DNA from: Spirulina sp.
Lineage (GTDB): Bacteria > Cyanobacteriota > Cyanobacteriia > Phormidesmidales > Phormidesmidaceae
Length of the DNA: 64,000 bases
Direction: 5' to 3'
NCBI GenBank assembly: GCA_044070495.1
Contig: JBIPSI010000013.1
Coordinates: 88,581 to 152,580, forward strand
The notes under the pieces are model-generated. The model searched no databases and had not been told where the DNA came from. It saw only the letters and a list, made by a program, of their open reading frames with translations. The position numbers and the translations under genes were made by a program. Shown here piece after piece: positions 1-64,000 of this stretch; the first letter of the stretch is position 1, and every line of letters begins with the position of its first letter.

Positions 1-283
1 GCTGGATCAAATTCAGCTTCAGCGGGCCGACGATTTTCTGACGCGGCTAGAACGGTTTGAGCAGGTGAAGGTGGTGACCTTTGGCCATGCCCACCTAGAG
101 ATTGATCAACGGTGGGGCGAGGTTTGCTACTACGGCTGTCCCTCCACCGTGCACCAGGTGACGCCCACCCAGCCCAGCCCCAACCACGATCAACCGGGCT
201 TTCGGCTGATCACCCTCCATCCCAACGGCCAGCACCAGACCGAGGTGCGGCGGGTGGCCCTTACGGTTGCGGTGGGGGGCTAG
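1..283 (+). CDS. C-terminal part of an Icc/CpdA-like metallophosphoesterase (cyclic nucleotide phosphodiesterase); 5' end lies outside the window
   Basis: Open frame from the window edge: ...VKVVTFGHAH...YYGCPST...PGFRLITLHPNG, matching the GHxH and PST motifs at the C-terminus of CpdA-type enzymes. Confidence 0.75.
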   Translation, partial: LDQIQLQRADDFLTRLERFEQVKVVTFGHAHLEIDQRWGEVCYYGCPSTVHQVTPTQPSPNHDQPGFRLITLHPNGQHQTEVRRVALTVAVGG

Positions 284-287
284 GGCT

Positions 288-1382
288 ATGGTGCTAAAAC
301 TGACGCTGCCCAAACTAGCTTCGGCCAAATCCCTTTGTCCCCCCGTCAGCCCGATTCCCGCGCCCAGACCTAGCCATTACCTGGGACTATGGGGGCTGCT
401 GGGGGTTTTGCTGTTCGCCTTTTTGGTCAGCTTGGCCCTGGGGTCGGTAACGATTCCCCTGTCGGAGGTGGTCACCATTCTGCTGGGGGGAGAACCCAGC
501 CGTGCCCCCTGGCGCGACATTGTGCTGAACTTTCGCCTACCCCGATCCCTCACCGCCATGGCCGCCGGATCGGCTCTGGCCGTCAGCGGGTTGCAGCTTC
601 AGGCGCTATTTCGCAATCCCCTGGCGGGGCCGTCGATTCTGGGCATCAACGCTGGGGCGAGTTTGGGCGCGGCCCTGGTGGTGCTGACTGGGGGCCTAAC
701 GGGTTGGGCGGCGGTGGGTTGGCTGGGGCAGTTTAGCCTGGTAGGGGCCGCCAGCCTCGGTGCCGCCGCCGCCATGGTGTTGGTGATGGGGGTGGCCCAC
801 CGTGTCCGCAATTCCCTGGCGCTGCTGATTTTTGGCCTCATGTTGGGCTATGTCACCACCGCTCTGGTCACGATTCTGCTGCACTTCAGTTCTATCGACC
901 AAACCCTGGCCTACCTAAGCTGGACCTTCGGCAGCTTTGCGGGCGTCACCTGGGCGCAGATTCCGGTACTGGTGACGATTATCCTGGGCGGGCTAGGGCT
1001 GGCCTACCTGACGGGCAAACCGCTCAACCTACTACTGCTGGGGGAAGAACAGGCCCTTAGCCTCGGTCTTTCCCTCAGGCTAACGCGGCTGTATTTGATC
1101 CTCAGTTCCTCGCTGCTAGCGGGTACCGTCACGGCCTTCTGCGGCCCCATTGCCTTTTTGGGGGTGGCCGTTCCCCACCTGGGTCGCAGCCTGTTTCGCA
1201 CCCTCGACCATCGGGTGCTAATTCCCGCCTCCATCCTCATCGGTGCCCTGTTGGCCTTGGTGGCCGATGGTATTGCCCAACTGCCCGGTAGCCAGGTGAT
1301 GCTGCCCCTCAATGCCGTTACCGCCCTGATTGGTGCCCCGGTGTTGATTGGTCTCATGCTAAAACGTCAGGGTCGCCTGTGA
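288..1382 (+). CDS. FecCD/BtuC-family iron-siderophore or cobalamin ABC transporter permease
   Basis: RLPRSL, LFRNPLAGPSILGINAGA, GEEQALSLG and GPIAFLGVAVPH motifs; multiple TM helices; ATG at 288. Confidence 0.92.
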   Translation: MVLKLTLPKLASAKSLCPPVSPIPAPRPSHYLGLWGLLGVLLFAFLVSLALGSVTIPLSEVVTILLGGEPSRAPWRDIVLNFRLPRSLTAMAAGSALAVSGLQLQALFRNPLAGPSILGINAGASLGAALVVLTGGLTGWAAVGWLGQFSLVGAASLGAAAAMVLVMGVAHRVRNSLALLIFGLMLGYVTTALVTILLHFSSIDQTLAYLSWTFGSFAGVTWAQIPVLVTIILGGLGLAYLTGKPLNLLLLGEEQALSLGLSLRLTRLYLILSSSLLAGTVTAFCGPIAFLGVAVPHLGRSLFRTLDHRVLIPASILIGALLALVADGIAQLPGSQVMLPLNAVTALIGAPVLIGLMLKRQGRL

Positions 1383-1415
1383 TCCTGAATCTTGCGTGCG
1401 TGCCCCGGCATTAGC

Positions 1416-1439
1416 GGGCGAGGAGACCTCGCCCCTACG
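1416..1439. repeat. REP-like palindrome GGGCGAGGAGACCTCGCCCCTACG, copy 1
   Basis: Hairpin; near-identical copies at 5407 and 24761 with similar flanks. Confidence 0.85.
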
Positions 1440-1488
1440 GTTGGTTGGGTTGGGTTAGGAATTGGGACTATGGAATTCGGCTTTGGGG

Positions 1489-4400
1489 TTAGATCACAAC
1501 GGCTCCGAGGGATTTCAGGATAGCCATTTCCGACGGTGAAAGCCCCTTGGCATCGCGGATGTTGGCTCCGGCGTAGGGGCGGTCGGGATGAAAAACACGC
1601 TCACAATGGCCGAGGGCCAGGTTCCAGAGGCGTATTTCATGGTCTTGGCTGGCGGTGGCCAAATGGGTACGGTCGGGACAAACTAGGGCCGTCCAGGGGG
1701 GCTGACTATGGCCCCTGAGGGTGTAGCGCAGACGGTGGGTTTGCACCTCCCAGATGGCCAAGTCGGCGGCTTGGCTGGTGATGGCGAGGACGACACCGCT
1801 GGGGTCTACGGCAACACTGTGAACCCAGTGGCCATCGGGGGGAGACCAGATTCCCAGGGTGCGGCCTTGGGCCACATTCCACCAGCGCACGGTGCCATCG
1901 TGGCTGGCGCTGACGAGAGATTGGCCATCGGCCCCCACCCCCAGGCTATGAACTAGGCGCTGATGCCCGGTTAGCAGTTGAGGAACAGAGGCAGCGGCTG
2001 ACTGGGGCCAGATTTCGATAGTGCCATCCCTAGCCCCGACAATCAGGGTCGGGTTGTCGCTACCCTCCCCAAAGGTCAGGGCCATCGGGGGTACAGGGCG
2101 ACGGATCCCTTCGTGTCGTCGTTGACCATCCGCCACCGACCACAGGTGAAGGGTATCCTCTGGGCCAACCGTGGCAAGGGACTGGCCATCGGGGCTGAAG
2201 GCGATCAGATGAACAGGAACAGAAACCGACCAGCGGCATTCTCCGGTGGGGATGTGCCACAGGCTCAGGCCAGAATCGGCGGCGGCCCTGGCGCACCACT
2301 GGCCATCGGCACTCAGGGCAACGGCCTGAAGAGGGCTGTGGGGACTAGGACTGGCTGCACTGAGAACCTGGGGTACAGGGCTTTGGGAGGATCTGCGATC
2401 CCCTGTTGCCTGAGGCCACAGTCGCAGGCGAGCGTCTCGGTGCCCCGTGAGCACCTGATTCCCCTGGGCACTCACCGCCAGGTGGCTGACGGGGTGAGCC
2501 TGACTGAGGAAACGCCGCAGTTCTGTGCCGGTATTGGCCTGCCACAGGTGCAGCCGATAGTCGCCGCCCGTCACCAAATAGTCGCTATCGGGGCTAAAGT
2601 CTAGCAGCCACACGGGGGAATCCGCCGGAGGCAAGGTGTAGCAGAGGGATCGGCTGGGAATATCCCACACGACGACGCTAAAGTCTTGGCGGCTACAGGC
2701 CAAATACCGACCATCGGGGCTGAGGGTGAGGGCAGGCAGGGTGCGCACGTCGGCGGGGAGCATCCAGCAAGAACGCCCGGTTCGCACATCCCAAAGGGTG
2801 AGGCAGTGCTCGTCGTAGCCCGCCGCAAAGGGCATCGGGGGCAGGGTGGGATCGTTGGGGTCGGGCAAAAAACCAGCGGATCGGACAGTAGCGGTGACCG
2901 GAGCCTGAAATGCTGTAATCGGGCTGTCCTGGGTTTGGCCGCCCTGGGAGAGATCCCACAGACAGGTAACCTGGTCATCCCCTCCGCTGACGAGGCGATC
3001 CCCCGCCTCGTTAAAGGCGATGCTGTGGATGGCTCCCTGGTGTGTGTTCCAACAGACCCAACACCGCCCTGAAGCCACTTCCCATAGCCGCAGTTCGCCG
3101 TTACGGTCTCCAGAGGCCAGCCAAGCCCCATCGCCGCTGAAAGCCACCGTCTGCACCGCTGCCCCGTGGCCGCTCAGGGTGTCGGATCGGGCCTTGCCCC
3201 CCATCGGCCACAGCCAAATTTGTCCGGTATCGCTGCCAATGGCCAGGGTGCCACCATCGGGGCTAACGGCGAGGGACTGAACCGCCAGGGCTTCGCCGTC
3301 ATCCATCACCTGCACCAGTCGCCCCCGATTCACCTCCCACAGCAGCAGGCGACCATCCTGATCGCCCGTCACCATCAGCCGCTCGTCGGGCTTGGGGGCA
3401 GCCTTAGACCGAGGAGAAGGGAGCGGACAAAAGGCCACCCTGGGGCTGCGACCGAGGGCGGTGGCCAAGGCGGTTTCGCGAAACTGCACCTGGCTGAGGT
3501 TGGCCCCCTGCAAACTTACCTGCCGCAGGTCGGCCTGCCACAGGGCTAGATCAGAGAAATCGACCCCACTGACGCTGACGCCCAGGGCTTGGCAGAGATG
3601 CAGCCAGTTGGCCGCCCCAAATCCGGGTTGGCCCCGATACCGCTGGCGCAGGGTCTGCAACCGTTGATGGCAGGCCTGCACCAAATCCGCCTGATGCGGA
3701 AACTGGCGCTGCAACTGTTGAGCCAGGGGCACCACGTAGGCCGCCCGCTGGGCCTCCTGCACCGCTTCCTGGGCCGCCATCGTCACTAGGGGCAACCGCT
3801 GAAGCCAGTGGAACTCCCCGGCCAAAAGTTCCTGGGTCAATTGCGTCAGAAGCTGATCCTTAACCAGGGCACGTACCAGGGGTGGCAGGTCAATGAGGGG
3901 TTGGGTTGGGGCCGATGGAATGGCGGACGCCGGGGTTTGGGCTTGGCAAAGGCATCGATCCACGAGGGACTGCACCACCGCTGGCTCTGGGCGATTCGGC
4001 ATTGCCGTTTGCAGATCCGCCAGGGCCATGGGGGCATGGGCGAGGGCTACCCAATACAGCAGGGTTTCTTCCTCAGGGGTGAGCCGTTGCAGCAGAGCGG
4101 CTAGGTCCCGACGCACAGCGTCGGGGATAGGGTGCTGGGTTTGGGCCAACAGGGGGGATAGCTGGCCCTGGTAGACCGTCTGTAGAGTGGTGGCCACACT
4201 ACGCAGAAACATCGGATTGCCGCCGTAGCGCTGCCAGAAGGCTTCCCCTTGGTCGGGCGTGGCGGGTAGCACCCCCTGTCGCTGAAGTAAGGTCTGGGTA
4301 TCTGCCGCGTCCAAGTCTTGTAGACGGTAGTCCCGCGCCCGTGGCCCCATCCACTGGAACCGATCCGCCGGAGGTTCGCGACCCATGAGGACGACACAGC

Positions 4401-5223
4401 CGGGGTGTTGCCCCGTCGCCCAGCGCTGGATGAGCTGCTGAAGGGCCTCGGTGTGGAGTCGATAGTGGCCCGCTCGCTGGTGGGGGACAAAGCACCCCTC
4501 TAGGTGATCCACCACCAGCAGACAGCGCTGGCGGCTAAACTTTGCCATCACCCCATCCACCGAAACCGTCTGGGCAACTTCCCCAGGAGACAACCAGGTG
4601 GCTAGGGCGGTCAACAGCGCCTCATCGCCGGGGCAATCCGCCATGTCTAGATAGCCACAGCGCTCCACAGTGGGGCCAAGGCGCTGGAGAAGCTGCCCCG
4701 CCAGGGCGGTTTTACCCAAACCGGGCAATCCCCACAGCAGCACTAGCCCACAGGAACCATCGGCCATCCCCTCCCCGGTAATCCACTGGGTCAGGGTAGC
4801 GAGTTCCTCGGCGCGACCGCAAAAACCTGCCACCTCCACCGCAGGGGCGACCTGCACCGAAGTCGTTACCGTCGCCCCCACCGTCCTTGAGGAAGCTGAA
4901 TTGACGGGTGGCTCAGCATCGCGAGGTTGACTAGATTTCCGCTGCTTGGCCCAGGTACGCAGCACATTTTGCAAATTGCGCTTCGTGACCTTAATGCCCT
5001 GGTGATTGATGTCCACCAATTTCGACAGCAGATGCCACAGATTGGGGCCAACATCCTTTTTTAAGTAATCTTCGGAATAGCCCACCGCCTGCTTGGCTAT
5101 GGCCCCGTAGGTTTGGTTCTCCCAGGCCCCCTTCAGCACCAAACGCTCAACGTCCCTAAGGGGGCGTCCGATTTGCTCTAGGGCCACCTGATTGATCAGC
5201 CCTGCAATATCCTCAAAGTCCAT
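1489..5223 (-). CDS. STAND-class (NB-ARC/NACHT-like) P-loop NTPase with N-terminal wHTH, pentapeptide segment and WD40 repeats
   Basis: Walker A GLPGLGKT, Walker B LLVVD, pentapeptide-like SGVDFSDLALWQADLRQVSLQGANL, many GH...W(D/E/N) repeats, C-terminal RPYxGxNI...GL...LKSLGA typical of cyanobacterial homologues. Confidence 0.9.
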   Translation of the reverse strand: MDFEDIAGLINQVALEQIGRPLRDVERLVLKGAWENQTYGAIAKQAVGYSEDYLKKDVGPNLWHLLSKLVDINHQGIKVTKRNLQNVLRTWAKQRKSSQPRDAEPPVNSASSRTVGATVTTSVQVAPAVEVAGFCGRAEELATLTQWITGEGMADGSCGLVLLWGLPGLGKTALAGQLLQRLGPTVERCGYLDMADCPGDEALLTALATWLSPGEVAQTVSVDGVMAKFSRQRCLLVVDHLEGCFVPHQRAGHYRLHTEALQQLIQRWATGQHPGCVVLMGREPPADRFQWMGPRARDYRLQDLDAADTQTLLQRQGVLPATPDQGEAFWQRYGGNPMFLRSVATTLQTVYQGQLSPLLAQTQHPIPDAVRRDLAALLQRLTPEEETLLYWVALAHAPMALADLQTAMPNRPEPAVVQSLVDRCLCQAQTPASAIPSAPTQPLIDLPPLVRALVKDQLLTQLTQELLAGEFHWLQRLPLVTMAAQEAVQEAQRAAYVVPLAQQLQRQFPHQADLVQACHQRLQTLRQRYRGQPGFGAANWLHLCQALGVSVSGVDFSDLALWQADLRQVSLQGANLSQVQFRETALATALGRSPRVAFCPLPSPRSKAAPKPDERLMVTGDQDGRLLLWEVNRGRLVQVMDDGEALAVQSLAVSPDGGTLAIGSDTGQIWLWPMGGKARSDTLSGHGAAVQTVAFSGDGAWLASGDRNGELRLWEVASGRCWVCWNTHQGAIHSIAFNEAGDRLVSGGDDQVTCLWDLSQGGQTQDSPITAFQAPVTATVRSAGFLPDPNDPTLPPMPFAAGYDEHCLTLWDVRTGRSCWMLPADVRTLPALTLSPDGRYLACSRQDFSVVVWDIPSRSLCYTLPPADSPVWLLDFSPDSDYLVTGGDYRLHLWQANTGTELRRFLSQAHPVSHLAVSAQGNQVLTGHRDARLRLWPQATGDRRSSQSPVPQVLSAASPSPHSPLQAVALSADGQWCARAAADSGLSLWHIPTGECRWSVSVPVHLIAFSPDGQSLATVGPEDTLHLWSVADGQRRHEGIRRPVPPMALTFGEGSDNPTLIVGARDGTIEIWPQSAAASVPQLLTGHQRLVHSLGVGADGQSLVSASHDGTVRWWNVAQGRTLGIWSPPDGHWVHSVAVDPSGVVLAITSQAADLAIWEVQTHRLRYTLRGHSQPPWTALVCPDRTHLATASQDHEIRLWNLALGHCERVFHPDRPYAGANIRDAKGLSPSEMAILKSLGAVVI

Positions 5224-5406
5224 GGGTACAAGGCCCGCTAGCAACCCCTGATGGTTAGGGCCTAGTCTAACCTGAATAATTCAGAACTTTCCAGAACTTG
5301 CTAACGTTAACCCCTGGCGATCTGATCGCCGAATACATCGCCCCTGTGGGTTAGGGGCAGCGCAGCAGAACCCAACACCCGCCAGTAGGTTATCCCCAGT
5401 TTAGGT

Positions 5407-5430
5407 GGGCGAGGAGACCTCGCCCCCACG
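5407..5430. repeat. REP-like palindrome, copy 2
   Basis: GGGCGAGGAGACCTCGCCCCCACG. Confidence 0.85.
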
Positions 5431-5477
5431 TAGGGTTAAACGGATCGGGAATCGGGGTATGGAATTTGGATGGAGAA

Positions 5478-6554
5478 CTAGTAGCGTAGGGTTAGGGCAA
5501 TGCGCTGAGCATTGGGCAGAGAGCCGTCCTCCATCAGCATCACGTCGCCACCCTTGGCCAGAACCGCTTCGATGATTTCGTCTACGGCGTCATCCATTAC
5601 GTCCGTGCCACCCGGTTCAGCTACGGTTTCGAGGCCACCCTTTGCGGTGACGATGGCGGGAACGTGGTAGCCCTTTTCCACCAGCAGCAGTTTGCCTCGT
5701 CCATCGTTGGCCAGTCGCCAGACTTCCTCGATGGTGGAAACCACTTTACCTTCGCCCGTGGCGGTATCGAGGTCTTGGAGGGCGGCTTCCCGCTGTTGGG
5801 TGCGTACGCCTTCGATCATCGGCCACACCTGCGGCGCTAGCTCAGACAGCGTGGCTTTGTCAAAGTTGCCCGTTAGGGTACCCGCCACCAGGTTGGTGTA
5901 TTGAGACACCTCCTGGAAGAAGGAAATTTGTCGCACCACGCCACCGAGCACGATGGGTAGGCTGTCATCTTCGGCATAGGCGGTGAAGGCTTGATCCACC
6001 TGCTGGAAGAAACGGCGGTGACGGTCGTCTACATAGGCGGAATCGGCGCTGTCGGGTAGGGCGGTGGTAGCACCGGGGCCTTCCATCGCCATCGGGAATT
6101 GGCCATCGGTAACTTCCTCTAGGGTGTCCCCGGTTCCGGCCAGCAGGCGGGTTAGCCCTTGGCTCAGCAAAAAGACCCAGTAGCGCTGGGCGCGGTGCAG
6201 ACCGTAGACCAAATCCCGCGTGGCAAAGGTTTGATCAATCACCACCCGATGGGGCACGGTGAAGGGCAGGTAGAATTTCTTAGCAATGTCGTGGCTGACG
6301 AACAGGGCCAAGCCATCGAGGGCGTAGGTGTAGTCAATATCGTTGACGAGATCGTCTAGGTTTTTCAGCAGCGGCTCTAGGTCGCGGGTAGAAAACTCCT
6401 GGGAAAGCCGATCCTTAGCCTCGTTCACCAGGTTTTTGACGAGGATGGGATCTTGTTTGTTGTCCGGTGACGTGCGGTGGGTAGGCAGCAAAATCGACAG
6501 AGCAGGAACTTTTGTCAGTGCTTGCAGTTCCTTGACATCATGGCGGGTAATCAT
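5478..6554 (-). CDS. Bacterial archaeo-eukaryotic release factor family protein (baeRF3-like)
   Basis: N-terminal PALSILLPTHRTSPDNKQDPI, DGLALF, TFATRDL, RRFFQQVD, LPIVLGG, and C-terminal DDAVDEIIEAVLAKGG...IALTLRY. Confidence 0.8.
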   Translation of the reverse strand: MITRHDVKELQALTKVPALSILLPTHRTSPDNKQDPILVKNLVNEAKDRLSQEFSTRDLEPLLKNLDDLVNDIDYTYALDGLALFVSHDIAKKFYLPFTVPHRVVIDQTFATRDLVYGLHRAQRYWVFLLSQGLTRLLAGTGDTLEEVTDGQFPMAMEGPGATTALPDSADSAYVDDRHRRFFQQVDQAFTAYAEDDSLPIVLGGVVRQISFFQEVSQYTNLVAGTLTGNFDKATLSELAPQVWPMIEGVRTQQREAALQDLDTATGEGKVVSTIEEVWRLANDGRGKLLLVEKGYHVPAIVTAKGGLETVAEPGGTDVMDDAVDEIIEAVLAKGGDVMLMEDGSLPNAQRIALTLRY

Positions 6555-6765
6555 TCACTCGTTCCTATGGATGGGCTTGGGACACACAGCTTTGTGCAGG
6601 CCTTCTTTTACAAGCAGTTCTGTACAAACTGAGGGCCACCAGCCCATACCTCGCCACAAACCTGTAATGCCCCTAGCAGCCTAAGCCGTAACCCTAGGAA
6701 ACCCATAGGAAAAGCGGATAAAGTTCACAATGACGGGCCTAGGGAAAACCTTGTTGAGGCGAGGG

Positions 6766-7743
6766 CTACGGTTCTGAGATCGTGCCACCGAGATTTTCCA
6801 CAATGGCGCGGGTATTAGCGGCCATCATCCTGAGATAGCTGTCGCCCTCACTGCCGGGGACACCGATGGAGTCGGCGTAGAGTTCCTGTTCAGCTAGGGT
6901 CACTCCAGCTTCCTGGGCCACGGTGCGAATTAACTGAGGGTTGAGGGTGGTTTCGGCAAAGATGGCAGGCACGCCCAAATCCTGAATTACCGTCACCAAC
7001 TGCTGCACGGTTTGGGCGCTGGGCTGTTCCTCGGTGCTAATGCCGATCAGGGTTCCGGCCACCGTGAGGCCATAGGCGTTGGCGTAGTACTGAAAGGCAT
7101 CGTGGGTGGTCACAAGCTGGCGCTGATTGGGGGGAATGGTGGCGGTTTGCGTTCCAATCCAGTCGTGCAGTTGGTTGAGTTCTTCAATGTAGTCGGCGGC
7201 GTTGGCGGTGAAGGTGTCTGCCTGATCAGGATCTAACTCAATCAGCGCATCCCGAATCGCTTCCACCATGGGCACCACATTACTCACATCGCCCCACACA
7301 TGGGGATCCGGTACCGATTGCCCCTCCTCTTCCAAATTCAAGGGCGGCACCACTTCCGCCACCGCGAGGTGCTGGGCATTGGCTCCGGCGGCGGTCAACA
7401 GGCGAATCAGCCCTGGCTCTAGGTTGTAGCCGTTGTAGAGAATCAGGTCGGCCTGCTCGAAAGCCACACTGTCGGCGGGGACGGGTTCGTACACATGGGG
7501 ATCGGTACCGGGCTGGAGAATGCTGGTGAGTTCAATCTGGTCGCCGCCAATCTGCTCGGCCCAGTCGGCAATGAGGGTACTGGTGGCCACCACGGCGGGC
7601 CGCTCCTCCGAGTCAGACCCGCTAACGCCAGAACTCCCCTGTTCGACGGAGTCACAGCCCGCTAATCCTGCCCCAACGACCGATAACAACAGGACAAAGG
7701 CTCGATAGCGTGGGGATAGGGAGAAGTTCATCATTCGTTGCAT
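6766..7743 (-). CDS. mntC: Mn/Zn ABC transporter substrate-binding lipoprotein
   Basis: Lipobox LAGC; DPHVYEP, DPHVW, TTHDAFQY, IFAE and YADS motifs; divergent from mntAB. Confidence 0.9.
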   Translation of the reverse strand: MQRMMNFSLSPRYRAFVLLLSVVGAGLAGCDSVEQGSSGVSGSDSEERPAVVATSTLIADWAEQIGGDQIELTSILQPGTDPHVYEPVPADSVAFEQADLILYNGYNLEPGLIRLLTAAGANAQHLAVAEVVPPLNLEEEGQSVPDPHVWGDVSNVVPMVEAIRDALIELDPDQADTFTANAADYIEELNQLHDWIGTQTATIPPNQRQLVTTHDAFQYYANAYGLTVAGTLIGISTEEQPSAQTVQQLVTVIQDLGVPAIFAETTLNPQLIRTVAQEAGVTLAEQELYADSIGVPGSEGDSYLRMMAANTRAIVENLGGTISEP

Positions 7744-7751
7744 GGGCTACA

Positions 7752-7804
7752 TTTCATATTCCTTTCATTTTTACGGTACAATATTTTTCATAATCGTTTC
7801 ATTT
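7752..7804. promoter_or_regulatory. Two ManR-type direct-repeat boxes in the mntC/mntA divergent promoter
   Basis: Minus strand AAATGAAAGGAATATGAAA (7752-7770) and AAATGAAACGATTATGAAAA (7785-7804) resemble the ATGA-N7-ATGA ManR site of cyanobacterial mnt promoters. Confidence 0.75.
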
Positions 7805-7854
7805 TTGAAAAACCTCGTTTCTGGCCCTCACCCCCAACCCCTCTCCCAGGGAGG

Positions 7855-8020
7855 CTACTGCTTATACACATCTTGCTTTTATGCCACAAGTCCTTGGAGA
7901 TCCCCCTAAATCCCCCTTGAAAAGGGGGACTTTGATTCCGGTTCCCCCCCTTCCCAAGGGGGGCTAGGGGGGATCATCTCTAGGAACCCAGCGGAATAGC
8001 GACTTGTGTATAAGCGGTAA
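7855..8020. mobile_element. MITE, 166 bp, with 10-bp target-site duplication (Nezha/IS4-like architecture)
   Basis: TIRs CTACTGCTTATACACA / TGTGTATAAGCGGTAA; direct repeat CCCAGGGAGG at 7845-7854 and 8021-8030. Confidence 0.85.
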
Positions 8021-8068
8021 CCCAGGGAGGGGAGGGCCACCCAGACTCGGCTATCCTTGGAAACTCCT

Positions 8069-8845
8069 ATGGCACCCCGTTCTAACCGCATCCCCAATCC
8101 TGCCGCCCCAGGCACCCCCATCATCACCGTGGATCACCTCACGGTGAACTACCGCGACACCCAGGCGTTGCGGAACATCAACGTAACGGTGCGGCCTGGT
8201 CGGTTGGTGGGCATTTTCGGCCCCAATGGCGCAGGCAAAAGCACCCTGATGAAGGCCATGCTGGGGCTAATTCCGGTGGTGACGGGGATGGTGACCTACG
8301 GCGACGACACCCTAGCGCATCAGTTGGATCGGGTGGCCTACGTGCCCCAGCGATCCCAGATTGACTGGACGTTTCCCGCCACGGTGTGGGATGTGGTGAT
8401 GATGGGTCGGGTGAAGAAAACCGGTTGGCTGAACCGCTTTTCCGTCACCAGCCGCCAAATTGCTAAGGATGCCCTGGATCGGGTGGGGATGCTGGAGTTT
8501 AAAGACCGCCCCATTGGTGCCCTTTCGGGGGGACAGCAGCAGCGGGTATTTTTGGCCCGTGCCTTGGCCCAGGAGGCAGATATTTTCTGCTTTGATGAAC
8601 CTTTTGTAGGGGTGGATCAAAAAACGGAAGCGGTGATTTTCCAGATTTTCCGTGAGTTAGCCGACGCTGGGAAAACTGTCCTGGTGGTGAACCATGACCT
8701 GGGCGAATCCATCACCAATTTTGATCAGATTATTCTGCTCAACAAAGAACTGATTGCCGCTGGCCCCCGCGACTGGGTGCTCACCCGCGATAACATGACC
8801 CGTGCCTACGGTGGCCACATTGGTTTCTTTGGCCATGTTGCCTAG
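8069..8845 (+). CDS. mntA: Mn ABC transporter ATP-binding protein
   Basis: GPNGAGKST, LSGGQQQRVFLARAL, DEPFVGVD, NHDL. Confidence 0.92.
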   Translation: MAPRSNRIPNPAAPGTPIITVDHLTVNYRDTQALRNINVTVRPGRLVGIFGPNGAGKSTLMKAMLGLIPVVTGMVTYGDDTLAHQLDRVAYVPQRSQIDWTFPATVWDVVMMGRVKKTGWLNRFSVTSRQIAKDALDRVGMLEFKDRPIGALSGGQQQRVFLARALAQEADIFCFDEPFVGVDQKTEAVIFQIFRELADAGKTVLVVNHDLGESITNFDQIILLNKELIAAGPRDWVLTRDNMTRAYGGHIGFFGHVA

Positions 8846-9785
8846 TGGGGCTATTGATATCGCGATGCCGCCTAGTTTGGCCCTCCTGAATTGGTTCTAT
8901 GAACCCCTGCAATTTGCCTTCATGCAGCGCTCCTTGGCGGTGGCGATTATGGTGGGGATCATCTGCTCGGTGGTAGGCAGCTATTTAATGGTGCAGCGCC
9001 TTGCCCTGCTGGGGGATGCCATTAGCCATTCGGTGCTGCCCGGATTGGCCATTGCCTTTTGGCTGGGGGTAAATATCTTTGTGGGGGCGTTCATCGCTGG
9101 GGTGCTTAGCACCGTTTTGATAGCCTGGATTCACCGCCGATCTCCCATCAAAGAAGATGCGGCCATGGGGATTGTGTTTTCGGCCTTTTTTGCCCTTGGC
9201 ATTACGTTAATTACTACTATTCAAAAAGACAACAAAATTGACCTCAATCACTTTCTGTTTGGTAATATTCTGGGCGTTACGGCGGGGGATGTGCGGGATA
9301 CGGCCATCATCGCGACCCTAGTGTTGGTGGTGGTGCTGCTGCTCTATAAAGAACTTCTTTTCTACAGCTTTGATCCCCTCGGTGCCCAGGCCAGCGGATT
9401 GCCCACGGGCTGGCTCAACACCGGGCTGATGGTGCTGATTGCCCTCACCGTGGTGGCCAGCATGAAGGTGGTCGGCGTTATCCTCGTGTTGGCGCTGCTG
9501 ATTACCCCCGGTGCAGCGGCCTATTTGTTGGTGCCCCGCCTGCACCAAGTCATGGTTCTGGGGGCGGGGATTGGGATAATCTCCAGCATCAGCGGCATGT
9601 ACCTGAGCTACTACTTCAACCTGCCCTCTGGCCCCGCCATTGTGCTGGTGGTGTCGATTTTCTTTGCCCTGGCGTTTCTCTTCAGCCCTCGCCATGGCGT
9701 GTTGACACATCGACCCCGCCGCCCAAGGCCGTCCCCAACATCCATGGATGGTCTTGGGCGGGAAGACGAGAGCCTTGAACCCTAG
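8835..9785 (+). CDS. mntB: Mn ABC transporter permease (ABC-3 family)
   Basis: LLGDAISHSVLPG, EDAAMG, LFGNILG, PSGPAIV. Confidence 0.92.
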   Translation: MLPSGAIDIAMPPSLALLNWFYEPLQFAFMQRSLAVAIMVGIICSVVGSYLMVQRLALLGDAISHSVLPGLAIAFWLGVNIFVGAFIAGVLSTVLIAWIHRRSPIKEDAAMGIVFSAFFALGITLITTIQKDNKIDLNHFLFGNILGVTAGDVRDTAIIATLVLVVVLLLYKELLFYSFDPLGAQASGLPTGWLNTGLMVLIALTVVASMKVVGVILVLALLITPGAAAYLLVPRLHQVMVLGAGIGIISSISGMYLSYYFNLPSGPAIVLVVSIFFALAFLFSPRHGVLTHRPRRPRPSPTSMDGLGREDESLEP

Positions 9786-9811
9786 ACTCAGTAGATCACA
9801 AAGTCCCCGCA

Positions 9812-9906
9812 GCCCTCACCCTAAATCCCTCTCCCTGGGGGAGAGGGACTTTGAAGGCCATTTCCGGCTCCCCTCTCCTCGTGGGAGAGGGGTTGGGGGT
9901 GAGGGC
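9812..9906. repeat. Cyanobacterial double-hairpin dispersed repeat (CCCTCACCC...GGGTGAGGG)
   Basis: Two CCCTCTCC/GGAGAGGG hairpins with inverted ends; relatives near 7824, 34661-34699 and inside the MITE at 59539. Confidence 0.8.
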
Positions 9907-9954
9907 TGGATCGTGGCCAAAGAGCACGTTTATGATCTACTAAAACTCCTAGAC

Positions 9955-11592
9955 CTAAATCAGGCAGCTTAGATCCTTGGTCTTTTGGCTGAACAGCAGG
10001 TTTTCCCGATAGTCTACGGGGCAGTCGATCACGGCGGGGACGTTGTCCTCCAGGGCCATCTTCAGGGTCGGGATCAGGTCTTCGGTGGATTCTACCCGAT
10101 AGCCCTTCAGGCCCATGCTTTCCGCCAGTTTGACGAAATCGGGGTTGCTGAAGTGGATGAAGGCCGACTCGCCGTAGTAGTTCATCTGCTTCCACTCAAT
10201 CAGGCCGTAGCCGCCATCGTTGAAGATCACCGTCACAAAGGCGGTGCCAATGCGGAGGGCAGTTTCGAGTTCCTGGCAGTTCATCATGAAGCCGCCGTCC
10301 CCCGTCACCGCCACCACCTTGCGGTTGGGATGCACCAATTTGGCCGCTAGCCCCCCCGGAATAGCGATGCCCATGGCGGCGAACCCGTTGGAAATCAGGC
10401 AGGTGTTGGGCCGCAGACAGTGGTAGTTGCGGGCCATCCACATTTTGTGGGCACCCACATCAGAAATCACGATGTCGTCGGGGCCAAGCACCTGGCGCAG
10501 GTCGTGGATCAGCTTTTGGGGCTTGACGGGGAAGCCGTAGTCGTCGGCGTACTGTTCGTAATCGGCCCGAATTTCGTCGCGAATTTTGAGGGCGGCGGGT
10601 TCAGGATAATTCTGGCGCTTCACCCGCTGCAAAATTTCGTGGAGGGAGTCGGAAATGTCGCCAATCACCTCCACTTTGGGGATGTAGCTGCTGTCGATTT
10701 CGGCGTGGGTGAGGTTGATGTGGAGGATGGGCAGCTTGCCGTCGGGGTTCCAGCGTTTGGGAGAATATTCCACCAGGTCGTAGCCCACGGCGATGATCAA
10801 GTCCGCCGCCTCCATGGCGCAGGTGATGAAGTCCCGCTGCTGGAGGCCGAAGGTCCACAGGGCCAGGGGATGGGTGTAGGGAATCACACCCTTGCCCATA
10901 AAAGTGTTGGCCACAGGGATATTGAGCTGGGTGGCAAACTCGGTGAGGGCTTCGCTGGAGCGGGAACGGATGGCCCCATTGCCCACCAAAATCATCGGGT
11001 TGCTGGCCTGGGAGATGGCCACCGCCGCCTGCTGAATGCTCTGCAAGGAGGCGTAGGTTTTTTCCTGGCTGTCCCGCCGCAGGGGTAACCCCTCCACGTC
11101 CATCTCAGCAATGTTTTCCGGCAGATCGATGTGAACCGCACCGGGCTTCTCCGACTGGGCCAGCTTGAAGGCTTTGCGAACAATTTCCGGCGTGTTGCTG
11201 GGCCGCACAATTTGGGCGTTCCACTTGGTTACCGGGGCAAACATCGCCACCAGATCAAGGTACTGGTGGGATTCAATGTGCATCCGATCCGTCCCCACCT
11301 GGCCCGTAATCGCCACCAGGGGAGCGCGATCCAGGGTCGCATCGGCCACCCCAGTCATCAAATTCGTGGCCCCCGGCCCCAGGGTAGACAGACACACCCC
11401 CGCCTTGCCCGTCAGCCGTCCGTAGACATCGGCCATAAACGCCGCCCCCTGCTCGTGGCGGGTGGTGATGAACTGAATCGACGACCGCCGCAGGGCTTGC
11501 AGGAGTTGGAGATTCTCCTCCCCCGGCAGGCCAAAAATGTACTCCACACCCTCATTTTCCAAACACTGAACCAACAATTCCGCAGTATTCAT
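9955..11592 (-). CDS. ogdA: TPP-dependent acetolactate-synthase-like enzyme, most likely 2-oxoglutarate decarboxylase
   Basis: MNTAELLVQCLENEGVEYIFGLPGEEN, RHEQGAAFMAD and TPP motif GDGGF; N-terminus resembles Synechocystis Sll1981-type OGDC as recalled; directly downstream of SSADH. Confidence 0.8.
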   Translation of the reverse strand: MNTAELLVQCLENEGVEYIFGLPGEENLQLLQALRRSSIQFITTRHEQGAAFMADVYGRLTGKAGVCLSTLGPGATNLMTGVADATLDRAPLVAITGQVGTDRMHIESHQYLDLVAMFAPVTKWNAQIVRPSNTPEIVRKAFKLAQSEKPGAVHIDLPENIAEMDVEGLPLRRDSQEKTYASLQSIQQAAVAISQASNPMILVGNGAIRSRSSEALTEFATQLNIPVANTFMGKGVIPYTHPLALWTFGLQQRDFITCAMEAADLIIAVGYDLVEYSPKRWNPDGKLPILHINLTHAEIDSSYIPKVEVIGDISDSLHEILQRVKRQNYPEPAALKIRDEIRADYEQYADDYGFPVKPQKLIHDLRQVLGPDDIVISDVGAHKMWMARNYHCLRPNTCLISNGFAAMGIAIPGGLAAKLVHPNRKVVAVTGDGGFMMNCQELETALRIGTAFVTVIFNDGGYGLIEWKQMNYYGESAFIHFSNPDFVKLAESMGLKGYRVESTEDLIPTLKMALEDNVPAVIDCPVDYRENLLFSQKTKDLSCLI

Positions 11593-11645
11593 AGCCCCTC
11601 GTAATGTGTTCTCAGACAATTGCGCTGTACTCGAAAGCTCTCCCA

Positions 11646-11666
11646 GTAGGGTGGGCACTGCCCACC
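11646..11666. repeat. REP-like palindrome GTAGGGTGGGCACTGCCCACC
   Basis: GTAG tetranucleotide plus hairpin; identical copy at 37546. Confidence 0.75.
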
Positions 11667-11717
11667 TTCACCCTCCTTAATTCTCGGAATCCCTCACCCT
11701 AACCCTCTTCTAGAGTT

Positions 11718-11895
11718 GATCCCCCTAATCCCCCTTGGAAAGGGGGACTTTGACTTCAGTTCCCCCCTTTTTAAGGGGGGCTAGAGGGGATCAGCCCTCA
11801 TTGCCAATTCTTGGAGATCCCCCTAAATCCCCCTTAGAAAGGGGGACTTTGACTTTAGTTCCCCCCTTTTTAAGGGGGGCTAGGGGGGATCAGCC
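11718..11895. repeat. Tandem pair of ~80-bp GATCCCCC...GGGGATC double-hairpin repeats
   Basis: Units 11718-11796 and 11816-11895 are nearly identical; the same core sits inside the MITE at 7855. Confidence 0.9.
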
Positions 11896-11896
11896 A

Positions 11897-13288
11897 TCAC
11901 TTCACCCAAACCGTCTTGGTATTGACGAATTCCAGGATGCCCTCGCGGCCCAGTTCGCGCCCATAGCCGGATCGTTTGATGCCGCCGAAGGGCAAGCGTG
12001 GGTCAGACTTGACAAAGCTGTTGATAAACACCGCCCCCGCCTCCAGTTCGTTAATCATCCGCTCCTGTTCGGCGGGGTCTTGGCTCCAGCCGCTAGCCCC
12101 CAGCCCTAGGGGGGTGGAGTTGGCGATCTGGATGGCTTCGTCCAGGCTGCTGACCCGGAACACCAGGGCCACGGGGCCAAAGAATTCCTCCTGGTCTGCC
12201 GGGGTGCCGGGGGGAATTTGGGTCAAAATCGTGGGCGGGAACCAGTTGCCGCTTTGGAATTCGGCGGGTAGGGTCGCCTTCAAGGCCGCGACATCACCGC
12301 CGATCAACGCCGTTGCCCCCTGGGCTAGGCAAGCCGTTACCTGCTGCTCCAATTCCTCACAAATCGAAGGCGTCGCCAGCGGCCCCACGGTGATGTCCTC
12401 GGCCATGGGGTCGCCCACGGTCAGGGCCGCAAACTTGTCCCGCAGTCCCGCTTCAAAGGCATCGGCAATCGCTTCGTGAACCAGGAACCGCTTGGCGGCA
12501 ATGCAGGACTGGCCATTGTTCAGCATCCGGGCGGTGGCGGCGGCGGCAATGGCTTCCTCCAAATGGGCGCTGGGCATCACCACAAAGGGGTCGGTACCCC
12601 CCAGTTCCAGCACGGTCTTTTTGATCTGGCGACCACAGGCCGACGCCAAGCTAGCCCCAGCGGGTTCGCTCCCGGTCAACGCCGCCGCCTTAATCCGGTC
12701 ATCGGCCACCAGCTTTTCAATGCGAGATGCCCCCATCAGCAGAGTTTGGAACGCCCCAACCGGAAAGCCCGCCTTTTGAAACACCTCCTCAATCGCCAAG
12801 GCGCACTGGGGCACATTGGACGCGTGCTTCAGCAACCCCACATTCCCCGCCATCAGCGCTGGGGCCGCAAAGCGAAACACCTGCCAAAAGGGGAAATTCC
12901 AAGGCATCACCGCCAGGATCGCCCCCAACGGCTGGTAGCGCACCAGGCTACGGCTGGCATCGGTGCTGGCGGGTACATCGGCCAGAAATTCCTCGGCGTG
13001 ATCGGCATAGAACCGACAGACCCAGGCGCTTTTTTCCACCTCCGCCACCGCCGCCAACCGGGGCTTGCCCATTTCTAGGGTCATCAGCTTAGCGTAGGCT
13101 TGCTTGTTGGTCTCTAGCACCGTCGCCGCCCCCCGCATCCACTCCGCCCGCTGACTGAAGGGGGTGTGGCGATAGGTCAAAAAAGTCTCCGCCGCCTGGG
13201 CGAGGTTGGCCTCCAGGTCGGCATCGCTGATGTCATCAAAAACCTGAATCGTGGCTCCGGTGGTTGGATTAATGCTGGCAATTCCCAT
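11897..13288 (-). CDS. ssaD: NAD(P)-dependent succinate-semialdehyde dehydrogenase
   Basis: MPWNFP, LKHASNVP, LTGSE, LELGG, catalytic GQSCIA, EEFFGP, PFGGIKRSGYGRE. Confidence 0.9.
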   Translation of the reverse strand: MGIASINPTTGATIQVFDDISDADLEANLAQAAETFLTYRHTPFSQRAEWMRGAATVLETNKQAYAKLMTLEMGKPRLAAVAEVEKSAWVCRFYADHAEEFLADVPASTDASRSLVRYQPLGAILAVMPWNFPFWQVFRFAAPALMAGNVGLLKHASNVPQCALAIEEVFQKAGFPVGAFQTLLMGASRIEKLVADDRIKAAALTGSEPAGASLASACGRQIKKTVLELGGTDPFVVMPSAHLEEAIAAAATARMLNNGQSCIAAKRFLVHEAIADAFEAGLRDKFAALTVGDPMAEDITVGPLATPSICEELEQQVTACLAQGATALIGGDVAALKATLPAEFQSGNWFPPTILTQIPPGTPADQEEFFGPVALVFRVSSLDEAIQIANSTPLGLGASGWSQDPAEQERMINELEAGAVFINSFVKSDPRLPFGGIKRSGYGRELGREGILEFVNTKTVWVK

Positions 13289-13733
13289 CCTTCGACCTCT
13301 GAAGTAGTGCGTAATGAGGTCAGCAACCCAGCACTGAACATCTCCCCGACAAACGGCGACCCACCACGCGCATCCAGACCCAAAAGACGACAGGGGAATC
13401 CCCCAAGGCTTGGCCCCGGCAGCGCCACAGTTGGCGAGTGCTGCCTTGCTGGTTCAGTGTTTAGCCGTCAACCTCTAATGTGTCGCTCAACAAAGAAATG
13501 TGCTTAAAAACACGGTTTCCCCTCATCCATCCTAGATCGGGTTTTCCCCAACTCGTGTTAAGCAATGATGACGGAAATTACGGAAAATCAACGAATTTGA
13601 GCCGCAATTTATCATTGTATACAACCTGAAAACCCTTGCCTAGATAGCCATTACGCCTATTCCTAAGCCTCGGTCTTGTCATTCTGTCCGCCAAAAATGA
13701 TCCCGAATCATCCCCAATGCCTGGTCTGACAGG

Positions 13734-14087
13734 GTGAGGTCAGCCCAACTGGATCGAGAGACCCTGGGCTGCGATGTTGAACCCTTTCGCGCCGCCGTCC
13801 ACCAGGGCGACTGGAAACTGGTTTGCCAAATTACCATCCCCTCCAAGACTAAACTGTTTAACATCGCCCAGGATCCTAGCGAGGAAACCAACCTGGCGGA
13901 TCGCAACCGCCGCATGGTAAACAAGCTCAAGCAACGGGTCGAAGCCGCATCCCAGGAAGCGGGATTTCCCCTAGTGCTTACAGCAGATCTAGGAACGGCG
14001 AAGAGTGCGCTGTTTTCCGCCGTTGCCACATCCAAGGAAGCGGCGGCCATCGATAACCTGCCATACCCCCTACTCCCGCTGGCCTAA
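13734..14087 (+). pseudogene. Probable arylsulfatase C-terminal fragment
   Basis: EPFRAAVHQGDWKLV...LFNIAQDPSEETNLA is a sulfatase C-terminal signature; no N-terminal catalytic CxPxR region upstream. Confidence 0.6.
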
Positions 14088-14120
14088 TATAGCCCGCAAC
14101 GCTAGCCGCTAAAATCCGCT

Positions 14121-14186
14121 TTTTAACGACTGAGGCTGACCTTATTGGTATAGCTTTGCACATACCTCAGCCTTTCAAACGTCCTC
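14121..14186. mobile_element. Diverged single end of the IS5-like MITE family found at 63047 and 63864
   Basis: ACGACTGAGGCTGACCT...GGTATA...TTTCAAACGTCCTC is shared with the right end of those elements. Confidence 0.7.
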
Positions 14187-14235
14187 TCAGATCCGTTTTT
14201 TAGACACCACGTCCAAGGAGCACCAATTCATGAAA

Positions 14236-14559
14236 TCAATAAAAAATAGCCAGCCAAATGGTTTCTTCCTCTGGTGTTGTCCACTTCACACGATGTTTTT
14301 GATGAGCTTCAATGTTTAGATGATCACCTTCTTCAAGTTCTATGATTTGATCCTCAAGCTCTAACAGTGCAGATCCTTTTAGAACCAGAATCCATTCCGA
14401 TTGATCTTGGTCATACCAAAAACCATCTTCAGATTTTTGACCTTTTGACAGGATTCTTTCGATCTTGATGGTTTTGTGTTGAAGGATAGTCTGGAAAACT
14501 TCGTCTGGAAGCTGGCGGGGAATGTCAGAAAATAGGTTGTGTTTGAATTCAGAGGTCAT
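14236..14559 (-). CDS. Cupin-domain protein (AT-rich gene)
   Basis: KIERILSKG, WYDQDQSEWILVLKGSA, IEAHQKHRVKWT, TIWLAIFY. Confidence 0.85.
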   Translation of the reverse strand: MTSEFKHNLFSDIPRQLPDEVFQTILQHKTIKIERILSKGQKSEDGFWYDQDQSEWILVLKGSALLELEDQIIELEEGDHLNIEAHQKHRVKWTTPEEETIWLAIFY

Positions 14560-14574
14560 TGCAATAGCGCCATA

Positions 14575-14723
14575 TATAGCGATTCCCAATGGAGTGAGAT
14601 ACACCGTTGCTGAGTTCTAGATCCCCCCAGTGCCTAGTTGTCTAAGTCTCACGCTATCCCCCCTTTTTAAGGGGGCAGGGGGGATCATAGCAATGTACTT
14701 TACCCATGTGACATCCGCTATAG
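14575..14723. mobile_element. ~150-bp MITE with TATAGCG-type termini, copy 1
   Basis: TATAGCGATTC...ATCCGCTATAG; alignable by eye to 48125, 50737 and 59475. Confidence 0.8.
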
Positions 14724-14760
14724 TCCTTATCAATTAAGCTTAAGAATCCATTAGAAACGG

Positions 14761-16269
14761 CTAATCTGGCGGGTCGTTGGGTGCTCCCGTGGGCCATAGC
14801 CCTTCGTCTTCCGAGGCTTCGGCGGCGCGGGGTGTGGGGATATTTTCCGCTGCGTAGAGGGGTGGAGTGGGCACCAGTTCGAGCTGGCGGGGGCGTTGGG
14901 GCTGGGCCGATAGCTGACGGCGTTGGGAAATGGCTTCCTCGGTGGTTTCTTCGGCCACCACTTCGTAGAGGATGGCCTGTTTGTTGCCGCTGCCCTTGCG
15001 CAGAATGCGGCCTAGGCGCTGGACATATTCGCGAGTGGAGCCACTACCAGAGAGCAAAATGGCGATGCGGGCATCGGGGACATCCACCCCTTCGTTCAGA
15101 ACATGGCTGACCACCAGGGTGGGGTAGTCGCCCTGTCGGAAGGCTTGCAGGATGGCGTGGCGCTCCTTCACTGGGGTTTGGTGGGTGATGGCGGGAATTA
15201 AAAAGTTTTGGGAAATGCGGTACACCGTGGCGTTGTCGTTGGTGAAGACCAGGGTGCGTTCCGGGTGGTGTTGGGCCAAGAGATCTTCCAACACCCGCAG
15301 CTTACCTTCGGTGCCAAGGGCGATGGTTTTGGCCTCTCGGTGGGCGAGCATAGCCCGCCGTCCGGCCTGGGATTGGGCACTGGCCCGCACAAACCGCTGC
15401 CAGCCCTGGGCGGAACTGAGCCAGATGTTAGCCTCCTGCAAAAAGCGGTTGCGTTGGGCGATCAGGTGATCGTAGCGGCGGCGCTCCTGGTTGGAGAGCT
15501 TCACCTTAATCGGCACAATCTCGAAGGGGGCAAGGGCTTGACCCGATAGATCCGCCGCTGATTTCTCGTAGACCACAGATCCCAGCAGGTGGGCTAGGTC
15601 TTCGTGGCGACCATCGGCCCGGTCGGGGGTGGCGGTGAGGCCCAGGCGGTAGGGGGCGATGGAATATTCCGCAATCACGCGGTTAAAGTCGCTGGGCAGG
15701 TGGTGGCATTCGTCGCAAATCAGTAGGGCGTATTGGTTGCCCAAGCTTTCGGCGTGGATGGCAGCACTATCGTAGGTGGCGACCAAAATGGGGCTGCGAT
15801 CCTTCGACCCACCACCCAACAGCCCCACCTCCACATCGGGGAAAGCGGCCTCTAGGTGGGCATACCACTGGTGCATCAAATCCAGCGTGGGCACGGTGAT
15901 CAGGGTGCTGCGGGGGGTAGCCTGCATTGCCATTTGGGCCAGGTAGGTCTTGCCGGAGGCCGTGGGCAGCACCACCACCCCTCGCCAACGGTTCCCGACC
16001 CAGGCCGCTAGGGCCTCCCGCTGGTGGGGGTAGGGCTCCATCGCCAGTTTGGGCGCTAAATCCAAGGGCTGAAAGGTTTGGGCCTGGTCGTTAAAGCTCA
16101 CCTGATCTGCCCGCAGGGTTTCCACCAGGGCACGGTACTGATGGGCCGGAACCCGGAACTTCTCCACCCGGTCATCCCAATGGGCAAAATCCATCCAGCC
16201 CTTACCCCGTGGGGGCGGATGCAAGATCAACGTGCCCCGGTCGTAGGTGAGGGTGGGGGTACGGCCCAT
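14761..16269 (-). CDS. Superfamily II DEAD/DEAH helicase (XPB/Rad25-like)
   Basis: LPTASGKT, DECHH, GLTATP, LNEGVDVP, QRLGRILR. Confidence 0.9.
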   Translation of the reverse strand: MGRTPTLTYDRGTLILHPPPRGKGWMDFAHWDDRVEKFRVPAHQYRALVETLRADQVSFNDQAQTFQPLDLAPKLAMEPYPHQREALAAWVGNRWRGVVVLPTASGKTYLAQMAMQATPRSTLITVPTLDLMHQWYAHLEAAFPDVEVGLLGGGSKDRSPILVATYDSAAIHAESLGNQYALLICDECHHLPSDFNRVIAEYSIAPYRLGLTATPDRADGRHEDLAHLLGSVVYEKSAADLSGQALAPFEIVPIKVKLSNQERRRYDHLIAQRNRFLQEANIWLSSAQGWQRFVRASAQSQAGRRAMLAHREAKTIALGTEGKLRVLEDLLAQHHPERTLVFTNDNATVYRISQNFLIPAITHQTPVKERHAILQAFRQGDYPTLVVSHVLNEGVDVPDARIAILLSGSGSTREYVQRLGRILRKGSGNKQAILYEVVAEETTEEAISQRRQLSAQPQRPRQLELVPTPPLYAAENIPTPRAAEASEDEGLWPTGAPNDPPD

Positions 16270-16368
16270 GGGTTCATCGTTCGTCTTAGTTCATCGTAAC
16301 GTTCTGCACCCAAGGCAGGTGCAACGAAGACTGTCGTGCGGTCTGGATCCGGCCCAACAGCGGAAACC

Positions 16369-16680
16369 CTAAACCCGGAACGGCTCGGATTGGGGCGTGA
16401 ATTCGATGGGCAGCACCGCTTCCACGTTTTCTTGAGGATTGGGGATGATGATGTGGGTGGTCACCTCGGCGTAGCCCGGACAGGCATTGGCCGCTTCTAG
16501 CCCTGCCGCAACGGCCCGGTTCACTTCGCCGATGGGGCCACGCACCGCCACAAATTGCCGCCCACTTTCGGAACGGTCGTACTTGGTTAACGTCACCCGT
16601 CCGGCCTTGACCATGGCATCGGCGGCGGCCAAAACCGCCGGAAAGGTTTGGGTTTCAATTACGCCAACCGCAATGGTCAT
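16369..16680 (-). CDS. ccmK: Carboxysome shell BMC-H protein (CcmK3/CcmK6-like paralogue)
   Basis: AVGVIET...AADAMVKAGRVTL...VAVRG...PNPQENVEAVLPI. Confidence 0.88.
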   Translation of the reverse strand: MTIAVGVIETQTFPAVLAAADAMVKAGRVTLTKYDRSESGRQFVAVRGPIGEVNRAVAAGLEAANACPGYAEVTTHIIIPNPQENVEAVLPIEFTPQSEPFRV

Positions 16681-16733
16681 CAGGGGTATCCTTGGGGGGT
16701 CAAAAGAACGCTACACCCACTATACCCTGAGGG

Positions 16734-17321
16734 CTAGACCTTAATGCCGCTGGGTTCTCCGGGGGCGGCGATGATGCGATCACAGCCTGATTCAGGTTTG
16801 GCCCAGTCGTAGTGGCAGTCCTTAGGATCGCCCCAGCAGAGGGTGAGGTAAATTTCGGTACGAGCCGCCGCAAGTTCCGCCCATTCGCAGGCGGCAATCA
16901 GGGCTTCTACTTGGTTGAGGGAGATGGGCCGGGCCGGACGACCCGCCAGCCAGAGTGTCAATTTGGGAACAGCCGCTCGCCAAAATTGAACAATGGCGGG
17001 CTTGGCGGCGGTGAGGGTGAGCTTATCGTCGGGGGTGGCAATTAGTTGGGGATGCAGTTCCGGCACCCGCAGACTTTGGCCCTGGAAATGACAGGTGTGC
17101 CACACCAAACCAGAGACCCCGTGCTGCCGCTGATAGTCGTGGATCTGCGCTCGAAAATCCTGAATCGCAAACACCTTACTGAGCTGATTGGCCCCCAACG
17201 CCTTGGCAATGACTGGGTTATCCAGCCGCTGATCGGAGGACAGCACCACCCGTTCGCCCCGCCAGGTGGCCCGTAGTTCTTGATCTAAAAACGCCAGCAG
17301 TTGTTCGGTGGTGTAGGTCAT
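16734..17321 (-). CDS. Hypothetical protein
   Basis: 195-aa ORF with ATG start, co-directional with its neighbours. Confidence 0.75.
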   Translation of the reverse strand: MTYTTEQLLAFLDQELRATWRGERVVLSSDQRLDNPVIAKALGANQLSKVFAIQDFRAQIHDYQRQHGVSGLVWHTCHFQGQSLRVPELHPQLIATPDDKLTLTAAKPAIVQFWRAAVPKLTLWLAGRPARPISLNQVEALIAACEWAELAAARTEIYLTLCWGDPKDCHYDWAKPESGCDRIIAAPGEPSGIKV

Positions 17322-17485
17322 AGTTGGCCTTTGCCGTAGGGATGCCCGCTCAGCGATAGACCCATCCTAGCAAGGGGGCTAGGGCAATTTTGTGGCCCAC
17401 TATAGTTTTATGGCCTCAGTAGATCGTAAACAGGCTCTTCGTGTCGTAAGGACTTTGTGATTCCCACCGTACCCAACCCACGCCT

Positions 17486-18421
17486 CTACAGCCTGGCCAG
17501 TCGCTCGGTTAACATCTGGTAGAAAGCGGGGGCGTTGGGCGTCTCGATGACCGTAGCATTGGCGGGTCTGTCCTCAGCCAGGTGGGGATCGGCGACGGTA
17601 CGGCCCAGACAGAGGGAGCTATCGGTTTCGATGGCCAGGTGCATCGGGCGACCTGCAAAGAGATCGGGCTGAAGCAGGTAGGCGATCACGCAGGGATCGT
17701 GGAGGGGCGCACCCGCTAGGCCGTAGCATTCGCCCTCCCGCTGGCCGTAATGGCGCAATAGTCCAGAGGCGGATCGGCCTACGGGGGTGCCCAAGGCTTC
17801 CAGGGCTGCGAGGCGTTCGGAAGTAGTAATCACCTGATGGGTCACGTCGAGGGGAATCAGCGTGAAATTTAGCCCCGCTTCCACCACCACCCTAGCGGCG
17901 TGGGGATCGGCATAGATATTGAACTCGGCGTTGGGGGTGACGTTGCCTCGGCCCAGGGCACCCCCCATGGCCACCACCTGATCAATCGTTTGGGCAATCT
18001 CAGGGGCCTGAATCAGCGCCACCGCCAGGTTGGTGAGGGGGCCAAGGGTAGCCAGGGTGATTGGCTCCTGGGCCGCTTTGCACTGGTCAATTAAGAAACC
18101 AACGGCATGCTGGGGCTGCAAGGGCTGGGTCGGTTCCAGCAATTCAGCCCCATCCAAACCCGTTTGGCCATGGACATGCTCGGCGGTGACGGGGGCGCGT
18201 AGGATGGGTCGAGGACATCCGGCATAGATAGGCACCTCCTGTCGCTGGGCCAGTTGGCAAACGCGACGGGCGTTGTACTGGGTCAAATCTAGGGGAACAT
18301 TGCCAGCCACGGTGGTAATGCCCAGTAGGTTGAAATCCTCAGGGCTGGCCAAGGCGAGGAGGAGGGCAATGGCATCGTCAACGCCAGGGTCGCAGTCAAT
18401 GATCAGGGGTCGCCGTACCAT
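17486..18421 (-). CDS. Inosine/uridine-preferring nucleoside hydrolase
   Basis: DCDPGVDD, TVAGN, GPLTN, AEFNIYADP, LHDP. Confidence 0.93.
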   Translation of the reverse strand: MVRRPLIIDCDPGVDDAIALLLALASPEDFNLLGITTVAGNVPLDLTQYNARRVCQLAQRQEVPIYAGCPRPILRAPVTAEHVHGQTGLDGAELLEPTQPLQPQHAVGFLIDQCKAAQEPITLATLGPLTNLAVALIQAPEIAQTIDQVVAMGGALGRGNVTPNAEFNIYADPHAARVVVEAGLNFTLIPLDVTHQVITTSERLAALEALGTPVGRSASGLLRHYGQREGECYGLAGAPLHDPCVIAYLLQPDLFAGRPMHLAIETDSSLCLGRTVADPHLAEDRPANATVIETPNAPAFYQMLTERLARL

Positions 18422-18534
18422 GGGTTGGCTCCAAGGTTGAATAGTGGCTCAGGCGGAAATCGTCCGTCGGCAATAGTCGGTCTTCCGCCCTCTGCAACGG
18501 TACTGGACGGCTGCTAACGTAAGATTATCCTACG

Positions 18535-19653
18535 TTGCGTTGGGGTATCGCCTTGGCCTGGATTGCGTCGTCTCGTTCCGTCTGTCTTGCGTTGGCCAGT
18601 GCGCTTTTGGCCACGGGTTGTGCTGGCGGTTCCTTTGGAGATGCCGTCCAGCAATCCCTGGAGGCCGATCCCCAACTGCAAGCCCAATTTCCCGCTGATG
18701 ACGAAGCTGCCCAGGAAGAATCGACCTCGGACGATTCCGCCCCTCCAGGGGTCACCGATGTAGACGGGGCGGCGGATGGGGCTAGCGCCGATTCGTTAGC
18801 TTCCACCGGATCCGCGTCTAATCAGGATTCAACGAATACTAGGCCAATACCGGGCGATCCGGCCTTCATTGGCCCTCCGCCCCCAGCCAGTTGGGGGGAA
18901 TCTAAACCCGATGGTGCAGCGGAGAGCGCAGGGGAACCGCCAACCCAGATTGCCGATGCCAACACCCTCCTTGCCGAAGTACCCGCCGATCTCAAACCCT
19001 ACGTGCAGGACTGGCTGACCCTGGGGATCACCGCTGGGGAGGGCTTTGCAGATATTCCCTTTCAGCCCAGCCGCACCATTACCCGTGGGGAATATGCCCA
19101 CTGGCTGTTTGCCGCCAATAATCAGTTTTATCGCGATCAGCCCACCAAACGAATTCGTCCCGGTTCGCCCAACAGCACCCCCGCCTTCCAGGATGTGCCC
19201 CCCGGTCATCCCTATTTCGCCGCCATTCAGGGGTTAGCCGAAGCGGGGATCATTCCCAGCGCCCTCAGTGGCAATGCCGTCGCCGTTACCTTTCGCCCCG
19301 ACGATACCCTCACCCGCGAAAGCCTGCTGCTGTGGAAGGTGCCCCTCGATACCCGCACCGTGCTGCCCGTGGCCACGGTGGAGGCGGTGCAAGCGGCCTG
19401 GGGGTTCCAGGATGCTGCGGAAATCGAACCCCTAGCCCTACGCGCCGTCCTGGCGGATCGCCAAACCGGAGACTTTGCCAACATTCTGCGGGCCTTTGGC
19501 TTCACAACGCTCTTTCAGCCGAAGCGAGCCGTTTCCCAGGCCGAAGCCGCCGCCGTGCTCTGGCGATTTGGCCACCAAACCGAGGGGGTCTCGGTTCAGG
19601 ATGTGATCCGACGGGGCTCCGCCGCCGAAGCAACCAGCCCAGACCAGCGCTAG
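18535..19653 (+). CDS. S-layer homology (SLH) domain lipoprotein
   Basis: Lipobox LATGC, acidic linker, FQPSRTITRGE, FQDVPPGHPYFAAIQGLAEAGII, FRPDDTLTRE. Confidence 0.85.
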   Translation: MRWGIALAWIASSRSVCLALASALLATGCAGGSFGDAVQQSLEADPQLQAQFPADDEAAQEESTSDDSAPPGVTDVDGAADGASADSLASTGSASNQDSTNTRPIPGDPAFIGPPPPASWGESKPDGAAESAGEPPTQIADANTLLAEVPADLKPYVQDWLTLGITAGEGFADIPFQPSRTITRGEYAHWLFAANNQFYRDQPTKRIRPGSPNSTPAFQDVPPGHPYFAAIQGLAEAGIIPSALSGNAVAVTFRPDDTLTRESLLLWKVPLDTRTVLPVATVEAVQAAWGFQDAAEIEPLALRAVLADRQTGDFANILRAFGFTTLFQPKRAVSQAEAAAVLWRFGHQTEGVSVQDVIRRGSAAEATSPDQR

Positions 19654-19877
19654 GCAATCTTTTAGCCGTGCGGTGTAGCGCAGGATCGCAAGCAAAGTAT
19701 ACGGGGTCACCCAGCAGCAAGGAAGGTAGGTCAATCTCCCAGCCGATCCATCCTGCGGGCATCCAGGGAGAACCCTATTCCGCCCCCCGAACTTAGTTGA
19801 TGGTCTGAATCTTTACCCCAATCATCCCTTCTGACCACGGATTAACGATTAATTTATCTTCGCCAAAACTGAGCCAC

Positions 19878-19938
19878 AAAAAACGAACTTCTCTGACCTT
19901 GGGATGGCCCCTCGACTACGTCAGAAAAGTTCGTTTTG
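19878..19938. terminator. Inverted repeat between the convergent SLH gene and psaK
   Basis: AAAACGAACTTCTCTGAC...GTCAGAAAAGTTCGTTTT. Confidence 0.5.
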
Positions 19939-19998
19939 GGAGTATTTTTTGTCAAAAGGTCTGTTAGACGAACTTTCGCAAATTAAGTTCCCTAGTTG

Positions 19999-20259
19999 TT
20001 ACAAAGCACCCAAGTTGGCGAGGCCCAAAATGACCCCAGCCCCCAGCAAATGGCCAAAGCTGGTGGTGCCCAGCACCGCACCCACCCCAAAGCCGCCAAA
20101 CAGGTTGGAGGAGGGCATGGCTGGCCCCACACTGGGATACTTAATGGTGAACTTACCAATGGCGATGGCCAGGATATTGCAGACAATCATCACCGCTGCC
20201 ACCTTGGGGCTCCAGGTGAGGGTGGTGGGAACAGCCGCGAGAACAGGTAGGAATGCCAC
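19999..20259 (-). CDS. psaK: Photosystem I reaction centre subunit PsaK
   Basis: WSPKVAAVMIVCNILAIAIGKFTIK...TTSFGHLLGAGVILGLANLGAL; GTG start after GGAGG. Confidence 0.95.
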   Translation of the reverse strand: MAFLPVLAAVPTTLTWSPKVAAVMIVCNILAIAIGKFTIKYPSVGPAMPSSNLFGGFGVGAVLGTTSFGHLLGAGVILGLANLGAL

Positions 20260-20463
20260 AGGAATAACCTCCAAAACACAATCGAGATGAAAGGGCGGCG
20301 ATCACCCCAAAGGGCGGAAGGCCAATGCGCCGAACCGCTACCCCCAAGCCTCTCTAGCCGGATGGGGCGCGTCCGTTAGGCTTACTTTTCCACGGGGTTG
20401 TAGATTTCGGTGAAGGACTGTTGCAAGAATTTACAATCTTGGAAAGTAACGACGGTAGATCTA

Positions 20464-20892
20464 ATGGAACATGCCTTAACCTGGTTCCCTTTGCTAGGGA
20501 CGTTTATCTGGCTGGCCTGGGCGGGCTGGAATGAGTATCAAAAGGTGCAAACCTACGAGGCCTGGGCCACCGGGGCCGACCGCAGCAAGTACGATATTCG
20601 CGCCGTTCTCACCCAGCGAGGCACCACCCTCACCTGGGGCAAGCCCACTCGCCAAGGCCCCATTGATCTGGCTAGCGTTGCCCTAGAGGACATTGAGACC
20701 ATTGCCCTGCATGTGAACGGTGCACCCGTGCAGGCGGGCACCTACGTCAAGCGGGGGCAGCGGATTGAGATCGTTCTCACTACCCCTCAAGCCGTTGCCC
20801 ACCGGATTCCATTTATTGAGTTTCCCATGGCCCAACAGTGGAAAAAAGCCTTGCAGGAATCGCTACAGGCGCTAAAATCGGCATCATCTTAA
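20464..20892 (+). CDS. Conserved hypothetical membrane protein
   Basis: N-terminal TM helix, WNEYQKV, KYDIRAVL, TWGKPTR; lies upstream of ftsQ. Confidence 0.75.
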   Translation: MEHALTWFPLLGTFIWLAWAGWNEYQKVQTYEAWATGADRSKYDIRAVLTQRGTTLTWGKPTRQGPIDLASVALEDIETIALHVNGAPVQAGTYVKRGQRIEIVLTTPQAVAHRIPFIEFPMAQQWKKALQESLQALKSASS

Positions 20893-20919
20893 TGGCCCTC
20901 AGTCCCTGCCAGCGCCGCT

Positions 20920-21759
20920 ATGTCCGACGTCCCCTCTGTTTCCCGCGACCAACTCCAGGCCCGTCGTAAAACCCTACGCCGCCGCCGTCGCCTAACCCTC
21001 AGCCAATCCCTCTGGCGTTGGTTGGCTATGGCAGGGCTAACGGGGGCGGTGTTTTGGGGAGCCACTCGGCCCATCTGGCTGATCCACAGCCCACGCCAAA
21101 TCCAGGTGAGCGGCAACGAACGGCTCAGTGATGAGGCGCTGCAAGCCCTAGTGCCCATCGACTATCCCCAGTCCCTACTAGAGGTTGAACCCGAGGACAT
21201 TGCCCTGCAATTGCGGCAGCGTGCCCCCCTAGTGGAGGCCAAGGTGAGCCGCCAAATTTTGCCCCCTCGGCTCAAGGTACAGGTGCAGGAGCGGGTGCCG
21301 GTGGCGGTAGTCTTGCCCGCGAGGGGAGAAGGAGAGGAGGGGAATGGGCAGTACCTTCAGGCTGGGCTGATTGATGCCCAGGGAGCCTGGATGCCGAAGT
21401 CCAGCTTTGGCCTCCAATCCGCCAGCGATGCCCAACTGCCTACGCTGCGCCTACGCGGAATCCAATCCCAGTACCAGCGCTACTGGCCTCAGATCTACGC
21501 CACTATCCGCACCAGCCCCGTGGCGATCCAAGAACTCGACTGGCACGACCCCAGCAATCTCGTTCTCCATACGGATCTGGGCGTCGTGTACCTAGGGGCC
21601 TACAGCCCTGACCTAGAGCGCCAGTTAGCCACCCTAGACCAAATGCGCAATCTATCGGAGCAGGTAGGCAAGGCCCAGGTGTCCCACATTGACTTGACCA
21701 ATCCCGACCGCCCTTCCCTGGCCCTGACCAACCCATCACAACCGGAAGACCAGCCCTAG
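20920..21759 (+). CDS. ftsQ: Cell division protein FtsQ/DivIB
   Basis: Basic N-terminus, single TM helix, POTRA-like IQVSGN...VQERVPVA, C-terminal IDLTNP; upstream of ftsZ. Confidence 0.9.
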   Translation: MSDVPSVSRDQLQARRKTLRRRRRLTLSQSLWRWLAMAGLTGAVFWGATRPIWLIHSPRQIQVSGNERLSDEALQALVPIDYPQSLLEVEPEDIALQLRQRAPLVEAKVSRQILPPRLKVQVQERVPVAVVLPARGEGEEGNGQYLQAGLIDAQGAWMPKSSFGLQSASDAQLPTLRLRGIQSQYQRYWPQIYATIRTSPVAIQELDWHDPSNLVLHTDLGVVYLGAYSPDLERQLATLDQMRNLSEQVGKAQVSHIDLTNPDRPSLALTNPSQPEDQP

Positions 21760-22073
21760 GGGGCCCTGCCATTATGCCGTTACCATGGCCAAGGTCATGG
21801 CAGCACCATCCCCATTAATCCGCAGATAGGTTCCCCTCCAAACTGGCTGACTGTCCTCATATCCAGGACATTTTTCGGGTCTGCGTCGCCGGGAACCGAA
21901 GGCTTAAGGGGGGGGCATTTTTAGATTTTCTTTAGAAATACGGACAAAGGATTCCATTTTTAGATTTCGTTTGTTTTTTTCAACTGAAGTAATCTATAGT
22001 TGTCTAGAATCAGCCAGGGTTAGCCAGAACAGTGCTTAGTGCTATTGTTCATAACCTGTATTAACGATTGCCT

Positions 22074-23390
22074 ATGATTTTTGAGCCCCCAAATTCTGGC
22101 GATTTCCCCAGTGCCGATCCCCGTTCTAACTCCGTTCACTCCGATAACCACGTGGTCCCTCCCTCGGGCGACGCTGTAGCTTCGGTTAATGAACATCCCG
22201 GCTCTGATCTCAATACCTTCCACCCTATCGGACGTCAGCCCAGTCAACCTAACGATGCTACCGCTATGCCCGGAGATACGTTAAACCACAACACCGCATT
22301 GCCCAGTAGCGTTGCCCGTATCAAGGTGATTGGGGTGGGAGGTGGCGGCTGTAATGCCGTCAACCGCATGATCCATAGCGGCCTAGCTGGCATCGAATTT
22401 TGGTCTGTGAACACTGACGCCCAGGCCCTAGAAAACTCTGCCATTTCTAACACGCTCCACATTGGTCAAAAGTTGACCCGTGGCTTGGGGGCAGGCGGGA
22501 ACCCCGCCATTGGCCAAAAAGCCGCCGAGGAATCCCGTGAGGATATCGCAGCGGCCCTAGAAGATTCTGACCTCGTCTTTATTACGGCGGGGATGGGGGG
22601 AGGCACCGGAACCGGAGCCGCTCCCATTGTGGCGGAGATTGCCAAGGAAGCTGGAGCCCTCACCATCGGGGTTGTCACCCGTCCTTTTACCTTTGAGGGG
22701 CGTCGTCGCATGACCCAAGCCGACGAGGGCATTGCCGCCCTCCAGGGCCGGGTAGACACCCTGATTGTGATCCCCAACGACAAGCTGCTGTCGGTGATTT
22801 CCGAGCAAACCCCCGTCCAGGAAGCCTTCCGCACCGCCGACGACATCCTGCGCCAGGGCGTTCAGGGTATTTCCGACATCATTACTATCCCCGGCTTGGT
22901 GAACGTAGACTTCGCCGACGTGCGGGCGGTGATGGCGGATGCGGGTACGGCGCTGATGGGGATTGGCGTTGGCTCCGGCAAGTCGCGAGCCAGGGAAGCG
23001 GCCATTGCGGCCATTTCCTCACCCCTGCTAGAGGCGTCCATTGATGGCGCGTCCGGTGCCGTCTTTAACGTCACTGGCGGCACCGACCTCACCCTCCATG
23101 AGGTTAACGCAGCGGCGGAAATTATCTACGAAGGGGTCGATCCCAACGCCAACATTATCTTTGGGGCCGTTATCGATGAACGACTGCAAGGGGAAGTGAG
23201 AATCACCGTCATCGCCACGGGCTTTAATACCCGACCGGGGGTGCAGCCCGTCGTAGAAGCCGAGCGAGTCACGCCCTTCAAGCGCAACCTGACGCCACCC
23301 CCTCCCACGTCCCCCGGCGGTGGAGGAGGGTTAGGTGCAGGACTTGATATCCCTGAGTTTCTGCAACGACGACGCCCCAACAATCGTTAG
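22074..23390 (+). CDS. ftsZ: Cell division protein FtsZ
   Basis: [30 protein letters not shown]-terminal LDIPEFL; start uncertain (22068, 22074 or 22266). Confidence 0.98.
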
Positions 23391-23439
23391 TGGCCCATCC
23401 TAGGATCTACCACCGACTCATCCATCCGACCGTAACACC

Positions 23440-24252
<813 letters not shown>

Positions 24253-24262
24253 AGCGTCTGCC

Positions 24263-24589
24263 CTAGGACTCAACACCCAACAGCCGCGCCACCACGGTTT
24301 CGATGGCAGGGGCCAAGGCTTGCAGCACAGGGGACAGGATGACGACCGTGCCCGCAGTGATAATAATGGTGCGGGCAATCATCAGGTTATCCCGCAAAAG
24401 CTGAAAGAACCGATCATCCCAGCGCTTAATCTCCTCGGCCAACTGCTGATCTCGGCGTTTGCCGTCCTCCGCGAGCTGGTTCACGTCAGCGGTGATGCGG
24501 TCTACAGTGAGACCAATGCGATCAATGGTCTCACTGTTTTTAGCCACAAGGGCTTCAATACGGTCTAGACGGTCGTTGCTTTGGGTCAT
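24263..24589 (-). CDS. Small coiled-coil protein with hydrophobic C-terminus
   Basis: 108 aa; heptad-like N-terminal half followed by ARTIIITAGTVVILSP; resembles 42683-43000. Confidence 0.7.
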   Translation of the reverse strand: MTQSNDRLDRIEALVAKNSETIDRIGLTVDRITADVNQLAEDGKRRDQQLAEEIKRWDDRFFQLLRDNLMIARTIIITAGTVVILSPVLQALAPAIETVVARLLGVES

Positions 24590-24760
24590 GGGTCAATGTG
24601 GGCGAAACCCTGTGCCTACAGTATGCCAAAGGAATAGCCTACCAAACCAAAGACCCCGGAGTGCTGAACTACCGGGGTCTTCGTAATTTTGAGAATGAGT
24701 AATTTGGGAAATGAATCAGGACTAGATACCAAATCCTGGTTGGCTATCCCCGGATTGGAT

Positions 24761-24784
24761 GGGCGAGGAGACCTCGCCCCTACG
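24761..24784. repeat. REP-like palindrome, copy 3
   Basis: GGGCGAGGAGACCTCGCCCCTACG. Confidence 0.85.
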
Positions 24785-24849
24785 CACGGTTGGGCGAATT
24801 TGAAATCGGGGATGCGGAGTTCGGATTTGGCATGAAGACGAGCCTGGCC

Positions 24850-25500
24850 CTAGGCTTTTTCGATCAGGGCAATGTTCGAGAACACAAAGTCCTGCACTTG
24901 GGGGCCATTGGGGGTCACCGTTTCAATGTGGCGGTGGGAGAGGATGTAGTAGCCATCCACGGATTCGTAGTTGTCCTCAAAGGTGCTGAGGCCACCTTTT
25001 TGCTCGCCGGTTTGCGGATCGTGGTAGACCGAATCGTAGCGATGGGAGAGGTAGCCCGCCCCGGTATCGTGGCTGCTGAAGGTGTGAATGGTGACCACTA
25101 CGCCATGGATGTGGCGATGCACCATAGACACTTCATTGTCGCGAACGTGGTACTTGTCGCCCTCGGCTTTGCCCCCCATCAGGATTTCCACCCCGCCCTC
25201 GGCTAGGGTTTCGCCATAGCGGAAGGTGTTGGCCCCGTGGCTGTCTTCAAAGCTACGGCGGATGCGGTGAATGGCTACCTCAAACAACTGGCCGTGGATG
25301 GCTTTTTGGGCGGCGTCATCGTCTACCCCGGCTACCTCTGGCTTCAGGTCAGCGCTAACCTTGGCCTTGCCCGTGTAGATTTTGCCGTTGTCGGTGTAGG
25401 TCACATCGGCGGTGTAGCCTGGAAAGTCTCGATCCCAGGTGTAGCGGTTTTCGTAAGCGGCGCGAAATAAATCCTGGGCCGCGATCTGGGTTCCAACCAT
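24850..25500 (-). CDS. DUF3386-family protein
   Basis: FRAAYENRYTWD.FPGY, AIHRIRRSFE.HG, VHRHIHGVVVTI. Confidence 0.8.
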   Translation of the reverse strand: MVGTQIAAQDLFRAAYENRYTWDRDFPGYTADVTYTDNGKIYTGKAKVSADLKPEVAGVDDDAAQKAIHGQLFEVAIHRIRRSFEDSHGANTFRYGETLAEGGVEILMGGKAEGDKYHVRDNEVSMVHRHIHGVVVTIHTFSSHDTGAGYLSHRYDSVYHDPQTGEQKGGLSTFEDNYESVDGYYILSHRHIETVTPNGPQVQDFVFSNIALIEKA

Positions 25501-25523
25501 GAATTCTCTCCGGTTAAGGTTTT

Positions 25524-25562
25524 GGCTTATCTAAATAGGAAAAATTCCTATTTAGATAAGCC
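25524..25562. promoter_or_regulatory. Perfect inverted repeat with 18-bp arms (operator or terminator)
   Basis: GGCTTATCTAAATAGGAA-AAA-TTCCTATTTAGATAAGCC. Confidence 0.6.
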
Positions 25563-25687
25563 TGTTTTCTTAGCATAGCGAGATTTGGCCCATCCTGCTG
25601 TCCTTGGAGAGAGCCAAAATCGCTGTTCCCACAGATCGGGACAAGGGGGATGGGCCAAGGAGGCTATCCATAACCGCTGAACGGGGC

Positions 25688-26428
25688 CTAGCGGGAGGAG
25701 TAGGTGAGCGAACGCCAAGCAAACTTGGGCAGGGCCAGCATTCGTCGCCAGCGCCAAGGTTCTTGGTAAAGGCGATAGAGCCATTCCAGGTGGTTTTTGC
25801 CCATCCATTCGGGGGCACGGGTTTTAACGCCCGCCCAAATATCAAAGCTGCCACCCACACCAATCCAAACGCTGTTGGGGCAAAGATGGCGATGGTCACG
25901 GATCCACATTTCCTGACGAGGTACGCCCAGACCCACCAGAATGACGCTCGGTTGCAGGGTCGCTAGCCGTTGCAGGAAGGCAGGTTGATCCTCAGGGCTG
26001 AGGAAACCGTGCTGGTTGCCCACAATTTGAATCCCTGACGCTTGGCGCTGCCAGTACAGGGCGGCATGATCGGTGATACCGGGGGCACCACCATAGAAAA
26101 AGACCGTCTCCTGGGGGGTCAGCCGTTGCAAGACCTGGGCCGCTAGCTCAATACCGGGAGTGCGCTCAATCCGTTTGCCCTTGGCCCGAAAGTAGAGCAC
26201 CACCCCTGCACCGTCGGGAATGACCAAATCGGCTCCCAGAATAATGTGGCGCAGGGCCAGGTTACGATCCGCCTGCATCGCCATTTCCGCATTTAGCGTT
26301 ACCACATGGGCACCCACCCCGGCCCGATACTGGGTCAATAGCCAACCTGCGTAGTCCACACCCACATGGACAGGTAGCCCCATTACCTTCAAGGTTTTTA
26401 TCGCATCCGACCGATTTGCCAAGACCAT
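25688..26428 (-). CDS. WecB/TagA/CpsF-family glycosyltransferase
   Basis: HVVTLNAE, PDGAGV, VGLGVPRQE, GVGGSFD, RAP, EWLYRLYQEPWR. Confidence 0.93.
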   Translation of the reverse strand: MVLANRSDAIKTLKVMGLPVHVGVDYAGWLLTQYRAGVGAHVVTLNAEMAMQADRNLALRHIILGADLVIPDGAGVVLYFRAKGKRIERTPGIELAAQVLQRLTPQETVFFYGGAPGITDHAALYWQRQASGIQIVGNQHGFLSPEDQPAFLQRLATLQPSVILVGLGVPRQEMWIRDHRHLCPNSVWIGVGGSFDIWAGVKTRAPEWMGKNHLEWLYRLYQEPWRWRRMLALPKFAWRSLTYSSR

Positions 26429-26653
26429 GGCCATCCTCCTCAATCTGCCAATGTTATCATCGCAAGCTACCCCCAGAAGCGTTGGGAGTACCCTTGACAC
26501 CAAGTCGCTTAACCATAGAGACCATACCCCGGAACCGGCTGATTTTGTTGCATTTCTCAACCATTTTCTGAGAAGTTCATCCTAGCCATGGGGCGGCTCA
26601 GGTTAGGATGAATTCAAGAGATTTAACCCTTGCCAGAAGAGGTTTTTAGGCCG

Positions 26654-27010
26654 ATGACGGAACCCATTGCCCCCATTACCCTGCCCCTGCCCGACGATGC
26701 CCAGCAGGAGGGCGAGTGGTTGCGGTCGGTGCTGCTGCGGTGGCTGAATGCCGAATATCTGCCGGAACCCGCCAACGAAGCCATTGCAGAACGGGCAGCC
26801 CAGGTGTTTACCCGGCAGCGCATGGAGGGCGAAGACGATCTGGGTTCCCTGGTGATGGCTATTTTGACGGAGTTGCAATCCTTCGATTTTTCCCAGAGCT
26901 TCTATGGCGAGTTTGCGGTGGCCAATGCGGTGGGGGATTTAATCTGTGATCGTCTGGGCATTGATCGCTGCTGTGGGCGCTCCAACACCCTAGACACAAA
27001 GGAGGTGTGA
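26654..27010 (+). CDS. Conserved hypothetical protein
   Basis: RWLNAEYLPE, RQRMEGE, SFYGEFAVANAV, C-terminal CCG. Confidence 0.75.
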   Translation: MTEPIAPITLPLPDDAQQEGEWLRSVLLRWLNAEYLPEPANEAIAERAAQVFTRQRMEGEDDLGSLVMAILTELQSFDFSQSFYGEFAVANAVGDLICDRLGIDRCCGRSNTLDTKEV

Positions 27011-27279
27011 GTAACCCCACACCCCCTGAGTTTGTTGCCCAATGGGCTTAGTTCTACCGCTTTTCCGACACCCATTTTTGAAATAGCCCTAGGGTGTGTC
27101 ATCAATTCCAGCCAAAACCTTTGTAGGACAAGCCTTGCCACGCTCGATTATGGGAAGCAGGCTAGGGGCTGTAACCATTGATTTCTGGGCTATCAGCGAT
27201 TGATTGATGACAGGCCCTAGGCTTGCGATGGGCAAACCCTAGGCAAAAAAGCGACCGAAAAACCCTCAGCCTCAGAAAA

Positions 27280-27582
27280 TTACCAGCTCGACTTAACCAC
27301 ACCGGGGAGCAAGCCCTGGTGGGCCATTTCTCGCAACTTGTTGCGGCAGAGACCGAAATCACGGTAGTACCCACGGGGGCGTCCGGTCATCCAGCAGCGG
27401 TTGTGCAGACGGGTGGGGGCGCTGTTGCGGGGCAGTTGTTGAATTTTGCGGTGAATTTCAACCCGCTCTTGCTGAGACTGAGCGTTGTTAAATTCTTCAA
27501 GCAGGGCTTCCCGCTTTTTGGCGTACTTGGCCACCAGTTTTTCCCGCTTGTGCTCGCGGGCGATCATGCTTTTCTTCGCCAT
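27280..27582 (-). CDS. rpsN: 30S ribosomal protein S14
   Basis: [10 protein letters not shown]...[20 protein letters not shown]...LPGVVKSSW. Confidence 0.98.
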
Positions 27583-27724
27583 GGGGTTTCTTAGCCGTAG
27601 AACCTTAGAGTACAGACACAGTCTTCTATCTTAGTGGATGAACGAGCGTTGTGTAAACTCCTAAGTTAAACCCCGGCTACCAGGGGTGAGGCGGCTGGGG
27701 CTAACGCTGCTTTGGGCTTCCTGG

Positions 27725-29215
27725 TTAACGGTTGTTTTGATCCTCCGGTGCGAGTTGGGGGAATCCCAGAGTGTCACCCAGAATGTCGTCGGTACTGGGA
27801 GGTTGCGCTGTACTAGCACGGAGGGCGGGCAGGGTGATCACGAGGCGATAACCGGCTTCGTCGTTGCCCTGAAGACGCAGGTGACCACCATGATGTTGGG
27901 CCAGGTGGTGGCAGAGGAGCAGGCCTAGCCAGTGCTTGGAGATGGCGGCAGGGGTGAGACCATTGCCGAGCAAGCCATGGTTTTCGAGGGCAATCTCTAG
28001 GTTGCGGGATCCATTGCTCTGATCTAGAGCTTGGCAAAGGTGGATCATACTGTTAGGGAGGCCTTCCCCCAGCCAAGGATTGGAAACCCACAGGGCGAGG
28101 GCGAGGGATTGGCCCTTGCGGGAGCTGTGGATGCGCAGAATGCTGTTTTCGCTGGCCATGTGCATGAGACTGAACACGGCATGGTACAAGATTTGCTTGA
28201 CCGTGTGCTGATCCAAGATCCAGAGGCCCTGGTTGGGTTCCACGGTGAAATCTAGAGTTTGGGAAAGGGTTTCGGCTAGGGGGGCTAGGGTGTCGAGCGC
28301 CTGATGCCCCAGGCGGTTGATGTCCACTGGGGCGGCGACGAGATGGGTGGATTCAGGGCTGATCAGGCCCAGATCTAAAATTTCATCCACCTGGTTCATT
28401 AAGGTTTGGCTACTGCTGCGTACAATGGCCACATACTCCCGCTGTTTCTCGGTGAGGGGGCCGTAAATCTCCCGGCTGAGCATACTGGTCATGCCGAGCA
28501 CAGCGGTGAGGGGGTTACGCAGATCTTGAATGAGTTGACCAATCAAATGCAGGCGCACAGAGTCTACGGCGGCTTGTTCCGACTGCACTGTCAGGGCCTG
28601 ATCCCCATGGCCAACGGCACCCCTCTGGCGTTCGTATTCGCCTATCCCCCAGCGGGCGGCCATGGCCAAAAAGCTGACATCCTGAGCGCTAAATTCACGG
28701 GGCTGACGATCCATCACGGCCAGCACCCCAATGCACTGGTGTTGGCTGGTGATCAGGGGCACGGCACAGTAGGCCACTAATCCATAGGTGGCCATCATGG
28801 AGGTGGCACTGAGGTCAGGACATTGGGTGACATCGGCTACAGCCCAGGGCTGCTGGCTGTCTAGGACGTAGCTACTGAGGCTATCAACCAGGGGCAGTTT
28901 TCGTCCCGTCGCCAGGGGGTTACCGATCCCCAGGTTAGACAGGCCATAGGTAGCCCTGAAAGCCTCGATGTCGTCTAGAACCACGCTGATCCAGCCCACG
29001 GCCATGCCAAAATGCTCCCGCACCAGTTGAATCGCCTCTTCAAAGGCGGGAATGCTGCGGTGTTCATCGAGGCCGAGGGCCACAATGGCCTCTAATCGAG
29101 CCTGGGATCGGTTGGCATGGGAGAGGGAGAGAGGCACATCGGAAGACCAGCTTGGGGAAGCAACGTCGGAAGGGGACGGCCCACGGGCAGAGGAAATAAG
29201 AGAACTCATGGCCAC
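27725..29215 (-). CDS. GAF-domain sensor histidine-kinase-like protein with degenerate H-box
   Basis: GAF segment (AYCAVPLIT...IGVLAVMDRQPREF), HisKA-like QDLRNPLT, degenerate HATPase (LGLLLCHHLAQHHGG). Confidence 0.85.
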   Translation of the reverse strand: MAMSSLISSARGPSPSDVASPSWSSDVPLSLSHANRSQARLEAIVALGLDEHRSIPAFEEAIQLVREHFGMAVGWISVVLDDIEAFRATYGLSNLGIGNPLATGRKLPLVDSLSSYVLDSQQPWAVADVTQCPDLSATSMMATYGLVAYCAVPLITSQHQCIGVLAVMDRQPREFSAQDVSFLAMAARWGIGEYERQRGAVGHGDQALTVQSEQAAVDSVRLHLIGQLIQDLRNPLTAVLGMTSMLSREIYGPLTEKQREYVAIVRSSSQTLMNQVDEILDLGLISPESTHLVAAPVDINRLGHQALDTLAPLAETLSQTLDFTVEPNQGLWILDQHTVKQILYHAVFSLMHMASENSILRIHSSRKGQSLALALWVSNPWLGEGLPNSMIHLCQALDQSNGSRNLEIALENHGLLGNGLTPAAISKHWLGLLLCHHLAQHHGGHLRLQGNDEAGYRLVITLPALRASTAQPPSTDDILGDTLGFPQLAPEDQNNR

Positions 29216-29291
29216 GGATGGAGAGGGTTAGGGAAGACCCCCTTATCGTTCCCGGATTAAGACTAATACGAACATTTTGCCTATCAAGAAT

Positions 29292-29305
29292 GTAAACTTT
29301 TATAC
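29292..29305. promoter_or_regulatory. Possible NtcA box upstream of the GAF kinase-like gene
   Basis: GTA-AACTTTTA-TAC (GTA-N8-TAC) about 80 bp upstream of the start. Confidence 0.4.
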
Positions 29306-29334
29306 TGCTCTTACCCCCAACTCCCGATGGCTCC

Positions 29335-31083
29335 CTAGGTGTGAGTTCCCCTGGTCAGCCGTTGATCGAGACGGCTAAAGAGGTGGGTTGCCCCAGCTTC
29401 TAGGTCTTGATACTCAGACAGAATTGGCTCCACCGCCTCGGTCTCGCGCTCTACGTAGTCGTAGAACTGGGTAAAGATCCGCTCCACCTCTTCGTAGATC
29501 AAATCTAGCTTTTCGTTGAGGCGGGTGGCAATGGCGGACTGAAAGCGTTGTTTTTCGCCATCGAGGGCTTGCTCAAACTTGGCGATGATGCGGCGACGCT
29601 GCCACAGAATGCCAATGGCCAGCACCACCGCCCCCACCCCAGCAAAGGCAAGTCCAATGGCGCTGAGAATCGCCTCCGCCACCGCAAACTCGATGGCGTA
29701 GAGAATCGCCCCGGAGACCGCCATCACCGCCCCACCCACAATTTCGTTGGCCATGTCTCCAGCCTGGGTGGTGAGCATTTCCCCGATGCCCTGGTTGGTG
29801 AGCAGTTTGGCCACCTTAGCCCGCACCGTTTCGATCACCTCCTGCCGCCGCTCCAAAACCGTGAGGGAAATGTGGCTACTCTGAATTTGGTGGGATTTCA
29901 CGGCATCGAGATCCTGGTTCAGCCCCTCAAAAAGTTGGCGAATGCCGTCTACAAAGTGCTGCGCCCCTTCCTGGGACACCTCTTCTAGGGAATCCCGCAG
30001 GGTTTGGCTACAGTGATCTCGAAACTCATCCACCCAGGCTTGCATGGAGGCTTCCTCGTCAAACAGGCCCACAAAGGATCGGCGCATCACCATGCCCACG
30101 GACAGGCTTTTGCGAAATTCGGCCTTAATCTGGGCCGACATCACCTCATAACGGGCGGCGAGGCGATCCGCCAGGGTGTTGACCTCGTAGCGGGATCGGG
30201 CCTTCCCGGCATCAATTTTGGTGCGAAGGTTCTGGGCCGTAGTTTGGTCGATAGCCAACTGTTGACGCAGCCCCTCCACATCCCCCTGCAGCCGATCAAT
30301 AATTTGCTGGGTGGTTTGGCTGACGGAACGTAGCTTGATGATGTAGCTCTCCCCAGAGGCCACCATGGTTTGAATATATTGCCGCACGGGTTCAAAACCG
30401 CTGTTTTCCCGGTCGCCTTCCTCCTCTAGAACGGCGGCGGTGGGAAAGATGATCGGTGCGGAAATGTTCTTCTGGTGAGCATATTCCCGCACCCGTTCAA
30501 GGTTGGTTTGCAGATCGGTGGGGCGCAGCAGATCCGCCTGTTGCAGGATAAACACCACTTTTTTGCGCCACTCGGCACTGACAAAATCCAGGAAGTCCCA
30601 GGCGCTTTTTTGGTAGGGATTTTTGGCAAACAGCACGAAAAACGTGAGGTCGCTGTTGGGAATATAGCGCTCGGTGATGATCTGGTGTTCCGCAATCACC
30701 GTGTTGGTGCCGGGGGTGTCCACGATGGAAATCTCTTGCAGGATAGGAATGGGCCGCCCCACCTTCCGCAGCTTTGGCTCCACCTGATGCTCGTACTCGG
30801 TCTCGGCGTAGACAATTTGCTGAATCGTGTCGGTGCAGGGTTCAATGTCGGTGGCGCACACCTCCGCCCCCAGCAGGGCATTCACAAAGCTGCTTTTGCC
30901 CGCCTTTACCTCCCCCACCACCACAAAGAGAAACGGCTCGTTAATGTTGTGGCGCAGGCGCTGGGTGGTGCCTTGCAGGTCGGGATTATTAATCCGGGTG
31001 GCCAACTGCTGCACCTGGGCCAGGAGGTGGTCAAGGTCATCCCGATAGGCGACGAGGGTAGGGTTAATCAGGGCACTGGTCAC
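29335..31083 (-). CDS. Bacterial dynamin-like GTPase
   Basis: VVGEVKAGKSS, VDTPGTN, long helical region and C-terminal hydrophobic hairpin; start uncertain. Confidence 0.88.
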   Translation of the reverse strand: MTSALINPTLVAYRDDLDHLLAQVQQLATRINNPDLQGTTQRLRHNINEPFLFVVVGEVKAGKSSFVNALLGAEVCATDIEPCTDTIQQIVYAETEYEHQVEPKLRKVGRPIPILQEISIVDTPGTNTVIAEHQIITERYIPNSDLTFFVLFAKNPYQKSAWDFLDFVSAEWRKKVVFILQQADLLRPTDLQTNLERVREYAHQKNISAPIIFPTAAVLEEEGDRENSGFEPVRQYIQTMVASGESYIIKLRSVSQTTQQIIDRLQGDVEGLRQQLAIDQTTAQNLRTKIDAGKARSRYEVNTLADRLAARYEVMSAQIKAEFRKSLSVGMVMRRSFVGLFDEEASMQAWVDEFRDHCSQTLRDSLEEVSQEGAQHFVDGIRQLFEGLNQDLDAVKSHQIQSSHISLTVLERRQEVIETVRAKVAKLLTNQGIGEMLTTQAGDMANEIVGGAVMAVSGAILYAIEFAVAEAILSAIGLAFAGVGAVVLAIGILWQRRRIIAKFEQALDGEKQRFQSAIATRLNEKLDLIYEEVERIFTQFYDYVERETEAVEPILSEYQDLEAGATHLFSRLDQRLTRGTHT

Positions 31084-31304
31084 GGGCGATACCTCCCAAC
31101 GGTGGTGGGCCAAAGGTGGCGGGACTAGCCCCGGAACTGCCTCAGGACACACCCCTCATTCAGTCCCAGATTATCGCACCCGTCCCATCCACCCAAGGGA
31201 GGAAAGCCAGCCCAGCCCAGGGGCAATATCCCGCCCCAACCAAGGGAACCGCCCCAAGTCTAGCGATTCCCCCAATGCCCATAGACTCAGAGACTCCGGC
31301 CACG

Positions 31305-31420
31305 ACCACCGGGGAGTAAACTCCCCGGCTCATTGCAGAAGTCTGCTAAAGCAGACTGGGAAACTCAGAGGCCAATCCTCTCCAGAGGATTTCGACGTTG
31401 AGCCTGGGACTTCTAGGCCT
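31305..31420. repeat. Multi-hairpin REP/MITE-like element
   Basis: CCGGGGAGTAAACTCCCCGG, AGTCTGCTAAAGCAGACT and ATCCTCTCCAGAGGAT hairpins in series. Confidence 0.55.
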
Positions 31421-31585
31421 TGGCTCATCGGCCCATCCTGGGGATCGCCCTCAAAACCTGCCTCACCTTAACAAGGCTGGGTGCGGCCAGCCCGCCCACC
31501 GATACCGAGGGGCCAACTGACCGGATTTAGCCTCCGCGCATTAGCCCTAAATCACAAAAGACCAAGATTCTTAGGGCTGCGGTCT

Positions 31586-31637
31586 ATATAGTTTTCTTGT
31601 ACTATTTCCCGAACTGCGATATAGTTTACTTGTACTA
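31586..31637. promoter_or_regulatory. Tandem 19-bp operator-like repeat upstream of the M23 peptidase
   Basis: ATATAGTTTTCTTGTACTA (31586) and ATATAGTTTACTTGTACTA (31619), 33 bp apart. Confidence 0.6.
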
Positions 31638-31706
31638 ATTTTGTATCCGTCTTTGTCCTAATTTTTTGTGCATAGCGGATTCCTGACTTCCTAGGATCGA
31701 TGTGAC

Positions 31707-32324
31707 ATGGTGGTACGGCGCAGTGTAGTCCTTGGCTGGGGCTGGATAGTTCTTTTCAGTGTGAGTTTAGGCGTGATGGTTGAGATGGCTCCCCTTCCTT
31801 GGCAATCGCTGCGGCCAGAGGTTTCGCTGGCGGCGGATGATCCTCCGCCGGAACCCCAAAACCCTTGGCAGAAGGGGGCTTCCTTTCCGGTGGAGCAATT
31901 TACGGCCTACACCTCCCCCTTTGGCTATCGGCAGCATCCCATGGGGGGCTATCGGTTCCACTACGGGCTAGATTTAGCCGCGCCCCTGGGCAGCTACATT
32001 CGCAACTGGTGGGATGGCACCGTGATTCGGGTGGGTAGCGACAACGCCTGCGGCACCTACGTCACCGTGAAATCGGGCGATTGGACCCATGTGTACTGCC
32101 ACATGCACGGGCACATTGTGGTGGAAAAGGAGGGCGGACGGGTGATGGTGGATCGACCTGGAGGCTTGGAAATTCGCCAGGGGCAGACCGTGCAATCAGG
32201 ACAGCGCATTGGCCGAGTGGGGATGACCGGACGCACCACTGGGCCGCATCTGCACTGGGGCATGAAATATCAGGGGCTTTGGGTCGATCCGGCCCTGGTT
32301 TTGAAGGCCATGCAGACCCAATAG
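31707..32324 (+). CDS. M23-family metallopeptidase
   Basis: TSPFGYR, HYGLD, YCHM, GMTGRTTGPHLHW. Confidence 0.92.
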   Translation: MVVRRSVVLGWGWIVLFSVSLGVMVEMAPLPWQSLRPEVSLAADDPPPEPQNPWQKGASFPVEQFTAYTSPFGYRQHPMGGYRFHYGLDLAAPLGSYIRNWWDGTVIRVGSDNACGTYVTVKSGDWTHVYCHMHGHIVVEKEGGRVMVDRPGGLEIRQGQTVQSGQRIGRVGMTGRTTGPHLHWGMKYQGLWVDPALVLKAMQTQ

Positions 32325-32433
32325 GCCCAATCAAGGCGGTTTTCAGGATCGTCAAAGGTTAAGATACGTAACAGCCTCGGTGTCGGTTCTGGCACGGGGC
32401 CATTCCTTTATTACGGTTAAATTCGGTACTTTC

Positions 32434-33513
32434 GTGCAATTAGAGTCTCTTCATCTTCGACCAGAGGGGTCATCCCAAGGAAATAGCGCCGCCGATTCGG
32501 GCCTACCCTTTACCCTTCAAGACCTAAAAAACGCCATTCCAGACGCTTGTTTTCAGCCCTCCGTTGGGCGTTCCATCGCCTACTTCCTGCGGGATATCGG
32601 CTTGATTGCAGCCCTCTATGTCGCGGCCTATACCCTGGATGCCTGGTGGTTTTACCCGATTTTTTGGTTTTTGCAAGGCACCCTGTTTTGGGCCTTGTTT
32701 GTGGTCGGCCATGACTGCGGCCACGGGTCTTTCTCCAAGCTGGGCTGGCTGAATAATCTCGTCGGCCACCTGTCCCACACGCCGATTTTGGTGCCCTACC
32801 ACGGCTGGCGCATCAGCCACCGCACCCACCACGCCAACACCGGAAATATTGACACCGACGAAAGCTGGTACCCCCTCACAGAAACCCAGTATCGGCACCT
32901 GCCCACTGCCCAAAAATGGGTACGGTTCTACCTTGGGCTGTTGGCCTATCCGTTTTATCTGTTCCTGCGGTCTCCCGGACGCAAGGGGTCTCACTTTTTG
33001 CCCAGCAGCCCCCTCTTCCGCCCCTCCGAACGGCGTGGTGTCCTCATCAGCACCCTCTGCTGCGCGGCCATGGTGGCGCTGCTGGTGGGGCTAACGGTGC
33101 AGTTTGGCCTGGGCTTCATCGTCAAGTTCTACGTGATGCCTTACCTGGTGTTTGTCGTCTGGCTGGATCTCGTCACCCTGCTGCACCACACCACCCCTGA
33201 GATGCCCTGGTATCGTGGCGAAGACTGGAACTTCCTCAAGGGGGCCATCTCCACCATCGACCACGACTACGGTGTGTTCAACGATATTCATCACAACATC
33301 GGCACCCACGTTGCCCACCACATCTTTTTGGGCATTCCCCACTACCACCTGAAAACCGCCACCGAGGCCATCAAACCCGTGATGGGGAGCTACTACCGCA
33401 AATCCAGCGACTCGATCTGGACGAGCTTCTGGCGAGCCTTCTGGGAATGCCGCTACGTGCCCGACCAAGGTTCTCAGGTTTATTACCAACCCGATCCTCA
33501 ATACCGGGCCTAG
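32434..33513 (+). CDS. desB: Omega-3 (delta-15) acyl-lipid desaturase
   Basis: His boxes HDCGH, HRTHH and HVAHH; ILVPYHGWRISH and NIDTDESWYP are typical of DesB. Confidence 0.9.
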   Translation: MQLESLHLRPEGSSQGNSAADSGLPFTLQDLKNAIPDACFQPSVGRSIAYFLRDIGLIAALYVAAYTLDAWWFYPIFWFLQGTLFWALFVVGHDCGHGSFSKLGWLNNLVGHLSHTPILVPYHGWRISHRTHHANTGNIDTDESWYPLTETQYRHLPTAQKWVRFYLGLLAYPFYLFLRSPGRKGSHFLPSSPLFRPSERRGVLISTLCCAAMVALLVGLTVQFGLGFIVKFYVMPYLVFVVWLDLVTLLHHTTPEMPWYRGEDWNFLKGAISTIDHDYGVFNDIHHNIGTHVAHHIFLGIPHYHLKTATEAIKPVMGSYYRKSSDSIWTSFWRAFWECRYVPDQGSQVYYQPDPQYRA

Positions 33514-33534
33514 GGGTTAAACATCCCACCCTAC

Positions 33535-33602
33535 AGAACCCCGGTTTCCACCCTTGGCAAGGCCGCATCTCCTAGGCCCACCGACGAAGAAACCGGGGTT
33601 CT
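33535..33602. repeat. ~67-bp inverted-repeat mini-element, copy 1
   Basis: AGAACCCCGGTTTC...GAAACCGGGGTTCT; homologous in reverse orientation to 49009-49075. Confidence 0.8.
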
Positions 33603-33617
33603 CTCAATGGGGATGAT

Positions 33618-34205
33618 CTACACCCGCTGGCTGAACGCTGCCTGGGCCTGTTGCAGGCTAGCCAGATGGGGCCAAGGCAGCAAATCCTCTAAGTTCGTAG
33701 CCGGAATCGAAATTTGGCAAGGCCGCAGGGAAAGGGTGAGATCCAGCGCCGAGAACGCCAGCCATTGATCCGACGAATGAACCCGTACCTGCCCCTGGGT
33801 TGCCCCTTGACACCCATGGGGAATCGTGAGCGTGGCGGACAAGCTGTAGTCTCCCGGTGGCAGATCAAAAAAGCAGTAGTGGCCATCACCCCCGGTTAGG
33901 GTTTGGTCAGGGCGGGGGGCAACCAGCCACTGGTTGCGCTCAAAGGTGTTGAACAGCACTTGGGCCAATTTGAGGGTATCGGGGGTAATGGGGCGATCAC
34001 ACATCAGCCGTTGATAGTTCGCCATCAGGTGCGGGTGGGGAACGAGGGATTGCCCTAGAACCTCCAAAAAAACCTGAATACATTCCATCGGGGCTTGGGT
34101 AATGCGCACTACAACTTGGGGCAATCCTTCCTGGGTGGCGGCATTGATCACCGTTCCAGCAATGGCCACTCGCTGCTGTTGGGTTTGATGGGCTGAAGTC
34201 AGCAT
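33618..34205 (-). CDS. Carboxypeptidase-regulatory-like (beta-sandwich) domain protein
   Basis: VAIAGTVINAAT...VVVRIT and TLTGGDGHYCFFDLPPGDYSLSA. Confidence 0.7.
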   Translation of the reverse strand: MLTSAHQTQQQRVAIAGTVINAATQEGLPQVVVRITQAPMECIQVFLEVLGQSLVPHPHLMANYQRLMCDRPITPDTLKLAQVLFNTFERNQWLVAPRPDQTLTGGDGHYCFFDLPPGDYSLSATLTIPHGCQGATQGQVRVHSSDQWLAFSALDLTLSLRPCQISIPATNLEDLLPWPHLASLQQAQAAFSQRV

Positions 34206-34755
34206 GTCCGGTTCTCCCTTATGGCGTGGATACAGAACCCAGCGTCGCTGCCTGGACAGAGGGCTTTTCAGCCACGACTGCCCAAAGACCAAAGACCGAC
34301 ACGACACTGTTGCCCACGCAATCGTGGGCCATGGGTGGGGGCAAATGAATAGCGGTCACACTAAATATCGGTAGCCGACACACTGAGGCGAACTCGTCTA
34401 CCGTGGGAGGCCATAGCCCTACGTCCCGCAACGGACTCCGAAGCCCCCGCAGGTTTCCTTGCCCCAGGCTCATCCTACTGCTAATTACCGGGGGGCGGTG
34501 GGATCATTGCGCGAAGTTCTCATCGGTGCAAGGGGCACTCTAGCCAGTGCGACGTAATTTGTTGTTATGTAAATCCGCCCCACCATGCCAATCCGCCCCG
34601 CCGAATCACCCTGGATGGATCTTGACAGTTGACTTTTCAGGTAGGGGGAACAGCAACAAAGGCCCCTCTCCTTGGGGGAGAGGGGTTTGGGGTGAAGGCC
34701 CTTGGGGATGAACGATCCCCAGAGGATGCCCTCGGTATCCACTAATCGGTATCCA

Positions 34756-35802
<1,047 letters not shown>

Positions 35803-36277
35803 TTAAGGATTCTCCACGCAATACCGCCAACTCTTAACGTTTTTTGAAATGTCGTTACATCCGACAACCTTTCTTGAGGAAGGCCGTTGGCTACCGTGCC
35901 ACCTAATCTATCGATCTGGACGCGGCTGATCGCCAAGACCACCCCTCGCACCTTCCCATCCCTGGGCCAATGGACTAGGACTGGGGCGGCAAAGGCAGTT
36001 CGATGCCCAACTTGCCGCTCAGATCGGTCACGTTATCCACATTGGCCTTTGCTCTACTCATTTCAGCGGCGGTGGCGCTGGTGATAAACGCAACGGCCTT
36101 TCTGGTCAAGCTCTGGTTGCCCGATTGAGGTCGCTAAACCCATCCTGGGGCCTTCGGTTCTCACTACCCCCGATAGATGAGAGCTTAGTTAACAGTTCGT
36201 TACAATAACACCTATGGACAGGACACAAATCCTAGGATTTCACCCCCTGTCCTCAGGTTTTAAACGAGAGGTGCCCC

Positions 36278-37396
36278 ATGAACGGCAACTTACGGGTCGG
36301 GAATCTATTTGGTATTCCCTTTTATGTGAATGTGTCTTGGTTTTTGGTGTTGCTGCTGGTGACTTGGCAGTACGGCAGCGGTCTAGCCGCCGCGTTTCCC
36401 ACCTTAGGTGGGACATTGCCCTGGGTGCTGGGGCTAGGTTCGGCGCTGATGCTGTTTGCCTCGGTGTTGGCCCACGAACTGGGGCATAGCTTTGCCGCAA
36501 GGCAGCAGGGCATTGATGTGAACTCGATCACACTGTTTTTGTTTGGAGGGTTGGCCGCGCTAGAGAAGGAATCTGAAACCCCAAAAGGCGCGTTTCAGGT
36601 GGCCATCGCTGGCCCGCTGGTGAGCTTTGCCCTCTTTGGTCTGTTCTCTGTGGCGGGTCTGGCCTTGCCCCTCCCTGGCCCGATGGCCGGAATCGTCGGC
36701 CTCTTGGCCTATATCAACCTAGCCCTGGGAGCCTTTAACCTGATCCCCGGTTTGCCCTTGGATGGCGGCAATGTGCTGAAGGCGGCTGTCTGGAAAATTA
36801 CCGGACAACCCCACAAGGGTCTGGTGTTTGCCAGCCGCGTGGGCCAACTGCTGGGCTGGACGGCGATTGCGGTCGGTGGGGCCTCGGTTTTAAGCCTTAG
36901 CTCCGTGGGCAGTGTTTGGACGCTGTTGATTGGTCTGTTTTTGCTGCAAAATGCTAACCGCACAGCGCAGTTTGGCGCAGTGCAAGGTCGCCTCACGGGC
37001 CTTACCGCCGCCGATGCCGTAGCGCAGGACAGCCCCATCATCGAAGCGAACGCTTCCCTACGAGAGTTTGCCGATCATGTGCTGCTAGCGGCTCCTTCGG
37101 CCTGGCGCAAGTTCCTGGTGGCCGATGAAACCGGGCTGCTGGTAGGCACGGTGCTGGTGGATGCCCTAAAGCAGGTGCCCCGCGACCAGTGGGACACCAC
37201 CACCGTGGCGGACATCATGGAATCAGCGGGAGACATTCTCACGGTGGGGGTAGAGCAACCGTTGATGGAGGTGGTCAAGACCCTGGAAACCCGCCAAATC
37301 AACGCCCTAGCGGTGATTGATAACAATGGGTCGCTGGCGGGTCTGCTAGAGAAGCGCTCGATTCAGGCGCTACTACAATCGCCCCAGGCGGCTTAA
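36278..37396 (+). CDS. Site-2 protease (M50) with CBS domains
   Basis: HELGH, AIAGP, FNLIPGLPLDGG, C-terminal CBS pair. Confidence 0.93.
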   Translation: MNGNLRVGNLFGIPFYVNVSWFLVLLLVTWQYGSGLAAAFPTLGGTLPWVLGLGSALMLFASVLAHELGHSFAARQQGIDVNSITLFLFGGLAALEKESETPKGAFQVAIAGPLVSFALFGLFSVAGLALPLPGPMAGIVGLLAYINLALGAFNLIPGLPLDGGNVLKAAVWKITGQPHKGLVFASRVGQLLGWTAIAVGGASVLSLSSVGSVWTLLIGLFLLQNANRTAQFGAVQGRLTGLTAADAVAQDSPIIEANASLREFADHVLLAAPSAWRKFLVADETGLLVGTVLVDALKQVPRDQWDTTTVADIMESAGDILTVGVEQPLMEVVKTLETRQINALAVIDNNGSLAGLLEKRSIQALLQSPQAA

Positions 37397-37545
37397 CTTT
37401 GGCTAGATGCTCACTAACTCAAACGCAGATCAGATTTCTCTGGTCTGCGTTTTTGCGATCAATCTCGTTTTTGCGATCAATCTGCTGATGTAAAGCTTCT
37501 CCTGATTCCCTACGATGGTTCTATAACAGCTCGGCTCTGGCAGTA

Positions 37546-37610
37546 GTAGGGTGGGCACTGCCCACCATGGACTAAAGCGACGGCAGGGGTGGTGGTGGGC
37601 GATGCCCATC
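37546..37610. repeat. REP doublet (REPIN-like)
   Basis: GTAGGGTGGGCACTGCCCACC ... GGTGGGCGATGCCCATC. Confidence 0.7.
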
Positions 37611-37684
37611 ATTCACTTTTAGATAACCGAGATACTCGTTTTATACAGGGACAACCCACCATCCTTACTTCCCTAGGTGCAGTG

Positions 37685-37897
37685 CTAAGCGACCTTCGCA
37701 AACTTAGCCCGTAACCCAATCACCGTTAGCCCAACAACTTCCTGGGTTGCTTCGTCATAGCGAAGTACAACCCCATCGCCAATATCAACTCCAACGGCTG
37801 GACGAGGTTTACCCACCGATAGATATAAGACATCTGCTTCATCGTCGTAATCCCAGTTAGCTTGATTGGATGCTTGTAGAATTTTCAGCGTGTCCAT
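37685..37897 (-). CDS. DUF2283-domain protein (antitoxin-like)
   Basis: YDDEADVLYL, GVVLRYD...VVGLTVI. Confidence 0.85.
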   Translation of the reverse strand: MDTLKILQASNQANWDYDDEADVLYLSVGKPRPAVGVDIGDGVVLRYDEATQEVVGLTVIGLRAKFAKVA

Positions 37898-38040
37898 AAA
37901 ACCTCTCTTTGTTGCGACGGGCGACGGGTCAGTTAATCCGTCAACACAAAACCATCAGTAGCCTTGATTTCTCGGTAGGCGACCACAACATATTTGCGCC
38001 CTAGCTGGGTTACCTCAGACAGCCGAATAGCCAGCAATTT
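37885..38040 (-). pseudogene. Truncated remnant of the RelE-like partner of DUF2283
   Basis: Reads KLLAIRLSEVTQLGRKYVVVAYREIKATDGFVLTD*LTRRPSQQREVLWTR*; in-frame TAA at 37933-37935; no 5' half; overlaps the DUF2283 start. Confidence 0.65.
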
Positions 38041-38049
38041 CGGTTGTGT

Positions 38050-38328
38050 CTAGGTTGATTTATGCAGCAAAGCAGCCTGCTTCTGAGATTCGGCATAGAT
38101 CCTGAGAGCCGCTGCCATATGTTGCTCTGCGCCTTCTCCTTGAGATTGAAACCAGTTTAAGGTTTCTACATCAATGGGTACAGTCACCATAGAAACCGTT
38201 GATTGAGGCATTCTTAGCTTTGCCTTAGCAAAAAACGCTTCATCCAGCGGTGGAATGTCTGACGTGTCAATGTCGTCATCGGTCATTGCATCAATTCTGG
38301 CCCAGTCGGTCTTGGAGGTATTGTTCAT
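38050..38328 (-). CDS. brnA: BrnA-family antitoxin
   Basis: TDWARIDAMTDDDIDTSDIPPL, VPIDVETLNWF; overlaps the end of brnT. Confidence 0.8.
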   Translation of the reverse strand: MNNTSKTDWARIDAMTDDDIDTSDIPPLDEAFFAKAKLRMPQSTVSMVTVPIDVETLNWFQSQGEGAEQHMAAALRIYAESQKQAALLHKST

Positions 38329-38584
38329 AGCGCTTTCGTTCATGGGAGAGTGCCTTTCTTAGGGAAATGACACGAATGGTATTTACCGCTGGCTCTGTAA
38401 ATATGATCACGATAACGCGACCATCCAGCCAGCCGATGCTCATCCATCGGTCTTCACCATAATCATCGCGCTCATCTAGATCGATCAACAACGGCAAGTC
38501 AAAGATTCGATATGCGTCTGCAAAGTCGAAGCCATGCTTGCCGATGTTGGTTTCATTCTTGCGGTCATCCCACTCAAACTGCAT
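38291..38584 (-). CDS. brnT: BrnT-family ribonuclease toxin
   Basis: MQFEWDDRKNETNIGKHGFDF, YGEDRW, IRVISLRKA. Confidence 0.92.
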   Translation of the reverse strand: MQFEWDDRKNETNIGKHGFDFADAYRIFDLPLLIDLDERDDYGEDRWMSIGWLDGRVIVIIFTEPAVNTIRVISLRKALSHERKRYEQYLQDRLGQN

Positions 38585-38596
38585 AGGCGGCTCAGG

Positions 38597-40081
38597 TTAG
38601 GGCAGTTCGGTACGCCCCATCAGGTAACGGTCGCATTCCCGCGCTGCGCCACGACCCTCGTTGATGGCCCACACCACCAGGCTTTGGCCTCGGCGGCAAT
38701 CCCCCGCCGCAAAGACTCCAGGAATCGAGGTGGTGTATTGCTCATGCTGGGCTTTGACGTTGCTGCGGGCGTCTTTTTCCAGACCCAGGGCATCGATGAG
38801 GGGCTGTTCTGGGCCGAGGAATCCCATCGCCAGCAGCACCAACTGGGCGGGCACCACCTTTTCAGTACCGGGGATTTGCTGGGGTACAAAGCGCCCGTTT
38901 TCATCCTTGGCCCACTGAATTTGCACGGTGTGGACAGCCTTCACATGGCCATTTTCATCGCCCTCAAACTTGGTGGCGGTGGTCAGGTAGGTGCGGGGAT
39001 CGGCCCCAAATTGGGCGGCGGCTTCCTCTTGGCCATAGTCCATCTTGTAGACCTTGGGCCATTCGGGCCAGGGGTTGTTGGCGGCGCGGGTATCTGGTGG
39101 CTGGGGCATAATTTCCACCTGGGTAACGCTGGCGCAGCCGTGGCGAATCGAAGTCCCCACGCAGTCTGTCCCGGTGTCGCCGCCGCCGATGATCACCACA
39201 TCCTTACCCGCCGCCGAAATAAAGCCGGGGGTGGGCTGGCCATCCAGGACGGTACGGGTATTTTCGGTGAGGAATTCCATGGCAAAGTGGATGCCTTGGA
39301 GGTCGCGCCCTTCGATGGGCAGGTCTCGCGGCTTGGTAGAACCCGTGCAGAGCAGCACCGCGTCAAAGTCCTGCATCAGGGTTTCGGCGGCGATGTCTTT
39401 GCCCACTTCGGTATTGCACACAAAGGTGACACCCTCGGCCTCCAGCACATCCAACCGCCGCTGCACCACTTCTTTTTTATCCAGCTTCATGTTGGGGATG
39501 CCGTACATCAACAGCCCACCGGGACGGTCGGCCCGCTCGTACACCGTCACCCAATGGCCCGCCGCATTAAGCTGCGCCGCCGCCGCCAACCCCGCAGGCC
39601 CAGAGCCAATCACCGCCACCTTTTTGCCCGTGCGTTGCTGCGGTGGCGTGGGGGTAATCCAGCCCGATTCCCAGCCCTTTTCGGCGATGGAATACTCAAT
39701 GTTCTTAATCGTCACCGGGGGGCTGGTGATGCCCAACACGCAGGAACCCTCACAAGGGGCCGGACAAACCCGCCCCGTAAATTCTGGGAAATTGTTGGTT
39801 TTGTGCAGTCGCTCTAGGGCTTCTTCCCACAGGCCGCGATAGACCAAATCATTCCATTCGGGGATCAAATTGTTAATCGGGCAACCGCTGGCCATGCCGC
39901 TAATGGTGATGCCCGTATGACAAAAGGGCGTGCCGCAATCCATACACCGCGCCCCTTGGGTACGCAAATTTTCCTCTGGCATGGCCAGGTGAAATTCGTC
40001 CCAATTGCGAATGCGATCCGCAGGGGCCACCTCTTGTGCCACTTCCCGCAGATATTCCATAAAGCCAGTCGGTTTTCCCAT
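38597..40081 (-). CDS. gltD: NADH-dependent glutamate synthase small subunit
   Basis: [59 protein letters not shown]. Confidence 0.97.
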
Positions 40082-40126
40082 GGTGGTTGTCCTGAAGTTG
40101 CTAATTAAAGGTCATTCGTTTGACTT

Positions 40127-40246
40127 GTAGGGTGCATTCGCGAAGCAATGCACCAAGATGGAAAGTTTCTCGTGTGGTGCATTGCGGCTCAAAAGCGTAA
40201 TCTGATCTAATTTAGCCAGGGGTGGTAAGCCGCGAATGCACCCTAC
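40127..40246. repeat. REPIN-like element with perfect 16-bp inverted ends
   Basis: GTAGGGTGCATTCGCG ... CGCGAATGCACCCTAC, with internal hairpins. Confidence 0.8.
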
Positions 40247-40269
40247 GGACTGATAAAACTCATGTTATT

Positions 40270-41595
40270 TCATGAAAGCTCTCTAAATTTTTTCAAAGCC
40301 TCTGTAGGCTCTAAATTTCCATGTTCAAATCTTAATGCTAGCTGTGCTGCCTTTTCAGCAATTTTTTGGGAAATGAGTTTCTTTCCTAAGAAAACAAGCA
40401 TTGAATAGTTAGAGGCGTTAAACAAGATTTTTGAAATCCCCTTAATTAAGAACTTACTACATTCTTTCTCGATAAATCCCTTTACAGAAAGATCTCCATC
40501 GTCATCTATATACAAAACCATGGCATCATCTTGTGAGAAATTCAGGTCATTATCCTTATGGGTATCTCGATTTGTTAGTTTATTACTAATCCAACGATTC
40601 TGAACCCTTAGAACCTCCTGGTCATTCTTAATAGGATTTGTATTTTTTGAGGCATCTTTGCCTCCATTCGTTAAGCATCTCCTGTAGCAGAAATAATTGG
40701 GATATTGCATATCAAAAATAATCCAGTCATGAAAGCCTTTACCTTTCCTGACCGTAACAGGGAAAACAGACTTTATTAAGGCATGATGTATCTTTCCTCT
40801 AAATTGAGTCTTTCTATCGTTTGGTGGAATCTTTTGATCGATGAATATCTTTTCAGATAAAAATCTAAATTTTGATAAAGAGAATTCGTTTTTAGTCAGA
40901 TTGATGACTCTCTCCAAAATCTCATTTATGGCAGCAATCCATGTTAAGGACAAGTCATCTATTCTCTGACTGGCAATGCCGAATTTCTCCTGTGCAAGAT
41001 TTACATTTTTCTTGGTGGCAAATTTTTCAGACGAGAAATAATGACTTATCTTATGAAGAAGGTCTTCTTTTCTTGCTAAAACGTGAAGCCAGTCCATTAA
41101 ATAAGAAGCTTCTTTTTCTGGGTTGTTCCAGTCAAGAAATCCAGTTGTCTCGCAATAGTACCTGATCCACTTCTTGCAATCATGTAAGAGAGAAACCTTA
41201 AACCAATGAATCAAATCTGTTATTTGCTGGCTCTCCTCGTCATTATTTTTCTGCTTAAGATTTTGAAAGTATTCTGGATCGATTTCATAAAATACTTGCT
41301 CAATGAAAGACTCCGCTGTTTCTAAGTCTTGCTCATGAGATTCTGCTAAAGATTTTGACTGATTACCCTGATTAACAGCAAAGCTTCGCTCAGGACAACG
41401 CTTGTCTTCGTAATCATGGTGCCCAAAATAACTCCTGCGCTTGTCAGGATTTTTGGATTTACTAAAATATAAAAACTGTGTGCATTCAGGGCAATATATT
41501 TTCCAAAGCTTGCATAGCTCATGAGTCAGCCTAGGATCTTTGGCGTAGATAATCTCGCCAGCCTTTTCTCCTGTAAGTGCCTTTGCTTCAAACAT
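40270..41595 (-). CDS. AT-rich hypothetical protein with N-terminal CxxC...H...C cluster
   Basis: 441-aa ORF, markedly lower GC than its flanks; YCPEC...YFGHH...RCPE. Confidence 0.8.
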   Translation of the reverse strand: MFEAKALTGEKAGEIIYAKDPRLTHELCKLWKIYCPECTQFLYFSKSKNPDKRRSYFGHHDYEDKRCPERSFAVNQGNQSKSLAESHEQDLETAESFIEQVFYEIDPEYFQNLKQKNNDEESQQITDLIHWFKVSLLHDCKKWIRYYCETTGFLDWNNPEKEASYLMDWLHVLARKEDLLHKISHYFSSEKFATKKNVNLAQEKFGIASQRIDDLSLTWIAAINEILERVINLTKNEFSLSKFRFLSEKIFIDQKIPPNDRKTQFRGKIHHALIKSVFPVTVRKGKGFHDWIIFDMQYPNYFCYRRCLTNGGKDASKNTNPIKNDQEVLRVQNRWISNKLTNRDTHKDNDLNFSQDDAMVLYIDDDGDLSVKGFIEKECSKFLIKGISKILFNASNYSMLVFLGKKLISQKIAEKAAQLALRFEHGNLEPTEALKKFRELS

Positions 41596-41605
41596 CTCTT
41601 AAAAT

Positions 41606-41827
41606 TTAATTCAAAATGGATTCTAAGATTTCTGGAGTTAGTCCCTTAGATTGGGCATAGTTACTCATAGACTTCATAATTTCTTCCAGCGAACGAGTAG
41701 GCCAAGCAAAACTCTTGAGTTGTAGACTAATCAGTGCTTCCATTTTTGCGCGATCCTCATCAGAAGCCGCCTCAAACTGCTCAGCCACCTCTGCACTCAC
41801 TCGAATTTGAATCGTTTTAGTTTCCAT
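41606..41827 (-). CDS. Small antitoxin-like protein
   Basis: TIQIRVSAEVA...SLEEIM...AQSKGLTPEILESIL, a pattern seen in small proteins usually upstream of PIN toxins. Confidence 0.65.
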   Translation of the reverse strand: METKTIQIRVSAEVAEQFEAASDEDRAKMEALISLQLKSFAWPTRSLEEIMKSMSNYAQSKGLTPEILESILN

Positions 41828-42054
41828 CGGGCCAATGGATCTAGACAAACGCTATAGGGTAAATAACCGTAGCCTACTATAAGCCCCAGCTTCTAGAGCT
41901 TCCCAAAACCCTAGAATCTCTTTAGGTCACGTTAACGAGTTGTTACCTTTCGCCGCCTGACGGTAGCAGCAATGTATCCGCTGGTACAGTTCATGGATCT
42001 ACCCCTGACTAGATGGTTCTGGCAAAGTATCCTAGAGAAGGCGCTACAATAGCG

Positions 42055-42369
42055 ATGATGGCTGTGAGTATCGAAAATATACGGAGAAAGTTCGCTGAGG
42101 ATCTGTTTGAGTTCTCTAAGCACGCCGTTGATCAATCTATCGTTCGTGGAATTTTGGTGCGGGAGATCAGAGAAGTCGTTGCCAATGGTCGCATCATCGA
42201 AGACTACCCAGATGATAAGTATGGGCCAAGCTGTCTAATCCTAGGCTTTACACAGGCGCAGAGACCACTTCATGTCCGCAGCTATCCTTCCCGCCCTATT
42301 CTTAAAATTATTACTCTGTACGAACCTGAAACCGATAAGTGGAGTAGCGATTTTATAAAAAGGAGATGA
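42055..42369 (+). CDS. DUF4258-domain toxin-like protein
   Basis: FSKHA, IIEDYPDDKYGPSCLILG, RPLHV, IITLYEP. Confidence 0.88.
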   Translation: MMAVSIENIRRKFAEDLFEFSKHAVDQSIVRGILVREIREVVANGRIIEDYPDDKYGPSCLILGFTQAQRPLHVRSYPSRPILKIITLYEPETDKWSSDFIKRR

Positions 42370-42376
42370 TCTATCA

Positions 42377-42610
42377 ATGACAACGATGTGGCAAGAAAAC
42401 TTAGTCGAAAAGCAGGTTACTTATACCCTAAACTTGAATGGTCAAATGATTTTGATCGAGAATGTACCTGCTCGTGTCAACGAAGAAACAGGTGAGCAGT
42501 TTTTCTCTCCATCAACGGTAGAGCGCTTGCAGAAAACGATTTTGGAACAGTCAGAACCTGATCACTTTGTTCAAGTTCCTGTTTATAACTACTCAAACAG
42601 TGCAGCATAA
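42377..42610 (+). CDS. YgiT/MqsA-type zinc-finger-like antitoxin lacking cysteines
   Basis: ILIENVPARVNEETGEQFFS; directly follows DUF4258. Confidence 0.8.
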   Translation: MTTMWQENLVEKQVTYTLNLNGQMILIENVPARVNEETGEQFFSPSTVERLQKTILEQSEPDHFVQVPVYNYSNSAA

Positions 42611-42682
42611 TTCCCATGGCTATTTCACCCACGGAGAAAGATTTGGCATAGAATCAAATTACATCCAGGTTGAGGTCAGGTT

Positions 42683-43000
42683 GTGCAGATACCGGAGAAC
42701 CCTAGCAACAACGACATTCGGGATGCACTGATCAACCTACAAGACTTGATCGGTGAAGTCCGCAATGAACTTCGGAACGAAGTTCGGAGCGAAATCGAGG
42801 ACGTTCGGAGAGACATTAAGGATCTAAGCGACAAGGTAGATAAGCAAGACTACAAGTTCGACGCTTACCAAAAGGGAACGGATGGCATGGTGCGGATGGC
42901 CATCACCATCATTATTGCGACGGCTACGGTCGTTGTTATTCCTAGCTTAAGTCCAGCGATTACCGCCTTAATTAACGCCTTAACCAATACGTCCCTGTAG
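42683..43000 (+). CDS. Small coiled-coil protein with hydrophobic C-terminus
   Basis: EVRNELRNEVRSEIEDVRRDI followed by KFDAYQKG...MAITIIIATATVVVI. Confidence 0.7.
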   Translation: MQIPENPSNNDIRDALINLQDLIGEVRNELRNEVRSEIEDVRRDIKDLSDKVDKQDYKFDAYQKGTDGMVRMAITIIIATATVVVIPSLSPAITALINALTNTSL

Positions 43001-43024
43001 GGGCGGGGTTACCCCGCCCCTACG
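42997..43024. repeat. REP-like palindrome
   Basis: GTAGGGGCGGGGTTACCCCGCCCCTAC. Confidence 0.75.
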
Positions 43025-43038
43025 ACCCACGATAGAGG

Positions 43039-46000
43039 TTAACTCCCCCCAATACGGGCCACGTCGCGGGCGTTTTCTTCAAAGGCGGCGGTGAGGGCAT
43101 CGTCGCCAGTCAACCCATCGGCGAGGGCTTTTTGGATGTGTTGCAGCACCCGTTTGTAGTCGCGGGGCATCACCTTAACGAACTTGGGCAGTAGGCTATC
43201 CCAGTTATCGAGAATGCGCTGGCCCAGTTTGCTTTCGGTGTAGCCCACATGGCGCTGGATCAGTTCCTGAAGATCGCGGATTTCTTCGGGATCTTCGAGG
43301 GCTTCCAGGTCTACCATTTCGCGGTTGCAGCGGGTGGGGAAGTCGCCCGTTTCATCCAGCACGTAGGCGATGCCGCCGCTCATGCCCGCCGCGAAGTTGC
43401 GCCCAGTGCGGCCTAGGACAATGGCCTTGCCCCCGGTCATGTATTCGCAGGCGTGGTCGCCTACCCCCTCTACCACGGCAGTCACGCCGGAATTTCGCAC
43501 ACAGAACCGTTCCCCGGCCAGCCCCCGGATAAAGGCTTCGCCGCTGGTGGCCCCATAGAAGGCGACGTTGCCGGTGATGATGTTTTCCGCCGGAACAAAG
43601 GTGGACTGTTTGGGCGGGTAGAGCAGGATTTTGCCGCCACTGAGGCCCTTGCCCAGGTAGTCGTTGGCCTCCCCTTCCAGTTCGAGGGTGACGCCCTTGG
43701 GCACAAAGGCCCCAAAGCTTTGGCCAGCGCTGCCCTGGAAGTGGAGGTGAACGGTGTCTTCGGGTAGGCCCTCCCAGTGGCGTTTAGTGATTTCGTTGCC
43801 GAGGATAGTACCCACCACGCGGTTGATATTTTGGATCGGCAGGGTGGCACCGACTTTTTCGCCCCGTTCAATGGCGGGGGCACAGAGATCCAGCAATTTC
43901 GTCATGTCGAGGGATTGCTCTAGGCCGTGATCCTGGGCCATCTGGCAGTAGCGACCCACATCGGGGCCAACTTCCGGCTGGTGCAGAATGGGGGAGAGAT
44001 CTAGCCCCTTAGCTTTCCAGTGGTCGATGGCGGCCTTGGGTTCCAGCACATCGGTGCGGCCCACCATTTCATCCACGGTGCGGAAGCCCAGTTGGGCCAT
44101 CCATTCCCGCATTTCTTGAGCAATAAACCGCATAAAGTTGACCACATGGTCGGGGTCGCCCATGAAGTGCTTGCGCAGTTCGGGGTCTTGAGTCGCCACG
44201 CCCACGGGGCAGGTGTTCAGGTGGCAGACCCGCATCATAATGCAGCCCAGGGAAACCAGGGGCGCGGTGGAGAAGCCAAATTCCTCGGCCCCCAGCAGGG
44301 CACCGATCACCACGTCGCGCCCGGTTTTCATTTGGCCATCGGTTTCCACCACCACGCGGCTGCGCAGGTTATTCAGCACCAGGGTCTGGTGAGTTTCGGC
44401 GAGGCCCAGTTCCCAGGGCAGTCCGGCGTGTTTGATGGAGGTCTGCGGAGAAGCCCCGGTGCCACCATCGAATCCGGCAATCAAAATCACATCGGCGTGG
44501 GCCTTGGCCACCCCAGCGGCGATGGTGCCCACCCCGACCTCAGACACCAGCTTGACGTTGATGCGGGCATCCCGATTCGCGTTCTTCAGGTCGTGGATCA
44601 GTTCCGCCAGGTCTTCGATGGAGTAGATATCGTGGTGGGGCGGCGGCGAAATCAGGCCCACACCGGGGGTAGAGTGGCGCACCTTGGCCACCCAGGGGTA
44701 GACCTTGCGACCGGGCAGTTGGCCCCCTTCACCAGGTTTGGCTCCCTGGGCCATTTTGATTTGAATTTCCTTGGCTTGGGACAGGTACAGGCTCGTCACC
44801 CCAAACCGTCCCGACGCCACCTGCTTGATGGCGCTGTTTTTGGAGTCGCCCTGGTCGTTGGTCCAGGTGTAGCGTTCGGGGTCTTCGCCGCCCTCCCCGG
44901 TGTTGGATTTGCCGCCGATGCGGTTCATGGCAATGGCTAGGGCCTCGTGGGTTTCCTTGGAGATCGACCCATAGCTCATCGCCCCGGTCTTAAAGCGGCG
45001 GGTGATCGCCTCGATGGGTTCCACTTCGTCAATGGAAATCGGCTCTCGCTGTTTGAACTGAAGCAAATCCCGCAGGCGGAAGAGCTGCTTATCCTGGTCG
45101 TTTACCAGTTTGGCGTACTGTTTGTAGGCATCGTAATCCCCGGTTCGCACCGCCCTTTGCAGGGCGTGGATCACTTCGGGGCTGAGTAGGTGGGCTTCCC
45201 CTTCCTTGCGCCACTGGTAGTCGCCGCCCACATCCAGGGTGACGGTTTCCGTAGGCCGATCCGGGAAGGCGTGGCGGTGGCGCTTGAGGGCTTCTTCGGC
45301 TAGCACATCCAGCCCCACCCCCTGAATCCGGGAGGCCGTCCAGGTGAAGTACTGGTCAATCACGCTTTGGTTAAGGCCCAGCGCTTCAAAAATCTGGGCA
45401 CCGCGATAGCTCTGAATCGTCGAAATGCCAATCTTAGAGGCGATTTTGATCACCCCCTTGGTGACGGCCTTGATGAAGTTCTGACAGGCTTTGTCGAAAT
45501 CCATCGGCGGCAGAAGCTGGTCATCCATCATGCCCTGGATGGTGTCGAACACTAGGTAGGGGTTGATCGCCCCGCAGCCGTAGCCAATTAGGGTGGCGAA
45601 ATGGTGGACTTCACGGGGTTCGCCCGACTCCAGCACCAGACCCACACGGGTACGGCTACCGTTGCGGATTAGGTGGTGGTGCAGTCCGCCTACCGCCAGC
45701 AGGGCGGGAATGGGAGCTTGGCTAGCATCCACATCCCGGTCGGACAGAATAATCAGGCTCTTGCCCTCGGCGATGGCCGCATCCGCCGCCGCACAGATGT
45801 TGTCTAGGGCGGACTTCAGCCCCGCTTCACCCTCGGAAGACTGGAACACCATCGGCAATGTCACCGAAGGAAAGCCACTGCCCCCCGCCGCCTTCAGCTT
45901 GGCCAGTTCCCCATTGGTGATGATCGGCGTGTTCAGGCTAATCAGCCGACAGCTTTCTGGTTCCGGCTTCAGCAGGTTGCGTTCGCTGCCGATGGTGGTT

Positions 46001-47670
46001 TGGGCCGAGGTGATGATCGCCTCCCGAATCGAGTCAATGGGCGGGTTCGTCACCTGGGCAAAGAGCTGGTGGAAGTAGTCGTACAGCAAGCGGGGCTTGT
46101 TAGACAGCACGGGCAACGGCGTATCCGTCCCCATCGCGCCCACGGCTTCCACGCCGTTTTCGGCCATCGGCTTGAGGAGTAGGCGCAGTTCCTCGAAGCT
46201 ATAGCCAAAGGCGGTTTGCAGGGTGGGAAGGGTGGTGGGGTGGTGGGGTGGTGGGGTGGTGGGGTGGTGGCCGTTCTCACCATCGCGCCCTCCCGCCATC
46301 TCACCATTAGGCAGATCAGCGAGCTTCACCAAATGCTGATCCAGCCATTCCCGGTAGGGTTGTTCGGTGGCGACCTGCGCTTTGATTTCCTCGTCGGCGA
46401 CGATGCGGCCTTCCTCCATATTCACCAGGAACATCCGACCTGGCTCTAGGCGACCCTTGTAGGCGACGTTTTCTGGGGCGATGGGCAGTACCCCGGCTTC
46501 CGAGGCCATGATCACCAGGTCGTCCTTCGTCACCGTGTAGCGGGATGGGCGCAGACCGTTGCGATCTAGCACGGCTCCCATCATGGTGCCATCGGTGAAG
46601 GCAATGGCGGCGGGGCCGTCCCAGGGTTCCATCAGGCAGGCGTGGTACTCGTAGAAGGATTTCTTCTCGGCACTCATAGACTCATGGGCCGTCCAGGGTT
46701 CCGGCACCATCATCATCATGGCGTGGGGCAAGGATCGGCCCGAAAGCGCCATCAGTTCTAGGGTGTTGTCAAAAATGCCGGAGTCGCTACCGTCCTTGTT
46801 GATGACGGGCTGGGTACGCCGCAGGTCGTCGCCAAACAGGTCGGTTTCAAACATCGACTGACGGGCATACATCCAGTTGATGTTGCCGCGCAGGGTGTTG
46901 ATTTCGCCGTTGTGGGCGATGTAGCGGTAGGGGTGGGAGCGTTCCCAACTGGGGAAGGTGTTGGTGCTGAAGCGGGAATGCACCAGGGCCAGGGCGCTTT
47001 CCATATCGGGGTCGGCCAGGTCGGGGAAGTACAGCCCCACCTGCTCCGGGGTCAGCATCCCTTTGTAAACCAGGGTGCGGCAAGACAGGCTGGTGGCATA
47101 CCAGTAGGGGTCAATGCCGGTGGGGCGAATGGCAGAATGGGAACGCTTGCGAATCACGTACAGCTTGCGCTCAAAGGCTAGCTCATCGGCCACATCAGGG
47201 GTGCGCTCGATGAACACCTGCTCCATAAAGGGTTCGCTGGCCTTGGCGGTTTCCCCCAGGGAGGCGTTGTCCGTCGGCACATCCCGCCAGCCCAAGACCC
47301 GCAGCCCTTCCTCTTCTACGATACGCTCCAACAACCGCCGCCCCTTCGCCCGATCCGCCGGATCAGGCGTCGAGAAGAAGAAGCCCACGCCATAGTGACC
47401 CGGTTCAGGCAAGGTAATCCCTTCCGCCGCCGCCACCTTGGCCATAAATTTGTGGGGCATTTGCATCAAAATTCCGGCCCCGTCGCCCGTGTTGGCCTCG
47501 GCCCCTACGGCCCCCCGGTGGGACAGATTCACCAAAATCGTCAGCCCCTGCTGCACAATACTGTGGGACTGCGCCCCCTTCATGTGGACAATAAAGCCCA
47601 CACCGCAGGCATCGTGCTCGTACTGGGGATGGTACAGACCTTGGGCTTGGGGCGGATGGATTTGGCTCAT
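43039..47670 (-). CDS. gltB: Glutamate synthase large subunit (NADH-GOGAT)
   Basis: [48 protein letters not shown] domain; paired with gltD. Confidence 0.97.
46231..46270. repeat. (GGTGGTGG)5 octamer tandem repeat inside gltB
   Basis: Five perfect copies, encoding [13 protein letters not shown]. Confidence 0.9.
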
Positions 47671-47861
47671 ACGGGTCGGTGCGGAATAACGACGACGGGA
47701 AAACGCTAGGACAGGATAGACCTTCCCAGGTTTAATCCATCAGCATTCTCTGGTCAGATGATTGATTTGCCCCATCTCTTAAGAAAAATATCAGTATCAA
47801 CCCCCAAGAACTTTGCGAAAAGTCACAGAGTTGGCACAAAAATTCATTCCCAGGCTTTTCT

Positions 47862-47875
47862 GTAAAATTCAATAC
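47862..47875. promoter_or_regulatory. Putative NtcA box upstream of gltB
   Basis: GTA-AAATTCAA-TAC (GTA-N8-TAC) about 190 bp upstream of a nitrogen assimilation gene. Confidence 0.55.
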
Positions 47876-48124
47876 TTTTACCTACTCATTACTAGAAATG
47901 CCTTCTTTATCCCCAAGCAAGAATTTCTTTTAACTTTGTAGGCGTGCCGAATTCTTACGCGATGATTGCCCTAGAGCCGTGCTATAAACCACCACAGCTT
48001 TACTAAATTAATTCATGATTAGAATGCCCAAACTAAAACCTTTAAATACAGCTTGCTTTGCAAATTTAGCCCTATTTCGGACGACAATTGAGACAAGGTT
48101 CAGATTTCCACCATCGCGGCCATG

Positions 48125-48276
48125 CTATGGCGGTTCTCGATAGCGTGAGATACGCCGTTTCTGGGTTCTAGATCCCCCCAGTCCCTAGCGGTCTAAGTTT
48201 CACTCTGTACCCCCCTTGATAAGGGGCGCAGGGGGGATCATCAAAATGCACTGCGCTCAAATGAAATCCGCTATAG
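48125..48276. mobile_element. ~150-bp MITE with TATAGCG-type termini, copy 2
   Basis: CTATGGCGGTTCTC...GAAATCCGCTATAG. Confidence 0.85.
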
Positions 48277-48347
48277 GATCGTTCTACACCCAAAATCAGG
48301 GCAGGCTATGCTTTTCTGATACCTGAGCTGCGTTGCGGTTAGCCCTC

Positions 48348-48992
48348 ATGAATATCCTGCTTGATCTCGATGGCACCCTCACCGATCCCCAGGAGGGCAT
48401 TTTGGCCTGTTTGCGCCATGCCCTAGACACCCTTGAACAGCCCATTCCCGACGACGACATCCTGCGTTTGCTGATTGGCCCGCCCCTGCGCGAGGGAATT
48501 AGTCATCTGCTCCATTGTCCAGCGGAAGATCCCTTAGTGGATGCGGCCATCACCGCCTATCGAGACCGGTTTTCCACCGTGGGTCTGTTTGAAAATCGGC
48601 TTTACGACGGCATTTTAGACGCCCTGGCAAGTCTGGTTTCCCATGGCCCGCTGTTTGTGGTGACCTCCAAGCCACGGGTGTTTGCCGAGCGAATTGTGGC
48701 CCACTTTGGCCTGGATGCTTACGTTCAGGAAGTCTACGGCAGCGAGCTAGACGGCACCCGTGCCGACAAGGGCGATCTGATTGCCCACGCCCTAGCCCAG
48801 TCGGATCTCGCGGCGGCAGATACGGTGATGGTGGGGGATCGTCGCTACGACATCATCGGTGCCCTGCGCCAGCAGGTTTGGCCCGTGGGGGTGTTGTGGG
48901 GCTACGGTTCTCGCCAAGAGTTGATCCAGGCTGGGGGGCAGCAGTTGCTAAATCACCCCAGCGATCTGGCCACCCTACGGCCTCAATATTGA
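48348..48992 (+). CDS. HAD-family hydrolase (phosphoglycolate-phosphatase/nucleotidase-like)
   Basis: DLDGTLTD, VTSK, MVGDRRYD, VLWGYG. Confidence 0.9.
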   Translation: MNILLDLDGTLTDPQEGILACLRHALDTLEQPIPDDDILRLLIGPPLREGISHLLHCPAEDPLVDAAITAYRDRFSTVGLFENRLYDGILDALASLVSHGPLFVVTSKPRVFAERIVAHFGLDAYVQEVYGSELDGTRADKGDLIAHALAQSDLAAADTVMVGDRRYDIIGALRQQVWPVGVLWGYGSRQELIQAGGQQLLNHPSDLATLRPQY

Positions 48993-49008
48993 TCGGTTCA
49001 GGATTGAG

Positions 49009-49075
49009 AGAACCCCGGTTTCTTCGTCGTGCGCCTACGAGATTTGGCCTTTCCAAGCGTAGAAACCGGGGTTCT
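49009..49075. repeat. ~67-bp inverted-repeat mini-element, copy 2
   Basis: AGAACCCCGGTTTCT...AGAAACCGGGGTTCT between convergent genes. Confidence 0.8.
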
Positions 49076-49086
49076 ATGCCAGCCTT

Positions 49087-49779
49087 CTAGGGGCAGGTAC
49101 GGTTAGCAAAATCGCATTGATAAATGTAGGGTTCCTGCCAATAGAGCGGAATGCTCAGCAGGTCGCGTACCCCCGTAATGCCCTGGCTGATAAACAGCAG
49201 CACCGCCACGGTGTTTAGGGCGGCATGGGTCAAACGCCAGCGTTTGGAGGCGTAGATTTCCGGCAGGGTAGCGAGGGCAAAAATCATCAGCATCGCCGCC
49301 GCCATGCCCAAGTAAAAGTGGGACACATACCACTCCTGGCCGCGCCGAAATACCCCAGGCTGCATTCCCAACAGCCACAGACCCAGGCCCGTGAGGGTGG
49401 CAAATAACCCCCGCCATTGGGCGGTGCGAGCCCGGTACAAAACCACCACCGCCGCCAGGGTAAAGCCGTAGATCAGCGCCACAAACACCACCCGCAACGG
49501 ATCTCTAGCCCATACCTGTTCCCGAATCAGCGTTTTGATAATGGGATGGGCCAGCCCCAGCAACACTAGCCCCACCACCGACCCCGCCAACCAGCGCCCT
49601 ACTCGTACATGCTCGGTGCCCACCAGGGGGTTGATGCGGGTTTTAGCCTTGGCGTTCACCGCCTGCCGCCGCTGCCGAGTTTGAATTGCAAAATAGGTGG
49701 CTACCCCAATCAGGGGCATGACCCAAACCACCGCCAAAACGGGATGCAATAGCCTTAGCAAATCCGGAGTCTCGATCAT
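49087..49779 (-). CDS. DUF4079-family membrane protein
   Basis: LLHP, EHVRVGRWL, SHFYLG, HAALN...QGITGVRDLLSIPL. Confidence 0.75.
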   Translation of the reverse strand: MIETPDLLRLLHPVLAVVWVMPLIGVATYFAIQTRQRRQAVNAKAKTRINPLVGTEHVRVGRWLAGSVVGLVLLGLAHPIIKTLIREQVWARDPLRVVFVALIYGFTLAAVVVLYRARTAQWRGLFATLTGLGLWLLGMQPGVFRRGQEWYVSHFYLGMAAAMLMIFALATLPEIYASKRWRLTHAALNTVAVLLFISQGITGVRDLLSIPLYWQEPYIYQCDFANRTCP

Positions 49780-49901
49780 GGCAACCTCACTAAATTTCGT
49801 AGCTCAACCTGGCGCTGGGAAGGCGTCATCATAGCCTACTTCAACGGATAGGGCCGAGTGACTTGGGGCATAATCAGGGTAGATCTGCCGTTAGTTTCGC
49901 C

Positions 49902-50696
49902 ATGTCCGAACCTGTCACCATTCAGGATATCTACGACCTGTTCCGCACCTCCCAACAGGTCGCCGAGCAACGTTCCGCCGCTATCGACCATCAGCTAGCC
50001 ACCTTTGCCGCCGAGGCGACGCAACGTTCCGCTGCCCTTGATCACCAGCTAGCCACCTTTGCCGCCGAAGCCGAGCAGCGTTCCGCCGACCTGGATCGTC
50101 AGTTGGCAGATTTTGCTGCCGAAGCCAAGCAGCGTTCCGCCGACTTGGATCGTCAGTTGGCAGATTTTGCTGCGAAAGCAGATCAAAGGGCAGCGGAAGC
50201 GGATCGGCGGGCGGCAGAAGCGGATCGGCGGCTAGCACGGATTGAACGAATTGCGGCCCAAGCCAATCAGGAATCGGCTCGGTTGGGGGAACGCTGGGGC
50301 CAATTTGTGGAAAACTTGGTTGAACCAGCGGTGATTACGCTTTTCCAGGCGCGGGGCATCGGCGTGCAGGAAACCTATCGGCGGATGAAGTCAAAACGTC
50401 CTGCGGCCCCCATGGAAATTGATATTTTCGCCATCGATGGGGATGTGGCTGTGGCCATTGAGGTGAAGTCGCGGCTGGCTCGGCGGGATGTGGAGTATTT
50501 CTTAGAAAAACTAGGACGGTTTAAGCAATCGTTTATTCACTTCCAGGAGTATCAACTATACGGAGCCGTAGCGGGCATCGAAATTGATGAAAATATGGAT
50601 CGCTACGCCTACCAGCAGGGGCTATTTGTCATTCGCCAGTGCGGGGATGCCATGGAAATTGCCAACGACGCCACGTTTCAGCCCGCGACTTGGTAG
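49902..50696 (+). CDS. Coiled-coil plus PD-(D/E)XK nuclease-like protein (DUF3782-like)
   Basis: WGQFVENLVEPA, EIDIFA...AIEVKS, YGAVAGI, YAYQQGLFVI; N-terminal 18-aa repeats. Confidence 0.85.
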   Translation: MSEPVTIQDIYDLFRTSQQVAEQRSAAIDHQLATFAAEATQRSAALDHQLATFAAEAEQRSADLDRQLADFAAEAKQRSADLDRQLADFAAKADQRAAEADRRAAEADRRLARIERIAAQANQESARLGERWGQFVENLVEPAVITLFQARGIGVQETYRRMKSKRPAAPMEIDIFAIDGDVAVAIEVKSRLARRDVEYFLEKLGRFKQSFIHFQEYQLYGAVAGIEIDENMDRYAYQQGLFVIRQCGDAMEIANDATFQPATW

Positions 50697-50736
50697 ACAT
50701 TATTCTAAATCCTAGAGAGGCTATTAATAAAATTTT

Positions 50737-50886
50737 TATAGCAGATTTCGCCTGGGTAAAGTATATTGCGATGATCCCCCCTCCCCCCCTTGATAAGGGG
50801 GGTACAGAGTAAAACTGAGACAGCCAAGTACTGGGGGGATCTAGAATCTAGCAAAGGTGTATCTCACCCTATCGAGAACCGCTATA
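50737..50886. mobile_element. ~150-bp MITE with TATAGCG-type termini, copy 3
   Basis: TATAGCAGATTTC...GAGAACCGCTATA. Confidence 0.85.
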
Positions 50887-50963
50887 AATCCCCCAACAGT
50901 GGCTCTAATCAGAACGATGACTTGAGATGTATAGGAGCTTATAGAAAGGCTCAAAGCCCTAGA

Positions 50964-51731
50964 CTAAACCCACAAATTAAACCGAGCAAGCTGTTGCTTC
51001 AAACGATCTGGCAACTGGCGGGCCAGATCCTCGGCGGTTTTGAAGGTAAGGCGATTTTGGGCAGGCAAATCAAAGGGATATTGGCCAGGGATGTCGGGCC
51101 GCTCCATTTGGGCCAGCAGAATTTGCTCCGGCGGTTTAGATTGCAGGGCATAGCCCATTTCCACGCAGACATGGGGGCTGGGAATAGCAATTTTAGGGTC
51201 GCCAGCGGATTCTAGAATGGGGGTGCCATCGGCCACAAACAGCAGCGCTTTGGCCATTTTACGAGTGAGGCGGCTGTTCAATCGAGCGGGGCCTTCACTG
51301 AGGCGGTGGCCTACTTCCAGGGTTAGCGGCACGCGGGATTTGGTATTGAGGGTAGCGAGGGCATCGGTAAGCCCCTGGTGCAGCAGTTCCGCCGAGGGGC
51401 TGTAGTCGGCCTGGTAGCAGAAGTAGATGATCGGGTCGAGGTGGGCCATCACCTCTCGTTTGGTGAAGTAGATTTCGTGGCTGATCAAGTCGATGTTGGC
51501 GATGGCATAGCCGCCGCTGCCTTCGATGTAGAATTCCACCACCTCGCCATCTAGGTAGCGCTGAAACCAGGCGCTTTGCCGCACGGTGTCGCTATCGTCT
51601 AAAAAATCTGCCCGCAGGGCCGATTTCAGCAGGCTATTTTTGCTCAGCCGCAGATCGTAGGGCCGCTTTTCCAAATCGCGCAGGGGCTCGTAGGCTTCTA
51701 GATACCAGGCTTTGAGGGCAATAATCGCCAT
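50964..51731 (-). CDS. Conserved hypothetical protein
   Basis: 255 aa; MAIIALKAWYL, FYIEGSGGYAIANIDLISHEIYF, PHVCVEMGYA (TIR/nucleoside deoxyribosyltransferase-like C-terminal motif). Confidence 0.8.
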   Translation of the reverse strand: MAIIALKAWYLEAYEPLRDLEKRPYDLRLSKNSLLKSALRADFLDDSDTVRQSAWFQRYLDGEVVEFYIEGSGGYAIANIDLISHEIYFTKREVMAHLDPIIYFCYQADYSPSAELLHQGLTDALATLNTKSRVPLTLEVGHRLSEGPARLNSRLTRKMAKALLFVADGTPILESAGDPKIAIPSPHVCVEMGYALQSKPPEQILLAQMERPDIPGQYPFDLPAQNRLTFKTAEDLARQLPDRLKQQLARFNLWV

Positions 51732-51896
51732 GGGTTCCTCCTCAGCAGGGGATCGGCAGCCTTCCCCAAGGTCAAACGTATCGCTTGATTTTACGCCCTA
51801 GACCCGATCTCTGATCGGTGAAATCTTCTGAATCAGATCAGTGCAACCAGGGGCTTAAGCCCCTGGTCGGAAATGCCTTATCTCCGTAGATGATCC

Positions 51897-52217
51897 TTAA
51901 GGATTAAACACCTCGTCCTCCAGGCCCACCCACCATTCGCCTAGGCCCATCAGTTCCCCATGGAGCTGGCTGAGTTCGCGCATGTAAGCTTCGGGGGCTA
52001 GGGTGTCCTTGCGTTCTTGCAGCATGGTGAGGCGCAACAGCACCAGCAGCCAGGGCTTAGAAATGCCGTCCCTAGCTTCGATGAACTGGGCCAAACTGCG
52101 GCTATCTAGCCCTAGCCCTTGACCCAGCCCTTGCCGTAACCCTTGGCTGAGGCGATGCAGGGGCAGACCGAGGGGATCGCCCCCCATGGGGTTGTCATTT
52201 TTGTCGGCGTGATCCAC
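51897..52217 (-). CDS. Conserved hypothetical protein
   Basis: GISKPWLL.LRL...LMGLGEWWVGLEDEVF; start uncertain. Confidence 0.7.
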   Translation of the reverse strand: MDHADKNDNPMGGDPLGLPLHRLSQGLRQGLGQGLGLDSRSLAQFIEARDGISKPWLLVLLRLTMLQERKDTLAPEAYMRELSQLHGELMGLGEWWVGLEDEVFNP

Positions 52218-52437
52218 GGGGGTACCTCTTAGGACTGCTCTTTCTGCTCTTTTTACTGTAGCCCTAACTTTTGGAGGGTGCAGGACTTCGCCCATGTCAC
52301 CCTACAGGAATCCTTAGGCATTGAGCATCTTGGGCCTATTGTCGGTAGGATGATGGCCGTAATTTATGTTGTTTCCTACGTTAACGTTCCTGCGTTCAAC
52401 GTCTCTACGTTCAACATCTCTGCGTTCAAAGGCTTTG

Positions 52438-53079
52438 ATGATGCTTGACCCCACCCTGGCCATCCTGTCCCCGCCACCGCCGTCGCCCTGGCCCCGGTTT
52501 TCGGCACCGCTGAAGTTGGCGGTGTTGGCCTCCGGCAACGGTAGCAACTTAGAAGCCATCGCCAACGCGATTTCTCAGGGGGATTTGCACGCCCAAATTC
52601 AGGTGGTGATCTACAACAACCCCAAGGCCAAGGTGGCGGAACGGGCGGATCGGTTGGGCCTACCCAAGGTGTTGCTCAACCATCGCCAGTACCCCAGCCG
52701 CGAAGCCCTCGACCAAGCCATCATCCAAACGGTGCAAGCCCACGGGGCTGATTGGGTAATCATGGCGGGCTGGATGCGCTGCGTTACCCAAGTGCTGATC
52801 GACGCCTTCCCTGGTCGGGTGCTCAATATTCACCCCAGTTTGCTGCCCAGCTTTCCCGGTATCCACGCCGTGGAACAAGCCCTGGCGGCGGGGGTCAAGG
52901 TGTCGGGCTGCACCGTCCACCATGTGGAACTGAAGGTGGATAGCGGCCCGATTATCATCCAAGCCGTGGTGCCCGTGCTGCCCGGAGATACCGCCGACAC
53001 CCTGCAAGCCCGCATCCAGGCCCAGGAACACCGCATCTATCCCGCCGCCATTGCCCTTGCCGCCAGCCAAACGGCCTAG
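52438..53079 (+). CDS. purN: Phosphoribosylglycinamide formyltransferase
   Basis: LASGNGSN, MAGWMR, NIHPSLLPSFPG, GCTVH, VDSGPII, EH. Confidence 0.96.
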   Translation: MMLDPTLAILSPPPPSPWPRFSAPLKLAVLASGNGSNLEAIANAISQGDLHAQIQVVIYNNPKAKVAERADRLGLPKVLLNHRQYPSREALDQAIIQTVQAHGADWVIMAGWMRCVTQVLIDAFPGRVLNIHPSLLPSFPGIHAVEQALAAGVKVSGCTVHHVELKVDSGPIIIQAVVPVLPGDTADTLQARIQAQEHRIYPAAIALAASQTA

Positions 53080-53277
53080 CTCACCCTGGGGCCAAATTGA
53101 CCAAGGGAAGTGCCCCAGGGCGGGCTATGGGGTAGACAAACGATGCAGTAATCCGGGGCTGGTTTACCAAAAATTGACCGTTGGCCGCTGGAAAATCAGA
53201 ACTTTTGTGAGAAGAGAGTTTAAGCGTTTGTTACGATGGTTACGAATGCCATTGTGCACCAAGGAGAACCTCCAACC

Positions 53278-53979
53278 ATGCCACACACCCAAAAGCCCAT
53301 CGTTATTTCCCCCTCCATTTTGTCGGCAGACTTTAGCCGTCTGGGCGAAGAAATTAAAGCCGTTGATGAAGCCGGGGCCGATTGGATTCATGTGGACGTG
53401 ATGGATGGTCGGTTTGTTCCTAACATCACCATTGGCCCCCTGATTGTGAACGCCATTCGGCCCTATACCCAAAAGCCCCTAGACGTTCACCTAATGATTG
53501 TGGAGCCCGAAAAGTACGTGGCCGACTTTGCCAAGGCCGGGGCAGACATCATCACCGTCCACGCCGAGCACAACGCCTCGCCCCACCTACACCGCACCCT
53601 GGGCCAAATTAAGGAACTGGGCAAGCAGGCGGGTGTGGTACTCAATCCCTCCTCGCCCCTGTCCTTGATCGAGAACGTTCTGGATCTCTGCGACCTGATT
53701 TTGATCATGAGCGTTAACCCTGGCTTTGGCGGCCAGAGCTTCATTCCCACCATGGTGCCCAAAATCCGCGCCCTGCGTGAAATGTGCGACGAGCGCGGCC
53801 TCGACCCCTGGATTGAGGTGGATGGCGGCCTGAAGGTGAACAACACCTGGCAAGTCCTGGAAGCCGGAGCCAACGCCATTGTGGCCGGGTCTGCGGTGTT
53901 CAACGCCCCCGACTATGCCGCCGCCATCGAAGGGATTCGCAACAGCAAGCGCCCCAGCCCCGAACTGGCCACAGTGTAG
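53278..53979 (+). CDS. rpe: Ribulose-phosphate 3-epimerase
   Basis: [36 protein letters not shown]. Confidence 0.97.
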
Positions 53980-54138
53980 GGCCTTGGAGCGGCTAGTGAC
54001 TTGCTTCGTCCCCGATGTTGTGGGTTACGAAATCAACCTAAAATTGCTGAATCCATAGCAACCTAAATCACCCAAATAGGCATGGACGATAATGTCCGTG
54101 CCTATTTTTATGGTCATCCCTGCTTAATCGTGACCTGT

Positions 54139-54687
54139 CTAGGCCGCCCGCCGTTTGCGGAAAATTGGCGTCATCTGAAGGCCAGTGATCAGCAGAATGA
54201 CCAGGCCCAAACCTACCAACAGCACATAGATAGATCGCCCCACCGTGCCAAAGTAAGATCCCTGGTGCAGGCTCATCAGCACCGAAGCTTGCTCTCTGGA
54301 AATCCCAAACCAAGCCCGTCCGAGGCGATAGGCAATGCCCGTTGAGGCACTCAGCACCAGGGGCAAAAAAGCGATGGGGGCCAGGATGCGGTGAATCCAG
54401 CGATGATCTTTTTTGGGTTGGGCCTTGGTGGGCTTGCGTTTGATCACCATGACGATGCCTGTAACCAGCATTCCCAGCAGCCCCACCCCCATCAGCAACA
54501 CATACACCGGAACCAGGGATTCCCCTAAAAAACCGCCCTCATGGATGGTTAGAAAAACATCTCCAACGTCTTCAGACAGACCAAACCAGGTGCGCCCCAC
54601 CCGATAAACAACGCCGGTAAGGGCCGTCAGCAACAGGGGCAGAAAAATAATTGGGGCACTTTTGCGGTGTAGCTTGCGTAGGTTCAT
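54139..54687 (-). CDS. PepSY-TM-like membrane protein with internal duplication
   Basis: Two copies of HR...P...LPL.L.A.TG..YR.GR.WFG......H.G. Confidence 0.8.
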   Translation of the reverse strand: MNLRKLHRKSAPIIFLPLLLTALTGVVYRVGRTWFGLSEDVGDVFLTIHEGGFLGESLVPVYVLLMGVGLLGMLVTGIVMVIKRKPTKAQPKKDHRWIHRILAPIAFLPLVLSASTGIAYRLGRAWFGISREQASVLMSLHQGSYFGTVGRSIYVLLVGLGLVILLITGLQMTPIFRKRRAA

Positions 54688-54719
54688 TATGGTTAAAACT
54701 CCAGGACAATTTGGGAACA

Positions 54720-55391
54720 TCAGACTTCAACCCATTGCCGCAGCAGGTTGGCGTGGGTTTTGCTGAGCAGGTCAAATTCGGTGGTTTTGCCGTACTTTTC
54801 AAACAGGGAGCGGCGCACGGTATCTAAATCAAACAAAATTTCGCGATGGTGGGCCGATCTCACCTGACTTTGCACCCAGGTGACTGCCGCGAACCGCACC
54901 CCTTGGGTAACTTCTGTGACCTGGTGCAGGTAGGTGGAAGGGTAGATAATGGCCGCCCCAGCGGGCAGTTTGATGGTTTGGTCGCCTAATCCGGCATCAA
55001 GCATCAGTTCGCCGCCTTCGTAGGAGTCTGGGTCGCTGAGAAATACCGTGAGGGAAAGATCGGAGCGGTGGAGGGGAGAGTCGCCCATGACGGCATTATC
55101 CGTATGCCAGCCGTAGGCCATGCCGGGGGTGTAGCGGCTGATCAACAGGGGCCGCATCGCCTTGGGGCGGGCGATGGCCTGAAATAGCGGATTGTTCAGC
55201 AGAGCGGGCTGAATAATCTGGCGGATGGCCTGAGCGGTGTCGGTGTCTCCCTTGATCTGTTCGTTATGTTTGACGGTTTTGGCAAAGGTGCCCGCCGTCA
55301 GCTTGCCATCCACAAATTCCGCTGTTTTCAGTAGGGTTTGGATGGTAGCGAGGTCTCCGGGGGTAAGGAGCGGATCGATGCAAACCAGCAT
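54720..55391 (-). CDS. PKHD-type Fe(II)/2-oxoglutarate dioxygenase (PiuC/YbiX-like)
   Basis: FVDGKLTAG, YGWHTDNA, RSDLSLTVFL, YEGGEL, YPSTYLHQV, R.AAVTWVQS, NLLRQW. Confidence 0.92.
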   Translation of the reverse strand: MLVCIDPLLTPGDLATIQTLLKTAEFVDGKLTAGTFAKTVKHNEQIKGDTDTAQAIRQIIQPALLNNPLFQAIARPKAMRPLLISRYTPGMAYGWHTDNAVMGDSPLHRSDLSLTVFLSDPDSYEGGELMLDAGLGDQTIKLPAGAAIIYPSTYLHQVTEVTQGVRFAAVTWVQSQVRSAHHREILFDLDTVRRSLFEKYGKTTEFDLLSKTHANLLRQWVEV

Positions 55392-55463
55392 GGCAGTAGG
55401 TTAGAAATTGGGCTAGGACGGTGGGGACGGTGACACTCACTTTAAAGAGTGCCACCTGAGAAC

Positions 55464-55946
55464 CTAGTCGTCCCGTTCACCGGATTCGCCCTGCTCACCA
55501 CCGTCGTAATCGTGGGACTCGCCAGATTCGCCGGATTCGCCGGATTCACCGGACTCGCCAGATTCACCGGACTCACCAGATTCACCGGATTCATATCGGG
55601 AAGCCAGTAGGGTCGAATTATCAGCGGATTGGGCAACCGACGAAGAGGATGGCAGGCTAGATTGCTGATCGGGCGCTACGCTGGGGCTATCTGTGGCGCT
55701 GGCTCCGCCTTCTTCGCCCCCCTGGGTGGTGGCATCGGGTTGGGATTCGGTGGTTGGGGCGGCCATACCCTTAGCGCTGTCTGGGGCGGTGGCTTCGCTC
55801 TCTTGGCTACCCTGGGCCGTCGGGGCAGGGTTAGTCGGAACCACAGAACCCCCTTCCTCTCCACCATCGGGGGCCGCACTGCCGCAGGCCGCTACAGTGG
55901 TGGCTAGACCAAGGCTGAGAAACAGAGCAACAGCTTTTGAGTTCAC
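55464..55946 (-). CDS. Low-complexity acidic lipoprotein with GGEEGG motifs and a C-terminal (ESG)n tract
   Basis: AGAGGA RBS then GTG; signal peptide with lipobox VAAC; about 8 ESG units at 55521-55592. Confidence 0.8.
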   Translation of the reverse strand: MNSKAVALFLSLGLATTVAACGSAAPDGGEEGGSVVPTNPAPTAQGSQESEATAPDSAKGMAAPTTESQPDATTQGGEEGGASATDSPSVAPDQQSSLPSSSSVAQSADNSTLLASRYESGESGESGESGESGESGESGESGESHDYDGGEQGESGERDD

Positions 55947-55979
55947 AGGTGAAATCCTCTTTACTTGGGTTACGGGTCG

Positions 55980-56017
55980 ATAGTAGATCCCAAAAAGTAA
56001 AGAACCAGGAAAGAACC
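55980..56017 (-). promoter_or_regulatory. OmpR-type 11-bp direct repeat and -10 box upstream of the ESG lipoprotein
   Basis: GGTTCTTTCCT-GGTTCTTTACT (56017-55996), then TACTAT (55985-55980). Confidence 0.6.
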
Positions 56018-57382
56018 TTACCGAGTTTTGGCCAGGGGCAATTGCACGGTAAATGTACTGCCCCGACCAGGCTCGCTGTGGACGGTGAGGATGCCGCCGT
56101 GGCGCTGGGTAACGGCTTGGGCAATGGCTAAACCCAGGCCAGAACCGCCTTGGTGGTGGCTGCGGGCCTGATCCACGCGCCAAAATCGGTCAAACAAATG
56201 CGGCAGATGTTCGGCGGCAATCCCAATGCCCGTATCTTGCACCGTGATGACGGCCTGGGAAGGACTGCGGTGGAGGCTGACGGTGACGGTGCCCCCGGCC
56301 TGGGTGTAGTGAATCCCGTTGGCAATTAGATTCGTGAACAACCGCTGCATCTGGCTGGCATCGCCATTCACATCGGCGTTCGCGTTGAGGTCAAGCTTGA
56401 GGTCGATCTGCTGTTGGTCAGCCCGATCTCCGTATAGCGTCACCAAGTCCTCTAGGAGTTCATCTAGGGCGATGACGGCCCAAGCCCGCTGATCCGGCGT
56501 TTGGCGATCCATACGGGCCAGCAGCAGCAGATCCTCCACCAACTGACTCATCTGATCGGAGGCGCTGGCGATGGCCTGGAGTTTTTCGGTATCGGCGGGG
56601 TGGATGCGTTCTGGATGGCTTTGCATCACCGCAATGGAAGCCCGAATCGCCGTTAGGGGATTGCGCAACTCGTGGGAGGCATCCGCCGTGAACCGCTTCA
56701 GTTGGGTCAAGGTTTCTAAAACGGGTTTGAGCGATTGCCGCGTCAGCCAAAACCCTCCCAATGTCGCCAAGCCCGACACAATCACCACGCCAAGGGCCAA
56801 TCCCCCCTGCAAACGCCGCAGTTCCGCCTCCAGATGATCGGTGGATTCGCTGGCTCTCACATAGCCCATCGGCATGGTTTGGTCAGACATTTCTCCGACA
56901 TACACCGGCAGCACAAAACTGCGAATGTTACCTTCCTGCATCCACTCACCCTCGGCATCCAAGGCTAACGGCAAGGGCGTTTTGGGGAAAAGGTTGCCCT
57001 CCCGCACCATTAGATGGCGCTGGGCATCAAACCATTCCACCCCTTGATTGGCCGGGGCCAGAGAACTGGCTACGGCCTCAGGTACCGAATTGGCCTGATA
57101 TTTGCCCATCAGTTGCGACAGAGTCATGGTCGGCGGCGCGTCCTGTTTTCCATCGTTAGGAAGATAGTCGGCGTACTCGTCCTCCGTCGTTAGTTCTTCG
57201 TATTCGTGCTGAATAATTTCCAGGGTTCCGGCGGAGGACGTAGCCACTTGGCTAACATGCAGGCTGAGTTGATGGTGACGATCACGGGCCACCAAGCCAT
57301 AGATCGCCGCCGAAAAAGCACCCAAAATTACCGCAATCACCGCTAGGTAAGACCACAGCAGCCGATTCCGTAGGTTGCCCAA
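56018..57382 (-). CDS. Membrane sensor histidine kinase
   Basis: Two TM helices, FTADASHELRNPL, NLIANGI, DTGIGI, FDRFWR, GSGLGL; start uncertain. Confidence 0.93.
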   Translation of the reverse strand: MGNLRNRLLWSYLAVIAVILGAFSAAIYGLVARDRHHQLSLHVSQVATSSAGTLEIIQHEYEELTTEDEYADYLPNDGKQDAPPTMTLSQLMGKYQANSVPEAVASSLAPANQGVEWFDAQRHLMVREGNLFPKTPLPLALDAEGEWMQEGNIRSFVLPVYVGEMSDQTMPMGYVRASESTDHLEAELRRLQGGLALGVVIVSGLATLGGFWLTRQSLKPVLETLTQLKRFTADASHELRNPLTAIRASIAVMQSHPERIHPADTEKLQAIASASDQMSQLVEDLLLLARMDRQTPDQRAWAVIALDELLEDLVTLYGDRADQQQIDLKLDLNANADVNGDASQMQRLFTNLIANGIHYTQAGGTVTVSLHRSPSQAVITVQDTGIGIAAEHLPHLFDRFWRVDQARSHHQGGSGLGLAIAQAVTQRHGGILTVHSEPGRGSTFTVQLPLAKTR

Positions 57383-57389
57383 ACGGGGA

Positions 57390-58067
57390 TTAGAGATGAG
57401 GGTTGAGCCGATATCCCAGACCATACACATTCTCAATGAAGCGGTCAGGAGCCCCCGCCGCCTTTAACTTTTGTCGCAGACTTCTGAGGTGAACTTTGAC
57501 GGTTTCTTCGGCGGGCATGTCTTCGTAGGCCCAAACCCGCTCCAGAATGGTGCTGCGGCTCAAAACCTGGCTGCCGTGGCGTAGAAAAAGCTCCAGCAGG
57601 CTATATTCCTTAGGGGTTAGGGTCAGATTTTCTCCATCATAAATAACGACACAGTCATCAGGATTTAGGGTTAACTTTTCCCACTCCAGCACCGCAGAAG
57701 GGGCCACCGTTCCCCGTCGTAGCAATGCCCGAATGCGGGCCAGAAGCTCCGGCAAATCAAAGGGTTTCACCACATAGTCATCGGCTCCCACATCTAGGCC
57801 AAAAACTTTGTCTTCGCTAGTATCTCGTGCGGTAAGCATCAAAATTGGGGTGGTTAAACCCAGGTGGCGCAACTTTCGACAGAGGCTAAGGCCATCGATC
57901 CGAGGCAGCATTAGGTCTAGAATAATCAGATCAAAACTATGGGTTTCGGCAAAGGTTAGCCCCAGTTCGCCATCGGTTGCCACTTCGACCACATAGCGCT
58001 GATCCGTTAGGGCTTCCGCGATGGCCTTGGCAATGCGCTGATCATCTTCGACTATCAAGATTTTCAT
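57390..58067 (-). CDS. OmpR-family response regulator
   Basis: MKILIVEDD, ILDLMLP, LTARD, GADDYVVKPF, LTPKEY, VYGLGY. Confidence 0.95.
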   Translation of the reverse strand: MKILIVEDDQRIAKAIAEALTDQRYVVEVATDGELGLTFAETHSFDLIILDLMLPRIDGLSLCRKLRHLGLTTPILMLTARDTSEDKVFGLDVGADDYVVKPFDLPELLARIRALLRRGTVAPSAVLEWEKLTLNPDDCVVIYDGENLTLTPKEYSLLELFLRHGSQVLSRSTILERVWAYEDMPAEETVKVHLRSLRQKLKAAGAPDRFIENVYGLGYRLNPHL

Positions 58068-58197
58068 TGAGTTAGCTTTAGTCAAAGGGCCGGAATAAGC
58101 GTGTTTTAAGTCCCCAAAATACCTGATTACTGGGCTATATCTGATCACTAGCCCAGTAAAGCTAACTCGTCAAAAGGTGAAGAGCGAGAATTTAGGG

Positions 58198-58233
58198 GTA
58201 GTTGGGTTCTGCTATCGCGCCACCCAACCTACG
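58198..58233. repeat. REP-like palindrome
   Basis: GTAGTTGGGT...ACCCAACCTAC; relative near 5346-5378. Confidence 0.55.
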
Positions 58234-58297
58234 AAATACTTGGTTTTTTCGGCATTATGCCAGACAAGCTGAGCATCGGAGATGTCCTGAGCGGGTC

Positions 58298-59206
58298 TCA
58301 ATAGGTCAATTCCTCCGATTCGTAGGTATGGGGTTCGATGTGGATCGTGGTGCGGGCGGGGCCATAGAGTTCCTCTAGGCGGGCTTCCACGGCTTCGGTG
58401 ATGGCGTGGGCGGCTTCTACGCTGGTGGGCTTCACGACCAAGTGCATGTCGATGAACACCTGGCGGCCCAGCAGCCCCCGTGAGGCGATGCTGTGGCAGT
58501 TCACCACCCCCGGCACTTGCATCACCTGGGCGTGGATGGCCTCTGGGGCGATGGCCATTTCGTCCACCAGCCAAGGCAGATTTTCCCGCAGCACCGTCCA
58601 GCCGCTTTTGAATACCAGCAGCGCCACCGGAAAGGCCAGGGCCACATCCAGCCACTGAATCCCCTGCCAAATGCCAATCAGGCCAGCCATCACCACGATG
58701 GTCACCCAAATGTCGCTCATGGTGTGGCGGGCATCGGCGATGAGAATCTTGCTGTTGAGGGCAATCCCCACTCGCCGCTCATAGAAGGCTACCCCGATGT
58801 TGATGCCCAGCACAATCAGCATGATCCACAGGGCCGTTGGCCCCATGGTGACGGGTTCACCTCCGGTCAAAATCCGCTCGATGGCGCTGGTGAGAATTTC
58901 AAAACAGGCAATCCCCAAAAAGGCGGCGATACCCAGGGCACCGATGGCCTCGAATTTGTGGTGGCCGTAGGGGTGGTCGCGGTCGGGGATGGGGTTGGCT
59001 AAACGATTCGTCGCCAGACCCAGGACGTTGTTAGCGCTGTCGGTGACGCTATGGAGGGCGTCGGCCATCAAACTGAGGGATCCGGTGAGGGAACCGACCG
59101 TGGCCTTCAGAAACACCACGGTCAGATTTAATACCAGGGTAATCAACAGCACCCGCTGGACGGCTTGGCGATGGTCTCCCCCACCGTGGGCTTGGGCCTG
59201 GGCCAT
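58298..59206 (-). CDS. Cation diffusion facilitator (FieF-like) transporter
   Basis: ADALHSVTD, DHPYGHHKFE, ADARHTMSD, AHAITE, IHIEP. Confidence 0.93.
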   Translation of the reverse strand: MAQAQAHGGGDHRQAVQRVLLITLVLNLTVVFLKATVGSLTGSLSLMADALHSVTDSANNVLGLATNRLANPIPDRDHPYGHHKFEAIGALGIAAFLGIACFEILTSAIERILTGGEPVTMGPTALWIMLIVLGINIGVAFYERRVGIALNSKILIADARHTMSDIWVTIVVMAGLIGIWQGIQWLDVALAFPVALLVFKSGWTVLRENLPWLVDEMAIAPEAIHAQVMQVPGVVNCHSIASRGLLGRQVFIDMHLVVKPTSVEAAHAITEAVEARLEELYGPARTTIHIEPHTYESEELTY

Positions 59207-59474
59207 GGCTTCTTTTCCCAAATCCTAAACGATTGGATCAGTGCACGAAGACCGAGCCTGAACCGAGGCCATTTTGCGCGCTAATCCGCCCCCAATGTAC
59301 CCCGCCCTCTGCGGATCTGAACCAGATCGGCACAAAACAAAAACGCCAATCCCGTTATGGAGGACTGGCGCTAAAAGCTCACAGATATGGCTGTCCTTAA
59401 GAGTGCCCAATTTCCTTCCTAAAACGTCGTCCCCCACGTACAAAATTCCAAAACTTTTGATTTTCTTTAGACTT

Positions 59475-59812
59475 CTATCGCGGATTTCACTCGGGCAAAG
59501 CACATTGCGAGGATCCCCCCTGCCCCCCTTGATAAGAGCTACCGTGTACACACATCTCGGCCCTCACCCCCTCAGTCCCCCTCTCCCAAAAATGGGCGAG
59601 GGGGAGGCCAGACAAGGCTTTCCGGCTCCCCTTCTCCCGCCTTGGGAGAAGGGGTTGGGGGATGAGGGAAAAAGCCCTGACAGCAAGGGCTTCAAGACTT
59701 ATGTGTACACGGTAGTTGATAAGAGGGGTACAGCGTGAAACTTAGACCGCTAGGCACTAGGGGATCTAGAACCCAGCCCTGGTGTATCCCACGCTATCGA
59801 GAACCGCTATAG
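59475..59812. mobile_element. ~150-bp TATAGCG-type MITE, copy 4, interrupted by a second MITE
   Basis: CTATCGCGGATTTC...GAGAACCGCTATAG; collinear with copies 1-3 once 59539-59725 is removed. Confidence 0.85.
59539..59715. mobile_element. MITE, 177 bp, with 10-bp target-site duplication
   Basis: Perfect TIR CTACCGTGTACACA / TGTGTACACGGTAG; TTGATAAGAG duplicated at 59529-59538 and 59716-59725. Confidence 0.92.
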
Positions 59813-59845
59813 GTTAGGAAAAATAGTGGTCACTACTCTGGGTGC

Positions 59846-60385
59846 CTAGGGTGCTGAGGGTTCTTCCTCTGGCGGGTTTTCTGGCTGTTCTAACCGTTGC
59901 AAACAGGCTTCTAGGGCTGCTCGCACCGATTCGTGAGTATATTCGTCGTCGGGGTGGGGGGCTTGGCCTGGCTTCTGGAAATGGGGCCGTTCGTCGTAGA
60001 TTCTTCCCCATTGCACATCGGTTTGATGCACGAGGTCGTAGAGGGTTTCGGGGGAAGCGAGGATCGTTTCTAACAGGTCTTTAATGGCTCCCACGGGGTT
60101 GTCTAGGTAGCGGCTAAGGCGCATGGGATCATCCTCCAGCCAGCGACCGAGCACCTGCTGAAGGGCACCTTCCAAGTCGTTCAAATTGGCCTTGAGGATC
60201 TGGTCTACCTCACCTTGCACCTGCACCAGCTTGGGCACGGGGGATTCCCCTTTCATAAACCCGCCCGCTTCCTGCCCAATGGCATCCGCCAAGGAAAAGG
60301 GACGCCCCCGGCGAATGTCCTGCTGAATGTCAGTATCCGAGGACGAGAGGGTCGAGTCTTTGCCAGCGCTGAGGGGGTCGGGCAT
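59846..60385 (-). CDS. Conserved hypothetical protein
   Basis: RPFSLADAIG...MKGESPVP, WGRIYDERPHFQ.PGQ.PHPDDEYTHESVR. Confidence 0.8.
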   Translation of the reverse strand: MPDPLSAGKDSTLSSSDTDIQQDIRRGRPFSLADAIGQEAGGFMKGESPVPKLVQVQGEVDQILKANLNDLEGALQQVLGRWLEDDPMRLSRYLDNPVGAIKDLLETILASPETLYDLVHQTDVQWGRIYDERPHFQKPGQAPHPDDEYTHESVRAALEACLQRLEQPENPPEEEPSAP

Positions 60386-60489
60386 GGTTAATACCGTTGC
60401 GTTCGAGGATCATGTCTGGCGGCCTATTAACAAGGGGCTTAAGCCCCTTGTCTAGGTTTTTGGATTAACCGACGGTGGAATGAACCCGC

Positions 60490-60939
60490 CTATTCGTACA
60501 GCCAGGAGTTGGCGCTGGTTTGCCAAGACACCAGTTCCGCCGCTGTGAACCAGAGGGCAATTTCGGCCTCGGCGGTATCGGGGGCATCGGAACCGTGGAT
60601 GATGTTGCGGCCTACGGTGAGGCCCAGGTCACCCCGGATGGTGCCAGGATCGGCCTCCTGGGGCTTAGTGGCCCCGATGATCTTACGGGCAGAGGCGATC
60701 ACATCTTCCCCTTCCCACACCATCGCTACCACGGGGCTAGAGGTGATGAAATCCACCAGACCAGCAAAGAAGGGACGGTCGCGGTGAACGCCGTAGTGCT
60801 TTTCCGCCAGTTCGCGGGGCACCGCCATGAACTTCATCCCCACCAGGGTGAAGCCTTTTTTCTCAAAGCGGCCAATGATCTCGCTGATCAGGCCGCGCTG
60901 TACGCCGTCGGGCTTAATCATCAAAAAGGTGCGTTCCAC
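60490..60939 (-). CDS. ndk: Nucleoside diphosphate kinase
   Basis: [27 protein letters not shown]. Confidence 0.98.
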
Positions 60940-61104
60940 AGATACGGGCTCCTAACGTGAAAACGGTACGTGAAAATGGTCAGACAAAGCGGTCGGACAA
61001 AACGGTCAAACCTTCTCTATGCTCAGAAACGGTGGCCACTTTGTAAAGGATTTGCCCATAGTTTTTGTCGCGATGCCCCGTGCATCCTAGGAAACCCGTG
61101 CATC

Positions 61105-61977
61105 CTAGGAAAACTTGCGGGAAGCCAGCAGCGCCCCACCGACAATCAGGCCGCTCGATAGCAGCAGCGTCCAGGAAGGTTCGGCCTGCCCCGCCAGCAA
61201 CAGCAACAGGGTAGACAACAGCGGAGCCAAGTAGGACAAGGTGCCCAGCATTCGCAGGTTGCCGTGCTTAACGCCAAAATCCCAGGTAAAAAAGGCTAGC
61301 CCCACCGGGCCAACTCCCAACGCGAACACCGCCAGCCATTGCCACCCTACGGGCCATACTGGGGTTTCTAACAACCAGTGACAGATCCAGGCCAGCAGGG
61401 CCGTAACGCCACAAAAACCGCCCACCGACTGGGTAGGAATGGCCCCAAAATGCCGTGACAGCACCGAATAGCTCGACCAAGTGAAGGCACAGACCAGCGC
61501 CGCCAGGTAGCCCGTGGTGTATTCGGCCCGCAGGCTCAACCCTTGCCCCTGGGTGATCAGCAACCCCGCCCCCAGGAAACCCAACGCCGCCCCCGCTCCG
61601 TGGAACCAGCGCAGTCGCTCACCGGGCAACCAGGCCGACATCAGCACAATCAACAACGGCCAGAGGTAGGCAATCAGGCTGGCTTCTACCGCCGGGGCAT
61701 GGCGCAGGGCCAAAAAGTAGAAAAAATGGTAGCCAAACAGTCCAAACAGCCCCACCGCCCACACCGCAGCGGGCAATTTCAGGTAGCGCCAGGGCGATCC
61801 GCCCTCCCGCAGCCACAGCATCACCCCCACCCCAAAGGCCAGGGTAAAGGCCATCGCCGTAAGCTGAAAGGGCGGAATCGGGCCACAGAGTTGGGTCAAC
61901 AGCGCCAGGGTGGCCCACATCAAAATGGCCGTGAACCCAATCAGCGTGGCACGGGTGAAAACTGGGGTGGAGGCCAT
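61105..61977 (-). CDS. EamA/DMT-family transporter (YddG-like)
   Basis: About 10 TM helices, AILMWATLA, IAYLWPLL, AFFTWDFGVK, SYLAPLLS. Confidence 0.9.
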   Translation of the reverse strand: MASTPVFTRATLIGFTAILMWATLALLTQLCGPIPPFQLTAMAFTLAFGVGVMLWLREGGSPWRYLKLPAAVWAVGLFGLFGYHFFYFLALRHAPAVEASLIAYLWPLLIVLMSAWLPGERLRWFHGAGAALGFLGAGLLITQGQGLSLRAEYTTGYLAALVCAFTWSSYSVLSRHFGAIPTQSVGGFCGVTALLAWICHWLLETPVWPVGWQWLAVFALGVGPVGLAFFTWDFGVKHGNLRMLGTLSYLAPLLSTLLLLLAGQAEPSWTLLLSSGLIVGGALLASRKFS

Positions 61978-62173
61978 CAGGAAATAAGGATCAACAGGAA
62001 ATAAGGATCAATAAGGGTTGGGGAAGCGCCCCACGGAACCGTCACAAGGAACCGTCGGGAACGCCCTACGCTTAACATGCCTTGAAAAAGTGCGATTTTT
62101 CAAGGCCTTTGGTATATTGAGGAGTAATACAAGCGATCTGGATCCGAAACGGCATCTATACAAGGTAGCTACT

Positions 62174-63046
62174 GTGGCACTCTCCGTTGCCTCCCCAATT
62201 TCTCTGACCGTCCCTTCAACGCTTTCGTCAGGCGCAGTGGCCCGTCCATTTCTGAAGTGGGCGGGGGGAAAGGGGCGCTTACTCAGCCAGTATGAACCCT
62301 ATTTCCCAACGACTTGCGCCACCTATTACGAACCCTTTGTGGGCGGTGGAGCCGTCTTTTTTCACCTCGCCAACCGAATGCAGCGGGCCGTACTCGGAGA
62401 CATCAACCCGGAACTGGTGAATGTCTATCGCTGGGTGCGGGACGCCCCCAGGGCGCTGATGGCTAAGCTAGAGCACCACAAACGCCACCATAGTCCCGAC
62501 TATTACTACCACGTCCGACAGCAGCACCATCTCCCCCTGCCCCTTGACCGGGCGGCGCGGCTGATTTACCTCAACAAAACCTGCTATAACGGCCTCTACC
62601 GAGAAAACTCCCAGGGGCAGTTCAACGTTCCCGTCGGGCGCTACAAAAATCCTGGCATCTGCGATCCCGATTTGATCTGGGCGGCTTCGGTCGCCTTGCA
62701 ACGAACGCAGATTGTCGAGCTACCCTTCACCGATATTCTGCAACAGCCGCTCACCCCCCAGGATTTCGTCTACCTCGACCCGCCCTACCATCCCATCAGC
62801 GCCACCAGCCACTTCACCCACTACAGCCGCTACGGCTTTGGCCCCGCCGACCAAGAACGCCTTGCCCAGGTGTTTCGTCAACTGGCCGACCAAGGGGTGC
62901 GGGTGATGCTGTCGAACTCTGATTGTGAGTTCATTCGCAACCTGTACGACGGCTTCCCAATTCATTCCATCCAGGCGGCGCGGATGATCAACACCAACGC
63001 CAAACGCCGGGGCAAAATTAACGAACTGCTGATCACCTCTTACTAA
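62174..63046 (+). CDS. dam: Dam/D12-class N6-adenine DNA methyltransferase
   Basis: FLKWAGGK, YYEPFVGGGAV, DIN, YNGLYRENS.G.FNVP.G, YLDPPY, MLSNS; start uncertain. Confidence 0.9.
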   Translation: MALSVASPISLTVPSTLSSGAVARPFLKWAGGKGRLLSQYEPYFPTTCATYYEPFVGGGAVFFHLANRMQRAVLGDINPELVNVYRWVRDAPRALMAKLEHHKRHHSPDYYYHVRQQHHLPLPLDRAARLIYLNKTCYNGLYRENSQGQFNVPVGRYKNPGICDPDLIWAASVALQRTQIVELPFTDILQQPLTPQDFVYLDPPYHPISATSHFTHYSRYGFGPADQERLAQVFRQLADQGVRVMLSNSDCEFIRNLYDGFPIHSIQAARMINTNAKRRGKINELLITSY

Positions 63047-63177
63047 GAGGGCGTTTGAAAAGGGTTGCCTCAGGTGCAATTGGTCGCTAGATCGGTGCAA
63101 ATCTACGGGATTTTTGACGACTGAGGCTGACCTCATCGGTATAACTTGGGACGAGCTTCGGCTTTTCAAACGTCCTC
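63047..63177. mobile_element. 131-bp IS5 (IS1031-like) MITE, copy 1
   Basis: TIR GAGGGCGTTTGAAAAG / CTTTTCAAACGTCCTC; TAA duplicated at 63044-63046 and 63178-63180. Confidence 0.9.
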
Positions 63178-63278
63178 TAAGCCCTAATTAACCCAAATCC
63201 GGGATAAGAAAGGTTGCTGTCCGGGCAAGTTCTCTACGGGCACCCTTCCGAGGAGAGGGCGGGGGGGTTCCCACACGA

Positions 63279-63863
63279 TTAACGCAGCAAGGGAGGAAAC
63301 AGCGGCCCCCTCGCACTGGGTTGACCGACCAGTTGAGGCACAAACCGCTGTAATAGGCGAATGGCCGGTATGCTGGCGGCAAGGCTAATCAGGGTCAGCG
63401 CTGTGCACAGTAGAAAGACGATCCAACCCGCATCCAACAGAGAAAGACCCAACTTGCCAAAGATGGGCTTGGCCAGTCCGGCAAAAAAGAAATTGAGTCC
63501 CAGCAGGATCAGCGTGTTTTTTCCAATACATTCGACCGCTTTGCCCCCAGGCAGGGTCTGCGCCAGCCAGATTATGAACAATGAGCCAGACAGGGCCGAA
63601 GCTAGGAAGAGCGGTAGGTTTCCATGGCTTAGGGCGGCCATCAGCACCAGTTCCCGATCAGCGATGAAGGGGCCTTGATTGAGGTCGTAGAGACTGAGGG
63701 TTAGCACCAAACTGAGGGCTAGACCTGCATACCGAAACCGCTTTTCGGGCGTTGCTATAGCCCCCCACTGCTTCAGGATGATCCCGATTTGATAGAGGCC
63801 AAAGGCAACCAGCGCTTCATCGACATACCAGAAGTTGTTGCCCACAATAGGCAGGTTCTCTAA
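63279..63863 (-). pseudogene. C-terminal part of an acyltransferase-3-like membrane protein gene, interrupted by a MITE
   Basis: Multi-TM frame ...WYVDEALVAFGLYQIG...IGKNTLILLGLN...RFVPQLVG; the upstream frame hits TGA inside the MITE. Confidence 0.7.
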
Positions 63864-63994
63864 GAGGGCGTTTGAAAAGGGTTGCCTCAGGTGCGATTGG
63901 TCGCTAGATCGGTGCAAATCTACGGGATTTTTGACGACTGAGGCTGACCTCATCGGTATAACTTGGGACAAGCTTCGGCTTTTCAAACGTCCTC
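63864..63994. mobile_element. 131-bp IS5 (IS1031-like) MITE, copy 2
   Basis: Differs from copy 1 at about 2 positions; TAA duplicated at 63861-63863 and 63995-63997. Confidence 0.92.
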
Positions 63995-64000
63995 TAACTG

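What the first reader, a model, noticed from the sequence alone, without database searches (positions are those of the whole stretch)
54139..58067. Candidate uncharacterised metal-handling system: two-component pair, (ESG)n lipoprotein, Fe/2OG dioxygenase and PepSY-TM protein
Seen: five tightly packed co-directional genes. They encode a regulator, a kinase, a secreted acidic repeat lipoprotein, a PKHD-type dioxygenase and a four-His duplicated membrane protein, with a CDF metal exporter directly upstream on the same strand. Established: PiuC/YbiX-type dioxygenases and PepSY-TM proteins occur in iron-uptake loci, normally with a TonB-dependent receptor, and none is present here. Inference: the repeat lipoprotein occupies the receptor's place. 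It may be the dioxygenase substrate (RiPP-like hydroxylation of Glu/Asp giving a tethered metal chelator), with PepSY-TM as reductase and the two-component pair as inducer.
Basis: partly seen in the sequence, partly recalled or inferred. Interest (0 to 1): 0.75.

Follow-up and report, generated by a model that had tools for sequence, protein, structure and literature searches.

The report
Two-component-controlled acidic lipoprotein, dioxygenase, haem-protein operon
A cyanobacterial sensor-regulator pair sits beside a three-gene operon for a disordered acidic lipoprotein, a PiuC-type dioxygenase and a minimal four-histidine membrane protein; the set recurs across cyanobacteria and probably handles a metal, most likely iron, at the cell membrane.

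Summary
The arrangement is not chance.

- **Lipoprotein and dioxygenase.** In a scan anchored on the membrane protein (79 loci), 15 loci carry the dioxygenase. All 15 have an E/G-rich lipoprotein directly upstream of it.
- **Two-component pair.** The regulator lies nearby in 32 of 79 loci and the kinase in 30.
- **Promoter element.** A direct repeat (two 8-nt half-sites, 11 bp apart) lies between the kinase stop and the lipoprotein start. It occurs 33 times in 28 loci, always just upstream of the lipoprotein, a related ESG-RTX gene, the membrane-protein gene or, once, the regulator. A reversed-sequence control gave 0.
- **What is not part of it.** The CDF gene is not conserved nearby (0 of 79 loci). 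No TonB-dependent receptor was found.
- **The lipoprotein family.** It has no Pfam or NCBIfam match. Its signal peptide is better conserved than its mature part.

Best reading: a two-component-induced envelope metal module, most likely for iron. Whether the lipoprotein is the dioxygenase's substrate stays unproven; the co-fold gave only weak support (0.43, best control 0.00). I rate it a new variant of the PiuC/PepSY_TM iron-locus theme, interest about 0.6.

The parts
57390..58067 (-). OmpR/PhoB-type response regulator. Closest NCBIfam model is RppA, below its cut-off.
   Evidence: Pfam Response_reg 109.8 bits and Trans_reg_C 84.7 bits. NCBIfam RppA 216.9 bits against a cut-off of 250. Orthologues of 59-85% identity lie next to the membrane-protein gene in other loci.
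56018..57436 (-). Sensor histidine kinase with two TM helices and a periplasmic domain of about 150 aa carrying a conserved H-E-x-x-E motif. The likely start is 57430. The gene overlaps the regulator gene.
   Evidence: Pfam HisKA and HATPase_c. NCBIfam RppB 298 bits against a cut-off of 400. Alignment A2 of 22 orthologues: the motif is present in all 10 members of the subgroup that includes the window.
55992..56015 (-). Direct repeat, the putative regulator box. Half-sites lie at 56015-56008 and 56004-55997, 11 bp apart. A TACTAT -10-like hexamer follows at 55985-55980.
   Evidence: Read. The PWM built from 16 sites scores 34.6 bits here. The next best hit in the 64 kb window scores 20.1 bits and lies inside ftsZ. 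In related loci there are 33 hits of at least 23 bits in 28 loci, all on the coding strand, against 0 in reversed sequence.
55464..55946 (-). Precursor (160 aa) of an acidic, intrinsically disordered lipoprotein: conserved signal peptide, a GGEEGG cluster, a P/S/T/A-rich linker, then (ESG)8 and an acidic tail.
   Evidence: Sequence and tandem repeat at 55515-55593. No Pfam or NCBIfam hit. The Atlas model has pLDDT 0.41 and pTM 0.08. Family alignment A3. 50 homologues, none with a precomputed Pfam domain apart from one weak hit; every source name given is 'hypothetical protein'.
54720..55391 (-). PiuC/YbiX-type (PKHD) Fe(II)/2-oxoglutarate dioxygenase with no signal peptide.
   Evidence: NF003974 285.8 bits against a cut-off of 143. 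PF13640 and PF18331. H96, D98, H156 and R166 are invariant in 34 of 34 sequences. PDB relatives are 3dkq and PiuC 9ghl, 9qn0-9qn4.
54139..54687 (-). Minimal PepSY_TM-family protein of 182 aa: four TM helices as a tandem duplication, four invariant His, and no periplasmic PepSY domain.
   Evidence: PF03929 49.7 bits against a cut-off of 28.8. A1 invariant residues H7, H49, H99, H141. AlphaFold2 pLDDT 89.3 and pTM 0.79, four long helices plus two short ones.
54074..54107 (-). Terminator-like hairpin after the last gene. It faces the convergent rpe gene.
   Evidence: strand folding gives -32.8 kcal/mol, z = -3.91, and 0 of 200 shuffles fold as well. No terminator-like site lies on the minus strand between 56018 and 54139.

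Best explanation
This is a conserved cyanobacterial envelope module in two transcription units.

**Unit 1: the sensor pair.** It is an RppAB/NrsRS-like regulator and kinase with overlapping genes. I infer that the kinase's periplasmic domain binds a hard metal cation through an acidic H-E-x-x-E cluster. Iron is the most likely cation.

**Switch.** I infer that the phosphorylated regulator binds a direct repeat of two 8-nt half-sites spaced 11 bp apart. The repeat lies over the -35 region, 46 nt upstream of the lipoprotein start.

**Unit 2: the induced operon (lipoprotein, dioxygenase, membrane protein).**
- The lipoprotein is a lipid-anchored, disordered, strongly acidic chain with two Glu/Gly clusters. 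I infer that it concentrates the cation at the membrane surface.
- The four-His, four-helix membrane protein is the bare transmembrane core of the PepSY_TM ferric/cupric reductases. I infer that it carries two b-haems and passes electrons outward to reduce the bound metal.
- The cytoplasmic PiuC-type dioxygenase is the lipoprotein's obligate genomic partner. I infer, with the least certainty, that it hydroxylates the lipoprotein precursor before export and recognises its unusually conserved N-terminal peptide. The lipoprotein would then stand in the place that a TonB-dependent receptor's ligand holds in proteobacterial PiuC loci.

**Shown:** the gene identities, the synteny, the promoter element and the catalytic residues. 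**Inferred:** which metal, the haem, the direction of regulation and the hydroxylation.
For: **Synteny**
- The scan was anchored on the membrane protein and returned 79 loci.
- The regulator lies nearby in 32 of 79 loci, the kinase in 30 and the dioxygenase in 15.
- All 15 dioxygenase loci have an E/G-rich lipoprotein directly upstream. The lipoprotein was not found in any locus without the dioxygenase.
- 11 of the 15 also carry the two-component pair in the same order.

**Promoter element**
- The window has one hit, 34.6 bits, between the kinase stop and the lipoprotein start.
- Related loci have 33 hits of at least 23 bits in 28 loci, all on the coding strand.
- The next gene downstream is the membrane protein (16 hits), the lipoprotein (11), an ESG-RTX paralogue (5) or the regulator (1).
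- A reversed-sequence control gave 0 hits. 16 of the 33 hits lie in loci not used to build the matrix.
- A TAnnnT hexamer follows 10-12 nt after the second half-site.

**Operon structure in the window**
- Gaps are 72 nt, then 32 nt (or a 1-nt overlap from the alternative upstream start).
- There is no internal terminator-like site, and a strong hairpin follows the last gene.

**Dioxygenase**
- It scores above the NCBIfam cut-off, and H96, D98, H156 and R166 are invariant in 34 of 34 sequences.

**Membrane protein**
- It scores above the Pfam PepSY_TM cut-off, and its four His are invariant in 38 of 38 sequences.
- The positively charged N-terminus, middle loop and C-terminus put two His on each membrane face. 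FoxB and CrpH are described the same way (sections 20 and 23 of PMC13038864).

**Lipoprotein**
- Mean pairwise identity is 77% in the signal peptide and 42% in the mature part. Invariant residues use several synonymous codons.
- The mature part has 29 Asp+Glu against 4 Lys+Arg+His.

**Co-fold of dioxygenase and lipoprotein: weak support**
- Score 0.43, best of 3 controls 0.00.
- The mark was reached by 116 of 157 solved complexes and 2 of 215 mismatched pairs. At 0.60 or under it was reached by only 18 of those 157 and by both mismatches that passed.
- The runs agree in at least 42% of contacts, and the partner's pLDDT is at least 68.
- I supplied my own alignments, so these counts hold only roughly.

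**Literature**
- In Caulobacter, the PiuC homologue CciO is specifically required for iron uptake through its neighbouring receptor. One of the authors' models is that CciO makes a cell-tethered iron ligand (passages of PMC12004947).
Against: - No expression, metal-binding, haem or mass data exist. The metal is a guess from acidic ligands and family context.
- The dioxygenase is cytoplasmic and the lipoprotein is exported. Modification would have to happen before Sec export.
- The co-fold is only a weak pass. Per the tool, such a pass is more often wrong than right unless the pairing was likely beforehand, and no interface was given.
- The membrane protein has no periplasmic cavity, unlike every characterised PepSY_TM reductase.
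- Foldseek against the PDB found no match with E <= 0.001 (best 0.33), and FoxB was not among the top matches shown. A profile search of PDB sequences did not find FoxB either.
- In 6 loci the same four-His module is the N-terminus of PAS-GGDEF proteins. In 11 loci it lies next to a class III cyclase. Both point to signalling.
- The closest named two-component system, NrsRS, senses nickel, not iron (passages of PMC4284471).
- 3 of the 15 dioxygenase loci (L005, L045, L055) have neither the repeat nor the two-component pair nearby.
- The sample was anchored on the membrane protein. The 15 of 15 figure therefore says nothing about dioxygenase genes that lack that neighbour.
Confidence: 0.45

Rival explanations
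1. Metal-excess defence. The kinase senses too much of a cation in the periplasm (Fe3+, Al3+, Zn2+, Ni2+ or similar). It induces a lipid-anchored acidic sponge that buffers the cation. The membrane protein and the dioxygenase limit redox damage. This would parallel CopRS-CopM in Synechocystis.
For: - The closest NCBIfam models are the nickel system RppA/RppB. 'Heavy metal sensor kinase' and 'heavy metal response regulator' subfamilies also rank near the top.
- In Synechocystis, CopRS induces the periplasmic copper-binding protein CopM (passages of PMC4284471).
- In the window, a zinc-efflux CDF gene lies directly upstream.
- The regulon also contains secreted acidic ESG-RTX proteins in 5 loci.
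Against: - The CDF neighbour is not conserved (0 of 79 loci).
- All matches to named metal-sensing systems are below their cut-offs.
- Carboxylate-only ligands are poor binders of Ni, Cu and Zn.
- PiuC and PepSY_TM proteins are tied to acquisition, not efflux, in the passages I read.
Confidence: 0.25
2. Signalling module. The four-His membrane protein is a haem-based redox or oxygen sensor, or an accessory subunit that tunes the kinase. The lipoprotein modulates the kinase's periplasmic domain. The dioxygenase reports O2, Fe(II) or 2-oxoglutarate status.
For: - The module is the N-terminal domain of PAS-GGDEF proteins in 6 of 79 loci and in 3 of 18 long library representatives; a fourth has PAS only.
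- It lies next to a membrane class III cyclase in 11 loci and next to the two-component pair in about 30.
- There is a precedent for small proteins encoded beside a two-component system that bind the kinase's sensor domain: DbfQ-DbfS, and PA2658-BqsS (passages of PMC12714742).
Against: - That precedent concerns soluble PepSY-domain proteins, which this protein lacks.
- The gene sits downstream of the regulator's presumed target promoter, like an effector.
- This reading does not explain the obligate pairing of the lipoprotein with the dioxygenase.
Confidence: 0.15
3. Collagen-like surface protein. The (Gly-Glu-X)n repeats form a short triple helix, and the prolyl-4-hydroxylase-like dioxygenase hydroxylates Pro in the P/S/T-rich linker.
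For: - Gly falls at every third residue for up to 8 triplets in the window protein and up to 11 in relatives.
- The ESG-RTX paralogues give sub-threshold Pfam Collagen matches: 18.4 and 22.3 bits against a cut-off of 27.2.
- The enzyme belongs to the PKHD (prolyl hydroxylase-like) group.
Against: - The lipoprotein has no Pfam Collagen hit.
- The repeats are short and lack Pro.
- Minimal family members of 50-60 aa have only two or three triplets.
- The Atlas model is disordered.
Confidence: 0.05

Closest known systems
PiuA-PiuB-PiuC (Pseudomonas), Fiu-YbiX (E. coli), CciT-CciO (Caulobacter): Fur-regulated iron loci with a PKHD-type dioxygenase
   Same: The dioxygenase is a family member by score, and its conserved H, D, H and R residues are invariant. 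As in the Piu locus (recalled), a PepSY_TM-family membrane protein lies beside it.
   Different: There is no TonB-dependent receptor: 0 of 33 large neighbouring ORFs scanned and 0 of 8 in the window. 87.7% of CciO genes have one. An unannotated acidic lipoprotein sits upstream instead. The control element is a two-component-type direct repeat; I did not look for a Fur box.
FoxB / HiuB / FpvG / FsrB / CrpH: PepSY_TM haem-dependent periplasmic metal reductases
   Same: It matches the Pfam PepSY_TM family, and it has four invariant His, two per membrane face.
   Different: It is only 182 aa. It has no periplasmic PepSY domains or substrate cavity, which all the modelled members have. No structural or sequence match to FoxB was obtained here. 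The same module also occurs fused to PAS-GGDEF.
CopRS-CopM and NrsRS-NrsBACD of Synechocystis
   Same: An OmpR-type two-component pair controls adjacent envelope metal genes. CopM is an induced periplasmic metal-binding protein. RppA/RppB (NrsR/NrsS) are the best NCBIfam matches.
   Different: The scores are below the equivalog cut-offs: 217 against 250, and 298 against 400. The targets are different genes. There is no RND or P-type efflux system in the unit.
DbfQRS / BqsPQRS: small PepSY proteins encoded with a two-component system
   Same: A PepSY-labelled small protein is genomically coupled to a kinase-regulator pair.
   Different: Those are soluble periplasmic PepSY-domain proteins encoded upstream of the pair. 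This one is a four-helix membrane protein without that domain, encoded downstream.

Membership tests
PiuC/YbiX PKHD-type Fe(II)/2OG dioxygenase | Score above the curated family cut-off | tested here: met
   NF003974 285.8 bits against a cut-off of 143. PF13640 53.8 against 27. PKHD_C 25.1 against 22. PDB PiuC 9ghl at E = 7e-58.
PiuC/YbiX PKHD-type Fe(II)/2OG dioxygenase | HxD...H iron triad and the basic residue that binds 2-oxoglutarate. The role assignment is recalled. | tested here: met
   H96, D98, H156 and R166 are invariant in 34 of 34 aligned homologues.
PiuC/YbiX PKHD-type Fe(II)/2OG dioxygenase | Adjacent TonB-dependent receptor. This is typical rather than strictly defining: 87.7% of CciO genes have one. 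| tested here: not met
   None of the 33 ORFs of at least 480 aa scanned in the 15 dioxygenase loci is one. None of the 8 ORFs of at least 450 aa in the window is one. One further large ORF that ran off a locus end was not scanned.
PepSY_TM (FoxB-like) haem reductases | Pfam PF03929 above the gathering score | tested here: met
   49.7 bits against 28.8, in two stretches.
PepSY_TM (FoxB-like) haem reductases | Four conserved His, two near each membrane face | tested here: met
   H7, H49, H99 and H141 are invariant in 38 of 38 sequences. The helix layout comes from the AlphaFold2 model. Sidedness is inferred from the charge distribution.
PepSY_TM (FoxB-like) haem reductases | Large periplasmic PepSY domains forming a substrate cavity | tested here: not met
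   The protein is 182 aa. The periplasmic loops are about 25 aa, each with one short helix. No Pfam hit to a PepSY domain itself.
PepSY_TM (FoxB-like) haem reductases | Fold similarity to the FoxB crystal structure | tested here: inconclusive
   Foldseek against the PDB: best E = 0.33, no match with E <= 0.001, and FoxB not among the top matches shown. A PDB profile search did not find FoxB either. Helical-bundle matches are weak by this method.
PepSY_TM (FoxB-like) haem reductases | Binds two b-haems and reduces a metal substrate | not testable with these tools
   Needs purification, spectra and assays.
RppA/RppB (NrsR/NrsS) nickel two-component system | NCBIfam equivalog cut-off | tested here: not met
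   Regulator 216.9 bits against a cut-off of 250. Kinase 298.4 bits against a cut-off of 400.
Bacterial lipoprotein | Signal peptide ending in a lipobox Cys. The pattern is recalled. | tested here: met
   The N-terminus has Lys4, a hydrophobic stretch, then V-A-A-C at residues 18-21. The Cys is kept in 15 of 16 family members in A3; L015 is the exception. No signal-peptide predictor was available.
Cdf31-type CDF zinc exporter (as part of the unit) | Conserved linkage to the five genes | tested here: not met
   The protein is a family member (518 bits against a cut-off of 460). No homologue was found in any of 79 loci.
RiPP-like precursor plus modifying enzyme | Short precursor with a conserved leader and a variable core next to its enzyme | tested here: inconclusive
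   N-terminal 21 residues 77% against mature part 42% mean identity. Adjacency in 15 of 15 loci. The co-fold gave weak support only. No leader-recognition domain was looked for.
Collagen triple-helix repeat | Pfam PF01391 above cut-off | tested here: not met
   No hit for the lipoprotein. The paralogues score 18.4 and 22.3 bits against a cut-off of 27.2.

The most novel reading that the evidence does not exclude
The lipoprotein is a ribosomally made, lipid-anchored 'protein siderophore'.
- The PiuC-type dioxygenase recognises its conserved N-terminal peptide in the cytoplasm and hydroxylates Glu/Asp side chains in the E/G clusters.
- The exported chain then carries alpha-hydroxy-carboxylate iron ligands tethered to the membrane.
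- The four-His membrane protein reduces and releases the captured iron.
- Together they give cyanobacteria an iron-capture route that needs no TonB-dependent receptor.

If true, this would also name the first substrate class for the long-unexplained PiuC/YbiX/CciO enzymes.
Probability: 0.15. Interest if true: 0.85.

Novelty: new variant of a known kind. Interest (0 to 1): 0.62.

Why it matters
**PiuC-type enzymes.** What PiuC/YbiX/CciO enzymes act on was still described as unknown in the passages I read of two recent Caulobacter papers. One model raised there is a cell-tethered iron ligand. Here the enzyme's constant neighbour is a small exported protein rather than a transporter. That yields a concrete candidate partner, testable with one co-expression and mass-spectrometry experiment.

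**Cyanobacterial iron reduction.** Reductive iron uptake is described as widespread in cyanobacteria, and its reductase is only tentatively assigned to ARTO (passages of PMC7676907). A widespread, regulated four-His PepSY_TM core is a new candidate for that reductase.

**Other gains.** The conserved direct repeat gives a ready handle on the regulon of an uncharacterised two-component system. The lipoprotein family has no Pfam or NCBIfam match.

Tried and rejected
- **CDF exporter as part of the system:** rejected. No homologue in any of 79 loci.
- **Second regulator box in the window:** rejected. The 20.1-bit hit at 22867 lies inside ftsZ.
- **Structural link of the membrane protein to FoxB:**
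  - Foldseek against the PDB gave no match with E <= 0.001.
  - A PDB sequence-profile search gave only chance-level hits, to elastase at E = 0.3.
- **ESM Atlas:**
  - For the lipoprotein, the nearest clusters are cyanobacterial 'hypothetical protein' sets at 0.82-0.84. That is a lead only, and the structure rows were all below TM 0.35.
  - For the membrane protein, it returned only its own PepSY_TM clusters.
- **Collagen membership:** rejected, sub-threshold.
- **Intergenic region between the CDF and regulator genes:** not distinguishable from shuffles (z = -1.82).
- **Promoter and terminator consensus scan:** no sigma-70-like promoter in the region, and terminator-like sites no more frequent than in shuffles.
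- **Literature:**
  - No paper on this cyanobacterial cluster turned up for PiuC + cyanobacteri (7 papers), PepSY + cyanobacteri + two-component (11 papers) or PiuC + 2-oxoglutarate + structure (7 papers). I judged these from titles and the starts of abstracts.
  - No paper for the recent PiuC PDB entries was found.
- **Could not be run:**
  - A dioxygenase-anchored or lipoprotein-anchored genome scan.
  - Searches of metagenome contigs and viral contigs, which were closed.

Full report
**What is in the window**

Six genes run head to tail on the minus strand between 59221 and 54139.

- **CDF exporter (59221-58298).** It matches NCBIfam Cdf31, a zinc-efflux family, at 518 bits against a cut-off of 460.
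- **Response regulator (58067-57390).** After a 230-nt gap comes an OmpR-type regulator.
- **Histidine kinase (57430/57436-56018).** Its start lies inside the regulator's 3' end, an overlap of 41-47 nt. The same overlap is seen in relatives. The best NCBIfam models for the pair are RppA and RppB. Both scores are below the cut-offs, 217 against 250 and 298 against 400, so the pair is a relative of that system and not a member.
- **Lipoprotein (55946-55464).** A GTG start lies 71 nt after the kinase stop and 8 nt after an AAAGAGGA ribosome-binding site. It opens a 160-codon frame with a signal peptide ending V-A-A-C. The rest of the protein has 29 Asp+Glu against 4 Lys+Arg+His and almost no hydrophobic residues. 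It carries two GGEEGG motifs and an (ESG)8 run. It matches no Pfam or NCBIfam family. The Atlas's own model is disordered, with pLDDT 0.41.
- **Dioxygenase (55391-54720).** It lies 72 nt further on and is a full-length PiuC/YbiX-type enzyme (NF003974, 286 bits against a cut-off of 143).
- **Membrane protein (54687-54139).** This 182-aa PepSY_TM-family protein is made of two similar halves.
- **End of the unit.** A stable hairpin follows (-32.8 kcal/mol, z = -3.9), facing the convergent rpe gene.

**Is the arrangement conserved?**

I aligned 38 of the 120 listed homologues of the membrane protein; 280 had E <= 0.001. Nearly all are cyanobacterial. I called ORFs, compared them with the six window proteins by BLAST, and clustered the ORFs of at least 60 aa lying within -8 to +6 kb of the anchor.

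- The regulator lies nearby in 32 of 79 loci, the kinase in 30 and the dioxygenase in 15.
- The CDF lies nearby in 0 of 79.
- All 15 dioxygenase loci have, directly upstream, a small ORF with the same signal peptide and an E/G-rich body. Twelve were found by clustering and three by inspection.
- The lipoprotein was not seen in any locus without the dioxygenase.
- Eleven of the 15 also have the regulator and kinase in the window's order.

One limit applies. The sample was chosen through the membrane protein, so it cannot say how often the dioxygenase-lipoprotein pair occurs without it.

**The lipoprotein family**

A profile of 16 members found 50 proteins. None has a precomputed Pfam domain apart from one weak hit. 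Every source name given is 'hypothetical protein', and the organism labels present are all cyanobacterial.

Several sit on contigs whose length equals that of a contig listed for the dioxygenase or membrane-protein hits. That fits shared contigs.

The smallest members are 50-60 aa. Of the 16 I read out of the 50, they consist of:
- a signal peptide and lipobox,
- a first GGE-type cluster,
- a short P/T-rich linker,
- a C-terminal (EGG)n.

The repeat unit varies between genomes: ESG, EDG, ERG, EGG or EKG. What is kept is Glu with Gly in a three-residue period.

The signal peptide is the best-conserved part, which is unusual. Mean pairwise identity is 77% there against 42% for the rest, and invariant residues are written with several synonymous codons. 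The constraint is therefore on the peptide, not the DNA.

Five loci also carry a paralogue between the kinase and the lipoprotein. It begins with a degenerate copy of the same N-terminal peptide, continues with (GES/GEL/GER)n, and ends in RTX calcium-binding repeats.

**A conserved promoter element**

The window has two 8-nt half-sites (TTCTTTCC and TTCTTTAC) spaced 11 bp apart, at 56015-55997. They lie between the kinase stop and the lipoprotein start. A TACTAT hexamer follows 11 nt later.

The same element appears after the kinase gene in many loci. I built a position matrix from 16 sites. I left out four near-identical loci, the five Planktothrix-type loci and L015.

- **In the window:** the site scores 34.6 bits. 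The next best hit in 64 kb scores 20.1 bits and lies inside ftsZ.
- **In the 1.28 Mb of loci:** there are 33 hits of at least 23 bits in 28 loci, all on the coding strand. The next gene is the membrane protein (16), the lipoprotein (11), the ESG-RTX paralogue (5) or the regulator (1).
- **Control:** reversed sequences give 0 such hits.
- **Independence:** 16 of the 33 hits lie in loci outside the training set, although some of those are close relatives of training loci.
- **Elsewhere:**
  - Four loci have the element but no two-component pair nearby, as expected for a regulator acting in trans.
  - Five Planktothrix-type loci have a variant repeat.
  - Five loci without the element (L025, L026, L041, L056, L071) have only a distant regulator of 37-46% identity.

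A tandem repeat with 11-bp spacing over the -35 region is the usual site type of OmpR/PhoB regulators (established knowledge, recalled). That the neighbouring regulator binds it is my inference.

**The dioxygenase**

H96, D98, H156 and R166 are invariant in 34 of 34 sequences. I aligned 34 of the 120 listed homologues; 7671 had E <= 0.001. The nearest solved structures are 3dkq and several entries named PiuC. I found no paper for those entries.

From the passages I read:
- The Caulobacter homologue CciO is cytoplasmic. It is specifically needed for iron uptake through the adjacent receptor CciT, and its substrate is unknown. The authors' models include synthesis of a cell-associated ligand (PMC12004947).
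- 87.7% of CciO genes have a neighbouring CciT gene (10.1101/2024.11.25.625226).

Here there is no receptor:
- None of the 33 neighbouring ORFs of at least 480 aa that I scanned is one. Of the 39 such ORFs, I left out five kinase orthologues and one ORF running off a locus end.
- None of the 8 other ORFs of at least 450 aa in the window is one.

**The membrane protein**

- The four His are invariant.
- The AlphaFold2 model is confident (pLDDT 89.3). It shows four long helices and a short helix in each outer loop.
- The basic N-terminus, middle loop and C-terminus place H7 and H99 at the inner face and H49 and H141 at the outer face. This matches the description of the haem ligands of FoxB and CrpH (PMC13038864, sections 20 and 23).
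- It has none of the large periplasmic domains that all those proteins share.
- I could not link it to FoxB by fold or by sequence profile. The tie is the Pfam family only.
- An exhaustive profile search found 365 representative clusters with E <= 0.001. They include canonical two-part PepSY_TM proteins of about 370-410 aa and longer fused forms.
- Of 18 long forms scanned, three carry GGDEF, one of those also with PAS, and a fourth has PAS only.
- In 6 of the 79 loci the module is fused to a GGDEF protein. In 11 it lies next to a membrane class III cyclase.

The module is thus also used as an input or partner of signalling proteins.

**The kinase sensor**

Among 22 aligned orthologues, taken from the 30 loci that have one, the periplasmic domain shares a common core. 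It splits into two groups.

- The window's group has 10 members, 8 of them with the lipoprotein and dioxygenase. All 10 carry H-E-x-x-E followed by an acidic stretch shortly after the first membrane helix.
- The other group has 12 members, none with the lipoprotein or dioxygenase. It carries an Asp-rich D-G-D-L-D motif.

Acidic ExxE motifs bind Fe(III) in PmrB, and an RExxE motif senses Fe(II) in BqsS (recalled, not checked here). This is the only hint at the signal, and it is weak.

**How it most likely works**

A periplasmic cation, most likely iron, is sensed by the kinase. The regulator then switches on the lipoprotein-dioxygenase-membrane protein operon.

- The acidic lipoprotein holds the cation at the membrane.
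- The four-His protein passes electrons outward to reduce it.
- The dioxygenase acts on the lipoprotein precursor before export.

The last step rests on three things: the 15 of 15 adjacency, the conserved N-terminal peptide, and a weak co-folding result. That result was a score of 0.43 with a best control of 0.00. The mark was reached by 116 of 157 solved complexes and 2 of 215 mismatches. At 0.60 or under it was reached by only 18 of the 157 and by both passing mismatches. The runs agree in at least 42% of contacts, and the partner's pLDDT is at least 68. I used my own alignments, so the counts are rough.

I give the whole picture 0.45. I give the hydroxylated tethered-chelator version about 0.15.

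The main rivals are:
- a metal-excess sponge of the CopRS-CopM type (0.25),
- a signalling role for the four-His module (0.15),
- a collagen-like hydroxylated surface protein (0.05).

**Comparison with what is known, and novelty**

The parts belong to known families: PiuC, PepSY_TM and OmpR-type two-component systems. PiuC and PepSY_TM are tied to iron or copper handling in the papers I read.

Three things differ:
- an unannotated acidic lipoprotein stands where the receptor usually is,
- control appears to run through a two-component system with its own conserved DNA element,
- the membrane protein is stripped down to a bare four-helix core.

I found no description of this cluster in the searches. 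I rate it a new variant of a known kind, with interest 0.62. It offers a direct test for the unknown substrate of PiuC-type enzymes and a candidate for the cyanobacterial ferric reductase. ARTO is named only as a possible one (PMC7676907).

**Papers: what I saw**

| Paper | What I saw |
|---|---|
| PMC13038864 | Abstract and sections 20 and 23 |
| PMC13001220 | Abstract only |
| PMC12004947 | 12 of 33 passages |
| 10.1101/2024.11.25.625226 | 2 passages |
| PMC12714742 | 10 passages |
| PMC8963506 | 2 passages |
| PMC12274634 | 1 passage |
| PMC4284471 | 5 passages |
| PMC7676907 | 12 of 22 passages |
| FoxB preprint 10.1101/2021.01.28.428567 | Search listing only |

I read no supplements.

Noticed in passing
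L015:8039-9118, L016:7841-8542, L020:8106-8744, L022:7456-8313, L075:7978-8607: A second regulon member lies between the kinase and the lipoprotein in five loci. It starts with a degenerate copy of the lipoprotein's N-terminal peptide and has no lipobox. It continues with (GES/GEL/GER)n repeats and ends in RTX calcium-binding repeats (Pfam HemolysinCabind in the two scanned, L015 and L016). Each has its own copy of the direct-repeat element.
   Followed up: partly
L060:9995-11761, plus L062, L065, L066, L069 and L078: The four-His, four-helix module is fused to a C-terminal GGDEF diguanylate cyclase domain. Library representatives P0293, P0317 and P0354 show the same fusion, P0354 with a PAS domain as well.
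   Followed up: partly
L013:5655-6908 and 10 further loci: A membrane-anchored class III adenylate/guanylate cyclase lies directly after the four-His gene. In L001, L002 and L004 it lies between the dioxygenase and the four-His gene.
   Followed up: partly
L007, L008, L009, L018, L068 (about 60-200 nt upstream of the four-His gene): Planktothrix-type loci carry a variant direct repeat, also with 11-bp spacing, in place of the common element. Their regulators are 62-64% identical to the window's. This is possibly a co-evolved change of site and regulator.
   Followed up: no
window 58127-58159: A perfect 11-bp inverted repeat with an 11-nt spacer lies in the gap between the CDF and regulator genes, about 60 nt upstream of the regulator start. 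The region as a whole folds no better than shuffles (z = -1.8). It could be a terminator for the CDF gene or an operator.
   Followed up: partly
L038:2324-2887 and L028, L030, L032, L059: A Tat-signal Rieske [2Fe-2S] protein with an acidic tail lies directly downstream of the four-His gene in five loci. It is another hint at periplasmic electron transfer.
   Followed up: no
L002:10982-12622, L005:11618-13624, L012:1050-3188, L073:17924-20083: A Na+/H+ exchanger-family protein lies within 10 kb of 4 of the 15 dioxygenase loci. It is fused to Usp in three and to TrkA_N in L005. In two loci it lies directly downstream on the same strand.
   Followed up: no
L019, L023, L024, L027, L037, L050, L074: In Rivularia- and Calothrix-type loci the four-His gene sits in a different setting. 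It follows one or two copies of an unannotated lipoprotein of about 195 aa and an atpG-like gene, and in most of these loci precedes a metallo-beta-lactamase-like gene and a rhodanese-like gene. These labels are my reading of the sequences, except that the 195-aa lipoprotein gave no Pfam hit.
   Followed up: no
L002:12895-15507: An 870-aa ORF in an Oscillatoriales MAG matches all the major vault protein Pfam domains. Vault repeats score 223 bits and the MVP shoulder 174 bits.
   Followed up: no
L032, L072, L076, L077: Homologues of the four-His protein (41-52% identity) lie on contigs binned as Actinomycetota, Planctomicrobium, Akkermansia and Chthoniobacter. This is either a wider distribution or binning errors.
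   Followed up: no
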